From contig CAWDVR010000004.1 in NCBI GenBank assembly GCA_963805975.1, forward strand, positions 352,001 to 416,000: 64,000 bases of DNA. Direction: 5' to 3'. Within the stretch, counting starts at the first letter, position 1, and every line of letters begins with the position of its first letter. The stretch comes from an uncultured Acidobacteriota bacterium (GTDB taxonomy: Bacteria > Acidobacteriota > Thermoanaerobaculia > Multivoradales > SZUA-115). The notes beneath the pieces were generated by a model that saw only the letters and a program-made list of their open reading frames with translations, was not told the DNA's origin and did no database searches. Made by a program: the position numbers and the translations under genes. Shown in pieces: positions 1 to 64,000 of the stretch.

Positions 1-2441
1 CGTATTCGGCCAGGAAGGGCGCCAGCGCCTGCTCGAGGCGCTCGGCGTTCCACACCTCCTCGGGGGTCGCCTCCGGGCCGGGGCGGACCCAGAGCGCCGC
101 CTCCTCGTAGTTGCCCTGGGCCAGGGCCCGCACGAGCTGGTGCATCTCGGCCCGCACGCGGGCGGCGAAGACTTTGGGGTTGTCGAGCAGCTCGTGGGCC
201 CGGGCCACGGCGCGCTCGCTCTCCCGCGCCCGGTCGGGCTCGAAGCGCCACTCCGGATGGAGCAAATTCTCCCACTCCTCGAGCAGGCTGGTGTCGGTGT
301 GCTCGATGACGGCGCGCAGGAACCCCTCGACGTCGATCAGCTCCTCGCTCTTGGCCTGGGTGGGGACGCTCTGGGCGAGCGTCTTGTAGAGCTGCGAGAG
401 GTAGCGCAGCAGCACGCCCTCGCTGCGCTCCAGGCCGTAGTGGCGCACGTAGTCGGTGAAGCTCCAGTAGCCCTCGTAGAGCTCGCGGCCGATCGACTTC
501 GGCCGGATGTTCTCGGACAGTCACCCAGGGGTGCTCGTCGCGGAAGCGGTTGAAGGTCCCGTAGATGAACTCGGCGTTGGGCTTCGGGTGGGTGACCTCC
601 TGGAGCCTCTCCATCCGCTCCTCGTACTCGACGCCCTCGGCCTTGAGCTTCGCCACCAGGTCGCCCTTGGCGCGGTCGATCTGCTTGTAGAGGACGGCGT
701 GCGGGTCCTCGAGGATGGACTCGACCAGGGTCACGAGGTCGAGGGCGTAGCTGGGGGAGGACTTGTCGAGGAGGCCCAGGGTCTCGACCATGTAGAGCGA
801 GAGCGTGTGGAAGAGCGAGAAGTCCCACTGCAAGTCTTCGGAGATCGTCACCCAGAAGTAGCGGGTGCGGGTGTCGCGCGTCATGCGGATCAGGCCGGCG
901 CGGTAGAGCGAGCGCACCAGCACCGCCGCCTCGCGCACCAGCTCGGCCTTGCGCTTGTCGTCCTCGTGGCTGCCGGCGATGAGGCGGCGCAGCGAGTCGA
1001 AGTTCTCGGCGTCCGGGTCGTTGGCCTCGGCGTCGTGCTGCAGCAGGTTCATCACCATGCTGTGGGTGAGGCGGAAGCGCGACACCAGCATCTCCGGCGG
1101 GCGCGTGATCAGTTTCTCGAAGGTCTCCCGGTTCCAGGGCACGAAGCCCTTCACCGGCGGCTTCTTCTTCACCAGGTTCTTCTTGCCGCCGGCCGCGAGC
1201 TTGGCGTCGATGCGTTTGTTTTCGATCACGTGCTCGGGCGCCTGGGAGACGACGCTGCCCTGGACGTCGAAGCCCTTCCTGCCGGCACGGCCGGCGATCT
1301 GCTTGAAGTCGCGCACCGAGAGGATCGCCGTCTTCTCGCCGTCGAACTTGCAGAGCTTCGAGAACAGCACGGTGCGGATCGGGATGTTGACCCCCACGCC
1401 CAGGGTGTCGGTGCCGCAGATCACCTTGAGCAGGCCCTGCTGCGAAAGCTGCTCGACCAGCAGCCGGTACTTGGGCAGGAGGCCCGCGTGGTGGACGCCG
1501 ATGCCAAAGGCGAGGAAGCGCCGGATCTCCTTGCCGTAGGGCGTGTCGAAGCGGAAGTCGGCGATCGCCTCGACGATCCGCTTGCGGTCTTCTTTGCCCG
1601 CGACCTTCATGCTGGTCAGGTCCTGGGCCAGCTCGGCGCACTCGCGCTGGGTGAAGCTCACGATGTAGATCGGCGCCTTGCCGCTCTCGACCAGCCCCTC
1701 GACCGTCTCGTGCATCGGCGTTTCGCGGTACTCGTAGTCGAGCGGCACCGGCCGCTCCTCGGAGGAGACCAGCGCCACCTCGCGCCCGGTGTCTCGTGCC
1801 AGCCGCTCGGCGATCGGCGCCATGTTGCCGAGCGTCGCGGACATCAGGAGGAAGGTGCTCCTGGGGAGCGTGATGAGCGGCACCTGCCAGGCGATCCCGC
1901 GCTCGGCGTCGGCGTAGTAGTGGAACTCGTCCATCACCACGTAGACCGCGTCCGCCCCCTGGCCGCGGCGCAGCGCCACGTCGCGCAGCGACGAGTTCAT
2001 CAGCACCTCGGCCGTGCAGCAGAGGACCGGCGCACGGCCGTTGATCGAAGCGTCGCCGGTCAGCATGCCGACGCGCTCGGCGCCGAGGTCCTGGCAGAGA
2101 GCGAAGAACTTCTCGGAGGCCAGGGCCTTGATCGGCGAGGTGTAGTACGAGGTGTGGCCCTCGCACAGCGCCTTGAAGTGCATCCCCAGCGCCACCAGCG
2201 ACTTGCCGGAGCCGGTCGGCGTGTTGAGGATCACGTGCTTGCCGGCCATCAGCTCGAGGAGCGCCTCCTCCTGCGCCGGATAGAGCGTGAGACCGGTGTC
2301 CGCCACCCAGCCCAGGAAGAGGTCGAGGATGCGGTCGGGGTCGCGTGTCCCGCCCTCGGGTACCCGCTCGCCCAGGGAGGGAAAGGGGGCTGCGGCCGCC
2401 CTGGTCGCTGCCGGTTCGGAGAGTGTGTCGAGATCCGCCAT
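1..2441 (-). CDS. DEAD/DEAH-box (Ski2/HelY-like, DUF3516-type) helicase; 3' end runs off the window; one apparent +1 frameshift near 521
   Basis: Manual translation from ATG 2441 gives TPTGSGKS (Walker A), [34 protein letters not shown] and QIAGRAGR. After HPWV an extra base shifts the frame, which resumes [17 protein letters not shown]. Not in the ORF track. Confidence 0.85.
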
Positions 2442-2452
2442 CGAGCTGGTGC

Positions 2453-2866
2453 TCAGGCCAACAGCGTGACCCATGGAAGCTCTTCTCGGACTTTCATCCA
2501 GAGGGCCCGATCTGCCGTGACGAGCTCGCAATCCAATTGCCGTGCGAGCACCACGAAGACGGCATCGTAGGGTGAGATCTGGTAGCGATAGGCGGTCTCG
2601 AGACCTGCCGGCAGCAGGTCGCTCGTGGCGAAGACCTGGAGCGGGAGGGTCACCGCCTTCTGATACATCTGCAAGGCCAGCGCTGCGGACAGACCGTTAC
2701 GGCGCTGCACCCAGAAAATGCTCGACAGCTCGACAAAGAGCAGCGAAGGAGCGCTCAGGCGGGCTTTCTCCTCCAGCAGGGCTTTCAGATAGGTCTCCGC
2801 CGCTTCGGAACCCTCCTCGGCCAGGAACCACTTGGCAACGACGCTGGTATCGAGGACGACCGTCAC
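2453..2866 (-). CDS. vapC: VapC-family PIN-domain toxin
   Basis: [11 protein letters not shown] at N-terminus, [11 protein letters not shown] and [11 protein letters not shown] motifs; 137 aa; overlaps upstream small gene by 4 nt. Confidence 0.9.
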
Positions 2867-3108
2867 CAGCCGTGATCCCTGGCCTCGCGGACGATCACCG
2901 CGCTGTCGGGCATCGGACCGGCGGCCTCCCGGAGGGCACGAATACTCTCGAGCAGATCCTCACCCCGTTCTGCAATCCCCAACTCGCTCGCCAGGAGGGT
3001 CCGCGCCAGCTCGGACATGCTGACCCGGCGGCGATGCGATTCCTTGCGCAGCGCGCGCAGCAGCCGATCGTCCAGCATGAGGTTCGTTCGCTTGAGGTCG
3101 GTTGCCAT
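2863..3108 (-). CDS. Ribbon-helix-helix (CopG/VapB-like) antitoxin
   Basis: 81 aa, KRTNLMLDDRLLRALRKES..VSMSELARTLL RHH pattern, C-terminal DSAVIVREARD typical of VapB; coupled to vapC. Confidence 0.8.
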   Translation of the reverse strand: MATDLKRTNLMLDDRLLRALRKESHRRRVSMSELARTLLASELGIAERGEDLLESIRALREAAGPMPDSAVIVREARDHGW

Positions 3109-3128
3109 GAGGATCCTCTACCTCGGGT

Positions 3129-3156
3129 TCCACATTATACACACCACTCCACACGC
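3129..3156 (-). promoter_or_regulatory. Putative -10 box (TATAAT) of the vapBC operon with TGTGGA repeats (possible RHH operator)
   Basis: Minus strand reads gtgtggagtggtgtgTATAATgtggaa; TATAAT at 3139-3134, about 25 nt before the ATG. Confidence 0.55.
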
Positions 3157-3168
3157 GAGACCCGCCGT

Positions 3169-4059
3169 TCACACCTGCAACCGTTGCATGTCCGCCGGCA
3201 GCGGCGAGCGGATCACCAGCCGCTCGCCGGTTCGTGGGTGGGGCAGCGCGAGCTCGGCGGCGTGGAGCAGGGGCCGGGCGGGGCCTCCCTCGCGGGCGCC
3301 GTAGAGACGGTCGCCGGCCACGGGAAAGCCCAGGTCGGCGAGATGAACGCGCACCTGGTGCGTGCGTCCCGTGGCGAGCCGGCACTCGACGCGGCTGAAG
3401 CGCTCGCCGCGCTCGACCACCACGATCTCGGTGGCCGCCGGCAGCCCGCCGGGTGCCACCTCGAAGCGCCAGGCGCCGCCGGCCACGCGGGCGATCGGCG
3501 CTTCCGCGAGCCGGCGCTCGAAGGGCGGCGCGCCCTCGACGATCGCCTCGTAGCGCCGTTCCACCTTTCCTGCCCTCCACGCGGCGGCGAGCGGCCCCAG
3601 GGCCTCCGGCGAGCGCGCGAAGAGCAGCAGGCCGCTGGTCATGCGGTCGATGCGGTGGACCAGCCGCACGAAGGCGCGCCGGCCCTCGCGGAGCGAGAGG
3701 CGGAGGAGGAGCAGCTCGTCGCAGGCCAGCTCGCCCGGCGAGCGAGCTTCGGCCGGCTGCGAGAGCATCCCGGCCGGCTTGTCGGCGGCGGCGAGATCGG
3801 CGTCCTCGTAGGCCAGGGGGAGCGGCGGCAGCTGGGGTTCCGCCGGGAGCCCCGGCGCCGGGTCGATCTCTAGGAGGTCGATCACATCGCCCGTCTCGAG
3901 CGCCCGCGACGCCACCTTGAGCGGTCGGCCGTTGCGCTGCACCTGGCCGGCAGCCAGGAGAGCACGCGCCTTGCGCCGCGAGATGGGCGTGGCCGCGGCC
4001 AGGAACTGGTCGGCGCGCAGCCCGGTGTGGTCGGGGAAGACGACGAGGCGGACCGGCAT
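3169..4059 (-). CDS. RluA/RluD-family pseudouridine synthase with S4 domain
   Basis: DKPAG, VHRIDRMTSGLLLFA and TGRTHQVRVHLA motifs; start placed at ATG 4059 (MPVRLVV). Confidence 0.9.
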   Translation of the reverse strand: MPVRLVVFPDHTGLRADQFLAAATPISRRKARALLAAGQVQRNGRPLKVASRALETGDVIDLLEIDPAPGLPAEPQLPPLPLAYEDADLAAADKPAGMLSQPAEARSPGELACDELLLLRLSLREGRRAFVRLVHRIDRMTSGLLLFARSPEALGPLAAAWRAGKVERRYEAIVEGAPPFERRLAEAPIARVAGGAWRFEVAPGGLPAATEIVVVERGERFSRVECRLATGRTHQVRVHLADLGFPVAGDRLYGAREGGPARPLLHAAELALPHPRTGERLVIRSPLPADMQRLQV

Positions 4060-4063
4060 GCCG

Positions 4064-5722
4064 CTACGGCGCCGGGCGGGGGGCCGGCGCGGCGGCGAGA
4101 TACGCCTTGGCCTCGGCCAGCGGGGCGAAGCCGGCGTCGGCGCTCTTCCAGATCGCGGCGAGCGTCGCATAGCGCTCGCGGGCGACCTCGCCTTTGCCGC
4201 CTTGGGCCGCGGCGCGGGCCGCGGCGAGGAGCGACGCCGGCCGCTTGGGGGTGCGCTCCAGGGCCTTGGCCAGCTCGGCCGCGGCTTCGTCGAAGCGCTT
4301 GGCCGCCAGCAGCTCCTCGCCGTAGAGCTCGTGCGCCGGCTTGATCGGCGTGGGTGGCCCCGAGGGGAAGCCCAGCCCGTCCTCGATCCGTGCCGCCTCG
4401 GCGAGCTCGGCCAGGCCCGCTTCGACCCGGCCGGCGCCGATCTCGGCCAGGCCGCTCACCTGGCGGGCCATGATGCGCAGCTCCTGGTCCGCCACGCTGT
4501 CGCCGCTCCCCGCCAGGGTCGAGAGCCGCTGGGCCACGTTCCGGGCCGCCTCCAGGTCTCCGCGGCGGGCCGCGGCATAGCCCGCGGCGAAGAGCTGGGT
4601 GGTGCCTTCTCCGGTGCCGTAAGAATGCGAGGCGTGCGCAGCGCAGGTTCCGATGGTTGCCTCTGGGGTCACCGCGGAGGCCGTCTCCACTCTCACGTTG
4701 CGCGCCAGGCCGCTCCCGGTCTCGACCGCCTGGCGCGCCGCCATCTGCTCGGCGGCCTCGGTGGCCCTCTTCTCTCCGCTCTGCTGCGCCGCCGCGAGGC
4801 CGGTCTCGAGCACCGCTTGCGCGTCCGTCAGGCGGCCGAGCTGAAGGTAGGCGTAGTGCAGCCAGCCCAGGCTGTGGAAGTCCCGCTTGCCGAGCGGGTG
4901 CGAGCGGCGCTCGACCCAGGCGACGGAGGCGTCGTAGGCCGCGATGTTCGAGGCCACGACTTCGTCCCAGATGCCGAGCTGCACGAAAATGTGGGATGGC
5001 ATGTGCAGGGCGTGGTGGGCGGCCGGGGCGATGCGCGCGTACACCCTCGCCGCCCGCAGGCCGAGCGGCGCGTGGATGGGGTCGTCGTAGGCGTGGATCA
5101 GGTAGTGGGCCGCCCCCGGGTGGTCCGGGTTGGCGGCGAAGACCTCCTCGAGGATCGCCGCCGAGCGCATGTTGAGCCGCGGGTCGGCGGCGCCCATGGG
5201 TTGCAGGCCCTGGAGCGATAGGGCGAAGAACGCCGCGGCCTCGTGGTCGTCCGGGTGAGCGGCAAAGAGCTTCTCGAGCGCCGCGGAGTAGGCGCGGTTG
5301 CGCTCGTCCCTCTCGCCCTCTCCGTAGAGCGCCTCGGCGGCTGCCAGGTACAGCTTCTCGCGCTCGGTGGGCGCCTTGGCGGCGCGCTCCGCCGCGGTCG
5401 CGCCCAGCTTGTCCAGCGCGGCCCGCCCGGCGTCGAGGTCGACTTCCCGCCAGATGGGATGGTTGTGGGTCATGGCCTCGCCCCAGTAGGCGAGGACGAA
5501 GCCGGGGTCGAGGCGCTCGGCCTCGCGGAAATAGTCGGCGGCCTCGTCGTACCAGAAGCTGTGGAGAGCGGCCAGGCCCTGCAGGAAGGCCTCCTGCGCC
5601 GCCGGCGCGCCGGAGGTGGGCATCTGGACCCGGCCGAGGCTCGCCCTCTCGGCCGCGGCGGTGCAGCTCCAGGAAGTGAGCGCGGCGACTGCCGCGGCAA
5701 GAACGATTCGTCGGATGAGCAT
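4064..5722 (-). CDS. Secreted tetratricopeptide-repeat protein
   Basis: Signal peptide, GLAALHSFWYDEA, HPGAAHYLIHAYD and HALHMPSHIF motifs of a widespread TPR family. Confidence 0.8.
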   Translation of the reverse strand: MLIRRIVLAAAVAALTSWSCTAAAERASLGRVQMPTSGAPAAQEAFLQGLAALHSFWYDEAADYFREAERLDPGFVLAYWGEAMTHNHPIWREVDLDAGRAALDKLGATAAERAAKAPTEREKLYLAAAEALYGEGERDERNRAYSAALEKLFAAHPDDHEAAAFFALSLQGLQPMGAADPRLNMRSAAILEEVFAANPDHPGAAHYLIHAYDDPIHAPLGLRAARVYARIAPAAHHALHMPSHIFVQLGIWDEVVASNIAAYDASVAWVERRSHPLGKRDFHSLGWLHYAYLQLGRLTDAQAVLETGLAAAQQSGEKRATEAAEQMAARQAVETGSGLARNVRVETASAVTPEATIGTCAAHASHSYGTGEGTTQLFAAGYAAARRGDLEAARNVAQRLSTLAGSGDSVADQELRIMARQVSGLAEIGAGRVEAGLAELAEAARIEDGLGFPSGPPTPIKPAHELYGEELLAAKRFDEAAAELAKALERTPKRPASLLAAARAAAQGGKGEVARERYATLAAIWKSADAGFAPLAEAKAYLAAAPAPRPAP

Positions 5723-5746
5723 GGCGATCTTCCTCTTCTCGGCTGC

Positions 5747-7012
5747 CTATCCCGGCAGCGCCCACATCGTCAGCGTGGAACGGTCCTTGACCAGCAGCCG
5801 CCGGCCGAGGACGGCGGGGGAGGCCCACGTCGCGCTCGTCGCCACGGGGTAGCGGGCCACCTCGGCGTAGGCGCTGCCGCCGGACTTGGCCACCACCAGC
5901 TCGCCGCCGTCGGTCGACACCAGGAGCAGGTCGCCGGCGGTGTAGACGGCGGCGTTCTCGGCCATCCGGCCCTCGTGGGTCCACGCGGTCTTGCCGGTCG
6001 CCGCGTCCAGGCAGAAGAGCTGCCCCTTGCGCTTGTGCGAGAGGCCGCAGACGCGCCCTCCCGCCTCGACCGGCGAGCTCATGTAGAGCGCGACGTCCTC
6101 GTTCTTCCACACCGGCTTGACCAGCCAGCCGCCCTCTACCCGCACCGGCCGGACGGCGGTGACGCCCTTGTCGATCCCCGAGTAGACGAGGTTGTCGCCC
6201 ACCACCAGCGGGGTGACGATGTTCTGCACGTACTCGGTCTCGAACGGGATCTTCCACAAGAGGGCACCGTCGGCGAGCGCCACCCCGGCCACCGAGGCCT
6301 GCATCTGCGTCACCACCTGCGGCACCCCGAACCAGCGCGCCACCACCGGCGTGGCATAGCCGGGCCCCTCCTCCGGCCGGCTCCAGACCTCGTTGCCGGT
6401 GGCGGTGTCGAGCGCCAGCAGGGCACCGCTCCCGGAGCCCCCCACGTGGACGATCAAGAGCTTGCCCTCGACGATCGGCGAGGTGGCGGTGCCGAAGTCC
6501 GGTGCGGTCTCCTTGAAGCGGCCGCGGAACTCTTTCCTCCACGCGAGGTCGCCGGTGGCGGCGTCCCAGGCCGAGAGGATGCCGCTAATGCCGAAGGTGT
6601 AGACACGGCCCCCCGCCACCACCGGGGTGGACTTGGGGCCCTTGCCGTGGCTCGTCGCCGCCGGGTTCATCTCGTAGGGAGTGGGGTAGCTCTTCTGCCA
6701 GACCACCTTGCCGTCGGCGAGCGAGATGGCGGTCGCCGTCTCCTGCTCGCCCCGGCGGGTGAAGGTGTAGGCGCGGTCGCCATCCGCCACCGGCGAGGCG
6801 TGGCCCTCCCCCACTTCGAGCTGCCAGACCTTGTCGAGCTTCGCCGGCCAGCTCGCGGGCGCGACGAAGCCCTCCAGCCGGCCGTCGCGCCCCGGCCCGC
6901 GCCAGCCGGGCCACTGCTGGCCGGTGCCGGCTCCAGCCAGCAGGGCGAGGCCCAGCCCGGCCGTCGCCAGCACCGCCGGCACTGTCTTCAGGGGGACCGG
7001 TCGCTGCTTCAT
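5747..7012 (-). CDS. PQQ-binding-like beta-propeller protein (BamB-like)
   Basis: Signal peptide, WPGWRGPGRDG, repeated D..TG...W propeller motifs. Confidence 0.85.
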   Translation of the reverse strand: MKQRPVPLKTVPAVLATAGLGLALLAGAGTGQQWPGWRGPGRDGRLEGFVAPASWPAKLDKVWQLEVGEGHASPVADGDRAYTFTRRGEQETATAISLADGKVVWQKSYPTPYEMNPAATSHGKGPKSTPVVAGGRVYTFGISGILSAWDAATGDLAWRKEFRGRFKETAPDFGTATSPIVEGKLLIVHVGGSGSGALLALDTATGNEVWSRPEEGPGYATPVVARWFGVPQVVTQMQASVAGVALADGALLWKIPFETEYVQNIVTPLVVGDNLVYSGIDKGVTAVRPVRVEGGWLVKPVWKNEDVALYMSSPVEAGGRVCGLSHKRKGQLFCLDAATGKTAWTHEGRMAENAAVYTAGDLLLVSTDGGELVVAKSGGSAYAEVARYPVATSATWASPAVLGRRLLVKDRSTLTMWALPG

Positions 7013-7129
7013 CGCATCCTTTCTACTACGGCTGTAGAATTTCGGTCAAACCGCGAGCGGCGGCCGGGATGTCCTTGATATGGTGCCCGCTCCCAAACCC
7101 GCCGCTCGACGCACCACGGAGACTCGACG

Positions 7130-9748
7130 ATGCCGCGCATGCTCAGCACTCTGACGGCAGGGCTCGCCCTGCTCGCCGCGGGGGTGATCGCCCGCGCCCA
7201 GGAGGCAACGACGGCCACTGCCGCGCCGTCGCCTCCGCCCGAGGTGACGCTCGAGCTCATCATGTCCGATCCCGACTGGCTTGGGAACCCACCCGAGAGC
7301 CCCTACTTCGCGGACGACGGCCGCTCGATCTTCTACTCGCAGAAGCGGCCCGGCGAAGAGGTGCGGGACCTGGTGCAGATCGACCTCGCGGGCCAGGTGC
7401 TGCGCACCGTGGCCCTTTCCGACTTGGGGGCCGTGGACGCCCCCGGCGGCTCCTTCTCGCTCGACCGGAAGCGCAAGGCCTTCGTGCGCGAGGGCGATCT
7501 CTTCGTCAAGGATCTCGAGAGCGGCGAGCTCCGGCAGCTCACCCGCACCGCCGAGCGCGAGCGCTCCCCGCTGTTTCTCACCGACGGCAGGAGCGTGGCT
7601 TTCCGGCGCGGCGACGCGATCTTCGTGCGCGACCTCGTGACCGGGCTCGAGCGCCAGACGGCCGATCTGAAGCTCGAGGTGGACCCGGAGAAGAAAGAGG
7701 AGAAGTTCGACTACCTGGCCGAGCAGCAGCCGCGGCTCCTCGAGTTCGTGCGCGAGACGAAAGAGAAGGAGGAGGCGCAGCGGGAGCGCGAGCTGGCGCT
7801 CCGCCGCGCGGACCCGACGCGCATCCCGCCGCCGTTCTACCTTGGCGACAAGGTCGAGATCCGCCAGATGTCGCTCTCACCCTCCGGTGAGTGGCTGCTG
7901 CTGGTGCTGGGAAAGAAGGACGAGGACGAGGGCAAGAAGGACCAGATGCCCAACTACGTGACCGCCAGCGGCTACGTGGAGACCAAGGAAGCGCGGAGCA
8001 AGGTGGGCACCGGCGAGGGCGTGAGCGAGAGCCTGCTGCTCGTCGACCTCGTCCGCGGCGAGAGCCATGCGCTCGCTCTCGACGGCCTGCCGGGCATCAC
8101 CGACGATCCGCTGCGCGAGATCCGCGAGAGGACCGAGGCGGCGCGCAAAGCGAAGAAGGAGACGAAGAGGAAGCGCGGGCTGGAGGAAGAAGACCTGCCG
8201 CCCGAGACCACGCCGCCGCCGGTCACGGAGGAAGCGGAGACGGATGCCACCGGCCTCGCCGCCACGGTGGAGCCCGGCCCGGAATCTCCCGACCCTGCCG
8301 CAGACCCTGCCGAGGAGAAGCCGGCGACGCCCAAGGCACGGCCCGTGCGGTTCACCGAACCGGTGTGGAGCGACGACGGCCGGCGCCTGGCGCTCTCCGC
8401 CTTCTCGGTCGACAACAAGGACCGCTGGATCGCCACCGTCGACTTCGAGAAGAAGGCGCTGGTGCCGCGGCACCATCTGCACGACGAGGCCTGGCTCGGC
8501 TGGGACTTCGACGAGCTGGGCTTCCTGCCGGATGGCGGGAAGCTCTGGTATCTGTCCGAGGAGAGCGGCTTCTCGCAGCTCTATCTGTTGGACCTTGGTT
8601 TGGACCTCACGGCAGACGGCGCTGCGTCACCCCGGCAGCTCACCTCGGGCGAGCAACTGGTCTCCGAGGTCCGCGCCTCACGCGACGGAGAGCACCTCTA
8701 CTACCTGGCCAACCCCGCTCATCCAGGCGTCTACGAGGTGTTCCGGGTCGCGGTCGAGAGCGGCGAGGTCGAGCCCCTGACCCGGCTCGGCGGGCTCAAC
8801 ACCTACCAGCTCTCGCTCGACGAGAAGCTGCTCCTGGTGGAGCACTCCGATGCTCTGCAGCCGGTGGAGCTCTATCTCCAGAGGAACGAGCCGGAGGCAT
8901 CCGCCACCCGCCTCACGCAGACGGTGAGCCCCCGGTTCGCGTCCATCGCCTGGACGCCACCGCAGTTCGTGCCCGTGCCCTCCACGCACGCCAGCCGACC
9001 CGTCCACTCGCGGCTCTATCTGCCGGCCGATGGGCCGGAGGGAGCCAGCCCCGCCTCGCGTCCGGCGGTGGTTTTCATCCACGGCGCCGGCTACCTCCAG
9101 AACGCGCACCAGGGCTGGTCCACCTACTTCCGCGAGTTCATGTTCCACACCTTCCTCACCCGCCACGGCTACGTGGTGCTGGACATGGACTACCGCGCCT
9201 CGTCCGGCTACGGCCGCGACTGGCGGACCGCGATCTACCGCCAGATGGGCACCCCCGAGGTGGAAGACCTGGAGGACGGCGTCGCCTACCTGGTCGCCGA
9301 GCACGGCGTGGACCCGGCGCGGATCGGCACCTACGGCGGCTCGTACGGCGGGTTCCTCACCCTGATGGCGCTGTTCAAGAAGCCCGACCTCTTCGCCGCC
9401 GGCGCTGCGCTGCGGCCGGTGACGGACTGGGCGCACTACAACCACCCCTACACCTCGTCGATCTTGAACACTCCCACCCTCGACCCCGAGGCCTACGAAC
9501 GCAGCTCACCCATCGAGTTCGCCGACGGCCTCGCCAAGCCGCTCCTGATCTGCGCCCCGATGCAGGACGACAACGTCTTCTTCCAGGACACCGTGCGCCT
9601 GGCGCAGCGGCTGATCGAGCTCGAGAAGGAGAACTGGGAGGTGGCGATCTTCCCGGTCGAGCCCCACGGCTTCCGCGAGCCCTCGTCCTGGCTCAACGAG
9701 TACCGGCGGATCTTCAAGCTGTTCGAGGAGAACGTCGGGCGCCGCTAG
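7130..9748 (+). CDS. S9 family peptidase (dipeptidyl/prolyl oligopeptidase-like), secreted
   Basis: GGSYGG nucleophile elbow, DDNV, VEPHGF catalytic His, N-terminal DPP-IV-like propeller, signal peptide. Confidence 0.9.
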   Translation: MPRMLSTLTAGLALLAAGVIARAQEATTATAAPSPPPEVTLELIMSDPDWLGNPPESPYFADDGRSIFYSQKRPGEEVRDLVQIDLAGQVLRTVALSDLGAVDAPGGSFSLDRKRKAFVREGDLFVKDLESGELRQLTRTAERERSPLFLTDGRSVAFRRGDAIFVRDLVTGLERQTADLKLEVDPEKKEEKFDYLAEQQPRLLEFVRETKEKEEAQRERELALRRADPTRIPPPFYLGDKVEIRQMSLSPSGEWLLLVLGKKDEDEGKKDQMPNYVTASGYVETKEARSKVGTGEGVSESLLLVDLVRGESHALALDGLPGITDDPLREIRERTEAARKAKKETKRKRGLEEEDLPPETTPPPVTEEAETDATGLAATVEPGPESPDPAADPAEEKPATPKARPVRFTEPVWSDDGRRLALSAFSVDNKDRWIATVDFEKKALVPRHHLHDEAWLGWDFDELGFLPDGGKLWYLSEESGFSQLYLLDLGLDLTADGAASPRQLTSGEQLVSEVRASRDGEHLYYLANPAHPGVYEVFRVAVESGEVEPLTRLGGLNTYQLSLDEKLLLVEHSDALQPVELYLQRNEPEASATRLTQTVSPRFASIAWTPPQFVPVPSTHASRPVHSRLYLPADGPEGASPASRPAVVFIHGAGYLQNAHQGWSTYFREFMFHTFLTRHGYVVLDMDYRASSGYGRDWRTAIYRQMGTPEVEDLEDGVAYLVAEHGVDPARIGTYGGSYGGFLTLMALFKKPDLFAAGAALRPVTDWAHYNHPYTSSILNTPTLDPEAYERSSPIEFADGLAKPLLICAPMQDDNVFFQDTVRLAQRLIELEKENWEVAIFPVEPHGFREPSSWLNEYRRIFKLFEENVGRR

Positions 9749-9879
9749 GGAGACCTGCCTCGAGGGCGATCTGCTCCGTCGCGGGTCCTTCCGGAAACCG
9801 GATGGTTCCAGAGTAGACTCGGTGATCGAGCCGCTCCGTCATCGAAACACCGCCGCCCAGCGGTTCGAGGAGGCTTGCC

Positions 9880-10620
9880 TTGGCCCAGAAGCCGCCTGCT
9901 CCACTCCGTCCTCCCGCTTTCCCGGCTCGTGCTCTGGCCGCTCATGTGCAGAGAGCCGTCCTGCGAGCGGTCCAAGCCAAGCTGCCGGAGCGGCCGGCAT
10001 CGACCGCCGGCACGACAGCCCAGCCGAACGCTCACTCCTCAGTGCCGGCCGCACGACCCTTGGCGCCCCACGTGCGGGCCGCGGTGGTGCGGGCGGCACA
10101 AACCAAGCCCCTGAGCCGCGCGGCTCTCCAACCCAGTGCCGTCGGCCGGCTGGGCGATCCCAGCAGGGCCCTGGGTACGCGATCCACGCTGCGACCGATC
10201 TCGGCCAAGGCCGTGATCCAGCGCGCCGCAATATCGGATGACGAGGATGACGAGATCGCGGCCATCTTTGCGGGCAATGTCCAGCATCGAGCTCCGGAGG
10301 AGCTCAAGAAGCTCCTCGGGGGTAGCTTTCCCACTATCATGGTCGCAGACAACTACTTGACGCGATGCTCGGCCGCCGAGATCGACGCTCTCTACGGCTT
10401 CGCAGTCACGCTCTCGAGCGGCCGGGCGCCGCGCGGATCCATCTTCGAGGATTTCAAGGCCAAGTTCACGTCAGCTCCTAGCAAGTACATCGCCGAACTC
10501 ATGTTCGTGAACACTCCTGCCTGGGACTTCGGCGAGGTGTCGGCGAGCGGCCAACAGATCCTCACCTACAGCAAGACGACGTGGGACACGAAGGGAACGA
10601 CCCTGGACGCGAAGGACTAG
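9880..10620 (+). CDS. Hypothetical protein: low-complexity repeat N-terminus ending in VIQR plus an unrecognised C-terminal domain
   Basis: GAGGAGG Shine-Dalgarno 6 nt before TTG 9880; 246 aa ORF filling the gap between peptidase and methyltransferase. Confidence 0.65.
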   Translation: MAQKPPAPLRPPAFPARALAAHVQRAVLRAVQAKLPERPASTAGTTAQPNAHSSVPAARPLAPHVRAAVVRAAQTKPLSRAALQPSAVGRLGDPSRALGTRSTLRPISAKAVIQRAAISDDEDDEIAAIFAGNVQHRAPEELKKLLGGSFPTIMVADNYLTRCSAAEIDALYGFAVTLSSGRAPRGSIFEDFKAKFTSAPSKYIAELMFVNTPAWDFGEVSASGQQILTYSKTTWDTKGTTLDAKD

Positions 10621-10645
10621 CTCTGCTGCGGAGATGGCGAAGCGG

Positions 10646-11392
10646 CTAGCCAACCCTCCCTACTCTCAGCACCAGCGGCCAGCGGATCGCCCGCACCGAC
10701 TCCGCCTTACCCCACTCTGCCTCCAGCTCGGAGCGGATGAGATCCAGCGGGTCCTCGCCGCGCTCCTTTTGGTAGCGCCGTGCCGCCGACCAGGTATCGA
10801 GGTAGCCGGTGAGGTCGGCGAGGGTCCACTCGACGCGCATCTCGAAGGGAGGGTTGGAAAGCTCCTCGAACGGGAAGGGCAGCGTCTCGTAGAGCTCGTC
10901 CACCCACTTGCGCTCGGGCGGCCAGTAGGGCCCGACGATCTCCTCGTGGTAGAGCCGGATCACGGCATCGATCCCGGGCGCCACCCTCAGCAGGTCGTAG
11001 ACCCACACCGCGAGCGACCCGCCCGGTGCCGCCACCCGGCGAACCTCGGCGTAGAAGGCGTCGAAGTCGAACCAGTGGAGGGCCTGCGCCACGGTGACGA
11101 GGTCGACCGTCCCGCTCTCGAGGCCGGAGCGCTCGGCTGGCGCCGTCCTGTAGCTGATGCCGGGATGGGCCTCGGCCTGGGCGATCTGGCGGGCGCTGGC
11201 GTCGGTGGCGATCACGCTCTCGAAGTGCTGGGCGAGCCCCAGGGCCGCCTGGCCGTTGCCGGTGGCGCAGTCCCAGGCGAGGCGCCGGCCGGGGACGATG
11301 GCGGCGAGGTAGGCGAAGAGCTCCACCGGGTAGCGCGGCCGGTGCAGCGCGTAGGCACCGGCGTGGCCGGAGAAGTGGTCCTTGAAGTTCAT
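10646..11392 (-). CDS. Class I SAM-dependent methyltransferase
   Basis: AWDCATGNGQA motif I, VDLVTVAQALHWFD. Confidence 0.9.
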   Translation of the reverse strand: MNFKDHFSGHAGAYALHRPRYPVELFAYLAAIVPGRRLAWDCATGNGQAALGLAQHFESVIATDASARQIAQAEAHPGISYRTAPAERSGLESGTVDLVTVAQALHWFDFDAFYAEVRRVAAPGGSLAVWVYDLLRVAPGIDAVIRLYHEEIVGPYWPPERKWVDELYETLPFPFEELSNPPFEMRVEWTLADLTGYLDTWSAARRYQKERGEDPLDLIRSELEAEWGKAESVRAIRWPLVLRVGRVG

Positions 11393-11475
11393 GCCTCAAG
11401 CTTACGCCCGGAACGAAACCGCCCATGGCCCGGGAGCGTAGGATGGGTAGCAGGCTGGGGCGGTAGCCCCCGGAG

Positions 11476-12483
11476 GTGGTGATGGCGGAGGAAGCGAGCT
11501 CTTCCAAGGGTTGTGCCAAGAAGGGATGCATCGGCTGCGGGGCGGTCTTCGCCGTGCTGGCGGTGATCCCCCTGGTTCTGCTGCTGGTGGGTCTGTTCAA
11601 CCGGTCCGGCGAGGCGAGGCCGGAGACCAAGGAGCTGACCAGGCCGCTGCCCGCCCTGCCGAGTGCCTCTCCCCCCGCATCGCCCGGCTCTCCCGGGTCC
11701 GACACGCCCGTCGCTCCTCTGCCCGGCGCTCTCGAGTCCAGCGAGCTCGGCACCAGCCTGGGGGCCGGCGAGCCGGTCCGCCTGGTGCTCAGTCTCTCCA
11801 AAGGCTTCTTCGTCGTCGAGCCGGGGCCGGCCGGCGAGCCGCTCCGCGTCCAGGCCGACTACGATGCCGCGCGCTATGAGCTCGAAGAGCACTACGACGA
11901 AGCTGACCGCCGCTACGAGATCCGTTTCGACGCGCGTCACGGCTGGGTGAGCCTGATCGGCTCTTCCGACAACAGCAACCGGGTACGGGTGACCGTGCCG
12001 CGCGGCTACCCGCTGTCGATCGAGGGCAAGATCGCGATGGGTGAGTCCCACGTCGAGCTGGGGGGGCTGAGCCTCGGCGAGGTCAATCTCACGCTCGGCA
12101 TGGGAGACCACAGCCTCTCCTTCAGCGAACCGACCGCGGCGCCTCTGGAGCGCCTGGAGATCGACGGCTCGATGGGCGAGCTGGATCTCGACGACATCGG
12201 TAACGCCAGCCCGCGGCTCGTGCGCTTCGCCCACTCGATGGGCGACCTCAGCGCCGACCTCGCCGGCGCCTGGCTGCGTGACGCCGAGATCGACGTCCGG
12301 TGCGGCATGGGCCAGTGCACGCTGCACACTCCGGACAACGTGGCGGTGCGCATCGAGCGGGCGTCGGTCGGCTTGGGCGAGAGCACCACCCGCGGTGCCG
12401 ACCGCGAGCGCGAGCTTCCGGCCGGCGCCCCCACGCTCACCATTCGGGCGACCGGCACGATGGGCCAGCTCGTCATCGACTGA
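11476..12483 (+). CDS. Membrane-anchored hypothetical protein with beta-solenoid-like repeats (LiaF/DUF2154-like)
   Basis: KKGCIGCG followed by a TM helix; repeated (G/S)MG(E/D/Q) motifs. Confidence 0.6.
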   Translation: MVMAEEASSSKGCAKKGCIGCGAVFAVLAVIPLVLLLVGLFNRSGEARPETKELTRPLPALPSASPPASPGSPGSDTPVAPLPGALESSELGTSLGAGEPVRLVLSLSKGFFVVEPGPAGEPLRVQADYDAARYELEEHYDEADRRYEIRFDARHGWVSLIGSSDNSNRVRVTVPRGYPLSIEGKIAMGESHVELGGLSLGEVNLTLGMGDHSLSFSEPTAAPLERLEIDGSMGELDLDDIGNASPRLVRFAHSMGDLSADLAGAWLRDAEIDVRCGMGQCTLHTPDNVAVRIERASVGLGESTTRGADRERELPAGAPTLTIRATGTMGQLVID

Positions 12484-12511
12484 GAAGCCGGCTCGCGCCG
12501 GTTTCTCGGTC
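12478..12511. terminator. Hairpin between convergent genes
   Basis: gagaagccggc-tcgc-gccggtttctc inverted repeat. Confidence 0.5.
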
Positions 12512-12803
12512 ACTCCACCTGGAGCTCGACGCCGCCCACCAAGCCGGCCGCGAGGTTGTAGAGCGCGCTCCCCAGCAGGCCGGCGATCAAACCGATCGTG
12601 CCGTAGAAGAGCGGCATCACGATGATCGCACCTATGCCGAAGATCAGTCCCAGGACGGCGTTCTCCTCGCCGGCCGCCATGCCGATCGCCGAGCCGAGCA
12701 GCGTGAACAGGGTGAAGACCCCGCCAATGAGCAGGCCCAGCCCGGCGTAGATCACGGCCAGCAGCTTTCCACACGACAACACGCCAATCCGCTTCAGGGT
12801 CAT
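12510..12803 (-). CDS. Small two-TM membrane protein (DUF3566-like)
   Basis: KRIGVLSCGKLL...LYNLAAGLVGGVELQVE pattern. Confidence 0.7.
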   Translation of the reverse strand: MTLKRIGVLSCGKLLAVIYAGLGLLIGGVFTLFTLLGSAIGMAAGEENAVLGLIFGIGAIIVMPLFYGTIGLIAGLLGSALYNLAAGLVGGVELQVE

Positions 12804-12999
12804 GGCAAGGCTCCTTTCCAGACGCGCTCTCCGGGCGCACCTCGGGGAGACGAGCGTCCGGCCGATTCGAGTTGTCCCGAAGATCTCGGGTGAGGGTACT
12901 ACGACCCGAGAGGAGTGAGCATTCCCGCCGGCCGCAGCCTGGCTCGACAGCCGCTGAGAGCCTCTGCTAGGGTCGGCGCCTTACAGAAAAGGAGCTTTC

Positions 13000-13731
13000 A
13001 TGCGGTCCCCACGTCTTTTCTCGGCCTTGTTCCTCTTCCTGGCGCTCTCGGCCTGCGCCAACAAGGCCTCTTCTCAAGCCCCCGTGGTTCTCGAGACCGA
13101 GGACCAGAAGACCCTCTACGCCCTCGGGCTGGCGCTCGCTCAGAACGCTCTCGGCCAGTTCGATCTCACCGAGGCCGAGCTGGCGACGGTGCAGGCGGGC
13201 CTGGCCGACGGCGTCCTCAAGCGCACGGCCAAGGTGGACCTCCAGACCTACGGCCCCAAGCTCGGCCCCCTGGCCCAGGCGCGGGCCACCGCTCTCGCCG
13301 AGAAGGAGAAGGCCGCCTCGACCGAGTTCCTGACCCAGGAGGCGGGCAAGTCCGGCGCCGTGAAGGCCGATTCCGGCCTGATCTACACCGAGATCACCGC
13401 CGGTACCGGCGAGAACCCGAAGCCGACCGACAATGTGACCGTCCACTACAAGGGCACGCTGCGCGACGGCACGGTGTTCGACAGCTCGATCGACCGCGGC
13501 CAGCCGGCCACCTTCCGGCTCGACCAGGTGATCGCCTGCTGGACCGAGGGCGTGCAGAAGATCAAGGTCGGCGGCAAGGCGCGGCTCGTCTGCCCGGCCG
13601 CCATCGCCTACGGCGACCGTGGCCGTCCGCCCCAGATCCCCGGCGGCGCCACCCTGATCTTCGAGGTGGAGTTGCTCAAGGCAGAGGCCACCCCGGCACC
13701 GGCCGCACCCCCCACGCCTCCGCAGCAGTAG
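13000..13731 (+). CDS. fkpA: FKBP-type peptidyl-prolyl isomerase lipoprotein (FkpA/Mip-like)
   Basis: VTVHYKGTLRDGTVFDSS, AYGDRG, IPGGATLIFEVELL; lipobox LSAC; AAGGAG SD. Confidence 0.9.
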   Translation: MRSPRLFSALFLFLALSACANKASSQAPVVLETEDQKTLYALGLALAQNALGQFDLTEAELATVQAGLADGVLKRTAKVDLQTYGPKLGPLAQARATALAEKEKAASTEFLTQEAGKSGAVKADSGLIYTEITAGTGENPKPTDNVTVHYKGTLRDGTVFDSSIDRGQPATFRLDQVIACWTEGVQKIKVGGKARLVCPAAIAYGDRGRPPQIPGGATLIFEVELLKAEATPAPAAPPTPPQQ

Positions 13732-13748
13732 CTCTCCCGCTGTCTTCT

Positions 13749-13776
13749 CATTGGCCCGGCGCAAGCCGGGCCAATG
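13749..13776. terminator. Perfect 12-bp stem with GCAA loop between convergent fkpA and sufU
   Basis: cattggcccggc GCAA gccgggccaatg. Confidence 0.65.
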
Positions 13777-13820
13777 CGTCTTCGCCGCGGTCGCGTGGCC
13801 TACCGACGAACTGCTCGACC

Positions 13821-14276
13821 CTACTCCGTGCTCACCGGCTTCGGCACGTTCTGGAGCGCGGCCTGGAGGGTGTGCCAGGCGAGGGTGGCGCATTTGACGC
13901 GCACCGGGTACTCGCGGACGCCGGAGAAGGCGGCGAGCTTGCCCAGGGACGGAGGCGGCTCGGCGACGAGGGAGGGGTCGCCGGTCAGAAGCTGGTGGAA
14001 CTCGTGGAACAGCGCATCGACCTCGGGCAGGGTCTTGCCCTTGATCGCCTCGGTCATCAGCGAGGCCGAGGCCGTGGAGATGGCGCAGCCGGCGCCCTGG
14101 AAGGAAAGGTCCTTCACCCGGCCCTCCTCGACCTCGAGGAAGACGGTGACCTTGTCGCCGCAGAGTGGGTTGTCGCCCCGTGCGCTACGGTTGGCCGACG
14201 CGAGCGGCCCGAAGTTCCGGGGCCGCCGGTTGTGGTCGAGGATGATGTCCTGGTAGAGCGCGGTGAGATCGTTCAT
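13821..14276 (-). CDS. sufU: SUF system NifU-family protein SufU
   Basis: MNDLTALYQDIILDH, NPLCGD, GCAISTASAS, RVKCATLAWH; ATG 14276 overlaps sufS stop. Confidence 0.92.
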   Translation of the reverse strand: MNDLTALYQDIILDHNRRPRNFGPLASANRSARGDNPLCGDKVTVFLEVEEGRVKDLSFQGAGCAISTASASLMTEAIKGKTLPEVDALFHEFHQLLTGDPSLVAEPPPSLGKLAAFSGVREYPVRVKCATLAWHTLQAALQNVPKPVSTE

Positions 14277-15550
14277 CGGCCGAACATCTCCCGCACCCGA
14301 GCGAGCCCTGCCGCCAGCGCGTCCACCTCGGCGAGGGTGTTGTAGAAGGCGAAAGAGGCCCGCACCGTGGCCGGCACGCCGAGGCGCTCCATGAGCGGCT
14401 GGGCGCAGTGGTGTCCGGCGCGCACGGCGACGCCCTCGTGGTCGAGGATGGTGCCGATATCGTGGGGATGGACGCCGTCCATCACGAAGGACACGACGCT
14501 CGCCTTGTCCGCCGCGGTGCCGAGGATCGTCAGGCCGGGTATCTCCTGCAGCCGCTCGGTGGCCCGCGCGAGGAGCGCGCTCTCGTGCGCCGCCGCCGCG
14601 TCCCTGCCCACGCCGTCGAAGTAGGCGAGCGCCGCGCCCAGGCCGATGGCGCCGGCGATGTCCGGCGTGCCGGCCTCGAAGCGGGCCGGCGGGTCGGCGT
14701 AGGTGGTGCCGTTGAAGCTCACGGTGCGGATCATGCTGCCGCCGCCCTGGTAGGGCGGCATGGCGGCGAGCAGCTCGCGCCGGCCGTAGAGCGCGCCGAT
14801 GCCGGTGGGGCCGAACACCTTGTGGCCGGAGAAGCAGTAGAAATCGCAGCCCAGGGCTTGGACGTCGACGGGGAGGTGCGGCACACCCTGCGCGCCGTCG
14901 ACCGCGACCGGCACGCCGAGCGAGTGGGCGAGGGCGGTCATCTCCGCCACCGGGTTCACCGTGCCGAGAGCGTTCGAGACGTGGGCGAACGCGGCCAGCG
15001 CCACGCCGTCCGCGAGCAGCCGTGCATATTCCTCGAGCACCACCTGCCCGCGGTCGTCGATCGGCGCCACCAGGAGGCGCCCGCCCACCTCTTCGAGCAG
15101 GAGCTGCCAGGGCACGATGTTCGAGTGGTGCTCGAGAGCGGTGACCAGGATCGCGTCGCCGTGGCTGCCGGAGCGCAGCCGCTCCTTGGCAAAGGTCTGT
15201 GCCACCAAGTTCACGGCCTCGGTGGTGCCGCGCACGAAGACGATCTCCTCGTCCGCGGCGGCATTGAGGAATCGCCGTACCGTGCCTCGCGACGCTTCGT
15301 ACGAGGCAGAGGCTTTGGCGGCCAGCCGGTAGACGCCGCGGTGGACGTTCGAGCACTCCTCGAGATAGTGATGCTCGAGGGCATCGAGCACCGCGCGCGG
15401 TTTCTGGGTGGTGGCGGTGTTGTCCAGGTAGACGAGCGGCCGGCCACCGGGAGACTGCGCGAGCGCCGGGAAGTCGAGGCGCACGCGCTCGACGTCGAAC
15501 GGCTCGACCCGCGGCTCGGCTACGTCCAGGACAGGCGTCACGGCGGTCAT
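14273..15550 (-). CDS. sufS: Cysteine desulfurase SufS
   Basis: YLDNTATTQKP, FSGHK (PLP Lys), RAGHHCAQP. Confidence 0.95.
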   Translation of the reverse strand: MTAVTPVLDVAEPRVEPFDVERVRLDFPALAQSPGGRPLVYLDNTATTQKPRAVLDALEHHYLEECSNVHRGVYRLAAKASASYEASRGTVRRFLNAAADEEIVFVRGTTEAVNLVAQTFAKERLRSGSHGDAILVTALEHHSNIVPWQLLLEEVGGRLLVAPIDDRGQVVLEEYARLLADGVALAAFAHVSNALGTVNPVAEMTALAHSLGVPVAVDGAQGVPHLPVDVQALGCDFYCFSGHKVFGPTGIGALYGRRELLAAMPPYQGGGSMIRTVSFNGTTYADPPARFEAGTPDIAGAIGLGAALAYFDGVGRDAAAAHESALLARATERLQEIPGLTILGTAADKASVVSFVMDGVHPHDIGTILDHEGVAVRAGHHCAQPLMERLGVPATVRASFAFYNTLAEVDALAAGLARVREMFGR

Positions 15551-15561
15551 GGCACCGCTCC

Positions 15562-17660
<2,099 letters not shown>

Positions 17661-17708
17661 CACTCTCTATCTCTCAGAAAATAGTAGGTCGCGTAGTGTT
17701 CCCCCCAT

Positions 17709-17772
17709 CCAGATCCTTCGCTGCGCTCAGGATGACAAGGACATGTCATCCTGAGCGCAGCGAAGGATCTGG
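17709..17772. repeat. REP/REPIN-like perfect inverted repeat (family A; 29-bp arms, 6-nt loop) inside the suf operon
   Basis: ccagatccttcgctgcgctcaggatgaca AGGACA tgtcatcctgagcgcagcgaaggatctgg; the same 29-mer recurs at 59638-59666. Confidence 0.9.
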
Positions 17773-17791
17773 GCGGAGGTTCGGGCACGTT

Positions 17792-19246
<1,455 letters not shown>

Positions 19247-19305
19247 GGTGTCTTACCTCGATTCGATAGGCTGGCGAAGTCTCGCGCCCGGTGGCGCCGG
19301 GTCGG

Positions 19306-19761
19306 TCAGCTCGCGGCGCGGTGGCTGCCCAGGGTGACGAGCTGCGCCGGGCCGGCGGAGAACCCCATCTCGGCGAGAGTGATCCCCGCGAGAGCCTCCG
19401 AGATGGCGCGGTTGATGCGCCGCCAGTTGCTCGACACCGGGCAGAACGGCTCGGTGCTGCACAGGCCCGGCGCCAGGTCGCTGCACTCGGTGAGGGCGAT
19501 CGGCCCCTCCAGCGCTTCGAGGATCTCGGCCACCGAGATCTCCTCGGCCGGCCGTGCCAGGCCGTAGCCACCGTGCACGCCGCGGTGCGACTCCAGGAGC
19601 CGGGCGCGAGTCAGCCGCTTCAGGATCTTGCTCACCATGGGCAGCGGCAGCCGCGCCTCGGCCGCCAGCTCCGGGGCGGCGAAGGGCCGTTCCGGGTGGG
19701 CGGCAAGCTGGCTCATGAGCACGATGCCGTAGTCTGTGAGCTTGGTGATGCGGATCATCAA
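19306..19761 (-). CDS. Rrf2-family SUF system regulator
   Basis: ITKLTDYG, SHRGVHGGYGLAR, three-Cys motif C-x7-C-x5-C; heads the suf operon. Confidence 0.9.
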   Translation of the reverse strand: MMIRITKLTDYGIVLMSQLAAHPERPFAAPELAAEARLPLPMVSKILKRLTRARLLESHRGVHGGYGLARPAEEISVAEILEALEGPIALTECSDLAPGLCSTEPFCPVSSNWRRINRAISEALAGITLAEMGFSAGPAQLVTLGSHRAAS

Positions 19762-19780
19762 TCGCCTCTTCGGACCGCAA

Positions 19781-19810
19781 ATCGTACCAGCTTGGTACGG
19801 ATTGGGTCAA
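19781..19810 (-). promoter_or_regulatory. Sigma70-type promoter of the suf operon with overlapping palindrome (candidate Rrf2 operator)
   Basis: TTGACC-18 nt-TACGAT on the minus strand; palindrome CGTACCA-gct-TGGTACG at 19783-19799. Confidence 0.65.
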
Positions 19811-19816
19811 ACGTAA

Positions 19817-19842
19817 GAGGGGAGGGGGGCTAGGGTGAGGGG
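19817..19842. repeat. Repeat family C remnant (CCCTCACCCTAGCCC...) overlapping the stop of the AI-2E gene
   Basis: gggctagggtgagggg matches copies at 34754 and 54656. Confidence 0.6.
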
Positions 19843-20894
19843 CTCAGGGGCGCCGGGACCGGGCTGGCGGCCTTGGGCGCGTGCTCCATCAGCTTGCCGA
19901 GCCAGGTGAGGTGGGGGGAGTTCTCGAGCACGATCTTGATCACCATGGTGAGCGGCACGGCCAGGAGCGCGCCGACGATCCCCCACACGAACCCCCAGAA
20001 CAGCAGCGAGAGCAGCACGGTCAGGGGCGACAGCCCGAGCTGGTGGCCCATGAGCTGGGGCTCCACCAGGTTGCCGATGATGAAGTGCGCCACCAGGTAG
20101 GCGGCCGCCGCGCCCAGGGCCCCCAGCGGGCCGATCTGCACCAGCGCCAGGAGCACCGGCGGGATGGCCGAGATGAAGGCCCCGAGGTTGGGGATGTAGT
20201 TGAGGAGGCCGGCCGTCACTCCCCAGAAAAGCGGCATGTCCACCCCCTGGATCCACAGCCAGACACCGATGAAGAGGCCGGTGGCAGCGCTCACCACGGT
20301 CTTGAGGAAGAGGTAGTGCTGGATCTCGCGGTAGGCCCGCTTCAGGCGGTCGTGCACCGCCACGCTGCCCACCGCCACCCCGAGCTTCCGGGGGAACTCG
20401 AGCGCCTCGACGAGGATGAAAACGGTGATCAGCAGCACCAGCACGCCCTCGGACAGGAGGGTCGCGAGCCCGCTCACCAGCCCCGAGAACAGGCTAAAGA
20501 GCCGTTCCAGGTTGAACAGCTTGTCTACCTCCAGGCCCTCGGCCCGCGCGCGCTCCAGCCACGGCCGGGCCAGCTCTTCGAGCCGGGCCTGGTAGGTGGG
20601 CGCGAGCTCCGTGATGCGGTCGACGGAGGTGGCCACGAAGGCTCCGAAGCCGAAGACCAGGAGCGCCAGCCCGAGGAGGATCAAGAGGATGGCGAGCCAG
20701 CCCGGCACTCCCCGGCGCCGCAGCCAGGCGAGGGCCGGCAGGGCCGGCACGGCGAGGAAGAAGCCGAGCAGCACCGGCACGAACACCGAGGCCGCGGCCT
20801 TGAGGCCGGCGACGATGATGACCAGCGCCGCCGCCGCGATCACCGGGCGGGGCGCCGAGGAAGCGGCCTCTGAGGACATGACGCCAAGGATCAT
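19830..20894 (-). CDS. AI-2E family transporter
   Basis: Multiple TM helices, LLNYIPNLG, IGNLVEPQLMG, GLSPL, GALLAVPLT; start may be ATG 20879. Confidence 0.9.
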   Translation of the reverse strand: MILGVMSSEAASSAPRPVIAAAALVIIVAGLKAAASVFVPVLLGFFLAVPALPALAWLRRRGVPGWLAILLILLGLALLVFGFGAFVATSVDRITELAPTYQARLEELARPWLERARAEGLEVDKLFNLERLFSLFSGLVSGLATLLSEGVLVLLITVFILVEALEFPRKLGVAVGSVAVHDRLKRAYREIQHYLFLKTVVSAATGLFIGVWLWIQGVDMPLFWGVTAGLLNYIPNLGAFISAIPPVLLALVQIGPLGALGAAAAYLVAHFIIGNLVEPQLMGHQLGLSPLTVLLSLLFWGFVWGIVGALLAVPLTMVIKIVLENSPHLTWLGKLMEHAPKAASPVPAPLSPSP

Positions 20895-20962
20895 AGCGCC
20901 GGGCGTCGAGGCAGGGCTAGACTTCCCGTTGCCCCCGGACCTCCCCTTGCAAGGAGTCGCTC

Positions 20963-21532
20963 ATGATTCGATGGCTCTCGCCACTTCCACTCGTCGCCCT
21001 GGCGCTGGCAGCGCCGGTGATCGCCGCCGCCCAGAAGCCCGGCGAGGAATGGCAGAAGCCCAAGGACGTTTGGCAGCAGCCCAAGGAGATCCAGCAGCCG
21101 AAGGGCCCTTGGCTCACTCCCAAAGAGCTGCAGAAGATCGAGGAGGCCTGCCGCACCCGCCTGGTGGTGGCGGCCGACGCGCTCTTCGCCTTCGACAAGG
21201 CCGACTTGAGCCCCGACGCGGAAAAGGCCCTCCTCTCCCTGGGCGACGAGCTTCGGGCGCTCCCGGCGGCCAAGCTCTCGATCGAAGGCCACACGGACGC
21301 GGTAGGCGACGAGGCCTACAACCAGCGGCTCTCCGAGCGCCGGGCACGCGCAGTGCGCGACGCCCTCGCCCGCCAGGGCCTCGCCCAAGCGGCCACGCCC
21401 ATCGTGGGCTACGGCGAGTCCAACCCGGCGGCGCCCAACACCCATCCCGACGGCAGCGACGACCCCGAGGGCCGCGCCAAGAACCGCCGCGTGGAGCTGG
21501 TGTTCGCCACTTGCGACAAGGCGGACGGGTGA
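20963..21532 (+). CDS. OmpA-family peptidoglycan-binding protein
   Basis: LFAFDKA, IEGHTD, NQRLSERRA, GRAKNRRVE; AAGGAG SD; signal peptide. Confidence 0.9.
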   Translation: MIRWLSPLPLVALALAAPVIAAAQKPGEEWQKPKDVWQQPKEIQQPKGPWLTPKELQKIEEACRTRLVVAADALFAFDKADLSPDAEKALLSLGDELRALPAAKLSIEGHTDAVGDEAYNQRLSERRARAVRDALARQGLAQAATPIVGYGESNPAAPNTHPDGSDDPEGRAKNRRVELVFATCDKADG

Positions 21533-21560
21533 TAGAGCTCAGTGGCTAGTTAGATCGCAT

Positions 21561-21924
21561 TCAGCGCATGGGCAGCGCCCGCACCCGGATCAAGGTTTCC
21601 GTGACGCTGACGAAGGCGCCGGCATCCAGGGCCTCGCGACACTGACTCAGCACCTTCTGAAGGTGGAGCAGAACTGACTCCGGCCGCATGTTCCGCAGGC
21701 GGAACAGGACGACGCTCGGTAGTCGCTCACCGCTGGCAGCGGTGAGCTCGGCGAAGTCCAGATCGTGAGTGATCAGACCCGATGCTCGATCTTTGCCTTC
21801 TGGAGGATCAGCGGATCTGGAGCCGGTCGTGGTTCTCGTCGTGAAGATGGGTGGAAGGGAAGCCGAGAGCAGAGAGGATCGGCACCAGGTCACGCGAGAT
21901 CCCCATGTCGAGAAGTAGCCGCAA
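21561..21924 (-). pseudogene. DUF5615 PIN-like toxin with two apparent -1 frameshifts
   Basis: From TTG 21924: MRLLLDMGISRDLV...HDRL/(P)DPLILQKAKIEHRV/(L)ITHDLDFAEL...LPSVVLFRLRNMRP; adding one C at each of two sites restores the family pattern. Confidence 0.75.
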
Positions 21925-21935
21925 GGGAGAATCGC

Positions 21936-22159
21936 CTAGATGGGAGTGATCAGGTTTTCTTCGGCAAGCCAGCCGCGTACTGGAGCGCTTGCTGCACGTC
22001 CTCGGCTTCCAGGTAGGGATAGGCCTGGAGGATCTCTGCCGTCGTCATTTCGTTGGCCACCAGATTCAGCACCAGCGCTACCGTCACCCGCATTCCGCGT
22101 ATACAGGCCTTACCACCCATGAGGTTGGGGTCGAAGGTGATGCGTTCGAAACCAAGCAT
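21936..22159 (-). CDS. DUF433-family antitoxin; C-terminus probably frameshifted
   Basis: RITFDPNLMGGKACIRGMRVTV, EILQAYPYLEAEDVQQALQYAA; adding one base gives a family-like WLAEENLITPI* ending at TAG 21936 (as sequenced it stops at 21950). Confidence 0.85.
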
Positions 22160-22221
22160 GATCAATCTCCGGTAGGGCGCGATCGAGCCCGAACCTGCAG
22201 GTATCAGCCTGCACAGTATAG

Positions 22222-22962
22222 CTACCTCTGCTCCTTCACCCGCGCATACCCCGACCGGCTGACCGGTAGCTTGGTGCCGTCCTGGAGAACTGCCACGCGG
22301 CTGTCTTTGGCGTAGAGCTCGAGGTGGGCGAGGCGGGCGAGGTTCAGGATGTAGGAGCGGTGGATGCGGGCGAAGCGCGCGGGGTCGAGCAGCTCCTCGA
22401 GCTCGCCCAGGCTCTGTTGCTTGCCGAGCTTCTTGGCGCCGATGCGGAAGACGGCGTAGTCGCCCTGCGCTTCGATGTAGTCGATCTTCTCGACCGGCAG
22501 CACGTGCACCTCGCCCTCGGAGCGCACCAGGATGCGGGAGAGCGGCGAACGCTCCTTCTGCACCGCGGAGGCGAGCTTCCCGAGCGCCGCCTGCGAGCCG
22601 GCGCCGCGGCGCGCGGTGGCGCGCGACAGGGCCTCGGCGAGCCGGTCGCGAGAGAACGGCTTGAGCAGGTAGTCCACCGCGCCCACCTCGAAGGCGCGCA
22701 CGGCGTACTCGTCGTAGGCGGTGGTGAACACCACGCCGACCTCACGGTCCAGGAGCTCCAGCGCCTCGAAGCCGTCGAGCCCCGGCATCTGGACGTCGAG
22801 CAGCAGAAGGTCCGGCGCCAGGCGGGCGACCGCCTCCACGGCCTCGAAGCCGTTGGCGCACTCGGCCACCACCTCGTAGCCCGCGAGCCCGGCGAGATAC
22901 TCGCGGAGCAGAGCGCGGGCCGGTGCCTCGTCGTCGACGATCACCACGGAGCAGGCGGCCAT
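22222..22962 (-). CDS. LytTR-family response regulator
   Basis: VDDE, LLDVQMP, DYLLKP receiver motifs; FARIHRSYI LytTR domain. Confidence 0.93.
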   Translation of the reverse strand: MAACSVVIVDDEAPARALLREYLAGLAGYEVVAECANGFEAVEAVARLAPDLLLLDVQMPGLDGFEALELLDREVGVVFTTAYDEYAVRAFEVGAVDYLLKPFSRDRLAEALSRATARRGAGSQAALGKLASAVQKERSPLSRILVRSEGEVHVLPVEKIDYIEAQGDYAVFRIGAKKLGKQQSLGELEELLDPARFARIHRSYILNLARLAHLELYAKDSRVAVLQDGTKLPVSRSGYARVKEQR

Positions 22963-22963
22963 C

Positions 22964-24034
22964 TCAGCCCGGCTCCGGCGCGAGCGCTCGCGGCAGATCG
23001 ATCTCGACCGTGAAGCGCTCGTCGTCGCGCTGCGTGGTCAACCCGGCCTGCCCGCCGTAGATCAGGCGCAGCCGGCGCCGCACGTTGGTGAGCCCCGTGC
23101 CCGAGCCCCGGCTCTTGCCGCGCGAGGAAGGGTCGAAGGGGTTCTCGACCGTGAGGCGCAGGCGGTCTGCCACCAGGGCGGCCTCGATCCGCACCTCGCC
23201 GCCGGCCACCAGGTGGGCGATGCCGTGGCGCACGGCATTCTCCACTACCGGCTGCAGGACGAGCGGCGGAACGGTCCACGTGCGGGCCGCTTCGTCCACC
23301 CGCTGCACGACCTTGAGGCGGTCGCCGAAGCGCACCTTCTCGATGGCTAGATACGAGGCGGCGAGGTCCAGCTCCTCGGTGAGCGTCAGCGCCGCGCGGC
23401 TCGCCGCGACGCGGCTGGCGCGCAGGAAGCCGGCCAGCGACAGCGCCATCTCCCGCGCCGCCGGCGGGTCGGAGCCGGCGAGCGAGGCCACGGCGTTCAG
23501 GCTGTTGAACAGGAAGTGGGGGTCGATCTGCGCCTTGAGCGCCGAGAGCTCGGCCTCGCGTGCCGTGACCTCGAGCTCGAGCGCCTGCGCCTCGGCGCGG
23601 CGGGAGCGCTCGCCGGCGATCAGCAGGTAGCAGAAGGCGGCGGCGAGGAGGTAGAGGAGCACCCCCGCCGCGAAATAGAGCGCCCGCTCCTGGCGGAAGA
23701 CCTCGGCGCTCTTCGCGAGGAGCGGCAGGCGGGCGAAGAGCGCCGCCGCGCCGGTACCCAGCGCGAGCCATAGCCCGCTGGCGAAGGCCGCCGCGGCGCC
23801 GTGGGTGACCGCCACCCGCAGGGCGCCGCTGCCGGCGAGCGGTGTCGCCCGGCACGGGTACCAGACCGCGAGGCAGAGAAAGCTGTAGGCGAGCGCGAGC
23901 GGCAGCGCCAGGGCCGCCGCGGCCAACCACTCGCCTGGGCCCGCACCCGAGACCGCCGCCAGCAGAGCGCCCAGGAAGGACCAGGCCGCGAGGTACGGCC
24001 CCAGCAGGCCGCGACGGCTGAGGATGGGATGCAT
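22964..24034 (-). CDS. LytS-family sensor histidine kinase
   Basis: LKAQIDPHFLFNSLN, LQPVVENAVRHG, GTGLTNVRRRL; N-terminal TM helices. Confidence 0.93.
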   Translation of the reverse strand: MHPILSRRGLLGPYLAAWSFLGALLAAVSGAGPGEWLAAAALALPLALAYSFLCLAVWYPCRATPLAGSGALRVAVTHGAAAAFASGLWLALGTGAAALFARLPLLAKSAEVFRQERALYFAAGVLLYLLAAAFCYLLIAGERSRRAEAQALELEVTAREAELSALKAQIDPHFLFNSLNAVASLAGSDPPAAREMALSLAGFLRASRVAASRAALTLTEELDLAASYLAIEKVRFGDRLKVVQRVDEAARTWTVPPLVLQPVVENAVRHGIAHLVAGGEVRIEAALVADRLRLTVENPFDPSSRGKSRGSGTGLTNVRRRLRLIYGGQAGLTTQRDDERFTVEIDLPRALAPEPG

Positions 24035-24080
24035 GACGGCGGTCGCTCAGTTCGTTCCGAAAGTATGGCAGGCGTGGCGC

Positions 24081-24845
24081 TCACTCCCCGGCTCGGGCAT
24101 CCTCGTCCTTGCCGTGCTTCACCTCGATCCCGCCCATCAATACGATGCCGCGCACCAGCAGGCGATCGGTCACTGGGCCCGCCGGCGGCCGGGTGTTGTC
24201 TTCGAAGGCGCCGAGGAGCGGCAGCACACGGCTCTCGACCGCCCATCCTTCCGGCACCTGGATGTCGATCCCGCCCCACATCGCGAACACTTCCAGCACC
24301 GCCTGGCCGCCGCCGGTCGAGGCGCGCCGCAGGTCGAGGTCACAGCCGCCCATCATGGCCCCCACGTCGCCGCCGGTGAACTGCTGGCTCACGACCTTGG
24401 CGACGTTGCCGCTCATCAGGGCGAACATGGACACGGTGGGGCTCACTCTGGCCTCCCCGTTCTCCACGTCCCGTTCCTGCCGGGGCGCAGCCCCGCGATG
24501 GAACGCGCCGTACACCAGCCGCAGCCCGATCACCACCAGCAGCACCGGCCAGAGATCGTCGAGGTCGACGTCGATTCCCAGCCAGGGCAGCTCGTTGGCG
24601 AGGAGCACCACCCCCAGGACGAGCGGTACCAGCCCGAACATCCTCCCGCCGCGGTCGTTGGGCTGGACGAGCCGCCAGAGCCCGGCGATCACCAGCAGGA
24701 TCGGCCAGAAGCGGAGGACGTGCCCGGCCTCGACCAGGTCCAGGTTGTCGAGCGCGAAGAGCACCCCCAGCGCGATCACCACCAGGCCGACGAAGAGCCG
24801 CGGCGTCACATGGGGTGCCAGGTCGTACTTGGCTTCAGCCCTCAT
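24081..24845 (-). CDS. LiaF-like cell-envelope stress membrane protein (DUF5668 + DUF2154-like)
   Basis: Repeated FWP/LWP TM motifs and C-terminal MGG..LDL / WGGIDIQVP beta domain. Confidence 0.8.
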   Translation of the reverse strand: MRAEAKYDLAPHVTPRLFVGLVVIALGVLFALDNLDLVEAGHVLRFWPILLVIAGLWRLVQPNDRGGRMFGLVPLVLGVVLLANELPWLGIDVDLDDLWPVLLVVIGLRLVYGAFHRGAAPRQERDVENGEARVSPTVSMFALMSGNVAKVVSQQFTGGDVGAMMGGCDLDLRRASTGGGQAVLEVFAMWGGIDIQVPEGWAVESRVLPLLGAFEDNTRPPAGPVTDRLLVRGIVLMGGIEVKHGKDEDARAGE

Positions 24846-25395
24846 GGTTGCCCCCTTCCGGAGCGGCCTTGGCCGGCTTGCGGTCGGTGAAAGAGCGGAT
24901 CACGATGGCGATGCCCGCCACGATCAGGAAGAGCGGCCAGGAGTTGCCCCAGTCGAGGCCACCCAGGCCGCGCATATTGACCAGCAGCCACAGGCCGATG
25001 CCGAGCGGCCACAGACCATCCCACCGGCTGTCGCCGGGCTCCGGCTGGATCAGGCTGACGACGCCGGCGACCATCACCATCAGCGGCCAGGAGTTGCCCC
25101 AGTAGAAGCCCCCGAGATGCAGGAGATTGATCAGCAGCCAGCTACTGATGCCGAGCAGCCAGAGGCCGGAGCGGATCTGGTCCGGCCGCTTGGCGGTCGC
25201 CAGGCAGGCGATGGCGATCACCGTCAGGATCAGGGGAAAGAAGCGGTAGTAGCCGCCGATATCGAACGGGCTGAAGCGGTCCAGGGCGAAGAGGCCGCCC
25301 AGGACCACGAGCACCAGCCCCCAGGCCAGGCGGCTGGCGTCCACCCGCTCGGCGAAGGCCTTGTACGAGGCGGCGGCGGATGAGTTTTCTTGCAT
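24835..25395 (-). CDS. LiaI/LiaF-like membrane protein (DUF5668-like repeats)
   Basis: Two copies of GLW.LGI..WLL.N...LGG..WGNSWPL; ATG 25395 with AAGGAGG SD. Confidence 0.75.
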   Translation of the reverse strand: MQENSSAAASYKAFAERVDASRLAWGLVLVVLGGLFALDRFSPFDIGGYYRFFPLILTVIAIACLATAKRPDQIRSGLWLLGISSWLLINLLHLGGFYWGNSWPLMVMVAGVVSLIQPEPGDSRWDGLWPLGIGLWLLVNMRGLGGLDWGNSWPLFLIVAGIAIVIRSFTDRKPAKAAPEGGNHEG

Positions 25396-25479
25396 CGAGA
25401 GCCTCCTTGTCGAGCCGCGTCCGTCGCGGCTGTGAAGGAGGGTACGCAGGACCGGGCACCCGGTCCCCGCTCTGCCGCC

Positions 25480-25540
25480 CAACGGCGGTGGTTTGCCGCC
25501 GGTTGGCGGTCTTGGGCCCCTGGTTGGCCGTCTTGGGGCG
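25480..25540. promoter_or_regulatory. Direct repeats with 21-bp period, candidate LytTR operator
   Basis: ggttggcggtcttggg at 25501, ggttggccgtcttggg at 25522, partial copy (ggcggt) in register at 25480. Confidence 0.6.
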
Positions 25541-25545
25541 GCGGC

Positions 25546-27918
25546 CTAGTCGCGGCGCAGCAGCCGGGTCGGGTCGGCCTGGAGCATCCGGCGCGCGGGG
25601 AGGTAGGAGGCGGCCAGCGCCACCGTGGTGAGGAGCGCGGCGACCGTGGCGACCGTCCACGGGTCGTGCGGCTCGATGCCATAGAGGAAGCTCGCGAGGA
25701 GCCGCATGGCCGGCAGGGCGCCGGCCGCGCCGACCGCCAGACCCAGCAAGGCGAGCCGGGCTCCTTCGCCCACCAGCGGCCGGACCACCTGGCCCCTGCC
25801 GGCCCCGAGCGCGATCCGGATGCCGGTCTCCAACCGCCGGCTCTCGACCAGGAAGGCCACCAGCCCGTAGAGGCCGACGCTCGCCAGCAGGAGGGCCACC
25901 GCGGCGCAGGCCAGCAGCAGCACCGCCGGCTGGCGCCGCGGCGCCAGGGCCGCGGTGAGCAGGGCCTCGGAGCTCCGGATCGGCCCTACCGGCTGGCGGG
26001 GGTCGAGCGCCGTGGCCGCCGCCGAGACGGCCGGCGCCAGCGTCGCCAAGGGGAGAGCGGAGGCGATCACCACCTCGAAGCGGCGGCGGGGTATCTGGGC
26101 CAACGGCGTGTAGATCTCGAGGTCGGGAGGAGCATCGAGCTGGTCGTGCCGCACGCCGCCCACCACGCCCACGATCTCGTGGCGCCTGCCGCCCAGGAGG
26201 AGGGCCTTGCCCAGCGCCCCGCCTCCGAAGAACCTCTCGGCCAGCACGCGGTTGACGAGCGCCACCCGCCCCGAGCCCTCGGTGTCCGCGGCGGTGAAGG
26301 CACGCCCGGCGAGGAGCGGGACCCTCACGGTGGCGAAGTAGTCGGGGCTCACCTGGCGCTCGGCCGACATCAGCCGCGGCTCGGCCGGCGGCTTCTCGCG
26401 GCCCTCGATCTCGAAGCTCGTCACCGCGTTCCTGCCGGACAACGGCATCTCGCTCACCAGGGCCGCGCGCTCCACTCCCTCCATGCCCGCGACCGCCGCG
26501 AGCAGGCTCTCCGCGTAGGCGCGCTGCTCGGCGGCCGTTGCGTAGCGGTGCGGCGAGAGCTGGACGGGGAGCGCCGCCAGCCCGGCGGCCTCGAAGCCCG
26601 GGTCGGTGGCCGCCACGCGGGCCAGGCTCTTGGCCAGGAGGCCCCCGGCGAGCACCAGCACCACGGCGCCGGCGAGCTGCGCCACGACCAGCACGCGCCG
26701 CAGCGTCGGGCGCACGGCGCCGGTTTGAGCGCGATCCAACCCGGCGAGCGAGCGCGTGGGGCGTGCGAGCGCCGAGAGCGTCGCCACCAGGCCGGAGATC
26801 ACCCCGCCCAGCAACCCGAGGGCCGCCGCCAGCGCCAGCTCCGGCCCGGCGAACCGGATCTCGGCCAGGCGCGGCAGCGAGGTCGGGTTCATCGCCACCA
26901 TGAGATCCGTTCCCCAGGCGGCGAGCAGCGCGCCGATGCCGCCCCCGGCGAGCCCGATCCACAGGCACTCGCCGACCCCGCGGGCCACGAGCTGCCGCGG
27001 CGCGGCTCCCAGGGCGAGTCGGATCCCGACCTCCTGCCGGCGCCCGGCCCAGCGCGCCACCAGCAGGCTCCCCAGGTTGGCGCAGGCCACCACGTACACC
27101 AGGAGCACCGCTGCCAGGAGCAGGCCCAGGGAGCGGCCGGCCCCGCCGAGCGTCACCGCCGTGAGATCCTCTGCCCAGACCCCGAAGCCGTCCTCGTTGG
27201 CGCTGGCCGCCGCCAGCGCCGCCTCCGCCTGCTGCCGGGCGACGCCGGGCGCGAGACGGGCCACCACTCCCAGCCCGAAGGACTCGGTATCCGCCCAGTC
27301 GACGGCACCCCCCATGGGCAGCCATACCTCGGCGCCGGCCAGCCCCAGCGCCTCCGGCGGGTGGAAGTCGGCCGGCAGGATGCCGACCACCTCGAGCGCC
27401 TGGTCGTTGACCAGGAGCGTCCTGCCCAGGCCGCCCCCGGCACCGAAGAGGCGGAGCGAGGTCTCGTGGCTGAGCACCGCGGTGGGTGGAGCGCCGGGGA
27501 GGTCCTCGGCCGGGCCGAAGAAGCGACCGCGACGCGGTGCAAGGCCGAGCAAGGGGAAGAAGCTGGCCGTGACGCGCGCTCCCGCCAGGCGCTCGGTGCC
27601 CTCGGGGCTCGAGGTATCGGCGTCGAGGGTGGTCGCGGCGGCCACTCCCTCCAGGGCCGCGTGGCCCGCCCATGCCCGGTAACCGGCCGGCGAGGCCGGG
27701 ATCCTGTAGCTCGAGGGGGTCGTCATCCCGGCGAGCACCAGCCGCTCGGGATCGCGGTACGGCAGCTCGGCCAGCACGATGCGGCCCAGGGCGCTGCCCA
27801 GGACCGTCACACAGCCCACGCCCAGGGCAAGGATCGAGATCGCCGCCAGGGCGAACCCCGGGGCGCGGGCCAGCGTGCGCCAGGTGATGCGGATCTCGCG
27901 GAGAAGTGTGGTCGGCAT
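25546..27918 (-). CDS. ADOP-family duplicated MacB/FtsX ABC permease
   Basis: ARAPGFAL, ACANLGSLLVAR..RRQEVGIRLALGA, GLYGLVAFLV..RRLETGIRIALGA, ASYLPARR. Confidence 0.9.
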   Translation of the reverse strand: MPTTLLREIRITWRTLARAPGFALAAISILALGVGCVTVLGSALGRIVLAELPYRDPERLVLAGMTTPSSYRIPASPAGYRAWAGHAALEGVAAATTLDADTSSPEGTERLAGARVTASFFPLLGLAPRRGRFFGPAEDLPGAPPTAVLSHETSLRLFGAGGGLGRTLLVNDQALEVVGILPADFHPPEALGLAGAEVWLPMGGAVDWADTESFGLGVVARLAPGVARQQAEAALAAASANEDGFGVWAEDLTAVTLGGAGRSLGLLLAAVLLVYVVACANLGSLLVARWAGRRQEVGIRLALGAAPRQLVARGVGECLWIGLAGGGIGALLAAWGTDLMVAMNPTSLPRLAEIRFAGPELALAAALGLLGGVISGLVATLSALARPTRSLAGLDRAQTGAVRPTLRRVLVVAQLAGAVVLVLAGGLLAKSLARVAATDPGFEAAGLAALPVQLSPHRYATAAEQRAYAESLLAAVAGMEGVERAALVSEMPLSGRNAVTSFEIEGREKPPAEPRLMSAERQVSPDYFATVRVPLLAGRAFTAADTEGSGRVALVNRVLAERFFGGGALGKALLLGGRRHEIVGVVGGVRHDQLDAPPDLEIYTPLAQIPRRRFEVVIASALPLATLAPAVSAAATALDPRQPVGPIRSSEALLTAALAPRRQPAVLLLACAAVALLLASVGLYGLVAFLVESRRLETGIRIALGAGRGQVVRPLVGEGARLALLGLAVGAAGALPAMRLLASFLYGIEPHDPWTVATVAALLTTVALAASYLPARRMLQADPTRLLRRD

Positions 27919-28063
27919 GCGGGCGAGGAGAGCAACCCGCGTGCCGCACCTCCGGCCCGGCTCTTCGGGGCCGGGACAGGGCCCGAGGGCCAGCGGCGCG
28001 TCCGTTGGCGGGACAGCCGGTTCCCGCGACCGGACGCGCCGAGGGCTGGCTCAGTGGGCCCGG

Positions 28064-29170
28064 TTACGGGTTGCCGTTGACGGTGACCTCGACGCTGTCT
28101 GCCCGGGTCTGGCCTTCGCTGGTGGCCGTGGCGCTGACGGTGAAGCTGCCGCCTGCCGGAATATTGGCGAGCTGACTGCGGGTGACCGTCAGGGTCGATT
28201 CCGCGATGCCGCTGCTGTTCGTCGATTCTGCCGGCGGGTTGAGCGTGCCTTCCTCCGAGTCGAATCGAACCAGAACGTTGCTCAAGGGCACGCCCAGCGG
28301 GTCGAGGAGAATGGCTCGCAGAGTCACGGTGTCGCCGGCATCGAGGCGGTCGACGTCCGGCGGGTTCACGGTCAGGGTGAGGGAGTCCAGGATCGAGTTC
28401 ACGGTGATCTCCACCGTCGCGGTCTCGCTGGTGCCCAGGATCGCAGACACCTCGGCCGTCCCTCCGCGCTCGTCCGGCAGGAGCGTGGCCTGGGCCTCGC
28501 CCCGGGAATCAGTGCACACCGCGTTGCAAGGGCTTCCCGACTCCCCTGCGCAGCGATAGGGAGCGGCGCAGGTCAGCGTCCCGAGGTTGGTCGTGAGCCG
28601 GATCCGCTGCCCCGCACCCACGGCCGTACCGTCGCTGGCACGACCGAGGAGAGTGATGGTGGAAGTTTCGCAACTGGAGGTGCTATCCCCGCACACCGGG
28701 ATCGTCGTGGGGTTGGCGCTGATGAGGACCGTCGGCCGGCTGGCGTCGGTCTCGCCGATCTGCACCGTGACCGTGGCCGAGCCGGACGCTCCTTCGCCGG
28801 AGCCGGCGCTGGTGAGGGACGCCGTCACCGTCGCCTCGCCGCCACGGCCGTCGCCGCAGAGGCTGGCGACCGCCTGGCCCCGGTCATCGGCCTCGACGAT
28901 GCTCACCGTGGCCGAGCCGGTGCACGAGCTGCCGGCGGGCCGCAACACTCCCAGGCTGGAAGAGAGCGAGATCTGCGTGCCGGGTCGGATCGGGTTGCCG
29001 GCCGGGAGGATACCGGTCACGGTAACGCTGGAGGCCTGGCCGGTGAGACTGATCTTGCTGGGGGACGCGGTGACCGTGACGATGGTTCCGGACGGCGCCA
29101 CCGGGTTGGGAGCCTTGTCGCAGGCCAGCAGTCCGAAACAGAGGGCGAAGGCAAAAATGTGGGCTCTCAT
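28064..29170 (-). CDS. Lipoprotein with Ig-like (Big_1/invasin-like) domains
   Basis: Lipobox LLAC; Thr/Ser-rich beta repeats, TDSRGEAQATL, TNSSGIAESTL. Confidence 0.7.
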   Translation of the reverse strand: MRAHIFAFALCFGLLACDKAPNPVAPSGTIVTVTASPSKISLTGQASSVTVTGILPAGNPIRPGTQISLSSSLGVLRPAGSSCTGSATVSIVEADDRGQAVASLCGDGRGGEATVTASLTSAGSGEGASGSATVTVQIGETDASRPTVLISANPTTIPVCGDSTSSCETSTITLLGRASDGTAVGAGQRIRLTTNLGTLTCAAPYRCAGESGSPCNAVCTDSRGEAQATLLPDERGGTAEVSAILGTSETATVEITVNSILDSLTLTVNPPDVDRLDAGDTVTLRAILLDPLGVPLSNVLVRFDSEEGTLNPPAESTNSSGIAESTLTVTRSQLANIPAGGSFTVSATATSEGQTRADSVEVTVNGNP

Positions 29171-29266
29171 TGCGATGGGAGTATACGGGCGTGCTTTCCC
29201 GCCCGTCTAGCTTGGCGCTCGCGCCCCTGCCGCTCGTCGGGGCGACCGCCTTGCGGCCGGACCGCC

Positions 29267-29275
29267 TGCTATAAT
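29267..29275 (+). promoter_or_regulatory. Extended -10 promoter (TGcTATAAT) upstream of the TPR-roadblock-accBC operon
   Basis: Exact TGnTATAAT about 50 nt before ATG 29328. Confidence 0.6.
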
Positions 29276-29327
29276 GCTTCGGTTTTGAAGAGTTTAGCCA
29301 TGCCCACACCCTGGTCAGAGCCTCCGC

Positions 29328-30449
29328 ATGCCTGATTTCGCCACCGCCACCGAGCGCCTCGCCGAGCTCCGGCGCCGGTGGGAGGAGGATCCCTCCTCCC
29401 CCGTCTTCCTGCAGCTCGCGGAAGAGCACCGCCGCATGGGCCAGACCGACGAGGCCTTGAAGGTGCTCGACGCCGGCCTGGCCAAGAACCCGAGCTACCT
29501 CGCGGCCCAGGTCTCCCGCGGCCGGTGCCTGCTGGACCTGGGACGCACGGCCGAGTCCGTGGCGGCCCTCGAGCCCGTGCTCGAGCGGGACGCGACCCAG
29601 CTCGTGGCGCGGAAGCTCCTGGTCGAAGCCCGGTTGCGGCTGGGCGAGCCGGCCCGGGCCCGGCGGCAGCTCGATCTCTATTCCAACCTCAACCCGAGCG
29701 ATCCCGAGATCGACGCCCTGCGGGACCGTATCCAGGGTCTGATGCTCGCGGACCCTGAGCCTTTGCGGCCCTCGGCCCCGTTGCCGCCCTCGACTCCGGC
29801 GCCGTCCGGGCCTTCGGGACCAGGGCCGCGAGCCGCGGCGCTCACCGCTGTCCCATCGGCTGCGCCCCTGGACCCTCGAGACCCCTTTCCGGACCTCCGT
29901 CCGATGGACCGCCGCCGCCATCTCGGCGGCTTGGCGACCGAGGGGATCTTCGTCCTGGCGCCGGCCGCGGACCCGGAGCCCGTGGCGCCGCCCCCGGAGA
30001 GCGTTCCGGCCTCGGCCCTCGAGGAGACGGCGGCTCAGGAGGACCCTTTCCCCGTGCTCGAGGCCGCCGCCCCGGAAGCCGCGGGCGCCGACGACGAACC
30101 GGAGGCGGCGTCGCCCGGGTCCGGCCCGGACGACGAGACCCTGCCCTTCGTGTCACCGGAGCCGGCGGCTGCTCCCGAAGAGGAGCGGGCGACCGTGACC
30201 TTGGGCGAGCTCTACCTGCGCCAGGGCCACCATGGCGAGGCGGAGAGCATCTTCCTCTCCGTGCTGCGGCAGGACCCGGGCAACGCGCAGGCGCGCTCCG
30301 GCCTGGCGACGCTCGCCCAAGCGGGTCGCGAGGCGGAGCTCGAGCGCGAGACCGAGGCTCCGGGCGAGACGGCGGCGGCCCGCAAGGTACTGGCGCTCGG
30401 GCGCTACCTCACTCGGCTGCGCGCCGGAGTGGAGCGCGATGTTTCTTGA
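29328..30449 (+). CDS. Tetratricopeptide-repeat protein
   Basis: DPSSPVFLQLAEEHRR N-terminal TPRs, Pro/Glu-rich linker, ATVTLGELYLRQGH C-terminal TPR. Confidence 0.8.
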   Translation: MPDFATATERLAELRRRWEEDPSSPVFLQLAEEHRRMGQTDEALKVLDAGLAKNPSYLAAQVSRGRCLLDLGRTAESVAALEPVLERDATQLVARKLLVEARLRLGEPARARRQLDLYSNLNPSDPEIDALRDRIQGLMLADPEPLRPSAPLPPSTPAPSGPSGPGPRAAALTAVPSAAPLDPRDPFPDLRPMDRRRHLGGLATEGIFVLAPAADPEPVAPPPESVPASALEETAAQEDPFPVLEAAAPEAAGADDEPEAASPGSGPDDETLPFVSPEPAAAPEEERATVTLGELYLRQGHHGEAESIFLSVLRQDPGNAQARSGLATLAQAGREAELERETEAPGETAAARKVLALGRYLTRLRAGVERDVS

Positions 30450-30798
30450 GCGTCTGAGCAGGATCGGCAACCGGATCCAGGGCGCGATTGCCCTGTCCCT
30501 GGTCGACGAGGACGGGATCTCCGTCGAGTCGATCAACTCGAACCCGGAGCTCGACCTCGAGGTTCTCGCGGCCGAGCTCATCGCGCAGGTCAAGACCATG
30601 CAGGGGGCCTACAGCGAGCTCGCTGCGGGCCGGTTCCGCCAGTGCTCGATCACCACGGACCGCATGACCCTCGTGGTAAGCTCGCTCGGTCAAGGCTATT
30701 ACCTGCTTCTGGTGTTGAACCGGGAAGCGAGCATCGGCCAGGCTCGTTTCGAGCTGCGGCGGGCGCGGCTGCTTCTCGAGCCCGAGCTTGTTGCCTGA
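30439..30798 (+). CDS. Roadblock/LC7-domain protein (MglB/MglC-like)
   Basis: 119 aa from ATG 30439: GAIALSLVDEDGISVE, YYLLLVL, IGQARFELRRA. Confidence 0.75.
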   Translation: MFLERLSRIGNRIQGAIALSLVDEDGISVESINSNPELDLEVLAAELIAQVKTMQGAYSELAAGRFRQCSITTDRMTLVVSSLGQGYYLLLVLNREASIGQARFELRRARLLLEPELVA

Positions 30799-30892
30799 GG
30801 CGGCCCGAGACCCGGCACGCCGGATCTCGGGTACCCCAGATCTCGGGTAGCCTGGGGGTTCGTGGCCCCGGCCCTGCTTCAAGGAGAGAGCG

Positions 30893-31390
30893 TTGTTCAC
30901 TTTCGAGCAGATCATCGAGCTCATCGAGCTCGTCGGCAAACGGCAGCTCGGCGGCCTGGAGCTCGAGAAGGCGGGCTTCCGGCTGAAGATCGAAGGGCAG
31001 CCTCCGGCCCCGGTCGCGGCGCCCATGCCGCAGCTCGCCGGCCCGCCGAGCCTGGCGGCCCCCCTCGCTCCGGCAGCTCCCTCGTCGTCGCCGCTCACCG
31101 CTCCCGCACCGGCGGCGAGCGAGGGAGCGGCGGCCAAGCCCAGCGACGGAGCGCATATCCTGACCTCGCCCATCGTCGGCACCTTCTATCGCTCGCCGGC
31201 CCCGGACGCCGACCCCTACGTCGACGTCGGCAGCCGGGTGAGCCGAGGCCAAGTGCTGTGCATCGTCGAGGCCATGAAGCTGATGAACGAGATCGAGTCG
31301 GACGTCGACGGCGTGATCGAGGAGATCTACACCAAGAACGCGCAGCCCGTGGAGTTCGGCGAGCCTCTGTTCGCGATTCGTCCGAGCTAG
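30893..31390 (+). CDS. accB: Acetyl-CoA carboxylase biotin carboxyl carrier protein
   Basis: [17 protein letters not shown] biotinylation motif. Confidence 0.96.
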
Positions 31391-31400
31391 GCCTCTTCCC

Positions 31401-32764
<1,364 letters not shown>

Positions 32765-32765
<1 letters not shown>

Positions 32766-33949
32766 TGGCGCGGCGCCGGCCGCACCTCCCGGCCGTCTAT
32801 GCCGTCGTGGACGCCGGCGCGCTCGCCCCGCTGCCCGTCCCCGAGGCCGTGGAGGTGATCGCCGCCGCCGGCGTTCGCGCCCTCCAGCTCCGCCTCAAGG
32901 ACGGCCGGCCCGACGGCGAGCTCTATCGCACCGTCGAGGAATCTCGCCGCCGCCTCGAAGGCTCGGGGGCCGAGCTGTGGATCGACGACCGCGCCGACCT
33001 CGCGGCGCTCTTCGAGCTGCCGGGCCTCCACCTCGGGCAGACCGACCTGCCGCCCGCGGCGGCGCGCCAGGTGATAGGAACAGGCACCTGGATCGGCCTC
33101 TCGACCCACGGCGGCGGCGAGGCCGCGGCGGCCGAGGCCGACCTCGAGGTGGACGTGGTGGCGATCGGCCCGGTGTTCCCGACCGCGAGCAAGGAGCGGC
33201 CGGACCCGACCGTGGGGCTCGCCGGGGTGGCCGAGGCCCGGCAGCGGGTAGCCAAGCCCCTGGTGGCGATCGGCGGCATCGACGCCGGCAACGTGGCCCA
33301 GGTGCTCGCGGCGGGCGCCGACAGCGCGGCGGTGATCGGCGCCCTCTTCCGCGGCGCCACGAGCCTCGCGGGGATCGGTCAGAATTGCTCGCGGCTCCTC
33401 GCCGCGGCCGGTGGGAGCCGCCGCCTCGGGACGATGCGCATCTTCCTCACCGGTTTCATGGGCGCGGGCAAGAGCGAGGTCGGCCGCCTCCTCGCCCGGC
33501 GGCTGGGGCTCGCCTTCGTCGATCTCGACGGCGAGATCGAGGCCCGGGCGGGCGAGAGCATCGGTGCCCTCTTCCGCCGCGAGGGCGAGGAAGGTTTCCG
33601 GCGGCGCGAGCGGCTCGCCCTCGAGGCCACGGCCCGGTGCGAAGGCGTGGTGGTCGCGACCGGCGGCGGGGTGGTCACCTCCGCGGCCAACCGGGACTGG
33701 ATGAAGGAGCACGGGACGACGGTGTGGCTCAACCCGTCGTTCGAGACCCTGGCGGCCCGCCTGCCGCCCGAGGCGCGTGCCGTGCGCCCGCTCTTTGCCG
33801 GCCAGGCCCAGGCCCTGGAGCTCTGGCACGGGCGGCTGCCGCTCTACGGCACGGCCGATCTGGAGGTGGCGGTCACCGCGCACGAGACCGCCGAGACCAC
33901 GGCCGAGCGCGTCGCAGCGCTCGTCGCGGAGAGGCCGTGCGCTACCTGA
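32765..33949 (+). CDS. Thiamine-phosphate synthase (ThiE) fused in frame to shikimate kinase (AroK; internal ATG at 33434)
   Basis: QLRLK, DDRAD, GLHLGQTD, GLSTH, AIGGI then MRIFLTGFMGAGKS, DLD, ATGGG, RPL; no stop between the domains. Confidence 0.85.
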
Positions 33950-34674
33950 TCCTCTCGGACATGCACGCCAACTGGGAGGCGTTCGAGACCGTGCTCCAGG
34001 CGACGCGGGGCCAGTCCTTCGACCGCAACCTCGTCCTGGGCGACCTCGTGGGCTACGGCGCCTCGCCCAACGAGGTGGTCGAGGCCGTGCGCGGCCTCCC
34101 GGAGCTCTTGGTGGTGCGCGGCAACCACGACAAGGTGGTCACCGGCATCGACGCCGGCGAGAACTTCAACCACGTGGCCCTGGCGGCGGCGCGTTGGGCG
34201 GCGTCCACGTTGACCGCGGAGTGCCTGCGCTACGTGCGCGAGCTGCCGCGCGGCCCGCGGGAGGTCGCTCCCGGCCTCGCCATCTGCCACGGCTCCCCGC
34301 TCGACGAGGACGCCTACGTCTTCACCGACTACGACGCCTACGAGATCTTCTCCACCCACGGGGCGGAGGTCACTTTCTTCGGCCACACGCACGTGCCCTC
34401 GGTGTTCTCGGTGGGGAGGAGAGGGGTGGAGGTGAGGGCCTTGAAGGGCGAAGGCAGCATGGTCCTCGACCCCAAGGTCCGCTATCTGCTGAACCCCGGC
34501 TCGATCGGCCAGCCGCGCGACCGCGACCCGCGCGCCGCCTACATGACCTACGACGATGCGACCCGGACCGTCACCTGGCACCGGCTGGAGTACCCGGTCG
34601 CGGCGGCCCAGCGCCGCATCGTTGACGCCGGCCTGCCGGCAGTGCTGGCGGACCGGCTGGCGGTGGGGATCTAG
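33937..34674 (+). CDS. Metallophosphoesterase family protein
   Basis: SDMHAN, GDLVGYG, RGNHD, HGSP, GHTH, NPGSIGQPRD; GTG 33937. Confidence 0.9.
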   Translation: MRYLILSDMHANWEAFETVLQATRGQSFDRNLVLGDLVGYGASPNEVVEAVRGLPELLVVRGNHDKVVTGIDAGENFNHVALAAARWAASTLTAECLRYVRELPRGPREVAPGLAICHGSPLDEDAYVFTDYDAYEIFSTHGAEVTFFGHTHVPSVFSVGRRGVEVRALKGEGSMVLDPKVRYLLNPGSIGQPRDRDPRAAYMTYDDATRTVTWHRLEYPVAAAQRRIVDAGLPAVLADRLAVGI

Positions 34675-34700
34675 GGGGCGAGAACGGCCGTCCGGGGCTA

Positions 34701-34723
34701 GGGCGACCGCCGGTCGCCCCTAC
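34701..34723 (-). repeat. GTAG-type REP (family D)
   Basis: Minus strand GTAGGGGCGACCGGCGGTCGCCC, a GTAG head plus palindrome; related copy at 44262-44281. Confidence 0.6.
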
Positions 34724-34730
34724 GTTCTGG

Positions 34731-34769
34731 TCCCCTCTCCCGCTGGCGGGAGAGGGCTAGGGTGAGGGC
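34731..34769. repeat. Repeat family C (ccctctccc..gggagaggg + ctagggtgaggg) overlapping the ccmF stop
   Basis: ccctctcccgctggcgggagagggctagggtgaggg. Confidence 0.8.
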
Positions 34770-37021
34770 CCCGCCGAGTCCAGCCGCAGTGCCTGCTTGA
34801 GCCGCTGGATCGTCGCCAGCACACCGCCGAGGAGCACCACGTAGAGCCCGCCCCAGACCAGGTTGATGAGCGGCTTCCGGGTCACGTCGAGAGCGATCCG
34901 CGCCGGGATCGCCTCGGTGTTGCTGGCCAGGCCGGAGAGGGCGAGCACCACCGAGCCCTCGGCCGGGGTGAGCGAGGTGAGGGTGACGCTGCCGCCGCCG
35001 GGCACCGCGCTCGGCGTGGCATCCCAGCGCTGGCCGGGCGTGAGCCGCAAGACCGGCCGCACGAGCTCGGTCTTGCCGCCGCGCGTCACCTCCACCGCCG
35101 CCGCCACGGTCACCGCACCGGTCGAGGCCAGGATCGCCTGGTCGGCGCCTCCCAGGTCGAGGCTCACGAAGCGCACCGTGGCGTCGCCGATCTCCACCTT
35201 CTCACCCTGCGCCAGGCGCACCCGCGTGTCGCCGCCGGGAGGCACGGCGGGCTCGAACTCGAGCGGCGAGATGTAGAGATCCATCGCCAGGTAGTTCTTG
35301 ATGTCGGGGTTCTGCATCGCCTGCCGGGTGCGCTCGTTGATGAAGATCTTGGGATAGGCCATGAAGCGCTTGCCGTCGCGCTCGATGGCGACCTCCATGC
35401 ACTCCTTCCGGCCGCAGGCCTCCGGCAGCTCGCCCCGGGCGACGAAGCGCTCGAAGGTCATCGTCAGGTCGCCGACCGTGGTCGGCTTGCCCTGCTCGAG
35501 GGTCACCTTGGTGCTCTCGTCGTAGCCGGTCGACGCCAGGACGCCGAGCAGGATCACTCCCACTCCCACGTGCGCCAGGTACCCGCCCGCCGCCCGCAGG
35601 CCCCCGGAGCGGGTGAGCGCGACCGCCTTCGTGAGATTGGTCGAGAGCGCCAGCGCGGCGAGGAACACGAACACCAGGTGCGAGGCGTCGCGCACTGCGG
35701 CGACCGCGGCGAAGAGGGTGACCGCCAGCGCGGCCACCGCGGGCCAGCGCAGCTTGCGCGCCAGCTCGCGCGGGTCGTTCTCGCGCCAGGTCAGGTACGG
35801 CACGGCGGCCATCAAGACGGCGATCAGCACCGCGAGCGGGAAGTTGACCGTGTTGTAGAAGGTCGGTCCCACCTGGCTGGGGCTCGAGGCGAAGCGGGTG
35901 AGGAGCGGCGCCGAGGTGCCGACGGCGACCAGGATCGCCAGCAGCAGCACGACCAGGGTCGACATCACCATGAAGCTGCCGCGGGAGAGGATCGGGTCCT
36001 CGTTCCGGACCGTGGGCACGCCGCGCCAGCGCGTTCCCAGAAGCAGCAGGGAGAGAAGGCCGAAGAAGACCATCAGCGCGACCAGCCAGCCGGAGATGCC
36101 GAGGTCGACGAAGCTGTGCACCGAGAAGTCGGCGAGCACGCCGGAGCGGGTGAGGAAGGTGCCGTAGAGCACCGACATGTAGAGCAGGCAGGCGACCAGC
36201 AGGTTGGCGCGGCGATAGCGCCCCTGCGCTTTTTCCATGTGCAGCCCGTGGATGAGCACCGTTCCCAGGAGCCAGGGGATCAGCGAGGCGTTCTCCACCG
36301 GGTCCCAACCCCAGAAGCCGCCCCAGCCGAGCGTCTTGTAGGCCCAGTAGCCGCCCATCAGGATGGCGGTGCCCAGCACCAGGAAGCCGCCGAGCGCCCA
36401 CGGGAAGGCGCGCGCCGCCCAGCGGCTGTAGTCGCGCCGCCACATGGCGGCGACCGCGAAGGCGAAGGGGATGGCGGCAGCCGCGTAGCCCACGAACATG
36501 ATCGGCGGGTGGATCACCATCCAGTTGTCCTGCAGCAGCGGGTTTAGGCCCTTGCCGTCGGCCGCCGCCTGGGGCAGCATCACGAACGGGTTCTCCCGCA
36601 CCAGGATGAAGAGCAGGCCGAGCGCGGTCAGGGTGTAGACGGCCATCACCGGCGCCTCGTCCTTGCCGGCGCTCTTGGCGAGCGGCAGGCCCAGGAGCGC
36701 CGCCCACAGCAGCCAGATCAGGAAGCTCCCCTTCTGCCCGGCCCAGAAGGCCGCGGTCTGGAAGTAGATCGGCAGGTCGAGCCCCGAGTACTGCTCCACG
36801 TACTCGATGCGGAAGTCGCGGCGCAGCAGGCAGATGAAGAGCACCAGCGAGGCGAGCGCGATCGACAGGGCGAAGAACTTGTAGGCGCGGCGGGCGAAGA
36901 CGCGGGCCGACTCGTCGCCCCACAGCACCTGCGCATAGCCCCAGAGCGCGGCCAGCGCGAAGAGCAGGGCGCACCAGATGGTGAGGGCGCCGGGCAGGTA
37001 GAGCTTGGACAGTGCTTCCAT
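34757..37021 (-). CDS. ccmF: Cytochrome c biogenesis heme lyase CcmF
   Basis: FWAGQKGS, GLNPLLQ, IHPP, WAYKTLGWGGFWGWDPVENASLIPW, TRSG..SVHSF. Confidence 0.93.
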   Translation of the reverse strand: MEALSKLYLPGALTIWCALLFALAALWGYAQVLWGDESARVFARRAYKFFALSIALASLVLFICLLRRDFRIEYVEQYSGLDLPIYFQTAAFWAGQKGSFLIWLLWAALLGLPLAKSAGKDEAPVMAVYTLTALGLLFILVRENPFVMLPQAAADGKGLNPLLQDNWMVIHPPIMFVGYAAAAIPFAFAVAAMWRRDYSRWAARAFPWALGGFLVLGTAILMGGYWAYKTLGWGGFWGWDPVENASLIPWLLGTVLIHGLHMEKAQGRYRRANLLVACLLYMSVLYGTFLTRSGVLADFSVHSFVDLGISGWLVALMVFFGLLSLLLLGTRWRGVPTVRNEDPILSRGSFMVMSTLVVLLLAILVAVGTSAPLLTRFASSPSQVGPTFYNTVNFPLAVLIAVLMAAVPYLTWRENDPRELARKLRWPAVAALAVTLFAAVAAVRDASHLVFVFLAALALSTNLTKAVALTRSGGLRAAGGYLAHVGVGVILLGVLASTGYDESTKVTLEQGKPTTVGDLTMTFERFVARGELPEACGRKECMEVAIERDGKRFMAYPKIFINERTRQAMQNPDIKNYLAMDLYISPLEFEPAVPPGGDTRVRLAQGEKVEIGDATVRFVSLDLGGADQAILASTGAVTVAAAVEVTRGGKTELVRPVLRLTPGQRWDATPSAVPGGGSVTLTSLTPAEGSVVLALSGLASNTEAIPARIALDVTRKPLINLVWGGLYVVLLGGVLATIQRLKQALRLDSAGPSP

Positions 37022-37041
37022 GGGCAAGCTGCCTTTCCCGG

Positions 37042-37443
37042 CTAGCTGTAGCGCTTCTCTTCCACTTCGGCTCCCTGGTACTTGCTGGGGCACTTCACCA
37101 GGAGCTGGTCGGCGGCGAACTCGTCCGTCGCGGCGTCGAAGCGGCCGATGGCGACGATCGAGATCGCGTCCTCGAAGTTGGCCGGCTTGAGGCCGCTGTA
37201 GCGCACGCGGATGGTTTCGCCGGTCTCGGGCTCGGCCAGGGTGAAGAGCAGCGTCCCGGCCGCGTTGTCGTAGCGCGAGCTGCCCTTGTCGAGGCCGCCG
37301 GCCACCTGCACGGTGCGGGTCATGGACCGGGCCTCGCGGTACGAGACGTACTGCGTGAGGCTGGTGCGGAAAGAAGCCAGGGCGAAGCCACCGAAGCCGA
37401 GGAGCAGGAGGCCGCCCACGAGGTAGGTCGCGCGCTTGTTCAT
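37042..37443 (-). CDS. ccmE: Heme chaperone CcmE, CxxxY variant
   Basis: N-terminal TM, YSGLKPANF, LLVKCPSKY. Confidence 0.9.
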   Translation of the reverse strand: MNKRATYLVGGLLLLGFGGFALASFRTSLTQYVSYREARSMTRTVQVAGGLDKGSSRYDNAAGTLLFTLAEPETGETIRVRYSGLKPANFEDAISIVAIGRFDAATDEFAADQLLVKCPSKYQGAEVEEKRYS

Positions 37444-37556
37444 GAGTCCTTCTCCAGGCGCTCGAGCCGCCGGCTCAGGCGCAGCAGGTAGACGAAGATC
37501 CCGGTCCAGATCACCAGGTTCACTCCCACCACCCAGAGCGTGGTTCCTTCGGTCAT
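37440..37556 (-). CDS. ccmD: CcmD-family small membrane protein (not in ORF track)
   Basis: MTEGTTLWVVGVNLVIWTGIFVYLLRLSRRLERLEKDS*; GGAGG SD; TGA overlaps the ccmE ATG. Confidence 0.8.
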   Translation of the reverse strand: MTEGTTLWVVGVNLVIWTGIFVYLLRLSRRLERLEKDS

Positions 37557-37580
37557 CGATCGGACCTCCGAACGGCCATC

Positions 37581-38267
37581 TTACATCCCCTCCTCGCGGC
37601 TCCCGCCCCAGGCGGCAAACCTTTTGTCGGCGAGCGCGCTCGCCCGCCGGGCGAGATTCAGCAGCCAGAAGAACAGTGCGGTGAAGCTCGCCGCCGAGAC
37701 CAGCAGCACGGTGAGCATGCGCGCGTTCATCTCCACCTTGCCCGCTGCGTTGATCACCGGCTCCGGGTGGAGCGAGTAGACCAGCCGCGGCGCGACGAAG
37801 AACAGGAACGGGGCCACCACCAGGCCGAGGGCGGCGTAGGCGGCCGAGATCCGCCGCCGGGTCTCGAGGTCCTGGATCGCCCCGCGCAGCGCGAGGTAGG
37901 CGGCATAGAACAAGAGGGCGAAAGCGATCGAGATCTGGCGCGGGTCCCAGTTCCAGAAGGCGCCCCACATGGTCCGCGCCCACATCGCCCCGGTCACCGT
38001 GGCCAGCACGCAGAAGAGAAGACCCAGCTCCACCGCCGCCTCGGCCGCACGGTCGTGGTCCGGCCGCCGTCCGGCCGCGAGGTAGCGCACGCTGTAGGCC
38101 CCGGCCGTGACGAAGGCCACGAACGCCACCCATGCCATGGGCACGTGAAAGAACAGGATGCGGCTCGACTGGCCGAGGAAGCCCTCCGCCAGCGGCGCCC
38201 AGTAGAAAGCACCCACGATCACGGCGCAGATCGCGAGCCAGAGCACCCAGGGGAGAACCTTGCGCAT
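37581..38267 (-). CDS. ccmC: Heme exporter CcmC
   Basis: RILFFHVPMAW, GAMWARTMWGAFWNWDPR, SLHP. Confidence 0.93.
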   Translation of the reverse strand: MRKVLPWVLWLAICAVIVGAFYWAPLAEGFLGQSSRILFFHVPMAWVAFVAFVTAGAYSVRYLAAGRRPDHDRAAEAAVELGLLFCVLATVTGAMWARTMWGAFWNWDPRQISIAFALLFYAAYLALRGAIQDLETRRRISAAYAALGLVVAPFLFFVAPRLVYSLHPEPVINAAGKVEMNARMLTVLLVSAASFTALFFWLLNLARRASALADKRFAAWGGSREEGM

Positions 38268-38274
38268 CGGCGGT

Positions 38275-38976
38275 CTACGGATTCCAGATGACCGGGAACA
38301 GCATCAGCGAGGCCACGGTGAGGCTCCCATCATACAGAAGCAGGACCATGAGAGCGTCGCCCGGCGGCTCGCCGGAGACCGCGGCGCGGGAGAGCTGCAC
38401 GGCGAAGATCAGCAGCGGCAACAGCACCGGAAACGAGAGCACGGCGAAGAGCGTGCCCTTCGATTGCGCCTGGCCGATCATGGCGGCGATCAGGGTGCTG
38501 CCGGCCGCCAGGCCGTAGCCGCCGGCGGCGAGGGTCGCGAGCAGCAGGCCGGGAGAGGCCACGCCGAGCTGCATCAGGACCAGGAAGAGCGGAGTGACGA
38601 GAACCTCCAGCGCCAGCACCAGGGCGAGGCTGTAGGCCAGCTTGCCGCAGAAGAGCGCCGACGGCCGGGCCGCGAGCCGCAGCGCGGTCGCGGTGTGGGT
38701 CTCCTCCTCGTGCACGAAGCCCCGCGGCAGGCCGGCGGTGGCGGCGAAGAGCAGGATCAGCCACAGCAGCACGGGGAGCACCGCGGCGCGCTCCGAGGAC
38801 CGGGCGCCCATCGGCCCCAGCGCCACGCTCACCACCACCAGCGTGGTGAGGGCGAAGAGCGCCAGCGTGTTGAGCGCCGAGCGGGTGCGGAGCTCGCACC
38901 GCCACTCCTTGACGAACACCGCCGCGGCCTGGCCCAGCCAGAGGCTCGCCGCGGAGCGCGGGGGCTCAGAGCGCAA
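38275..38976 (-). CDS. ccmB: Heme exporter CcmB
   Basis: KEWRCELRTR, FVHEEE, LSFPVLLPLL; start placed at TTG 38976. Confidence 0.85.
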   Translation of the reverse strand: MRSEPPRSAASLWLGQAAAVFVKEWRCELRTRSALNTLALFALTTLVVVSVALGPMGARSSERAAVLPVLLWLILLFAATAGLPRGFVHEEETHTATALRLAARPSALFCGKLAYSLALVLALEVLVTPLFLVLMQLGVASPGLLLATLAAGGYGLAAGSTLIAAMIGQAQSKGTLFAVLSFPVLLPLLIFAVQLSRAAVSGEPPGDALMVLLLYDGSLTVASLMLFPVIWNP

Positions 38977-39569
38977 GCGCGTGCTCCACGCGGGGCAGGT
39001 CGAGGGCGGTGGGCGAGGCGACCACCGCGAAGCCGTGCTCGAGCTGCTCGGCGAGCAGCTCCCGCGCCAGGGCCTCGCCCTCGGCGTCGAGGTTCTGGAA
39101 CGGCTCGTCCGCGAGCAGCAGGGCGGGCTCGCCCAGCAGGCCGAAGGCCCAGCGCAGGCGCTGGCGCATGCCGGAGGAGAGCGCCCCGGCGAGCCGCGCG
39201 GGAGGCAGGCCCACGCGCGCCACCAGCCGGTCGGCATGCTCGCGCGGCAGGCCGCGCAGGCGGGCGAAGAAGGCGAGGTTCTCGGCCACGGACAGCTCTT
39301 CGTAGAAGGCGAGGTCCGGCGCCACGTAGCCGACCCGCTGGCGCCGGCCGGCGATGTCGAAGCGGGCCTCGCCCTCGCGGTACTCGATCCGGCCGGCCTC
39401 GGGCGCCAGCAGGCCCGCGAGACAGCGCAGCAGCGTGCTCTTGCCCGAGCCGTTCCGGCCCGTCACCAGCAGCAGGCCGCCGCTCTCGACCGTTGCCGGA
39501 GACGCCCTGCAAGACACGGAGCGGGCCGAAGCCGCGCGCCAGGCCGGTGAACGACAGCGAGGCGTGCAT
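38966..39569 (-). CDS. ccmA: Heme ABC exporter ATPase CcmA with apparent +1 frameshift near 39493
   Basis: MHASLSFTGLARGFGPLRVLQGVSG then, after one extra [36 protein letters not shown]. Confidence 0.85.
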
Positions 39570-40276
39570 TAGCGCAGGCGGAAGAGGAGGGTCACCGCCG
39601 TGCCGTCCGCCGGCAGCACGCCGGGGCGGACGCGGAAGGCCGTCGAGCCCTTGACGTAGTCGCGCACCGTGTAGCGGGCGTTGCCCACCTTGCTGCCGGG
39701 GCAGGAGTAGAGGCAGACCAGGCAGCCCGAGTGCCAGGCGTGGATGTTGGCGCGGTGGCCGCCCAGGCGCATGTCGAAGCCGCGCCCGCCGGGGTCGTCG
39801 AGGATCTCGGGCAGCGTCAGCGGCTCGCCGCGGCCGGGCACGCGGACCAGCACCTCGACGGCCGGGCCGGCGATCTCCCGGTCGGGCGCGCTCGAGCCGG
39901 GGCTCTCGCGCTCGTCCCAGGTGTCCATGCCGAGGGCGTTTCCGGGCCGGGCGCCGAGCTCCTCGAAGGCGTCCAGCACCGCGGTGTCGCTGACCGGGGT
40001 GGTGAAGAGGGCCGCGGACGCCGACTTGCCCTCGCCCCACACGATGAGGTGGTAGCCCGGCATGCCGCGCAGGCGGCGCTCGAAGTCCGCGGCGTGCACG
40101 GTGGCGGGGATCTCGATGCCGCCGGCGACGACGCGGAGGGCGGTGGGCTCGGCGGAGGCGGTGGTCGATGCCGAGCCGCCGCAGGCGGCGAGGGCCAACG
40201 GCCAGAGCGTGAGGAAGGAGGCGAGAACCACACCGAGCCGCGCGGCCGGCCTTCCGAGGTCTGACATCTGGGCCAT
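39569..40276 (-). CDS. YdjY-domain-like lipoprotein with CxxCxxxC motif
   Basis: Lipobox LAAC; AFEELGARPGN, SGCLVCLYSCPG; TAATG overlap with the ccmA start. Confidence 0.65.
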   Translation of the reverse strand: MAQMSDLGRPAARLGVVLASFLTLWPLALAACGGSASTTASAEPTALRVVAGGIEIPATVHAADFERRLRGMPGYHLIVWGEGKSASAALFTTPVSDTAVLDAFEELGARPGNALGMDTWDERESPGSSAPDREIAGPAVEVLVRVPGRGEPLTLPEILDDPGGRGFDMRLGGHRANIHAWHSGCLVCLYSCPGSKVGNARYTVRDYVKGSTAFRVRPGVLPADGTAVTLLFRLR

Positions 40277-40314
40277 TGTACGCGCCTCCCATCCTCGATC
40301 CTGGAGAAGCAATG

Positions 40315-40421
40315 GGATGGATTCCCGCTTTCGCGGGAATGACGGAATCGAGGCGACCGAGCTGGTTCTCCCGACCTCGCCTCAGCCTGGCTGTCATTCC
40401 CGCGAAAGCGGGAATCCATCC
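40315..40421. repeat. REPIN-like element (family B): perfect 29-bp inverted arms, each internally palindromic
   Basis: ggatggattcccgctttcgcgggaatgac (40315-40343) and gtcattcccgcgaaagcgggaatccatcc (40393-40421). Confidence 0.9.
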
Positions 40422-40476
40422 GGCGCTGGAGGTGGCCACGGCTGACTCTCAGCGCTGGCCGAAGTAGCATGCCTTC

Positions 40477-42522
40477 GTGTCTTCGCCGCCACCTTCGTGC
40501 CTGCTGGTCCTCCTGCTACTCGCCGCCTGCGCGCCGGTGGCCTCCCCGCGCACCGCGCCCGACCTCCCGGTGGTCGATCTCCCGCACTTGAGCGAGCGTG
40601 CGCTCCTGCTGCTGGTCGCCGATCGCAAGGAGCACGAGCCGTTCACCGTCGAGAAGGCGCTCGGCGGCCCGCCGGAGCTGCGGCGCGCCCTGGCCGTGGC
40701 GCTGGGGCGCTCCGGTCACCCGGCCGGCCTGCCGGTGCTCCGCGGCCTCGCGGCCGACGAGAACGGCAGCGTGCGGCAGGCCGCGATCTTCGCCCTCGGG
40801 CTGGCCCGCGACCCGGAGGCTGCGGCGCTCCTCCTTGGCCGCGCCGCGGACCCGGAGCGCGCGGAGGCCGCGCTGGCGGTCGAGGCCCTGGGCAAGCTCG
40901 GCGAGCCGCTGGTCGAGGTGCTCCGCGTGCTGACGCCGCTCCCGGAAGGCGAGCGCTGGGCGCGGCTCCTGCCCCACCTCTGGCGCTTCTCGGGCGACAC
41001 CGTCGTGCCGCTGGCGCTCACCGGCCTCGGGCAGGAGGATCGCGAGCTCCGCGCCCGCGCGGCTTTTGCCCTCGCCTCGCGCGCCGCCTCCGCCCCGCGG
41101 CCCGAGGTGGTTCGGGCGCTGCGCGCATTGCTCGCGGACCCGGGCGCTCCCCACCCGAACCTGCAAACCCGTGGCTGGGCGGCGCTGGCGCTGGGCTCGG
41201 TCGGCGGCGAGGAAGACCTCTCGCGCCTCGAGCTCCTGCTGGCGGACCACGAGGCCGGCCTCGTGGCGGACGCCTTGCGTGCCGCCCGGGCGCTGGTTCT
41301 CGCGGGGCGCGCCGCGGCTCCCGCGAGCTGGCGGGAGCGCCTCGCGGGACTGTTCGACGACCCGCGGCCCGCGGTGCGGCTCGTGGCGCTCGAAGCGGCC
41401 GCGGCCTGGCTGCCGGACGCCGCGCTGGGTGAGCGCCTGCGGAATCGTTTCGCGAGCGGCCGAGGCCGGGAGCGGGAGGTGGCGCTCGTGGCCCTCGCCG
41501 AAGGGCAGGACCCGCAGGCCGCCGCGCTCGCCGCGAGTGCCGCGGCGGCACCCGAGCCGTCTCTGCGGCGGGCTGCGGTCGAGGCGGCGGCGCTCCTCGA
41601 CCTCGACGCGCTCCTCGCCACCCTGGCGCGCGACCCAGTGCCCGCGGTGCGGGCTCCGGCTCTCACCGCGCGGCTCGGTCTGTCGACCGGTGACCCGACC
41701 GATCTGCTCGCGGACGGCCTCGGCGACGACGATCCCGGCGTACGCGCCGCGGTGCTCACCTGGCTCGCGAGCCACCCGGTGCTGCCCTACGAGGGGATCT
41801 CGGCTTCGATTCGCCTCGCCCGGCGCGATCCCGATCCCGCGGCCCGGCTGGCCGGGGTCGCGGCGCTGGTTGCCCGCGGCAAGGCACAGCCGCTCGAGCG
41901 CGGCTCGGTGGTGCGCGGTCTCGAGACCCTGGCCGCCGAGCGGGACTATCTCCTGCGCCGCGCGGCGATCTCGGGGCTGGCTGCGCTCGGCCGCCCGGGG
42001 CCGCCGCTGGGGAGCGTCGCGACCGGCCGGGGAGGCGACGTCTACCGCGACATCGTGCAGCGCACGTCCCGCCCGCGGTCGATCGAGGTTCGAACCGCCC
42101 GCGGCACCATCCAGGTGCGCCTCGCCTGCCCGGAGGCGCCGCTCACCTGCCTCTCCTTCCTGCAGCTCATGGCCCAGGGCTTCTACGACGGCCTCGCCTT
42201 CCACCGCGTCGAGCCCGGCCGCTTCGTCGAGACCGGCGACCCGCGCAGCCGTGACGGGTTTGATGATGGGTTGGGCGACGGCTGGGGTGGGCCCGGCTAC
42301 ACGCTGCGCGACGAGCTCAACTCCCTCCCGGCGCGGCGCGGCGCCCTCGCCATGTCCGCCGCCGAGCCCGACACCGCCGGCAGCCGGTTCCTCCTCTTCC
42401 TCGCCGATCAACCCCAGCTCGACGGCAAGCTCACGGTCTTCGGCGAGGTGGTGGGCGGGTGGGAGGTGCTGGACTCGATCGAGCAGGGGGAGCGGATCGA
42501 GGCCGTCCGCGAGGTGCCCTGA
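40477..42522 (+). CDS. HEAT-repeat lipoprotein fused to a cyclophilin-type PPIase domain
   Basis: LAAC lipobox, HEAT repeats, GFYDGLAFHRV, GGPGY, DTAGSRF, PQLDGKLTVFGEV. Confidence 0.88.
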   Translation: MSSPPPSCLLVLLLLAACAPVASPRTAPDLPVVDLPHLSERALLLLVADRKEHEPFTVEKALGGPPELRRALAVALGRSGHPAGLPVLRGLAADENGSVRQAAIFALGLARDPEAAALLLGRAADPERAEAALAVEALGKLGEPLVEVLRVLTPLPEGERWARLLPHLWRFSGDTVVPLALTGLGQEDRELRARAAFALASRAASAPRPEVVRALRALLADPGAPHPNLQTRGWAALALGSVGGEEDLSRLELLLADHEAGLVADALRAARALVLAGRAAAPASWRERLAGLFDDPRPAVRLVALEAAAAWLPDAALGERLRNRFASGRGREREVALVALAEGQDPQAAALAASAAAAPEPSLRRAAVEAAALLDLDALLATLARDPVPAVRAPALTARLGLSTGDPTDLLADGLGDDDPGVRAAVLTWLASHPVLPYEGISASIRLARRDPDPAARLAGVAALVARGKAQPLERGSVVRGLETLAAERDYLLRRAAISGLAALGRPGPPLGSVATGRGGDVYRDIVQRTSRPRSIEVRTARGTIQVRLACPEAPLTCLSFLQLMAQGFYDGLAFHRVEPGRFVETGDPRSRDGFDDGLGDGWGGPGYTLRDELNSLPARRGALAMSAAEPDTAGSRFLLFLADQPQLDGKLTVFGEVVGGWEVLDSIEQGERIEAVREVP

Positions 42523-42550
42523 CCCGCGCTGACGGCCCCTCCATCGACGC

Positions 42551-43966
42551 TCAGAGATGGCAGCGGATCGTGCCCTGCCGCAGGGCATGACCGCCCGTGT
42601 CGTCGTCGTCGACCCAGAAGAAGGCCTTGAGACCGTTGGCGCCGCACTCGGTCGCCATCGTGATCCCTTCGTTGTTCAGGGTCTGAATCGCCTCGTTCGC
42701 CGGGTCGACGATCTGGCGCTGCCGGAAGGTGACGAGCTTGGGGTTGGCCGGGTCGGCGGCGATCTCGAGGATCACGGCGTGGTTGTCGCAGCCGTTGTCG
42801 CAGTAGGCCCAGAGGAGCCCGGTGTCGCGGTCGAAATCGAGGGCCATCACTTCCGGCAGACCGGAGGGGAAGCTCGCCACCAGCGTATGGGTGCCGTTCT
42901 TGTGGTCCAGCGCGAAGGCGTAGAGCCTGCCGTTGTCTTCGAGACCGACGACGAAGAGGCCCGTTCCGTGGTTGGGGAAGTCCTTCGGTGCGTAGGCTTT
43001 CTCCCCGAAGGTGAGCCCGCGCTCGACCAGGTGCGTGTCCGGCACCCAGGCGATGGCCTCCAGGCCCTTGTTGGCGCCCACTTTGGGGAGGGACGAGGAG
43101 AGGTTCCACTCGTGAGAGGCAGTGAGCAGGTTGCCCTTCCCTTCGGTGTCGAAGCGCAGCACGCCCACCTTCTCGCCCTCGAAGGAAATGTAGACCACCG
43201 GCGAGTCCAGCTCCGCCTTGGTCAGCCCTTCCGTGTCCGGCGTGCCTCCGGTGGGGGTTCGCAGCACGCTGCCGTTCCTCCAGCTTTCGGGGGCCGGGCC
43301 CCAAGTCGCCCCGTTCCACTCGAGGCGATAGAGGTTCGGGGGGTCGTTCTTGACCGCCCAGAGGACGGCGGGCGTCGTGACCTGACCGCTGGGCGCGGTC
43401 TTGGCGGGTTGATAGGCCACGCCGCTCATGTTCTTGCCCATCTGTTTCTGCTCATCGGCCGTCGCCACGTCGGTGCCGCCTGGCCACGCTTCCCCACATC
43501 GGTTGGGCTTTTCCCGGGTGGGCGCGAGCGTCCGGGTCCAGCGGAAGGTCGCGTCGCCGTTGGGACAGCGGCCGTAGGAAGTCTTCGCGGCAGACGTCCA
43601 GGTGTAGGAGTCGACGAGCGCGCCCGCCTTGTCGAAGAGTCGGGCGGAATCGGCCTCGCCCAGCCCGAACTTCATCTTGGACTCTTCGAGCACCAGGAAG
43701 CCGCCCGGCGGCAGAGTGGTTCCGGCGCCGATCTCGTAGGGGCTTCGGTCCTCGCTGTCCCGGAAACTCCATCCGGAGACGTCCACGGCCGCCGCCGTCG
43801 AATTGTGCAGCTCGACCCAGTCGTCAGCCCCCGAGGTCGTCCGGACCTCGTTGAGCCTGACGCCGGAAGTCTGCGCCAGCGACGGCGTCGCCGGCCAACC
43901 CAGCAGTCCAGAGGCCCAGAGAAAAGAGAGAGCTGCCAAGGAGCCACGACGAGCTCTTGCTTCCAT
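42551..43966 (-). CDS. Secreted lamin-tail-domain protein with C-terminal beta-propeller-like domain
   Basis: VRLNEV..DWVELHN..VDVSGW.F.D LTD motif, SYGRCPNG; NMSGVAY, DTEGLT, GLEAIAW, NNEGIT blades; ATG 43966. Confidence 0.75.
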   Translation of the reverse strand: MEARARRGSLAALSFLWASGLLGWPATPSLAQTSGVRLNEVRTTSGADDWVELHNSTAAAVDVSGWSFRDSEDRSPYEIGAGTTLPPGGFLVLEESKMKFGLGEADSARLFDKAGALVDSYTWTSAAKTSYGRCPNGDATFRWTRTLAPTREKPNRCGEAWPGGTDVATADEQKQMGKNMSGVAYQPAKTAPSGQVTTPAVLWAVKNDPPNLYRLEWNGATWGPAPESWRNGSVLRTPTGGTPDTEGLTKAELDSPVVYISFEGEKVGVLRFDTEGKGNLLTASHEWNLSSSLPKVGANKGLEAIAWVPDTHLVERGLTFGEKAYAPKDFPNHGTGLFVVGLEDNGRLYAFALDHKNGTHTLVASFPSGLPEVMALDFDRDTGLLWAYCDNGCDNHAVILEIAADPANPKLVTFRQRQIVDPANEAIQTLNNEGITMATECGANGLKAFFWVDDDDTGGHALRQGTIRCHL

Positions 43967-44089
43967 GATCTGTACACCTCCGCGCGCTTCAGAGATCTGA
44001 AGTCCGCCGGTAGAGAAGGAAAAATGACCTCGATGGGATCGAGGGAAGGATATCTCGCGCGCCAGACCGGGGTCCAGACATTGCCCCGC

Positions 44090-44156
44090 CTCGACGGCAA
44101 GTTGACGGTCTTCGGCGAGGTGGTGGGAGGGGTGGAGAGGTGCTGCTGCGATCGAG
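44090..44156 (+). repeat. Degenerate second copy of the cyclophilin gene 3' end (direct repeat of 42418-42483)
   Basis: 44090-44127 matches 42418-42455 at 36/38 nt; similarity then decays. Confidence 0.85.
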
Positions 44157-44261
44157 GTCAACAATTTCAGTGACGCTGCAAGGGTCGATATTTGCTTGAC
44201 TTCAGATAAGCGCTTCTCCAGAATAAGGATCCTCGGAATCTCATCGGATTGAGCAGTTCCT

Positions 44262-44281
44262 GGGCGTGAAGCCGCCCCTAC
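44262..44281 (-). repeat. GTAG-type REP (family D)
   Basis: Minus strand GTAGGGGCGGCTTCACGCCC. Confidence 0.45.
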
Positions 44282-44381
44282 GCAGCGGTAGTGGTGGCTG
44301 GGTTCGGGCGGTCTAACTCGGAGGCTCCGTAGGCAATAGGAGTCTGCAGATCAAGTCGATCAGCCATAGGAGGATTTGGCG

Positions 44382-45794
44382 ATGCCTGATCAAAGAGGAA
44401 TCTCTCGACTAGCTGCCTTGAGCCTCGCCGTCTTGAGTGTGCCTGTCCTCTTTTGCGCACTGTCCGTCGAAGGCGCCGATAACACCGAGGAGAAAGTCTA
44501 CGGTGAGCTCAAGGAAGACAAGGCGCTGGTGTATCTGATCCGCAAAGGGCGTTTTCAAGGGAGCGCCCGCACGATGTTCGTGTATGCCGACGAGGAATTT
44601 CTCGGGACACTGGACAGCGGGACGTACACGTTTGCTTATGTCGACCCGGGCACGCATCTTCTCTGGACGAATGTGACCCGGCTCCGGCGAGAGGTGGACC
44701 TGGTTCCTAACCGCGTGTACTACATCGAAGTCTGGAGTGCGTTCAATCTTCTTGATCCTGAAGAGGGGAAGGCTCTCGTCGAGAAGGTAGACGCCTATGC
44801 GATTCCGAAAGCCAGAGAGGTGCAGACGGCTGACGATCAGATCCGTAAACGGTATCGAAGAGCTCTGAGGCGCGAGAAAGAGATGGAAAAAGCAGAAGTA
44901 CAAGTCGCGCAGGCCAGCTCGCGTCCGGCTGACACCGCTGGCTACGTGGAGGTTCCGGCCTATACAGAGATCCCCTTGGAGCTCATGGAGAACGTAACCT
45001 CTTACCTGAACCCAACCGGGGACGCTGTCTGGTTTCGCGTAGCCTCGGACGTTGTCCTGGGTGAGCAGCGGGTGGTCAGAGCAGGCACCTTGGTCAGGGC
45101 GACCCTCCGGCATTCCGCGCAGGGGAAGATGGGCGGTGTGGGTGGGAACTTCGACATGGTCGTCCCAACCTTGCCGGCAGCCGATGGCTCTCTCGTACCC
45201 TTGCTTGGGAGGATTGACGCCACAGGTAAGCGGCGAACGGCTGCGGCAGCAGCCGTGGCAACGGGAACCGCGGTAGTAACTGGGCTCGCGACCGGCGGCT
45301 TGTTGGCGATTGCGGTTGCCTTCCCGCGCGGCAAGGAAGCCTTCCTCCTAGTCGGCGAGGAGTTCACGGTCTGGACAAGGGACAACCATTGGGTCGACGC
45401 GGCCAGGGAGCACGCTGCTGCGACCGAGGCTGGTGTCCTTCCGGTCCCTGAGCACCGCCTAGCGGCGCGACCGGCAGAGGATGTCGTGTTCGTGCCCAAG
45501 AAGCGTCGAGCGCCCCCGGACCTGCAAGTTTTTCTCGAGTCGCCCGAAGAGGTCCGGAGCGCTTCGATTCAACAGGTCGGCGACTGGCCGCTCCCAGCGC
45601 CACTCAAGGCGAGCACCATAGTCTCCCGAGATGGTACGTGGGTGGCGATATTCCCCGGGTGGGACGTAGTCCGCTATGCCCGGCTCACCGGGGAGGATAC
45701 GACTGTGCCTCTGAGAGTCGTAGGCACCCTGGCCGATGGGAGTTCGTTTCAGGCTGAACCAACGATGACGATCGTAGTCAAGGGTACCGACTAG
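44382..45794 (+). CDS. Secreted hypothetical protein; N-terminal DUF2846-like domain, central TrbI/VirB10-like domain with hydrophobic Gly/Ala hairpin
   Basis: Signal peptide; KALVYLIR..GTYTFAYVDPGTH; VPAYTEIPLEL..RAGTLVRAT..ADGSLVPL..GKEA; many A/T-ending codons. Confidence 0.6.
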   Translation: MPDQRGISRLAALSLAVLSVPVLFCALSVEGADNTEEKVYGELKEDKALVYLIRKGRFQGSARTMFVYADEEFLGTLDSGTYTFAYVDPGTHLLWTNVTRLRREVDLVPNRVYYIEVWSAFNLLDPEEGKALVEKVDAYAIPKAREVQTADDQIRKRYRRALRREKEMEKAEVQVAQASSRPADTAGYVEVPAYTEIPLELMENVTSYLNPTGDAVWFRVASDVVLGEQRVVRAGTLVRATLRHSAQGKMGGVGGNFDMVVPTLPAADGSLVPLLGRIDATGKRRTAAAAAVATGTAVVTGLATGGLLAIAVAFPRGKEAFLLVGEEFTVWTRDNHWVDAAREHAAATEAGVLPVPEHRLAARPAEDVVFVPKKRRAPPDLQVFLESPEEVRSASIQQVGDWPLPAPLKASTIVSRDGTWVAIFPGWDVVRYARLTGEDTTVPLRVVGTLADGSSFQAEPTMTIVVKGTD

Positions 45795-45965
45795 CGCGAG
45801 CGTTGCGCGGTCCTTCTCATGGACCCAGGTTGCCGAGGCCGGCCTGTGGCACTGGTCAGGGAACCGGCGCCAAGCCTTAAAGCCAGGCCACGATCCGAAA
45901 GTAGGGTGGTCTCGGTGACGGCTCGGGCAGCTCGGTCGTCGTGAGCCTGGCTGGGCAGTGACTGT

Positions 45966-45995
45966 AGACTCAAGGTCATCAGACTCAAGGTCATC
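45966..45995. repeat. Perfect 15-bp tandem duplication
   Basis: agactcaaggtcatc x2, ending 10 nt before ATG 46006. Confidence 0.9.
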
Positions 45996-46005
45996 TCGTC
46001 GACCC

Positions 46006-46338
46006 ATGACCCAGGAAGAAGCGCGTCTCTTCGCCCTCTCGCTTCCCGAAGCGCACGAGCACGCGCACTTCGGCCGGCCCGATCTTCGAGTGCGCAACAA
46101 GATCTTCGCGACGCTGCCGGAGGACGGGCGCAGCGTGAACCTGAAGACCACGCCCGCGAGCCTCGACGAACTGGTGTCGATAGCTCCGGAGACCTTTCGC
46201 GACGTGTGGGGCGGCCGGTGGGTGGGGGTCGACCTGGCGACCGTGGACCCTGCTTTCCTGCGCGAGCTGATCACCGAGGCCTGGCGTCTGGCAGCTCCAA
46301 AGCGTTTGGCCGCGAAGCTCGAGGTCGGAAAGGCCTGA
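46006..46338 (+). CDS. MmcQ/YjbR-family DNA-binding protein
   Basis: ALSLPEA.E..HFGRPDLRVRNKIFATL, WVGVDL, ELITEAWRLAAPKRL. Confidence 0.85.
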   Translation: MTQEEARLFALSLPEAHEHAHFGRPDLRVRNKIFATLPEDGRSVNLKTTPASLDELVSIAPETFRDVWGGRWVGVDLATVDPAFLRELITEAWRLAAPKRLAAKLEVGKA

Positions 46339-46369
46339 GCCCAGTTGCCACGCCCCTCCGCGCCGCTAC

Positions 46370-46771
46370 TCAGGCGAAGAGCGCGGCGACAGGCACCCCG
46401 AGACCCGGTGCCCGCGCCAACCGCCGATCCGTCGTGAGCAGCGTGGCTTTCAGCCGCCGGGCCAGCACGACGTAGAGGGCGTCGCGCTGGGCGACGTTGG
46501 CGCGTAGCGACCAAGCCTCGGCGAGGAGAGGCGCGATAGGTGACCGGCGGATCGGCGCGCGGGCGAGCGCTGCTAAGGCCGGGGCAACGGCAGCCTCCTC
46601 GATTGAGCCATCGCGCACCATGCGCCCGAGGGCGGAGAAGACCTCGGCGTCGAAATGCGCCGGCGCAGCGGTCGCGACACCGGCGGCAAGGAAGCGGCTC
46701 ACCTGCAAGCCAGCCGGTGTCCTCAGCAGCAGCTCGACGGCCGCCGAGGCGTCAACGACGACGGCCGGCAC
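46370..46771 (-). CDS. vapC: VapC-family PIN-domain toxin
   Basis: VVVDASAAVELL, APAHFDAEV, DALYVVLA, LLTTDRRLA; start placed at GTG 46771. Confidence 0.88.
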   Translation of the reverse strand: MPAVVVDASAAVELLLRTPAGLQVSRFLAAGVATAAPAHFDAEVFSALGRMVRDGSIEEAAVAPALAALARAPIRRSPIAPLLAEAWSLRANVAQRDALYVVLARRLKATLLTTDRRLARAPGLGVPVAALFA

Positions 46772-47014
46772 GCGCGAGCTTCCGGTCGTCGGCGTCGCGG
46801 GCTCGTGCGACGGCTTGGGCACCCGAGATCTTGGGGCCCGCGGGGATCAGCTCCTCCACTTCGGCCAGCCACTCCTCCATCGTCGGCAGCTCGCAGTGCT
46901 CGGCCAGCACCTGGATGGTGTACTGGCGCAGGCTCATCCCCCGGTGCGAGCCCTTTGGGTGAGCTTGCGGTGAACAGCGGTCGGCAGCTCTCGAATATGG
47001 AGGCTCACGGACAT
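46752..47014 (-). CDS. FitA-like RHH antitoxin with apparent -1 frameshift near 46945
   Basis: MSVSLHIRELPTAVHRKLTQRA then, in the next frame, HRGMSLRQYTIQVLAE..PTMEEWL..RARD. Confidence 0.75.
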
Positions 47015-47020
47015 GGCGAG

Positions 47021-47041
47021 ATGGTAGCAGAATGCAGCCAT
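47021..47041. promoter_or_regulatory. Imperfect palindrome over an extended -10 (TGCTACCAT, minus strand); probable antitoxin operator and leaderless promoter
   Basis: ATGGTAGCA-gaa-TGCAGCCAT, 6 nt before the antitoxin ATG. Confidence 0.55.
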
Positions 47042-47138
47042 GCGCGCGCCAGGAATGGGTCCCACTTCCGCGGGAATGCGGAAGCCGAGAGCGCTCCGGC
47101 TCGACCTCCTCGCATGCTCTGCGATAGACTCCCCTGCC

Positions 47139-47708
47139 ATGCGTACGCCGTTTGTTTATTTGCTCGCGTGCCTGTTTCTCGGCGTCCTCGCCGGCTGTGC
47201 CACGGGTGGGGCGAAGCCGGCTGCGAAGCCGGAGAAGCCGGTGTTGACCGGCGAGGTGACGCGCGAGCAGGTGGAGGCGGCGGTGCCGGACTGGGTGGAG
47301 GTCGAGGTGGCCTCGGAGATCGACTCCGAGGCGGCACAGGCCCTGGCGACGGTCGAGCCCGGAGCCCAGGTGACCGTCTACCTCGGCACCTGGTGCCCGG
47401 ACAGCCGGCGCGAGATGGCGCGGCTGTGGCGCGCGTTCGACGAGATCGGTGGCGAGGTGCCGTTCGAGCTCCACCTGATCGGTGTCGACCGCGACAAGAA
47501 GGAGCCGGCGGACCGCCTGGCCGGAGCCGACCTGCGCTACGTGCCGACCGTCATCGTCCGGCGTGAGGGCCGCGAGCTGGGTCGCATCGTCGAGACCTCG
47601 CCGCACGGCATCGAGAAAGACCTTCTGGCGCTCCTGTCCGGCCAGGCGAGCGGCGTGCTGTCCGAGAGCCGGCCGGAGCTTGCGGCAGGCGCCCAGGAGC
47701 AGCGCTAA
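47139..47708 (+). CDS. Thioredoxin-family lipoprotein (CPDS active site)
   Basis: LAGC lipobox, LGTWCPDS, YVPT, ELGRIVE. Confidence 0.85.
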   Translation: MRTPFVYLLACLFLGVLAGCATGGAKPAAKPEKPVLTGEVTREQVEAAVPDWVEVEVASEIDSEAAQALATVEPGAQVTVYLGTWCPDSRREMARLWRAFDEIGGEVPFELHLIGVDRDKKEPADRLAGADLRYVPTVIVRREGRELGRIVETSPHGIEKDLLALLSGQASGVLSESRPELAAGAQEQR

Positions 47709-47793
47709 AAGCCCTCCCGATCCGGCTGTTTGGGGCGCCGTTTCACCCTCCCGACAGCGCTGAAACCTTGCTCCGCACGACCCGTATCAAGCC

Positions 47794-48381
47794 ATGACGC
47801 AGGGAGCCGAGCAGCTATCCGACGAGCAGTTGGTGGCGGCGGTTCTGGCGGGCGACCGGGATCGTTTCGGCGATCTGGTCGAACGGTACCAAGGACGCCT
47901 GGTCAACTATCTGTTCCGGCTCCTGCGCAACCTGGACGAAGCACACGAGCTGGCACAGGAGGTCTTCCTCAAGGTGTACCAGGCGCTGGATCGCTACGAT
48001 CCGAGCTACCGCTTTTCCACCTGGGTGTTTCGGGTGGCGCAGAACGCGGCGATCGATCAGATCCGCAAGCGACGCCTCAAGCTGGTGCCGATCCACCGCC
48101 AGGACGAGGGCGAGAGCGACGGACCGGAGCGCGAGCTGCCGAGCGACGACCGCGGCCCCTACGGCGACTTGCGCAACCGGGAGCGCGGCGAAGCGATCCA
48201 GACGGCGATCGACGGCCTGCCGTGGGAGTACCGGGAGCTGATCGTGCTGCGGCACTTCGGCGAGCTGTCCTACGAGGACATCGCCCGGCTGAAGAAGATG
48301 CCGCTGGGGACGGTCAAGAACAAGCTGTTCCGCGGCCGGCAGGCGCTCAAGGAGAAGCTGGGATCGTTCCTGGCCGACTGA
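47794..48381 (+). CDS. ECF RNA polymerase sigma factor
   Basis: AQEVFLKVY, FSTWVFRVAQN, LSYEDIA, GTVKNKLFRGR. Confidence 0.93.
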   Translation: MTQGAEQLSDEQLVAAVLAGDRDRFGDLVERYQGRLVNYLFRLLRNLDEAHELAQEVFLKVYQALDRYDPSYRFSTWVFRVAQNAAIDQIRKRRLKLVPIHRQDEGESDGPERELPSDDRGPYGDLRNRERGEAIQTAIDGLPWEYRELIVLRHFGELSYEDIARLKKMPLGTVKNKLFRGRQALKEKLGSFLAD

Positions 48382-48415
48382 CCGGGGGAGAAGGCGAGGC
48401 AGGAAGGGAGAGACG

Positions 48416-49012
48416 ATGAGCGGCAACGACCCAGATACCGTGCACCAGTGGCTCGACCAGGAGCTCGAAGGCGAGCTCGCCGAGCCCGAGCGCGCGGCAC
48501 TTGCCCAGGCGCTGGCCGCCGATCCGACTCTGGAGCGCGAGCGCCAGGACTTGGCCGCGCTCAACCGTCTGCTCGCCACGAGCCACGTCCCGGTGCGCCA
48601 CGATTTCGCGCAGCAGGTGGTCAAATCGCTGCCCGCGGCGGGCTGGGAGGCCCAGCACCCGAAGAGCTGGCGGCTGGCGGTCGCCCTGCTCCTGCTCCTC
48701 GGCGGCGCCTCCGCCGCGCTGGTGGGCACGGGCTCGGCCCGTTTCGCGCCCGCTTCGTCGTTCCTGGGCGCGGTGGGAGCGGTGGGCGACCTGTTCAAGA
48801 CCACGGCGCTGGCCGGCGCCAGCATGCTGGCCGCCTCGTGGAAGGGCATGGGCCTGGCGATGCAGGAGCTCACCAGCGGTTCGTGGCTCTCGATCGCCGC
48901 CCTCGGCCTGCTGGTGGTGGCTTGCAACGTGTGTCTCTTCCTCCAGGTCCGCTCGTCACGACGACAGGCGGCGATCTTGGTGGCGAGCAGCAACCCCGAC
49001 GAAGGTCCTTGA
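48416..49012 (+). CDS. Putative transmembrane anti-sigma factor
   Basis: WLDQELEGEL N-terminal anti-sigma-like helix, DFAQQVV, TM helices; directly after the ECF gene. Confidence 0.7.
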   Translation: MSGNDPDTVHQWLDQELEGELAEPERAALAQALAADPTLERERQDLAALNRLLATSHVPVRHDFAQQVVKSLPAAGWEAQHPKSWRLAVALLLLLGGASAALVGTGSARFAPASSFLGAVGAVGDLFKTTALAGASMLAASWKGMGLAMQELTSGSWLSIAALGLLVVACNVCLFLQVRSSRRQAAILVASSNPDEGP

Positions 49013-49974
49013 CCCCGGTGTCTCTTTCGCGCCCGGCGCGCTCTGCCGCCCTCTGGGCCCTCCTCCTTGCCGCTGCGCCGCTCGCGGCGAGGGGTGGGGA
49101 AGCGCGGCCACCGGCCCTCACCATCGAGCGTGGCAGCGTCGCCAGCCGGCAGGTGGTGGCCCTGGGCCGCGACCTCACGATCGCCGGCCGGGTGGAGAGC
49201 GACGTCGCGGCCCTCAACGGCAAGGTGACGGTGTCGGGCGAGGTCGCTGGCGACGTCATCGTGCTCGGCGGCAACGTCGAGCTCGGTCCCGCGGCGCGGG
49301 TGGGGGGGGATGTCTTCGTGCTCGGCGGCACCATCGCCGCCGCACCGGGCGCCGCCATCGCCGGCCGCTCCGTGGCCTATCCGGACGCCTCCTCGGCCTG
49401 GGTCGCCCTGCTCGAGGCGCCGACGCTCGGCCAGTCGGGGGTCTCGCCGATCGTGATCGGCGCCAAGCTGGCGCTCCTGACCGCCTGGCTGGCCCTGGTG
49501 CTGCTGTTTTTCGCCACCAGCGGTCGGCAGGTGCTCGCCACCTCGGAGACCGCGGCGCGCGAGCCCTTCCGCTGTTTCGCCGTGGGGCTCACCGGGGTCG
49601 TCACGATGGTGCTCACGGCGCTCTTCTTCAGCCTCTTCGCCGCCGCGCTGGTCGGCGTGCCGCTCCTGGCGCTGGTGGTGCTCCTGGGCGTGGTGCTCAA
49701 GCTCTGGGGCATGGTGGCGGTGTTCCACGCCTTCGGCGGCTGGGTGCTGTCGTTCGCCCGCTCTCGCCGCGGCCTGGCGCCGCGGCTCTCGCCGCTCAAC
49801 GTCGCGGCTCTCGGCCTGCTGGTGCTGGGCGCGATCAAGCTCCTGCCCTGGGTGGGCCTCCTCGCCTGGCACGTCGCCACCTTCATCGGCGTCGGTGCCG
49901 CGCTCACCACCAAGCTCGGCCGCCGCGAGCCGTGGTTCGACTTCTCGCCGCAGGCGCTGCGGCACCCCGGTTAG
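49009..49974 (+). CDS. Bactofilin-like (polymer-forming) beta-helix fused to a multi-TM domain
   Basis: Repeated G.V.GDV.V.GG motifs then about six TM helices; TTG overlaps the anti-sigma stop. Confidence 0.7.
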   Translation: MTPVSLSRPARSAALWALLLAAAPLAARGGEARPPALTIERGSVASRQVVALGRDLTIAGRVESDVAALNGKVTVSGEVAGDVIVLGGNVELGPAARVGGDVFVLGGTIAAAPGAAIAGRSVAYPDASSAWVALLEAPTLGQSGVSPIVIGAKLALLTAWLALVLLFFATSGRQVLATSETAAREPFRCFAVGLTGVVTMVLTALFFSLFAAALVGVPLLALVVLLGVVLKLWGMVAVFHAFGGWVLSFARSRRGLAPRLSPLNVAALGLLVLGAIKLLPWVGLLAWHVATFIGVGAALTTKLGRREPWFDFSPQALRHPG

Positions 49975-50082
49975 CCGCGATAGGGGGCACCGGCTCGCCT
50001 TGACCCTCGTTTCCCGATCCCCTACTCTTGCCGCACTGCGGCCGGCGGATCGGCGGCCCAGCCTCGACAGGGAGCTTCGTGC

Positions 50083-50941
<859 letters not shown>

Positions 50942-50957
50942 GGCCAAGAAGCACCCG

Positions 50958-52809
50958 ATGTCCGTCTTCTGCCAGGTCTGCGGCGCCCCCAACCCCGACG
51001 ACGAAGACTTCTGCCGGCGCTGCCACCAGAAGCTCCTGGTGGTCTCGGGCGCCACCGCCGAGGAGGAGGGGACCTTCGAGGAGTCGCTCGAAGAGAGCTT
51101 CTCCTTCGACGAGCACCTCCTCGAGCGCATCTCGATCCTCGAGGAGGCGGTCAAGCGCACCACCGAGACGCAGCGCACTCTGCTCGGCGCGCTGCGCAAG
51201 CAGGAGCGGAGCATCCTGATCAATCACGCGGGGATCTCCACGCTCCAGGAGCTGCTCGGAAGAGAAGAGCCTGGTGGCGCGCGAGGAGTGGAGCGACCTC
51301 TGGGAGTCCAAGATGGACTACCAGCTCCACGCGCTCGAGAAGCGCGAGCGCTTCGTGTCGATCAAGGAACGCGTGCTGGCCCTCCACCGCGGCGAGCGGC
51401 GCCAGGCGTTCGTCGCGCACCTGGACGACGCCGAGGTGGCGCTCTTCGCCTTCGACATCCGCCGCGCCGTGGCGGCGCTCGAAGAGGCCTTCGCGCTCGA
51501 TCGCGACAACTACGAGCTCGCCTACTTCCTGGGCGAGGTGTTCTTCAACGAGGCCGAGCCGGAGAAGGCCCTCACCTACTTCGCGCGCGTGCTCGCCGCC
51601 AAGCCGGACCACTACGAGGGGCTGGTCTTCTCCGGCGTCATCCGCCACGAGCAGGGGGACAACGCCGGCGCCGAGGAGTACCTGAAGCGGGCGGTCAGCC
51701 ACTACCCGGAGAGCTTTCTCGCCAACTTCAGCCTGGGCGCGGTCTACGCCGGGCTCGGCAACCTGTCGCGTGCCGTGGCCTATCTCGAGCGGGCGGTGGT
51801 CATCGACCCGCTGCCGCAGGCGCAGTTCCTCCTCGGCCGCTGCCGCTACGAGATGGGCCAGCTCACCGGCGCCATCGCGGCGCTCAAGGCGGCGGTGGCG
51901 CGCGACCCGGCCTTCGAGGAGGCGCACCACCTGCTGGGCCTCGCCTACCTCGACCGCCACTGGCACAAGAAGGCGCTCGACTCGTTCCGCTCCGCGCAGC
52001 GCCTCAACCCCCGGAAGATGCGCTACCACGACCTGGTGCGCTACCTCTCGGGGCATCTCGGGGCGCCGCTGCCGGAGGTCACGGGCGAGGCCGCCAAGTG
52101 GCTGGCCGAGGGCGAGCGCTTCCTCGAGTCCGACAACCTGAAGCGGGCGGTGTCGTTCTACCGCCGGGCGCTCTCGCTCGAGCCCGAGAACCCGACGCTC
52201 CTTATGTCCTACGCCATGCTCTGCCTGCACCTCGACCGCGGCAAGGAGATCGAGGCCATCACCCAGAAGGTGCTGGCCGGCAACCCCGGCGAGATGCTCG
52301 AGGCCACCGCCTACGCGACGCTGATCGCGGCGCTGCGCAACCAGGGCAAGTACCGCGAGGGCAATCGCATCGGCCACCGGCTGCTCGAACAGGGCCGCTC
52401 CGCCTTCACCCGCACCATCGCCTACTACGAGATGGCCTACAACCTGGCGGAGATGGAAGAGGATCTCGACAGCGCGCTCGACTACGCCAGGGCGTCGCTC
52501 GACCTGGCGCCCGAGGAGCTCAAGCAGTTCCCTCTGGCCGCCCTGGGCTGGGTGCACTACAAGCGCCGCGAGTACGAGCAGGCGGTCGACTTCCTCGCCA
52601 AGTCGACGGAGCTAGGGCCCTCGACCACTACGCTCACCCACCTCGGCATGGCCTTCCTCGCCAAGGGCGAGGAGGACAAGGCGCGTCACTACCTGACGCG
52701 CGCCCGCGGCCTCTCGGTCCGCGGCGAGGCCCTGGAGGAGCGCATGATGAGCTGGATGAAAGACTCGGGCCAGCTCTTCGAGCGCGTCCGCCGCCAGCAG
52801 AAGAAGTAA
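50958..52809 (+). CDS. Zinc-ribbon + coiled-coil + TPR protein with apparent +1 frameshift near 51259
   Basis: CQVC..CRRC N-terminus; removing one G joins QELL to EEKSLVAREEWSDLW and the TPR ORF 51274-52809. Confidence 0.75.
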
Positions 52810-52826
52810 AAGGAGCTTTCGACCCC

Positions 52827-54542
52827 ATGCGCTGGAGCCGCTACTTCCTCTACACCACCCGCGAAGTGCCCGCCGACGCCGAGGTGCCGAGCCACCGGCT
52901 GATGGTGCGCACCGGCATGATCAAGAAAGTGGCGGCCGGGATCTACACCTACCAGCCCTTCGGCTGGCGGAGCATGATGAAGATGATGGCGATCGTGCGC
53001 CGCGAGCTCGACCGGAGCGGCGCCATCGAGCTCTCGATGCCCGCCGTGCAGCCGGCCGAGCTGTGGCTCGAGTCCGGCCGCTGGCAGCGCTACGGCAAGG
53101 AGCTGCTGCGCCTCAAAGACCGCCACGAGCGCGAGTTCTGCATCGGCCCCACGCACGAGGAGGTGATCACCGACCTGGTGCGCCGCGAGCTCAAGAGCTA
53201 CCGGCAGTTGCCGATCAACCTCTACCAGATCCAGACCAAGTTCAGAGACGAGATCCGTCCCCGGTTCGGCCTGATGCGCGGCCGCGAGTTCCTGATGAAG
53301 GACGCCTACTCCTTCCACGCCAGCCGCGCGAGCCTCGACGAGGCCTACGAGGAGATGAACCGCGCCTACTGCCGCATCTTCGAGGCCTGCCACCTGGGCT
53401 ACGCGGTGGTGGAGGCGGACTCGGGCTCGATCGGCGGCTCGCACTCGCACGAGTTCATGGTGCTGGCCGAGACCGGCGAGAGCGAGGTGGTGCGCTCCGA
53501 GGCCGATGGTTACACGGCCAACATCGAGAAGGCGACGGCGGCCCCTCTGGCCGCGCCGCCGGCCGAGGAGCAGGCGGCCCTGGTCGAGGTCTCGACACCC
53601 GGTGTCACCTCGGTGCCCGACGTGGCGGCCTTCCTCGGCGTGCCGATCGAGCGGGTGGTGAAGACCCTGGTCTACGAGACGGACAAGGGCGCGGTGGCGG
53701 TCGCCATCCGCGGCGACCGCGAGGTCAACGAGGTCAAGCTCGGCAACCATCTCGACGCCGAGTTCGTGGTGCTGGCCAGCGAGGAGGTGGTGCGAAAGGC
53801 GACCGGGTCGCCCGTGGGCTTCGCCGGGCCGGTGGGCCTTCCTGCCGGCACACGCCTCCTGGCCGACGAGAGCGTGCGTGCGCTCACCAACTTCGTCTGC
53901 GGCGCCAACCGGGCGGACATGCACCTGACCGGCGCCAACTGGGGCCGCGACGCCGAGCCGGGCGAGTGGGTGGACGTGCTCAAGGTAGCGGCCGGGGACG
54001 CGAGCCCGCTCTCCGGCGCGCCGCTCACCGTGACCCGCGGCATCGAAGTGGGCCACATCTTCAAGCTGGGCACCAAGTACTCGGAGAAGATGGGCTGCAA
54101 CTACACGGACGAGAACGGCGCCGACCACCCGATGGAGATGGGCTGCTACGGCGTGGGCATCGGCCGCACGGTGGCGGCGGCCATCGAGCAGAACCACGAC
54201 GCCGACGGCATCATCTGGCCGCGGCCCCTGGCGCCCTTCGAGGTGCTGCTGATCGCCCTCAACACCAACGACCCGGCGGTCGCCGCCGCGGCCGAGGCGC
54301 TCTATGCCGAGCTCCAGGGCCAGGGGATCGACGTGCTCTACGACGACCGCGACGAGCGGCCCGGGGTCAAGTTCAAGGACGCGGACCTGATCGGCATCCC
54401 GGTGCGGGCGGTGGTGGGCGCCAAGTCCCTGGCCGAGGGCAAGCTCGAGGTCTCGCTGCGCCGCGACCGCCAGAAGATCGCGGTGACGCCGGCGGAGGCC
54501 GCGGGCAAGGTGGCGGAGCTGCTGGCGGGGTTGGGGGTATGA
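52827..54542 (+). CDS. proS: Proline-tRNA ligase
   Basis: MRWSR.., GPTHEE, KFRDEIRPRFGLMRGREF, GIEVGHIFKLG, MGCYGVG, GVKFKDADLIG; AAGGAG SD. Confidence 0.97.
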   Translation: MRWSRYFLYTTREVPADAEVPSHRLMVRTGMIKKVAAGIYTYQPFGWRSMMKMMAIVRRELDRSGAIELSMPAVQPAELWLESGRWQRYGKELLRLKDRHEREFCIGPTHEEVITDLVRRELKSYRQLPINLYQIQTKFRDEIRPRFGLMRGREFLMKDAYSFHASRASLDEAYEEMNRAYCRIFEACHLGYAVVEADSGSIGGSHSHEFMVLAETGESEVVRSEADGYTANIEKATAAPLAAPPAEEQAALVEVSTPGVTSVPDVAAFLGVPIERVVKTLVYETDKGAVAVAIRGDREVNEVKLGNHLDAEFVVLASEEVVRKATGSPVGFAGPVGLPAGTRLLADESVRALTNFVCGANRADMHLTGANWGRDAEPGEWVDVLKVAAGDASPLSGAPLTVTRGIEVGHIFKLGTKYSEKMGCNYTDENGADHPMEMGCYGVGIGRTVAAAIEQNHDADGIIWPRPLAPFEVLLIALNTNDPAVAAAAEALYAELQGQGIDVLYDDRDERPGVKFKDADLIGIPVRAVVGAKSLAEGKLEVSLRRDRQKIAVTPAEAAGKVAELLAGLGV

Positions 54543-54548
54543 CGACCG

Positions 54549-54670
54549 CCCCTCACCCCGACCCTCTCCCCGCTGACGCGGGGCGAGGGCGCCACCGCCC
54601 CGCCCCCCAAGTTCCGGCCCGCTCGCCCCGCTTGCGGGGAGAGGGCTGGGGTGAGGGGCTAGGGTGAGGG
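54549..54670. repeat. Repeat family C composite between convergent proS and CNNM genes
   Basis: ccctcaccccgaccctctcccc ... ggggagagggctggggtgagggg followed by ctagggtgaggg. Confidence 0.85.
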
Positions 54671-56047
54671 TCCGGCCGAGGAAGGGCGTCGGGCCGCATC
54701 TTCGCCCGCGGGCCGCGTCACCGTGATCCGCAGCGCCTTCACGCGGTGGCCCACCACCTCGAGCACTTCCATCTCCAGCGGGCCGACGGTGACGCGGTCG
54801 CCCTCCATCGGCCGGCGGCCGATCTCCGAGAGCACCACGCCGCCCAGCGTGTCCTCGTCGCGCTCGGAAACCTCGAGCGCCAGCTCCTGCTCGAGGTCTA
54901 CCACCAGCATCGAGCCCGAGACCAGGTAGACGCCGTCGCCCTTGGCCACCAGCTCGGGCCGCTCGGCAGGGTCGAACTCGTCCTCGATCGAGCCCACGAT
55001 CTCCTCGATCACGTTCTCCAGCGTGACGATGCCGGAGACCCCGCCGTACTCGTCGAGCACCGCCGCCAGGTGGATCTTCTCGGCCCGCATGCGGCGCAGC
55101 AGGCGGTCGAGCTTCAGGGTCTCGGGCACCATGGGGATCTTGCGGCAGGCATCCTCGATCGAGCCCAGGTTGCCCTCGGCGCGGAACAGGTCCTTGATGT
55201 GGACCATGCCGATCACCTTGTCGAGGTCGTCGCCCCGCACGAGGGGAAAGCGCGTGTGCCGGCCCTCGCGGGCGATCCTCAGGTTCTCCTCCAGGGGCCG
55301 CTCGGTCGAGAGGTAGACCACATCGCCGCGGGGCACCATCACCTGGCGTGCGATGCGGTTCGAGAGCTCGAAGATGTTGCCCAGGAGCTGGCGCTTGCCG
55401 AGCGAGACCTGGGTCGCTGAGCTCGAGGAGAGCAGCAGGCGCAGCTCCGCCTCGTCGTGCGTGTGCTCGCCCTCGCCGATCGGTGCGATGCCGAACAGCT
55501 TGAGGATGGCGTTGGCAGCCTTGTTGAGCAGCCAGATCACCGGGTAGGTGGCTTTGTAAAAGGCGAAGAGCGGCCAGGCGACCCACAGCGTGGTCGGCTC
55601 TGGCTTGCGGATGGCGAGAGACTTCGGCGCCAGCTCTCCCAGCACGATGTGCAGCACGCTGATGGTGACGAAGGCGACCCACAGGCTCGTCGCGTGGGTG
55701 GCCTCGGGGCCGAAGCCGAGCCGCGTGGCCACCGGCTCGACGAGCCACGCGAAGGCGGGCTCGCCCACCCAGCCCAGGGCCAGGCTCGCGAGCGTGATGC
55801 CGAGCTGGGTCGCCGAGAGATAGGCGTCCAGGTGCTCGACCATGTGCCGCGCCACCTTCGCGCGCTTCGAGCCGCGGGAGACGTGGGGGTCGATCTGTGT
55901 CGGCCGCACCTTGACCAGCGCGAACTCGGCGGCGACGAAGAAGCCGTTCAGGCCCACCAGCAGCAGGCCCAGCAGGAGGCCTGCCCACGGCGGCAGGTTG
56001 ACGCTGGCCGGAAGGGTGCTGGCGACGGTCAGGAAGGGGAAGATCAC
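54659..56047 (-). CDS. Hemolysin/CNNM (CorB/TlyC) family CBS-domain membrane protein
   Basis: LNGFFVAAEFAL, ATQLGITL, GELAPK, VMVPR, HTRFP, DEYGG..GIVTLE. Confidence 0.93.
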   Translation of the reverse strand: MIFPFLTVASTLPASVNLPPWAGLLLGLLLVGLNGFFVAAEFALVKVRPTQIDPHVSRGSKRAKVARHMVEHLDAYLSATQLGITLASLALGWVGEPAFAWLVEPVATRLGFGPEATHATSLWVAFVTISVLHIVLGELAPKSLAIRKPEPTTLWVAWPLFAFYKATYPVIWLLNKAANAILKLFGIAPIGEGEHTHDEAELRLLLSSSSATQVSLGKRQLLGNIFELSNRIARQVMVPRGDVVYLSTERPLEENLRIAREGRHTRFPLVRGDDLDKVIGMVHIKDLFRAEGNLGSIEDACRKIPMVPETLKLDRLLRRMRAEKIHLAAVLDEYGGVSGIVTLENVIEEIVGSIEDEFDPAERPELVAKGDGVYLVSGSMLVVDLEQELALEVSERDEDTLGGVVLSEIGRRPMEGDRVTVGPLEMEVLEVVGHRVKALRITVTRPAGEDAARRPSSAGPSP

Positions 56048-56151
56048 GACAGTGTCTGGGTCAGGCCGACCGCGGAGGCCTCCGGCCCAGCTCGCCGGCG
56101 GTGGTGGAGCCTATTTCGGGGGGAGGGACGTTGTGGAGGTTCTGCGTTCAC
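56044..56151 (-). CDS. Putative 35-aa leader peptide (uORF) coupled to the CNNM gene
   Basis: GTG 56151: MNAEPPQRPSPRNRLHHRRRAGPEASAVGLTQTLS*; TGA overlaps the downstream GTG (GTGA); TGCTACAGT promoter-like motif 10 nt upstream. Confidence 0.4.
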   Translation of the reverse strand: MNAEPPQRPSPRNRLHHRRRAGPEASAVGLTQTLS

Positions 56152-56174
56152 GCGCCGCGGAACTGTAGCACAGG

Positions 56175-56312
56175 CCCCTCACCCGGCCCTCGCGCCGCTT
56201 GCACGCCCCTCACCCCAGCCCTCTCCCCGCTGCCGTGGGGCGAGGGGGCCGGAGGGGTTGGCTCTCTCCTCTCCCCTCTCCCCGCGTGCGGGGAGAGGGT
56301 TAGGGTGAGGGG
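56175..56312. repeat. Repeat family C composite
   Basis: cccctcacccggccctc, cccctcaccccagccctctcccc, cccctctcccc..gggagagggttagggtgagggg. Confidence 0.85.
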
Positions 56313-56422
56313 GCAACGGCACTACGGTCGCATGCTAAATTCGCAGCAAGCATGAAAGCCGGCCGACGCAGCGCGTCTCGCGCCCGAAAGAGAGGTGCGA
56401 GAGGTGAAGTTCGCGCCGGCCG

Positions 56423-58582
56423 ATGGCCCGGCTGCCGCAAGCGGGTCTCAGGCTCCCGGCCCTCGGCTGGGGCGCGGTGGCCGCGGTCTTCGCCACTGCC
56501 TTCCTCGCGCGGCTGGTCGTCGGCAGCGAGCTAGCCAGGACCGCCCTCTACCAGGCGCCGCAGCTCGACCAGCTCGAGTTCCTGCTCTGGACGCGCGGCC
56601 TCGTCGAGCGCGGCTTCTCCTGGCCGAGCATCCCCAGCAAGGGGCCCGGCTACGCCCTCTTCCTCGCTTTCTGGCTGAAGCTCACCGGCTCGCTCACCGC
56701 CGCGCGGGTGGTGCAGGCGGCGCTCGGCGCCGGCACTTGCGTCCTCGCGGCCGGCCTGTCGGCGAAGCTCTTCGATCGCCGCACGGCGATCGCGACCGGC
56801 CTCCTGCTCGCTCTCTACGGCCCGCTCGTCTACATCGACACCACCCTCCTGGCGGAGGGCCCGATGATCTTCCTGCTGGTCGGAGTGCTCGCCGTCTACG
56901 GCGCACCGTGGCGCGGCTGGGTGAGGGCGGTGATCATCGGGGCCCTCCTCGGCGTCGCCGCCGTGGTGCGCGCCACGGTGGTGCTGCTGGTGCCCGTCTT
57001 CGCGCTCCTGGTGCTCTTCGATCTGCGCTGGGACGCTGCGGCGAAGGGATTTCGCCAGCCGCGGCGGTGGCTCGCGGCGGCGCTCGTGGCCCTGGCCGCG
57101 TTCGCCATGATCCTGCCGATCACCTGGGAGATGGGCGCCGTCACCGGCAGCCGCTTCCTGACCCAGGCCTCGGGCGGCCTCAACTACTACATGGGCAATC
57201 TACCGGGCCGCGAGGGTGTGCCGTGGGCGCGGCTGGGCGGCGAATGGAATCGGCTGGAAGCCATGGCGACTACGGCGGGGGCGATCACGGCGGTGGAGCA
57301 GGACCGCTTCTACATGGCCGAGACCCGGAAGGCCATCGCCGCCGACGTTCCGGGCTACCTCACGACCCTCGGCCACAAGCTCCTCTGGCTCTTCCAGGCG
57401 GAAGAGATCCGCGAGAGCCACAGCTACCATTTCTTCCGCCAGCAGTCGAAGCTGCTGGCCTGGCTGCCGGGCTTCGGCCTGCTGCTGCCGCTCACCGGGC
57501 TCGGCCTCTGGGTCGCCTGGAAGCGGCGGGCGCTGCCGGCGAGCCTCGTGGTCTACCTCGCCGTGCTGGGCGCCACCTGCGTCCTGGTCATCATGGCCTC
57601 GCGCTACCGGCTGCCGCTGGTGCCGGTGCTGGGCATCTTCGCCGGCGCCGGAGTGATCGCGCTGGTGGATGCCGCGCGGCAGCGGCGGCTCCGTATGCTC
57701 GCGGCGCTGGCCGTCGCCGGCCTCGTGCTCTTCGCCCTCACCCAGGTCCGGCGCCACGCCCCGAGCCGAGACCTGTCGGAAGAGTGGGCGCTCTCAGGCG
57801 ACTCGTACCTCACGCTGGGCCGGCCGGCCGACGCCGAGGCCGCCTACGTTCGGGCGCTGCGGGAGAACCCAGGCTCGGCCCTGGCTCTCGCCGGACTAGG
57901 CCGCCTGGAGCTCGACCGCGGCAACTTGCCGGCGGCGCGGGAGCGGCTGGAGCAGGCCCTGGCCGCCAACCCCGACTACGTGGCCGCGCTCTTCGAGAAA
58001 GCCCGGCTGGAGGCGAGGCAGGGCCGGGCGCCGGCCGCGGAGCAGGCGCTCCGCGCCGCCCTGAAGCTCCAGCCGAAGGACGTGCCCTCGCTCGAGCTGT
58101 TGGGCGGCCTGCTGCTCGGCCGCGGCGCGGTGGAGGAAGCGGAGCAGGTGCTCAGCCGCGCCCTGGCGGCCAAACCGGGGAGCGCGGAGGCGCACCTGGG
58201 CCTCGCCCGTCTCCTGGGCGCGCGCGGCAGGCCCGCGGATGGGCTCGACCACGCGCGCGAGGCCACGAGACTAGCGCCCCAGCGTCTCGACGCCTGGACC
58301 GCGCTCGCCTTCCTCGCCCTCGACGCCGGAGACATCGCCACCGCCGAGCAAGCGCTGGCAAGAGCGGAAGCGCTCTCCAGCACCTCTCCCGAGGTGGCCT
58401 GGGCCAAGGCCCTGCTGCTCCGCGCCCAGGGCCGCCGCGAAGAGCTGGACGCCGCCCTCCGCGCCCTCCTCACCCAGCAGCCACGCTTCGAGCCGGCCGC
58501 GCGCTTGCTGCTGGCGAATGCTGCGGAGCTGGGAAGGGAGACGGAGGCGCGGGAGTTTCTGGGCGGGTTGCGAGAGAACTGA
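56423..58582 (+). CDS. GT-C fold (PMT/ArnT-like) glycosyltransferase with C-terminal TPRs
   Basis: PGYALFLA, multi-TM domain, GGLNYYMGN, RYRLP, then TPR repeats. Confidence 0.8.
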   Translation: MARLPQAGLRLPALGWGAVAAVFATAFLARLVVGSELARTALYQAPQLDQLEFLLWTRGLVERGFSWPSIPSKGPGYALFLAFWLKLTGSLTAARVVQAALGAGTCVLAAGLSAKLFDRRTAIATGLLLALYGPLVYIDTTLLAEGPMIFLLVGVLAVYGAPWRGWVRAVIIGALLGVAAVVRATVVLLVPVFALLVLFDLRWDAAAKGFRQPRRWLAAALVALAAFAMILPITWEMGAVTGSRFLTQASGGLNYYMGNLPGREGVPWARLGGEWNRLEAMATTAGAITAVEQDRFYMAETRKAIAADVPGYLTTLGHKLLWLFQAEEIRESHSYHFFRQQSKLLAWLPGFGLLLPLTGLGLWVAWKRRALPASLVVYLAVLGATCVLVIMASRYRLPLVPVLGIFAGAGVIALVDAARQRRLRMLAALAVAGLVLFALTQVRRHAPSRDLSEEWALSGDSYLTLGRPADAEAAYVRALRENPGSALALAGLGRLELDRGNLPAARERLEQALAANPDYVAALFEKARLEARQGRAPAAEQALRAALKLQPKDVPSLELLGGLLLGRGAVEEAEQVLSRALAAKPGSAEAHLGLARLLGARGRPADGLDHAREATRLAPQRLDAWTALAFLALDAGDIATAEQALARAEALSSTSPEVAWAKALLLRAQGRREELDAALRALLTQQPRFEPAARLLLANAAELGRETEAREFLGGLREN

Positions 58583-58658
58583 CTCAGTGGCCGTGGGCTC
58601 TTCTGCCAGGATTCGGTGAGGTTGCCTTGCGTGCCGGGCCTCCGCGACCCCTTCCCGC

Positions 58659-58696
58659 TGTCGTCCCGGGCGGGAGCGAGGGACCTGGGGGGAGGG
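58659..58696 (+). repeat. 38-bp REP-like direct repeat, left of the DUF3368/UPF0175 module
   Basis: 35/38 identical to 59578-59615. Confidence 0.85.
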
Positions 58697-59185
58697 CTAT
58701 CCTTCCCGGTCCAACCACTGCCCGAAGGCTGCGCTGATCAGGCTTTCGTCGACATAAAAGGTTGTTTCTTGAAGGCGCCGCACTACGTCCGGGACATGGA
58801 CGAGACCTCGCTCTGCAGCCACGCGCAGAACGCCAAGGGTGCCGGTCACCCGGATTCCACGGCGGCGAGCCTCAGCTCGACCGGCCCGCTCGTCCATAAG
58901 CAGCAAATCGGCCGAGAGAGCGCCTGCAAGGGCGATCGCCTCGCGCTCACCCAGATCGAGGCTGTCGCTGACCAGATCGACTCGGCTTGGATCCACTGCG
59001 ATCACAGCCAGCCACGAGGGCACTTCGGACAGCCAAGCCCGCACGGCCTGGGGCGCCGCTGGTGAAGAAAGCTCCACCAGGACGGCTTCAGGGATGACAG
59101 CCTCTCCGTAGAGGGTCGCGAGGAGATCGGTTTGCTCGAGGAGGATCAGATAGTGAAGTGGCCCGCTGTCTGCTACGACGATCAT
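58697..59185 (-). CDS. DUF3368-family PIN-domain protein (putative toxin)
   Basis: VVADSGPL, IPEAV..EL, LDLGEREAI, LLMDERAGR, GTLGVL. Confidence 0.9.
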   Translation of the reverse strand: MIVVADSGPLHYLILLEQTDLLATLYGEAVIPEAVLVELSSPAAPQAVRAWLSEVPSWLAVIAVDPSRVDLVSDSLDLGEREAIALAGALSADLLLMDERAGRAEARRRGIRVTGTLGVLRVAAERGLVHVPDVVRRLQETTFYVDESLISAAFGQWLDREG

Positions 59186-59463
59186 GGGCCGGGCAGGACA
59201 CCGAGCTCGCGTTGGGCGGCGAGGTCTTCTTCCAAGTCCTCCATCGAGTACCCCAACGGTACTCGGTGTTCCTTGAGCAGCGCACGAACCTCGAACCGGC
59301 TCGCGAGCCCCATCAGACGCATCACTTGCGCTTCGCTCAGAGCGCCGGTGCGGTAGCCCTCAACAGCGGTTGCCTCCAGCACGTGTCGAGATACGTCTTC
59401 CCAGTGCCCTTGGAGCGACGAGGAAATCTCCTCCGGCAGATTTATGGTGATTTGCATGACCAC
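59182..59463 (-). CDS. UPF0175-family putative antitoxin
   Basis: QITINLPE, AVEGYRTGALS, RFEV..LLKEH.V, YSMEDLEED; ATGA overlap with the PIN gene. Confidence 0.85.
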   Translation of the reverse strand: MVMQITINLPEEISSSLQGHWEDVSRHVLEATAVEGYRTGALSEAQVMRLMGLASRFEVRALLKEHRVPLGYSMEDLEEDLAAQRELGVLPGP

Positions 59464-59577
59464 CGCATTCTACCGCCGTTCATTCCTGCCCGCGTCCGTT
59501 CGACTCCTGTCATGAGGATCGCCAGCTAGCTGTAGTTCCGCATGGATGCGGTGCGAGGAAGGGGTTTCTTGGCGGCT

Positions 59578-59666
59578 TGTCCCCCCGAGCGGGAGCGAGG
59601 GACCTGGGGGGAGGGTGGTGGCCCTCCTCCTACCCTTCCAGATCCTTCGCTGCGCTCAGGATGACA
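59578..59666. repeat. REPIN-like element (family A variant arm + exact family A arm)
   Basis: tgtccccccgagcgggagcgagggacctgg ... ccagatccttcgctgcgctcaggatgaca. Confidence 0.85.
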
Positions 59667-59680
59667 GGCAGGGCTAAGCC

Positions 59681-60787
59681 TTACGGCCGCAGGACCAACC
59701 CCCGCGCCCGCTTTTCCAGCAGCCCCATCCGTCCCTGGTCTCGCAGCTCCAGCTCGCGGAGCTCGTAGGGCGGGGTGAGTCTCGAGGCTGCCAGCATTTC
59801 GCTGTCGAAGGCGAGGGCCAGGGTACCGCCGCCGTCTAGCCAGGCGGCGGTGTGAGCTGCGGCCATGGGCTTCAAGGCACCGTCGGTGCCGGTTCCGAAG
59901 AGCACGCCGCGCACCTCGTAGCGGCCGGGCGAGGCGGTTTCGACTCCCAGTCGGACTTCGAGCCTGCCGGCTTTGCCCGCCGCCAGCTCGCCCATGCCGG
60001 TGAGGCGGGCGGTGGGCAGCGCGCAGGCGAAGGCGGTGCGTGCGTTGCGCACGAAGTGTCGGCCGGTGACGAAGCCGGTGACCTCGTCCAGCCGCAGGCG
60101 GGTGCCGCCGCTCCCGGCTTCGATCTCCGCCACCAGGGTCTCGCCGTCGAGGTAGGCGGTGCGATCGCTCCCGAGCCGGAGCATAGTGGGGCTGCCGGCA
60201 TCCAGCACGTGGATCACGAAAGCCTCGTCCGCGCCCCGGTTCTCCAGCCGCAAAGTGAGCTTGCCGGAGCCGGCCTCGGGCGCCAGCCGGAAGGCGAGAG
60301 TGCCCTCCGGGAAGGGTGTGCCGGCCGCCGCGAGCTGCTCGGCCGAGGCGAGACGCTGGAGGCCCGCGCCGCGCGCCAGGGCGTTGCCCTTCTCGTTGAG
60401 GACCACCAGCGCGTCGGCCTGGATGGGCCGATCGGCCACCGTGGCTCCCGGAGCCGGGTTGATGCGTACCAGCGCCCCGGGCGCGAGCGTGTAGAGCGGC
60501 ACGCCCGCCGCGAGGTCGGCCCCGGTAGCGCGCAGCCAGTGCTCGCGGCTCTCGGCCACGAAGGGGCGGGGCTCGGTGAGGGCTGTCCGAGGATCGAGCG
60601 CCCAACTGAAGGTCACGGGCCCGGTGGAGGGGCGCGGAGCGTTGGGCGCCCCGGCGGCCGGCACGAGCCGCGAGGGTACGAGGTCGTTGGCGCCGAGGGT
60701 GATCCATTCGAGGGTGGTCTGGGCGCCTGCGGCCGAGGCCGCGAAGAGCAGGACGAGCATCGGGATGCGGAAGCGTGTCGTCGTCAT
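59681..60787 (-). CDS. DUF4785-like secreted protein
   Basis: Signal peptide, FSWALD, AESREHW, APGALVRINP, RTAFA, GRYEVRGVLFGT, PPYELRELELRDQ. Confidence 0.7.
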   Translation of the reverse strand: MTTTRFRIPMLVLLFAASAAGAQTTLEWITLGANDLVPSRLVPAAGAPNAPRPSTGPVTFSWALDPRTALTEPRPFVAESREHWLRATGADLAAGVPLYTLAPGALVRINPAPGATVADRPIQADALVVLNEKGNALARGAGLQRLASAEQLAAAGTPFPEGTLAFRLAPEAGSGKLTLRLENRGADEAFVIHVLDAGSPTMLRLGSDRTAYLDGETLVAEIEAGSGGTRLRLDEVTGFVTGRHFVRNARTAFACALPTARLTGMGELAAGKAGRLEVRLGVETASPGRYEVRGVLFGTGTDGALKPMAAAHTAAWLDGGGTLALAFDSEMLAASRLTPPYELRELELRDQGRMGLLEKRARGLVLRP

Positions 60788-60796
60788 GGCCCGCTC

Positions 60797-61663
60797 CTAG
60801 AGGTCGTTGCGCAACACGACGTCGAGGCCGAAGCACTGACGCCGGCTCTGGTTGTGGGAGAGGGGCTCGGCGCCCGCGGTGACCGAGGTGTCGTAGAACC
60901 AGATGTAGCCGGCGCCCGCCTGGCTGCTGCAGTTGAGGAAGCCGTCCGAGCAGGAGGCGAGCCACGCCTGGGTGACCTCGAGCCCCACGTTCAGGCTGTA
61001 GCCGCCACAGTAGCTGTCGCCGTCCCAGACCGCGGAGTCCACGTCCGAGCCCACCACGTTCCAGAAGCCCTTGGGCAGGGCGGGGCGGCCGGCGGTGCCG
61101 AGGAGCCAGCTCGCGTTGTAGCTCGCCATCCAGCTCGTCTGCTGCATGCGGACGGCGTCGTTCTGGTAGCCCAGGAGCCAGCCCACCGCAGCCTCGAACA
61201 TGGTGCCGTTCATCACCGCGTCGGCGAGCGGTGTGCCCAGGCTCGAGGGCGCGAGCGCGTTCACCCAGCGGATGGCGTTGATGATCGTGGGGTAGCGGCT
61301 GTCCCAGGTGGGGTTCGAGAGGATCCAGCGCATCACGTTGCCGCCGTTCGAGTGGGTGATGACCACCAGGTCGTTGACGCCTTTGGTGGTGATGAAGCCG
61401 TGGAGCGCCCCGGCGAGACAGCCGGCGGCCTGCGAGGTCCACATGTACTGCTCGAAGTCACAGTTGATGACCACGTACTTGGTCTGGTCCGGCAGCCCCT
61501 GGCGGACCGAATTGACGAAGCCGGCCTGCCAGTAGTCGTTGAGCGCATCGGTCTGCCGACCGGTGCCGTGCACGAAGGCGACGCCGGTCACGGCGTGGGC
61601 CGGTACGGCGCCGGCCAAGACAGCCGCCAGCAGAGCGGCGGCGAGAGGTGCTCGCATCCTCAT
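60797..61663 (-). CDS. Secreted alpha/beta-hydrolase (lipase-like)
   Basis: Signal peptide, FVHGTG, ITHSNGG nucleophile elbow, GTPLAD, SDG, SHNQSR. Confidence 0.75.
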   Translation of the reverse strand: MRMRAPLAAALLAAVLAGAVPAHAVTGVAFVHGTGRQTDALNDYWQAGFVNSVRQGLPDQTKYVVINCDFEQYMWTSQAAGCLAGALHGFITTKGVNDLVVITHSNGGNVMRWILSNPTWDSRYPTIINAIRWVNALAPSSLGTPLADAVMNGTMFEAAVGWLLGYQNDAVRMQQTSWMASYNASWLLGTAGRPALPKGFWNVVGSDVDSAVWDGDSYCGGYSLNVGLEVTQAWLASCSDGFLNCSSQAGAGYIWFYDTSVTAGAEPLSHNQSRRQCFGLDVVLRNDL

Positions 61664-61772
61664 GGTGTATCCCCCACGGAGTTGGAACTGCCTGGGTTCT
61701 CGGGTCTACAGGGTGGGGTGCCGGCGCCGGGTGGAGCGTGACGCCGGACTATCATTCGACCCGGAGGTGCGC

Positions 61773-62201
61773 ATGGGCGAGCATGAGGACTTGAAGCTGC
61801 CGGTCGAGGGCGGCGACGGCATCTGGGTGATCCGCGGCGGTGGCGGCAACCGCGGCTGGAACGGCATCAGCTACAAGACCGGTCTGTCGGCCAAGAACGT
61901 GGCGGCCACCAAGCTGTCGATGAACCTGGCGACCATCCCGCCGGGGGGCGTCGCCTTCGCCCACGTCCACGTGGATTTCGAAGTGATGCTCTACATCCTC
62001 GAGGGCCGGGTACGGCACGAGTACGGACCCGGCCTCTCCCAGTCGGTGGAGAACGGGGCCGGCGACTTCATCTTCATCGCGCCCGGCGTCCCGCACGAGG
62101 TGCTCAACCTCTCGGCCACCGAGCCCGTGGTCGCGGTGGTGGCGCGCTCCGACGCGGACGAGTGGGAGCACATTGTGGCCTACGAGCGGCCTAAGGGCTG
62201 A
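61773..62201 (+). CDS. Cupin-domain protein
   Basis: IPPGG..AHVH..FE..LYILEG, AGDFIFIAPGVPH; GGAGG SD before ATG 61773. Confidence 0.85.
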   Translation: MGEHEDLKLPVEGGDGIWVIRGGGGNRGWNGISYKTGLSAKNVAATKLSMNLATIPPGGVAFAHVHVDFEVMLYILEGRVRHEYGPGLSQSVENGAGDFIFIAPGVPHEVLNLSATEPVVAVVARSDADEWEHIVAYERPKG

Positions 62202-63000
62202 CCGGCGCCGGCGGGAAGCCGCTCCGGTTGTGCCGGGCCGGCGGGCGCTGGACCGGGGGAGGCGTCGGCGCGGGCTGCTCGTGCCGGGGCGGCTGCTGGT
62301 GGCGCGGCGGCCGGTGGTGCGGGTAGCCGGGGATCGGCACCACGTAGCCGTACGGGTCGTAGCCGTAGAGCACGGGCTCGCGGGCCCGTTCCTGGGCCAG
62401 CACCAGGCGGGCCTCGGCGGCGGCCACCTCGGCGGCCCGGGCGTCGGCACGGCGCCGCTCGGCCTCGAGCACGGCCTGGGCCGTCTCCCAGGCGAGGACG
62501 CGCTCGCGCTCGGCCGCGCTCACCCAGGCGCCGCGGAACTTCACCTCGCCGCGCAGAGCGTGGTACTCCGGCTCGGTCAGCCAGCGGCCCGCGACGAACC
62601 GGTAGCCCAGGGCCTGCCGGGCGCCGGCGTGGCCGGGATCGATGGCGAGCGTGCCGACCAGGAGGCGGCGGGAGAGCGTGGAGGCGCCCTGGTCCCGGCA
62701 CCAGAGGGCGAGCTGGTACCGGCCTTCGGCGTCGCGCTCGTCCATGCGGGCGAGGGCCGCGCGGACGGCCTCATCGAGGCTGGTCTTGCGCTCGATGCGC
62801 GCCACCTTGTCGGCCGGGATCACCAGGGTGCCGAAGGCGGCGTGGATCTCCACGCGGCCGTCCTCGAGGAAGGTCGCCGTGCCCTCCAGCCGGCGGCCGT
62901 TGGCGAGGAAGATCTCGTCGGCGGCCAGGGGCGCCGACGCGGCGAGCGTGAGAGCGAGCAGGAGGGAGAGGCGGGGAGCGAAGGTCGACGTAGTGGTCAT
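62191..63000 (-). CDS. Secreted hypothetical protein
   Basis: Signal peptide, ADEIFLANGRRLEG, LALWC, ARQALGY; Pro-rich tail; GGAGG SD. Confidence 0.65.
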   Translation of the reverse strand: MTTTSTFAPRLSLLLALTLAASAPLAADEIFLANGRRLEGTATFLEDGRVEIHAAFGTLVIPADKVARIERKTSLDEAVRAALARMDERDAEGRYQLALWCRDQGASTLSRRLLVGTLAIDPGHAGARQALGYRFVAGRWLTEPEYHALRGEVKFRGAWVSAAERERVLAWETAQAVLEAERRRADARAAEVAAAEARLVLAQERAREPVLYGYDPYGYVVPIPGYPHHRPPRHQQPPRHEQPAPTPPPVQRPPARHNRSGFPPAPVSP

Positions 63001-63120
63001 CAGAGCCTCCTCGAAACCCTAGGGTAGCAGGCGTGGCCGGTGTGGCGTCACCCCCGTGGGCGGTGAGCTCGGGGTCCGCAGAGCCTCGTGCTACCATCGG
63101 CACCTCCAGGAGGACGCTCG

Positions 63121-63657
63121 ATGCCCCACCGTTTCCCCATGCAGGTGGCGCTGCGCGATGGCCGGCGCCTGTTGGTCCGGCCCTTCGCCGAGCGCGACAC
63201 CGAAGGCCTCTACGAGTTCTTCCAGCACCTGCCGGCAGAGGTACGCCGCTTCGCGTGGGACAACATCGAGAACCGTGCCCTGGTCGAGGCCTGGGGAAAG
63301 AACCTGGACTACGGCAAGGTGCTGCCGCTGCTGGCCCTGGACGGCACCCGGATCGTGGCCGACGCCACTCTCCACCGCCGCGAGGGCGGCCCTCTACGCC
63401 GGGCCGGCCGCATCAAGTGGCTGATCGATCCCGACTACCGCGGCCAGGGCCTCGGCACCACGCTGGTCAACACCTTCATCACCATCGCCCGCGAGCAGGG
63501 CCTCAAGCACCTGGTCACTCTGCTGATCGCCGACGCCGAGGCCGACGCCGTCGCCACGCTACGCGACCTCGGCTTCTCCGAGTGGACCCTCCCCGGCTAC
63601 GGCACCGACCCGGACGGCAACCCGCACGACATGGTGATGATGGTGCTGAAGGTCTAG
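63121..63657 (+). CDS. GNAT-family acetyltransferase
   Basis: LRDGRRLLVRP, PDYRGQGLGT motif A; AGGAGG SD. Confidence 0.88.
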   Translation: MPHRFPMQVALRDGRRLLVRPFAERDTEGLYEFFQHLPAEVRRFAWDNIENRALVEAWGKNLDYGKVLPLLALDGTRIVADATLHRREGGPLRRAGRIKWLIDPDYRGQGLGTTLVNTFITIAREQGLKHLVTLLIADAEADAVATLRDLGFSEWTLPGYGTDPDGNPHDMVMMVLKV

Positions 63658-63743
63658 GCGCCGGGCGCCTCCCTCGTCATCCCGAGCGTTTCCTGTTGTC
63701 ACCTGACCTGGGCATCCTCAGCCCAGGAACCAAACCCCCAGAA

Positions 63744-63771
63744 ACAAAACGGGCCCCCTCGCGGGAGCCCG
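63744..63771 (-). terminator. Rho-independent terminator for the IPTL-CTERM gene
   Basis: cgggccccc-tcgc-gggagcccg hairpin followed on the minus strand by TTTTGTTT. Confidence 0.6.
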
Positions 63772-63797
63772 GGAAACTGCCGTGGCCGGCGATGCGG

Positions 63798-64000
63798 CTA
63801 CATCCGCCGCCGGAGCACGAAGAGCGCCGCGCCGGCGAGGGCCGCCATCAGGAGCAGGAGGCCCAGAGTCGACTGCGTCGGGATGTCGATCGCGGCGCCG
63901 AGGCCGAAGACCGTCGCGTCGCCCACGGCACCCGTCGCCGGGTCGTCGGTCGGGAGCGTGGACTCGTTGCTGCCGTTGCCGTCGGAGTCGAAGTGGACGA
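63798..64000 (-). CDS. C-terminus of an IPTL-CTERM sorting-domain surface protein (partial)
   Basis: ..DDPATGAVGDATVFGLGAAIDIPTQSTLGLLLLMAALAGAALFVLRRRM*. Confidence 0.8.
   Translation of the reverse strand, partial: VHFDSDGNGSNESTLPTDDPATGAVGDATVFGLGAAIDIPTQSTLGLLLLMAALAGAALFVLRRRM

Follow-up and report, generated by a model that had tools for sequence, protein, structure and literature searches.

An apparently undescribed repeat leader marks a polymorphic protein family associated with one type of type VI secretion system in Thermoanaerobaculia

Type VI secretion systems (T6SS) have no signal common to all their cargo, and with every tag newly found (MIX, FIX, RIX, PIX, WHIX) a hidden set of effectors has come to light. 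MIX, FIX, PIX and WHIX are described as domains in other Gram-negative groups. As proposed for the leader described here, PIX and WHIX, as well as MIX and FIX (PMC10435454), are N-terminal markers of polymorphic T6SS cargo. RIX of Vibrionaceae resembles the leader further: its tag is N-terminal, short, basic and helical and precedes polymorphic C-termini, its genes are orphans that co-occur almost completely with a T6SS, it is restricted to a lineage, and its anti-eukaryotic members lack immunity genes (PMC10435454). RIX is a single arginine-rich two-helix domain of ~55 aa in Vibrionaceae and Moritellaceae with demonstrated secretion (PMC10435454), whereas the putative secretion tag described here is a low-complexity leader that holds 1-5 copies of an 8-residue His-Val repeat and ends in a QR junction, with Ala, His and Val rather than Arg as its invariant residues. 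It also differs in its Thermoanaerobaculia hosts, in having members inside the T6SS operon and in its DUF4157 partner. By host range the leader is not a RIX member, as the named records that carry it are titled Thermoanaerobaculia or Acidobacteriota rather than Vibrionaceae or Moritellaceae; by analogy, it may work like RIX and other T6SS cargo tags. T6SS have been called rare in Acidobacteriota in a preprint on another family of the phylum (10.1101/2021.04.09.439258).

The DUF4157 (PVC-metallopeptidase) toxins of extracellular contractile injection systems (eCIS) show similarities as well, with polymorphic C-termini, disordered linkers, VQR-type junctions, frequently missing immunity genes and an HExxH domain in cis or adjacent (PMC3482391, PMC8213781, PMC11297309). 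DUF4157 is described in these sources as an eCIS determinant or marker, whereas the subfamily reported here lies in a ClpV/TssJKLM-type T6SS operon, often as a stand-alone protein, and most of the cargo genes, including the one studied here, lack DUF4157 in cis. The domain is "sometimes present in T6SS effectors" (PMC11297309). It has been proposed to act as a releasing peptidase (PMC3482391), in loading, maturation or temporal protection of the producer (PMC8213781), or as a cis or trans chaperone (PMC11297309). For AlgoCIS, loading required the disordered N-terminus while DUF4157 was dispensable (10.64898/2026.05.27.728243), and Cgo1 was reportedly toxic irrespective of the DUF4157 protease motifs (as cited in PMC11297309). 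The cell-anchored contractile system of haloarchaea ("archaeal T6SS") likewise combines dispersed DUF4157-linked cargo with a cell-bound contractile machine, but carries DUF4157 in cis on the cargo, has immunity partners and uses an archaeal machine (PMC11566945).

The gene studied here lies in a window of 64,000 nucleotides, the whole stretch of DNA analysed, from the genome of an uncultured Acidobacteriota bacterium (G000; G001 and higher numbers are the other genomes compared). Features of the locus are given in Table 1.

Table 1. Features of the query gene and its surroundings (window positions; aa, residues of the query protein).
Feature	Position	Strand	Remarks
Upstream neighbour, S9 prolyl oligopeptidase (S9 peptidase)	7130..9748	+	signal-like N-terminus; same neighbour in G001
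Shine-Dalgarno sequence GAGGAGG	9867..9873	+	6 nt 5' of the TTG start; kept in G001 orthologue
Query gene, repeat leader and C-terminal cargo domain	9880..10620	+	246 aa, TTG start
Leader, aa 1-115	9880..10224	+	basic, P/A/R-rich; likely disordered outside repeats
Repeat 1, LAAHVQRAVLRAVQAK, aa 19-34	9934..9981	+	predicted amphipathic helix (low-confidence model)
Repeat 2, LAPHVRAAVVRAAQTK, aa 61-76	10060..10107	+	predicted amphipathic helix (low-confidence model)
VIQR junction, aa 112-115	10213..10224	+	candidate cleavage or boundary site
Cargo domain, aa 116-246	10225..10617	+	predicted six-helix bundle and poorly modelled 30-aa tail
Downstream neighbour, convergent SAM methyltransferase	10646..11392	-	context only, no immunity candidate
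FKBP-type isomerase, ordinary gene nearby	13000-13731		

A search of 60 relatives recovered a syntenic orthologue of the query in one, G001 of the same genus, at 82% identity. The two genes differ mostly at third codon positions, with dN/dS values of 0.33 for the leader and 0.49 for the C-terminal part, which indicates purifying selection. Since it has a syntenic orthologue under purifying selection, the query ORF is a real gene, and both a housekeeping protein and an untranslated ORF were rejected on the basis of the relatives search and the dN/dS pattern. An earlier note, made from the letters of this DNA, had pointed to a strong Shine-Dalgarno sequence, the lack of a Sec signal and the lack of an adjacent immunity gene, and all three observations held. 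The ribosome-binding sequence is also present in the orthologue; the query has no hydrophobic or signal-peptide-like segment (maximum 19-aa Kyte-Doolittle mean, 0.9); and the next gene encodes the convergent methyltransferase, leaving the query without an adjacent immunity candidate. The whole protein had no Pfam or NCBIfam match, searches for a sigma-70 promoter and a terminator gave no match, and no RNA holder was listed. Scanning metagenome contigs with the full protein confirmed 0 of 595 candidates.

Proline, alanine and arginine make up 50% of the query leader, consistent with the composition that the earlier note had described, and the leader contains 18 K/R, 2 D/E and 1 aromatic residue. 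Both motif copies are present as that note had quoted them. Its division of the protein into ~128 and ~118 aa needed correction: AVIQR is present but ends at aa 115, so that 115 aa belong to the leader and 131 aa to the C-terminal domain. Across the family, the repeat core reads A-[PA]-H-V-[QARE]-[AR]-A-[VLI] (in shorter form, A-[PA]-H-V-x-[AR]-A-[VLI]), is often followed by AQAK and occurs in 1-5 copies per leader, with a junction of consensus [VAT][VIAL]Q[RPA][AM] after the repeats. Each leader holds several hydrophobic-hydrophobic-Q motifs. In an alignment with the first three homologues, the invariant columns start exactly at Q114-R115, and the repeats are also found in two distant full-length homologues of the query, P0004 and P0005. 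The median family leader contains 12% K/R, 0.9% D/E and 0% aromatic residues, a hydrophilic, positively charged and disordered type that eCIS-associated toxins also show, though it is not confined to them. The leader had no match among Pfam and NCBIfam models. An Atlas look-up with the leader part returned only clusters without names at 0.93-0.94 (these scores are uncalibrated for parts). At pLDDT 39, the single-sequence AlphaFold model of the entire query could not be used.

The C-terminal domain is acidic (19 D/E vs 12 K/R) and of no recognized family, as proposed earlier; LYGF, SGRAPRG and VSASGQ are conserved within it. A sequence search of 1.8 billion representatives produced six matches, three of which were true relatives, while the other three were long repeat proteins that we judged to be chance matches. 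Prediction of the fold, which the earlier note had suggested, yielded a bundle of six helices from a 6-row alignment (pLDDT 63) and no fold match: neither PDB nor BFVD yielded a Foldseek match at E <= 0.001, although an absent match is not proof of a new fold. A wide fold search gave a likeness to NusB (best Z 5.7, rmsd 4.8), which was dismissed as within the range of generic helical bundles. PDB sequences and PHROGs did not match the domain, and the Atlas look-up gave only clusters without names (0.82). A weak eCIS_core cluster also came up in the Atlas (0.82), and no weight was given to any of the Atlas matches. Recognized toxin folds occur in several sister proteins, and none was matched in the query domain. 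Family membership suggests that the query is an effector and that this domain is its candidate payload.

A six-frame motif scan of the source genome identified 19 dispersed leader genes. Nineteen frames (18 genes) scored above the best reversed-sequence decoy (19.3), and one DUF4157 gene fell just below it; five unstarred frames above the decoy maximum were judged to be shadow frames. The motif matrix was trained on the same genes and is not independent, and a two-repeat profile (alignment A4) was therefore used as an independent check across 251 genomes of the order at E <= 0.001. It matched 16 genomes, 10 of which had not been used to build it, and 0 of the other 235. A single weak match in an adenylation-domain frame of G038 and single matches in G058 and G401 (E ~0.04) were dropped as chance. 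Among 301 genomes of the class, with 23 candidates scored per genome, the profile matched three, all within the query's order; among 301 genomes of the phylum, scored in the same way, it matched the source genome and one stop-interrupted sequence. No real leader was therefore found outside the order in these two samples. The 19 scattered genes, and a leader that no library model matches, agree with the earlier suggestion that the query is dispersed cargo whose leader might not have been described before.

The fetched loci and the source genome together provided 85 distinct leader proteins. The junction was callable in 68, and their C-termini fell into 49 BLAST clusters, a few of which are frameshifted or DUF4157-containing remainders. 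The profile search for paralogues that the earlier note had recommended thus returned a common leader on divergent C-termini, and the leader proved to be a modular tag carried by many domains without relation to one another. Pfam-named cargo, with several matches below the curated cut-off, included nucleases and ADP-ribosylating domains (GH-E, HNH/WHH, EndoU, Tse2-type ADP-ribosyltransferase), deaminases (OTT_1508, dCMP, XOO_2897), Peptidase C80, Stv, RING-H2 and F-box-like domains. Any Pfam match was present in 8 of the 45 database leader proteins scanned, and the rest had none.

Several individual members stood out. The leader proteins L049:1483-2112 (G002) and P0034 carry a RING-H2 finger of eukaryotic type (E 2e-14) and a motif like that of an F-box (E 1e-4, under the cut-off) and are possible mimics of the ubiquitin system. 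In the source genome, C1:440962-446581 (L015) holds four leader genes in tandem, two with frame changes in or after the leader, and the first shares its C-terminal domain with a paralogue at C2:252945. Three leader genes of this genome are interrupted, and three paralogues of the query carry DUF4157. In the database protein P0014 (826 aa), a Methyltransf_28 region and a leader match stand in one chain, possibly through a read-through gene call.

The leader-rich genomes G003 and G006 had no match to an eCIS tube, and gp25 matches lay beside their leader genes, which turned the search to the T6SS. The source genome encodes a T6SS at C6:136-167 kb, with TssK, L, M, A, B, C, Hcp, E, F, G, VgrG and PAAR detected by Pfam, and ClpV and TssJ assigned by inspection. 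TssB was found in 30 of the 251 genomes of the order: 16/16 with the leader vs 14/235 without it. It was also present in 10/10 leader genomes left out of profile building, and within family f7 it occurred in 11/11 leader-positive vs 5/39 leader-negative genomes. In a tree of TssB and TssC, which left out the leader-linked TssB of G475, the 15 leader genomes included occupied two sub-branches, each confined to a single family (2 changes). This placement on two T6SS sub-branches in two families suggests about two independent gains, so Fisher P values for the association overstate it. Fourteen TssB-positive genomes lack the leader, nine of them in the same T6SS clade, and 10 of the 14 were still negative when rescored deeply; the T6SS therefore does not need the leader.

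Physical linkage was also evident. Four of the 19 leader genes in the source genome lie in or within 5 kb of the T6SS locus, where 0.15 would be expected by length; the query gene itself is unlinked to it. Leader genes directly 3' of clpV number five in a row in G002, four in G006 and one in G003, and those of G001 lie downstream. In both lineages, leader genes are co-directional inside T6SS operons, placed either behind clpV, between tssG and clpV or immediately in front of vgrG. One tagged gene is conserved at 18 loci of the genome collection, all titled Thermoanaerobaculia or Acidobacteriota, and 16 of these have T6SS-locus genes within 10 kb, although the 18 overlap genomes already counted for TssB. 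As in the class of T6SS cargo tags, a T6SS is encoded (16/16 genomes) and genetically linked at the operon level, and a common N-terminal element precedes polymorphic C-termini. One T6SS type incorporates tagged genes, including the conserved one, together with a distinct DUF4157 subfamily. The conserved tagged gene, whose product might serve this T6SS as an adaptor or as a core effector, lies directly before vgrG or beside a stand-alone DUF4157 gene (G000:C6:162114-162758; L016:10115-10756, alignment A5), and its unannotated domain has invariant HP[ST]IA, AAGE and GHNDKTGH motifs.

Compared with their G001 counterparts, tssC (C6, ~144950-146450) of the source genome has two frame changes, and so does its tssF (C6, ~147400-149240). 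Frame changes were seen in 6 of 85 genes compared, or 4 of 83 when tssC and tssF are excluded. Those in tssC and tssF raise the possibility that the machine of this genome may be decaying; an assembly error is also plausible.

The T6SS loci of leader genomes encode a DUF4157 subfamily with the tail RVRNPFGSGVAVVQD (RVRNP-tailed). It was absent from seven leader-negative T6SS loci that were mapped and present in the eighth, G046. A search with the tail gave best E values <= 1.1e-15 in exactly the 16 leader genomes and the T6SS-positive G046; the next best was 8e-9. HExxHxxQQ and a downstream E are invariant in the subfamily, leaving the zinc-site residues intact. In several T6SS operons the protein stands alone (163-169 aa), divergent from the conserved tagged gene, and in another layout it is fused in the order DUF4157, repeats, Q junction, payload. 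The source genome has six DUF4157 genes. DUF4157 proteins outside the subfamily often have a VQR junction, and the His-Val repeat was found in 0 of 18 scored; the link between such junctions and DUF4157 drawn in the earlier note was therefore right, with the repeat as a T6SS-specific addition. A complex prediction for the DUF4157 domain with the leader scored 0.02, too low to be informative. As side observations, a fourth RVRNP-type DUF4157 of the source genome (C5:408967-409272) has no His-Val repeat in the N-terminal part examined, and its C3 eCIS locus holds two ordinary-type DUF4157 proteins without the repeat. At G046:C359 (L146, L147), a T6SS is accompanied by an RVRNP-tailed DUF4157 fused to a payload, and the contig ends there. 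No leader match was found in the G046 genome, and its arrangement is a possible intermediate state.

Small co-oriented immunity-like genes were present after 0 of 20 gene ends checked in the source genome, using gene calls made here, so the family in this genome lacks the adjacent immunity genes of classical polymorphic toxins, as the earlier note had remarked for the query. NLS-like motifs occurred in 7 of 49 C-terminal clusters vs 2.9 in shuffles and 0.5 in proteome controls, a modest enrichment given that 5 of 200 shuffles were as high. Missing immunity genes suggest eukaryotic targets, and together with the NLS-like motifs, the RING-H2 and F-box cargo and the precedent of RIX effectors, which are orphan, lineage-restricted and without immunity genes when anti-eukaryotic (PMC10435454), they make eukaryotic microbes the likelier targets. 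We put the chance that these are the main targets at about even. Nucleases and deaminases without immunity genes could instead act on bacteria.

Taken together, we consider it likely that the query is an orphan T6SS cargo gene of Thermoanaerobaculia, with the repeat leader serving as a RIX-like, lineage-specific loading tag and the helical C-terminal domain as payload. The tag is probably a loading signal because every sampled leader genome has a T6SS, often flanking the tagged genes. Given a modular leader and its integration with one T6SS type, the amphipathic repeats within the basic, disordered leader would be bound during T6SS assembly; loading into the Hcp lumen is one documented cargo route (PMC13323088). 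The most plausible partner would be the T6SS-encoded DUF4157 acting in trans, as adaptor or peptidase, since fused versions consist of DUF4157, then the repeats, then QR and the payload, and taking DUF4157 away from this layout gives that of the dispersed genes. The hydrophobic-hydrophobic-Q-R junction would mark the start of the payload and may be cut. Injection may be mostly into eukaryotic microbes, as suggested by cargo that lacks immunity genes and includes RING-H2, F-box and NLS-like members.

A more elaborate version of the T6SS loading model, which is possible but on balance doubtful, is that the DUF4157 cargo module, a marker of eCIS, was grafted onto a canonical T6SS and split. A stand-alone DUF4157 with its zinc site would then read the His-Val tag on dozens of dispersed cargo proteins, load them and/or cut them at QR, and deliver an immunity-free arsenal (RING, F-box, nucleus-directed) into soil eukaryotes. 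If true, this would mean a T6SS signal in the form of a linear motif, a function of DUF4157 that can be tested and dozens of effector domains still without annotation, including that of the query.

One alternative is the eCIS that the earlier note had emphasized. The query would then be eCIS cargo and its leader an eCIS tube-loading sequence, which would fit the disordered and system-specific loading sequences of eCIS (10.64898/2026.05.27.728243) and the similar VQR/LQR junctions of many eCIS-type DUF4157 proteins. The source genome has two eCIS loci (C3:889-916 kb, L011, L012; C2:1021-1034 kb, L013), one leader gene of G059 lies ~6 kb from an eCIS tube gene, and the tube, present in 88/251 genomes of the order, is weakly associated with the leader (10/16 leader-positive vs 78/235 leader-negative). 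However, the association is absent within family f7 (7/11 vs 26/39), 0/19 leader genes lie at either eCIS locus, and 0/18 non-RVRNP DUF4157 proteins match the leader. The query has no DUF4157 in cis or within two genes, its neighbours being the S9 peptidase and the methyltransferase. Six of the 16 leader genomes had no match to the tube, and Pvc16 was not found in these six either (positive control in G000, G001 and G004). They include the near-complete G475 (99% complete, 4 contigs) and G003 (98%, 30 contigs), while G006 is a weaker case because it is fragmented and has an extra gp25. These tube-less genomes largely refute an eCIS route, which we regard as highly improbable. The earlier expectation that the leader would co-occur with an eCIS/T6SS locus therefore held for the T6SS, at 16/16 genomes and with linkage, and failed for eCIS.

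Two further explanations were considered. The cargo could use the T6SS but be loaded by other means, with the leader mainly an inhibitory pro-region that replaces immunity genes until DUF4157 cuts the Q junction. Missing immunity genes, the several hydrophobic-hydrophobic-Q motifs found in each leader, conservation that sets in sharply at QR and the intact zinc-site residues of the DUF4157 subfamily would all agree with this, as would the proposals of a releasing peptidase (PMC3482391) and of temporal protection of the producer (PMC8213781). We consider it unlikely, given that AlgoCIS loading required a disordered N-terminal region and not DUF4157 (10.64898/2026.05.27.728243) and that Cgo1 toxicity reportedly did not depend on the protease motifs (as cited in PMC11297309); moreover, the same repeats precede dozens of unrelated folds, so a loading tag fits better than a fold-specific inhibitor. 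Alternatively, leader genes might be merely co-inherited or co-regulated with the T6SS, and their products might exit otherwise (lysis, vesicles) or act inside the cell, for example as toxic cargo kept off by proteolysis. The trait is confined to about two lineages, the export markers covered were T3SS/flagellar and VirB4, and T1SS, T2SS or vesicles would be among the possible routes, which gives this explanation some room. Against it, leader genes are inserted co-directionally within T6SS operons in both lineages, there is no signal-peptide-like segment, and some leader genomes lack markers of a T3SS or T4SS: the T3SS/flagellar export gate was not found in G000, G006 or G059, and VirB4 had no match in G000 or G006. 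Another route is thus very unlikely compared with loading into the T6SS.

The repeat leader, which is apparently new to description, identifies a polymorphic family whose members go together with a single T6SS type and a single DUF4157 subfamily. In the available parts of the literature compared, which also included PMC12691689, PMC11566945, PMC6653060 and 10.64898/2026.09.28.754971, we found no description of the leader or of T6SS effectors of Thermoanaerobaculia, although the supplementary effector lists of PMC11297309, PMC8213781 and 10.64898/2026.09.28.754971 could contain members. In an uncultured lineage of Acidobacteriota, the tag is found on at least 49 C-terminal clusters, most of which have no annotation. 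As a short repeat within a disordered leader, and not a folded domain, it lends itself to easy testing and might be portable. Stand-alone DUF4157 genes in the operon, with natural cis and trans layouts, make a role of this domain in loading, chaperoning or cleavage directly testable. Genes for IPT/TIG-domain, MORN and SPOR proteins, a methyltransferase and a FadL-type porin recur as accessory genes of this T6SS type in the order (G000:C6:136445-168918; L119, L016), and the T6SS loci of G000 and G001 also hold a trio of kinase, response regulator and adenylate cyclase.
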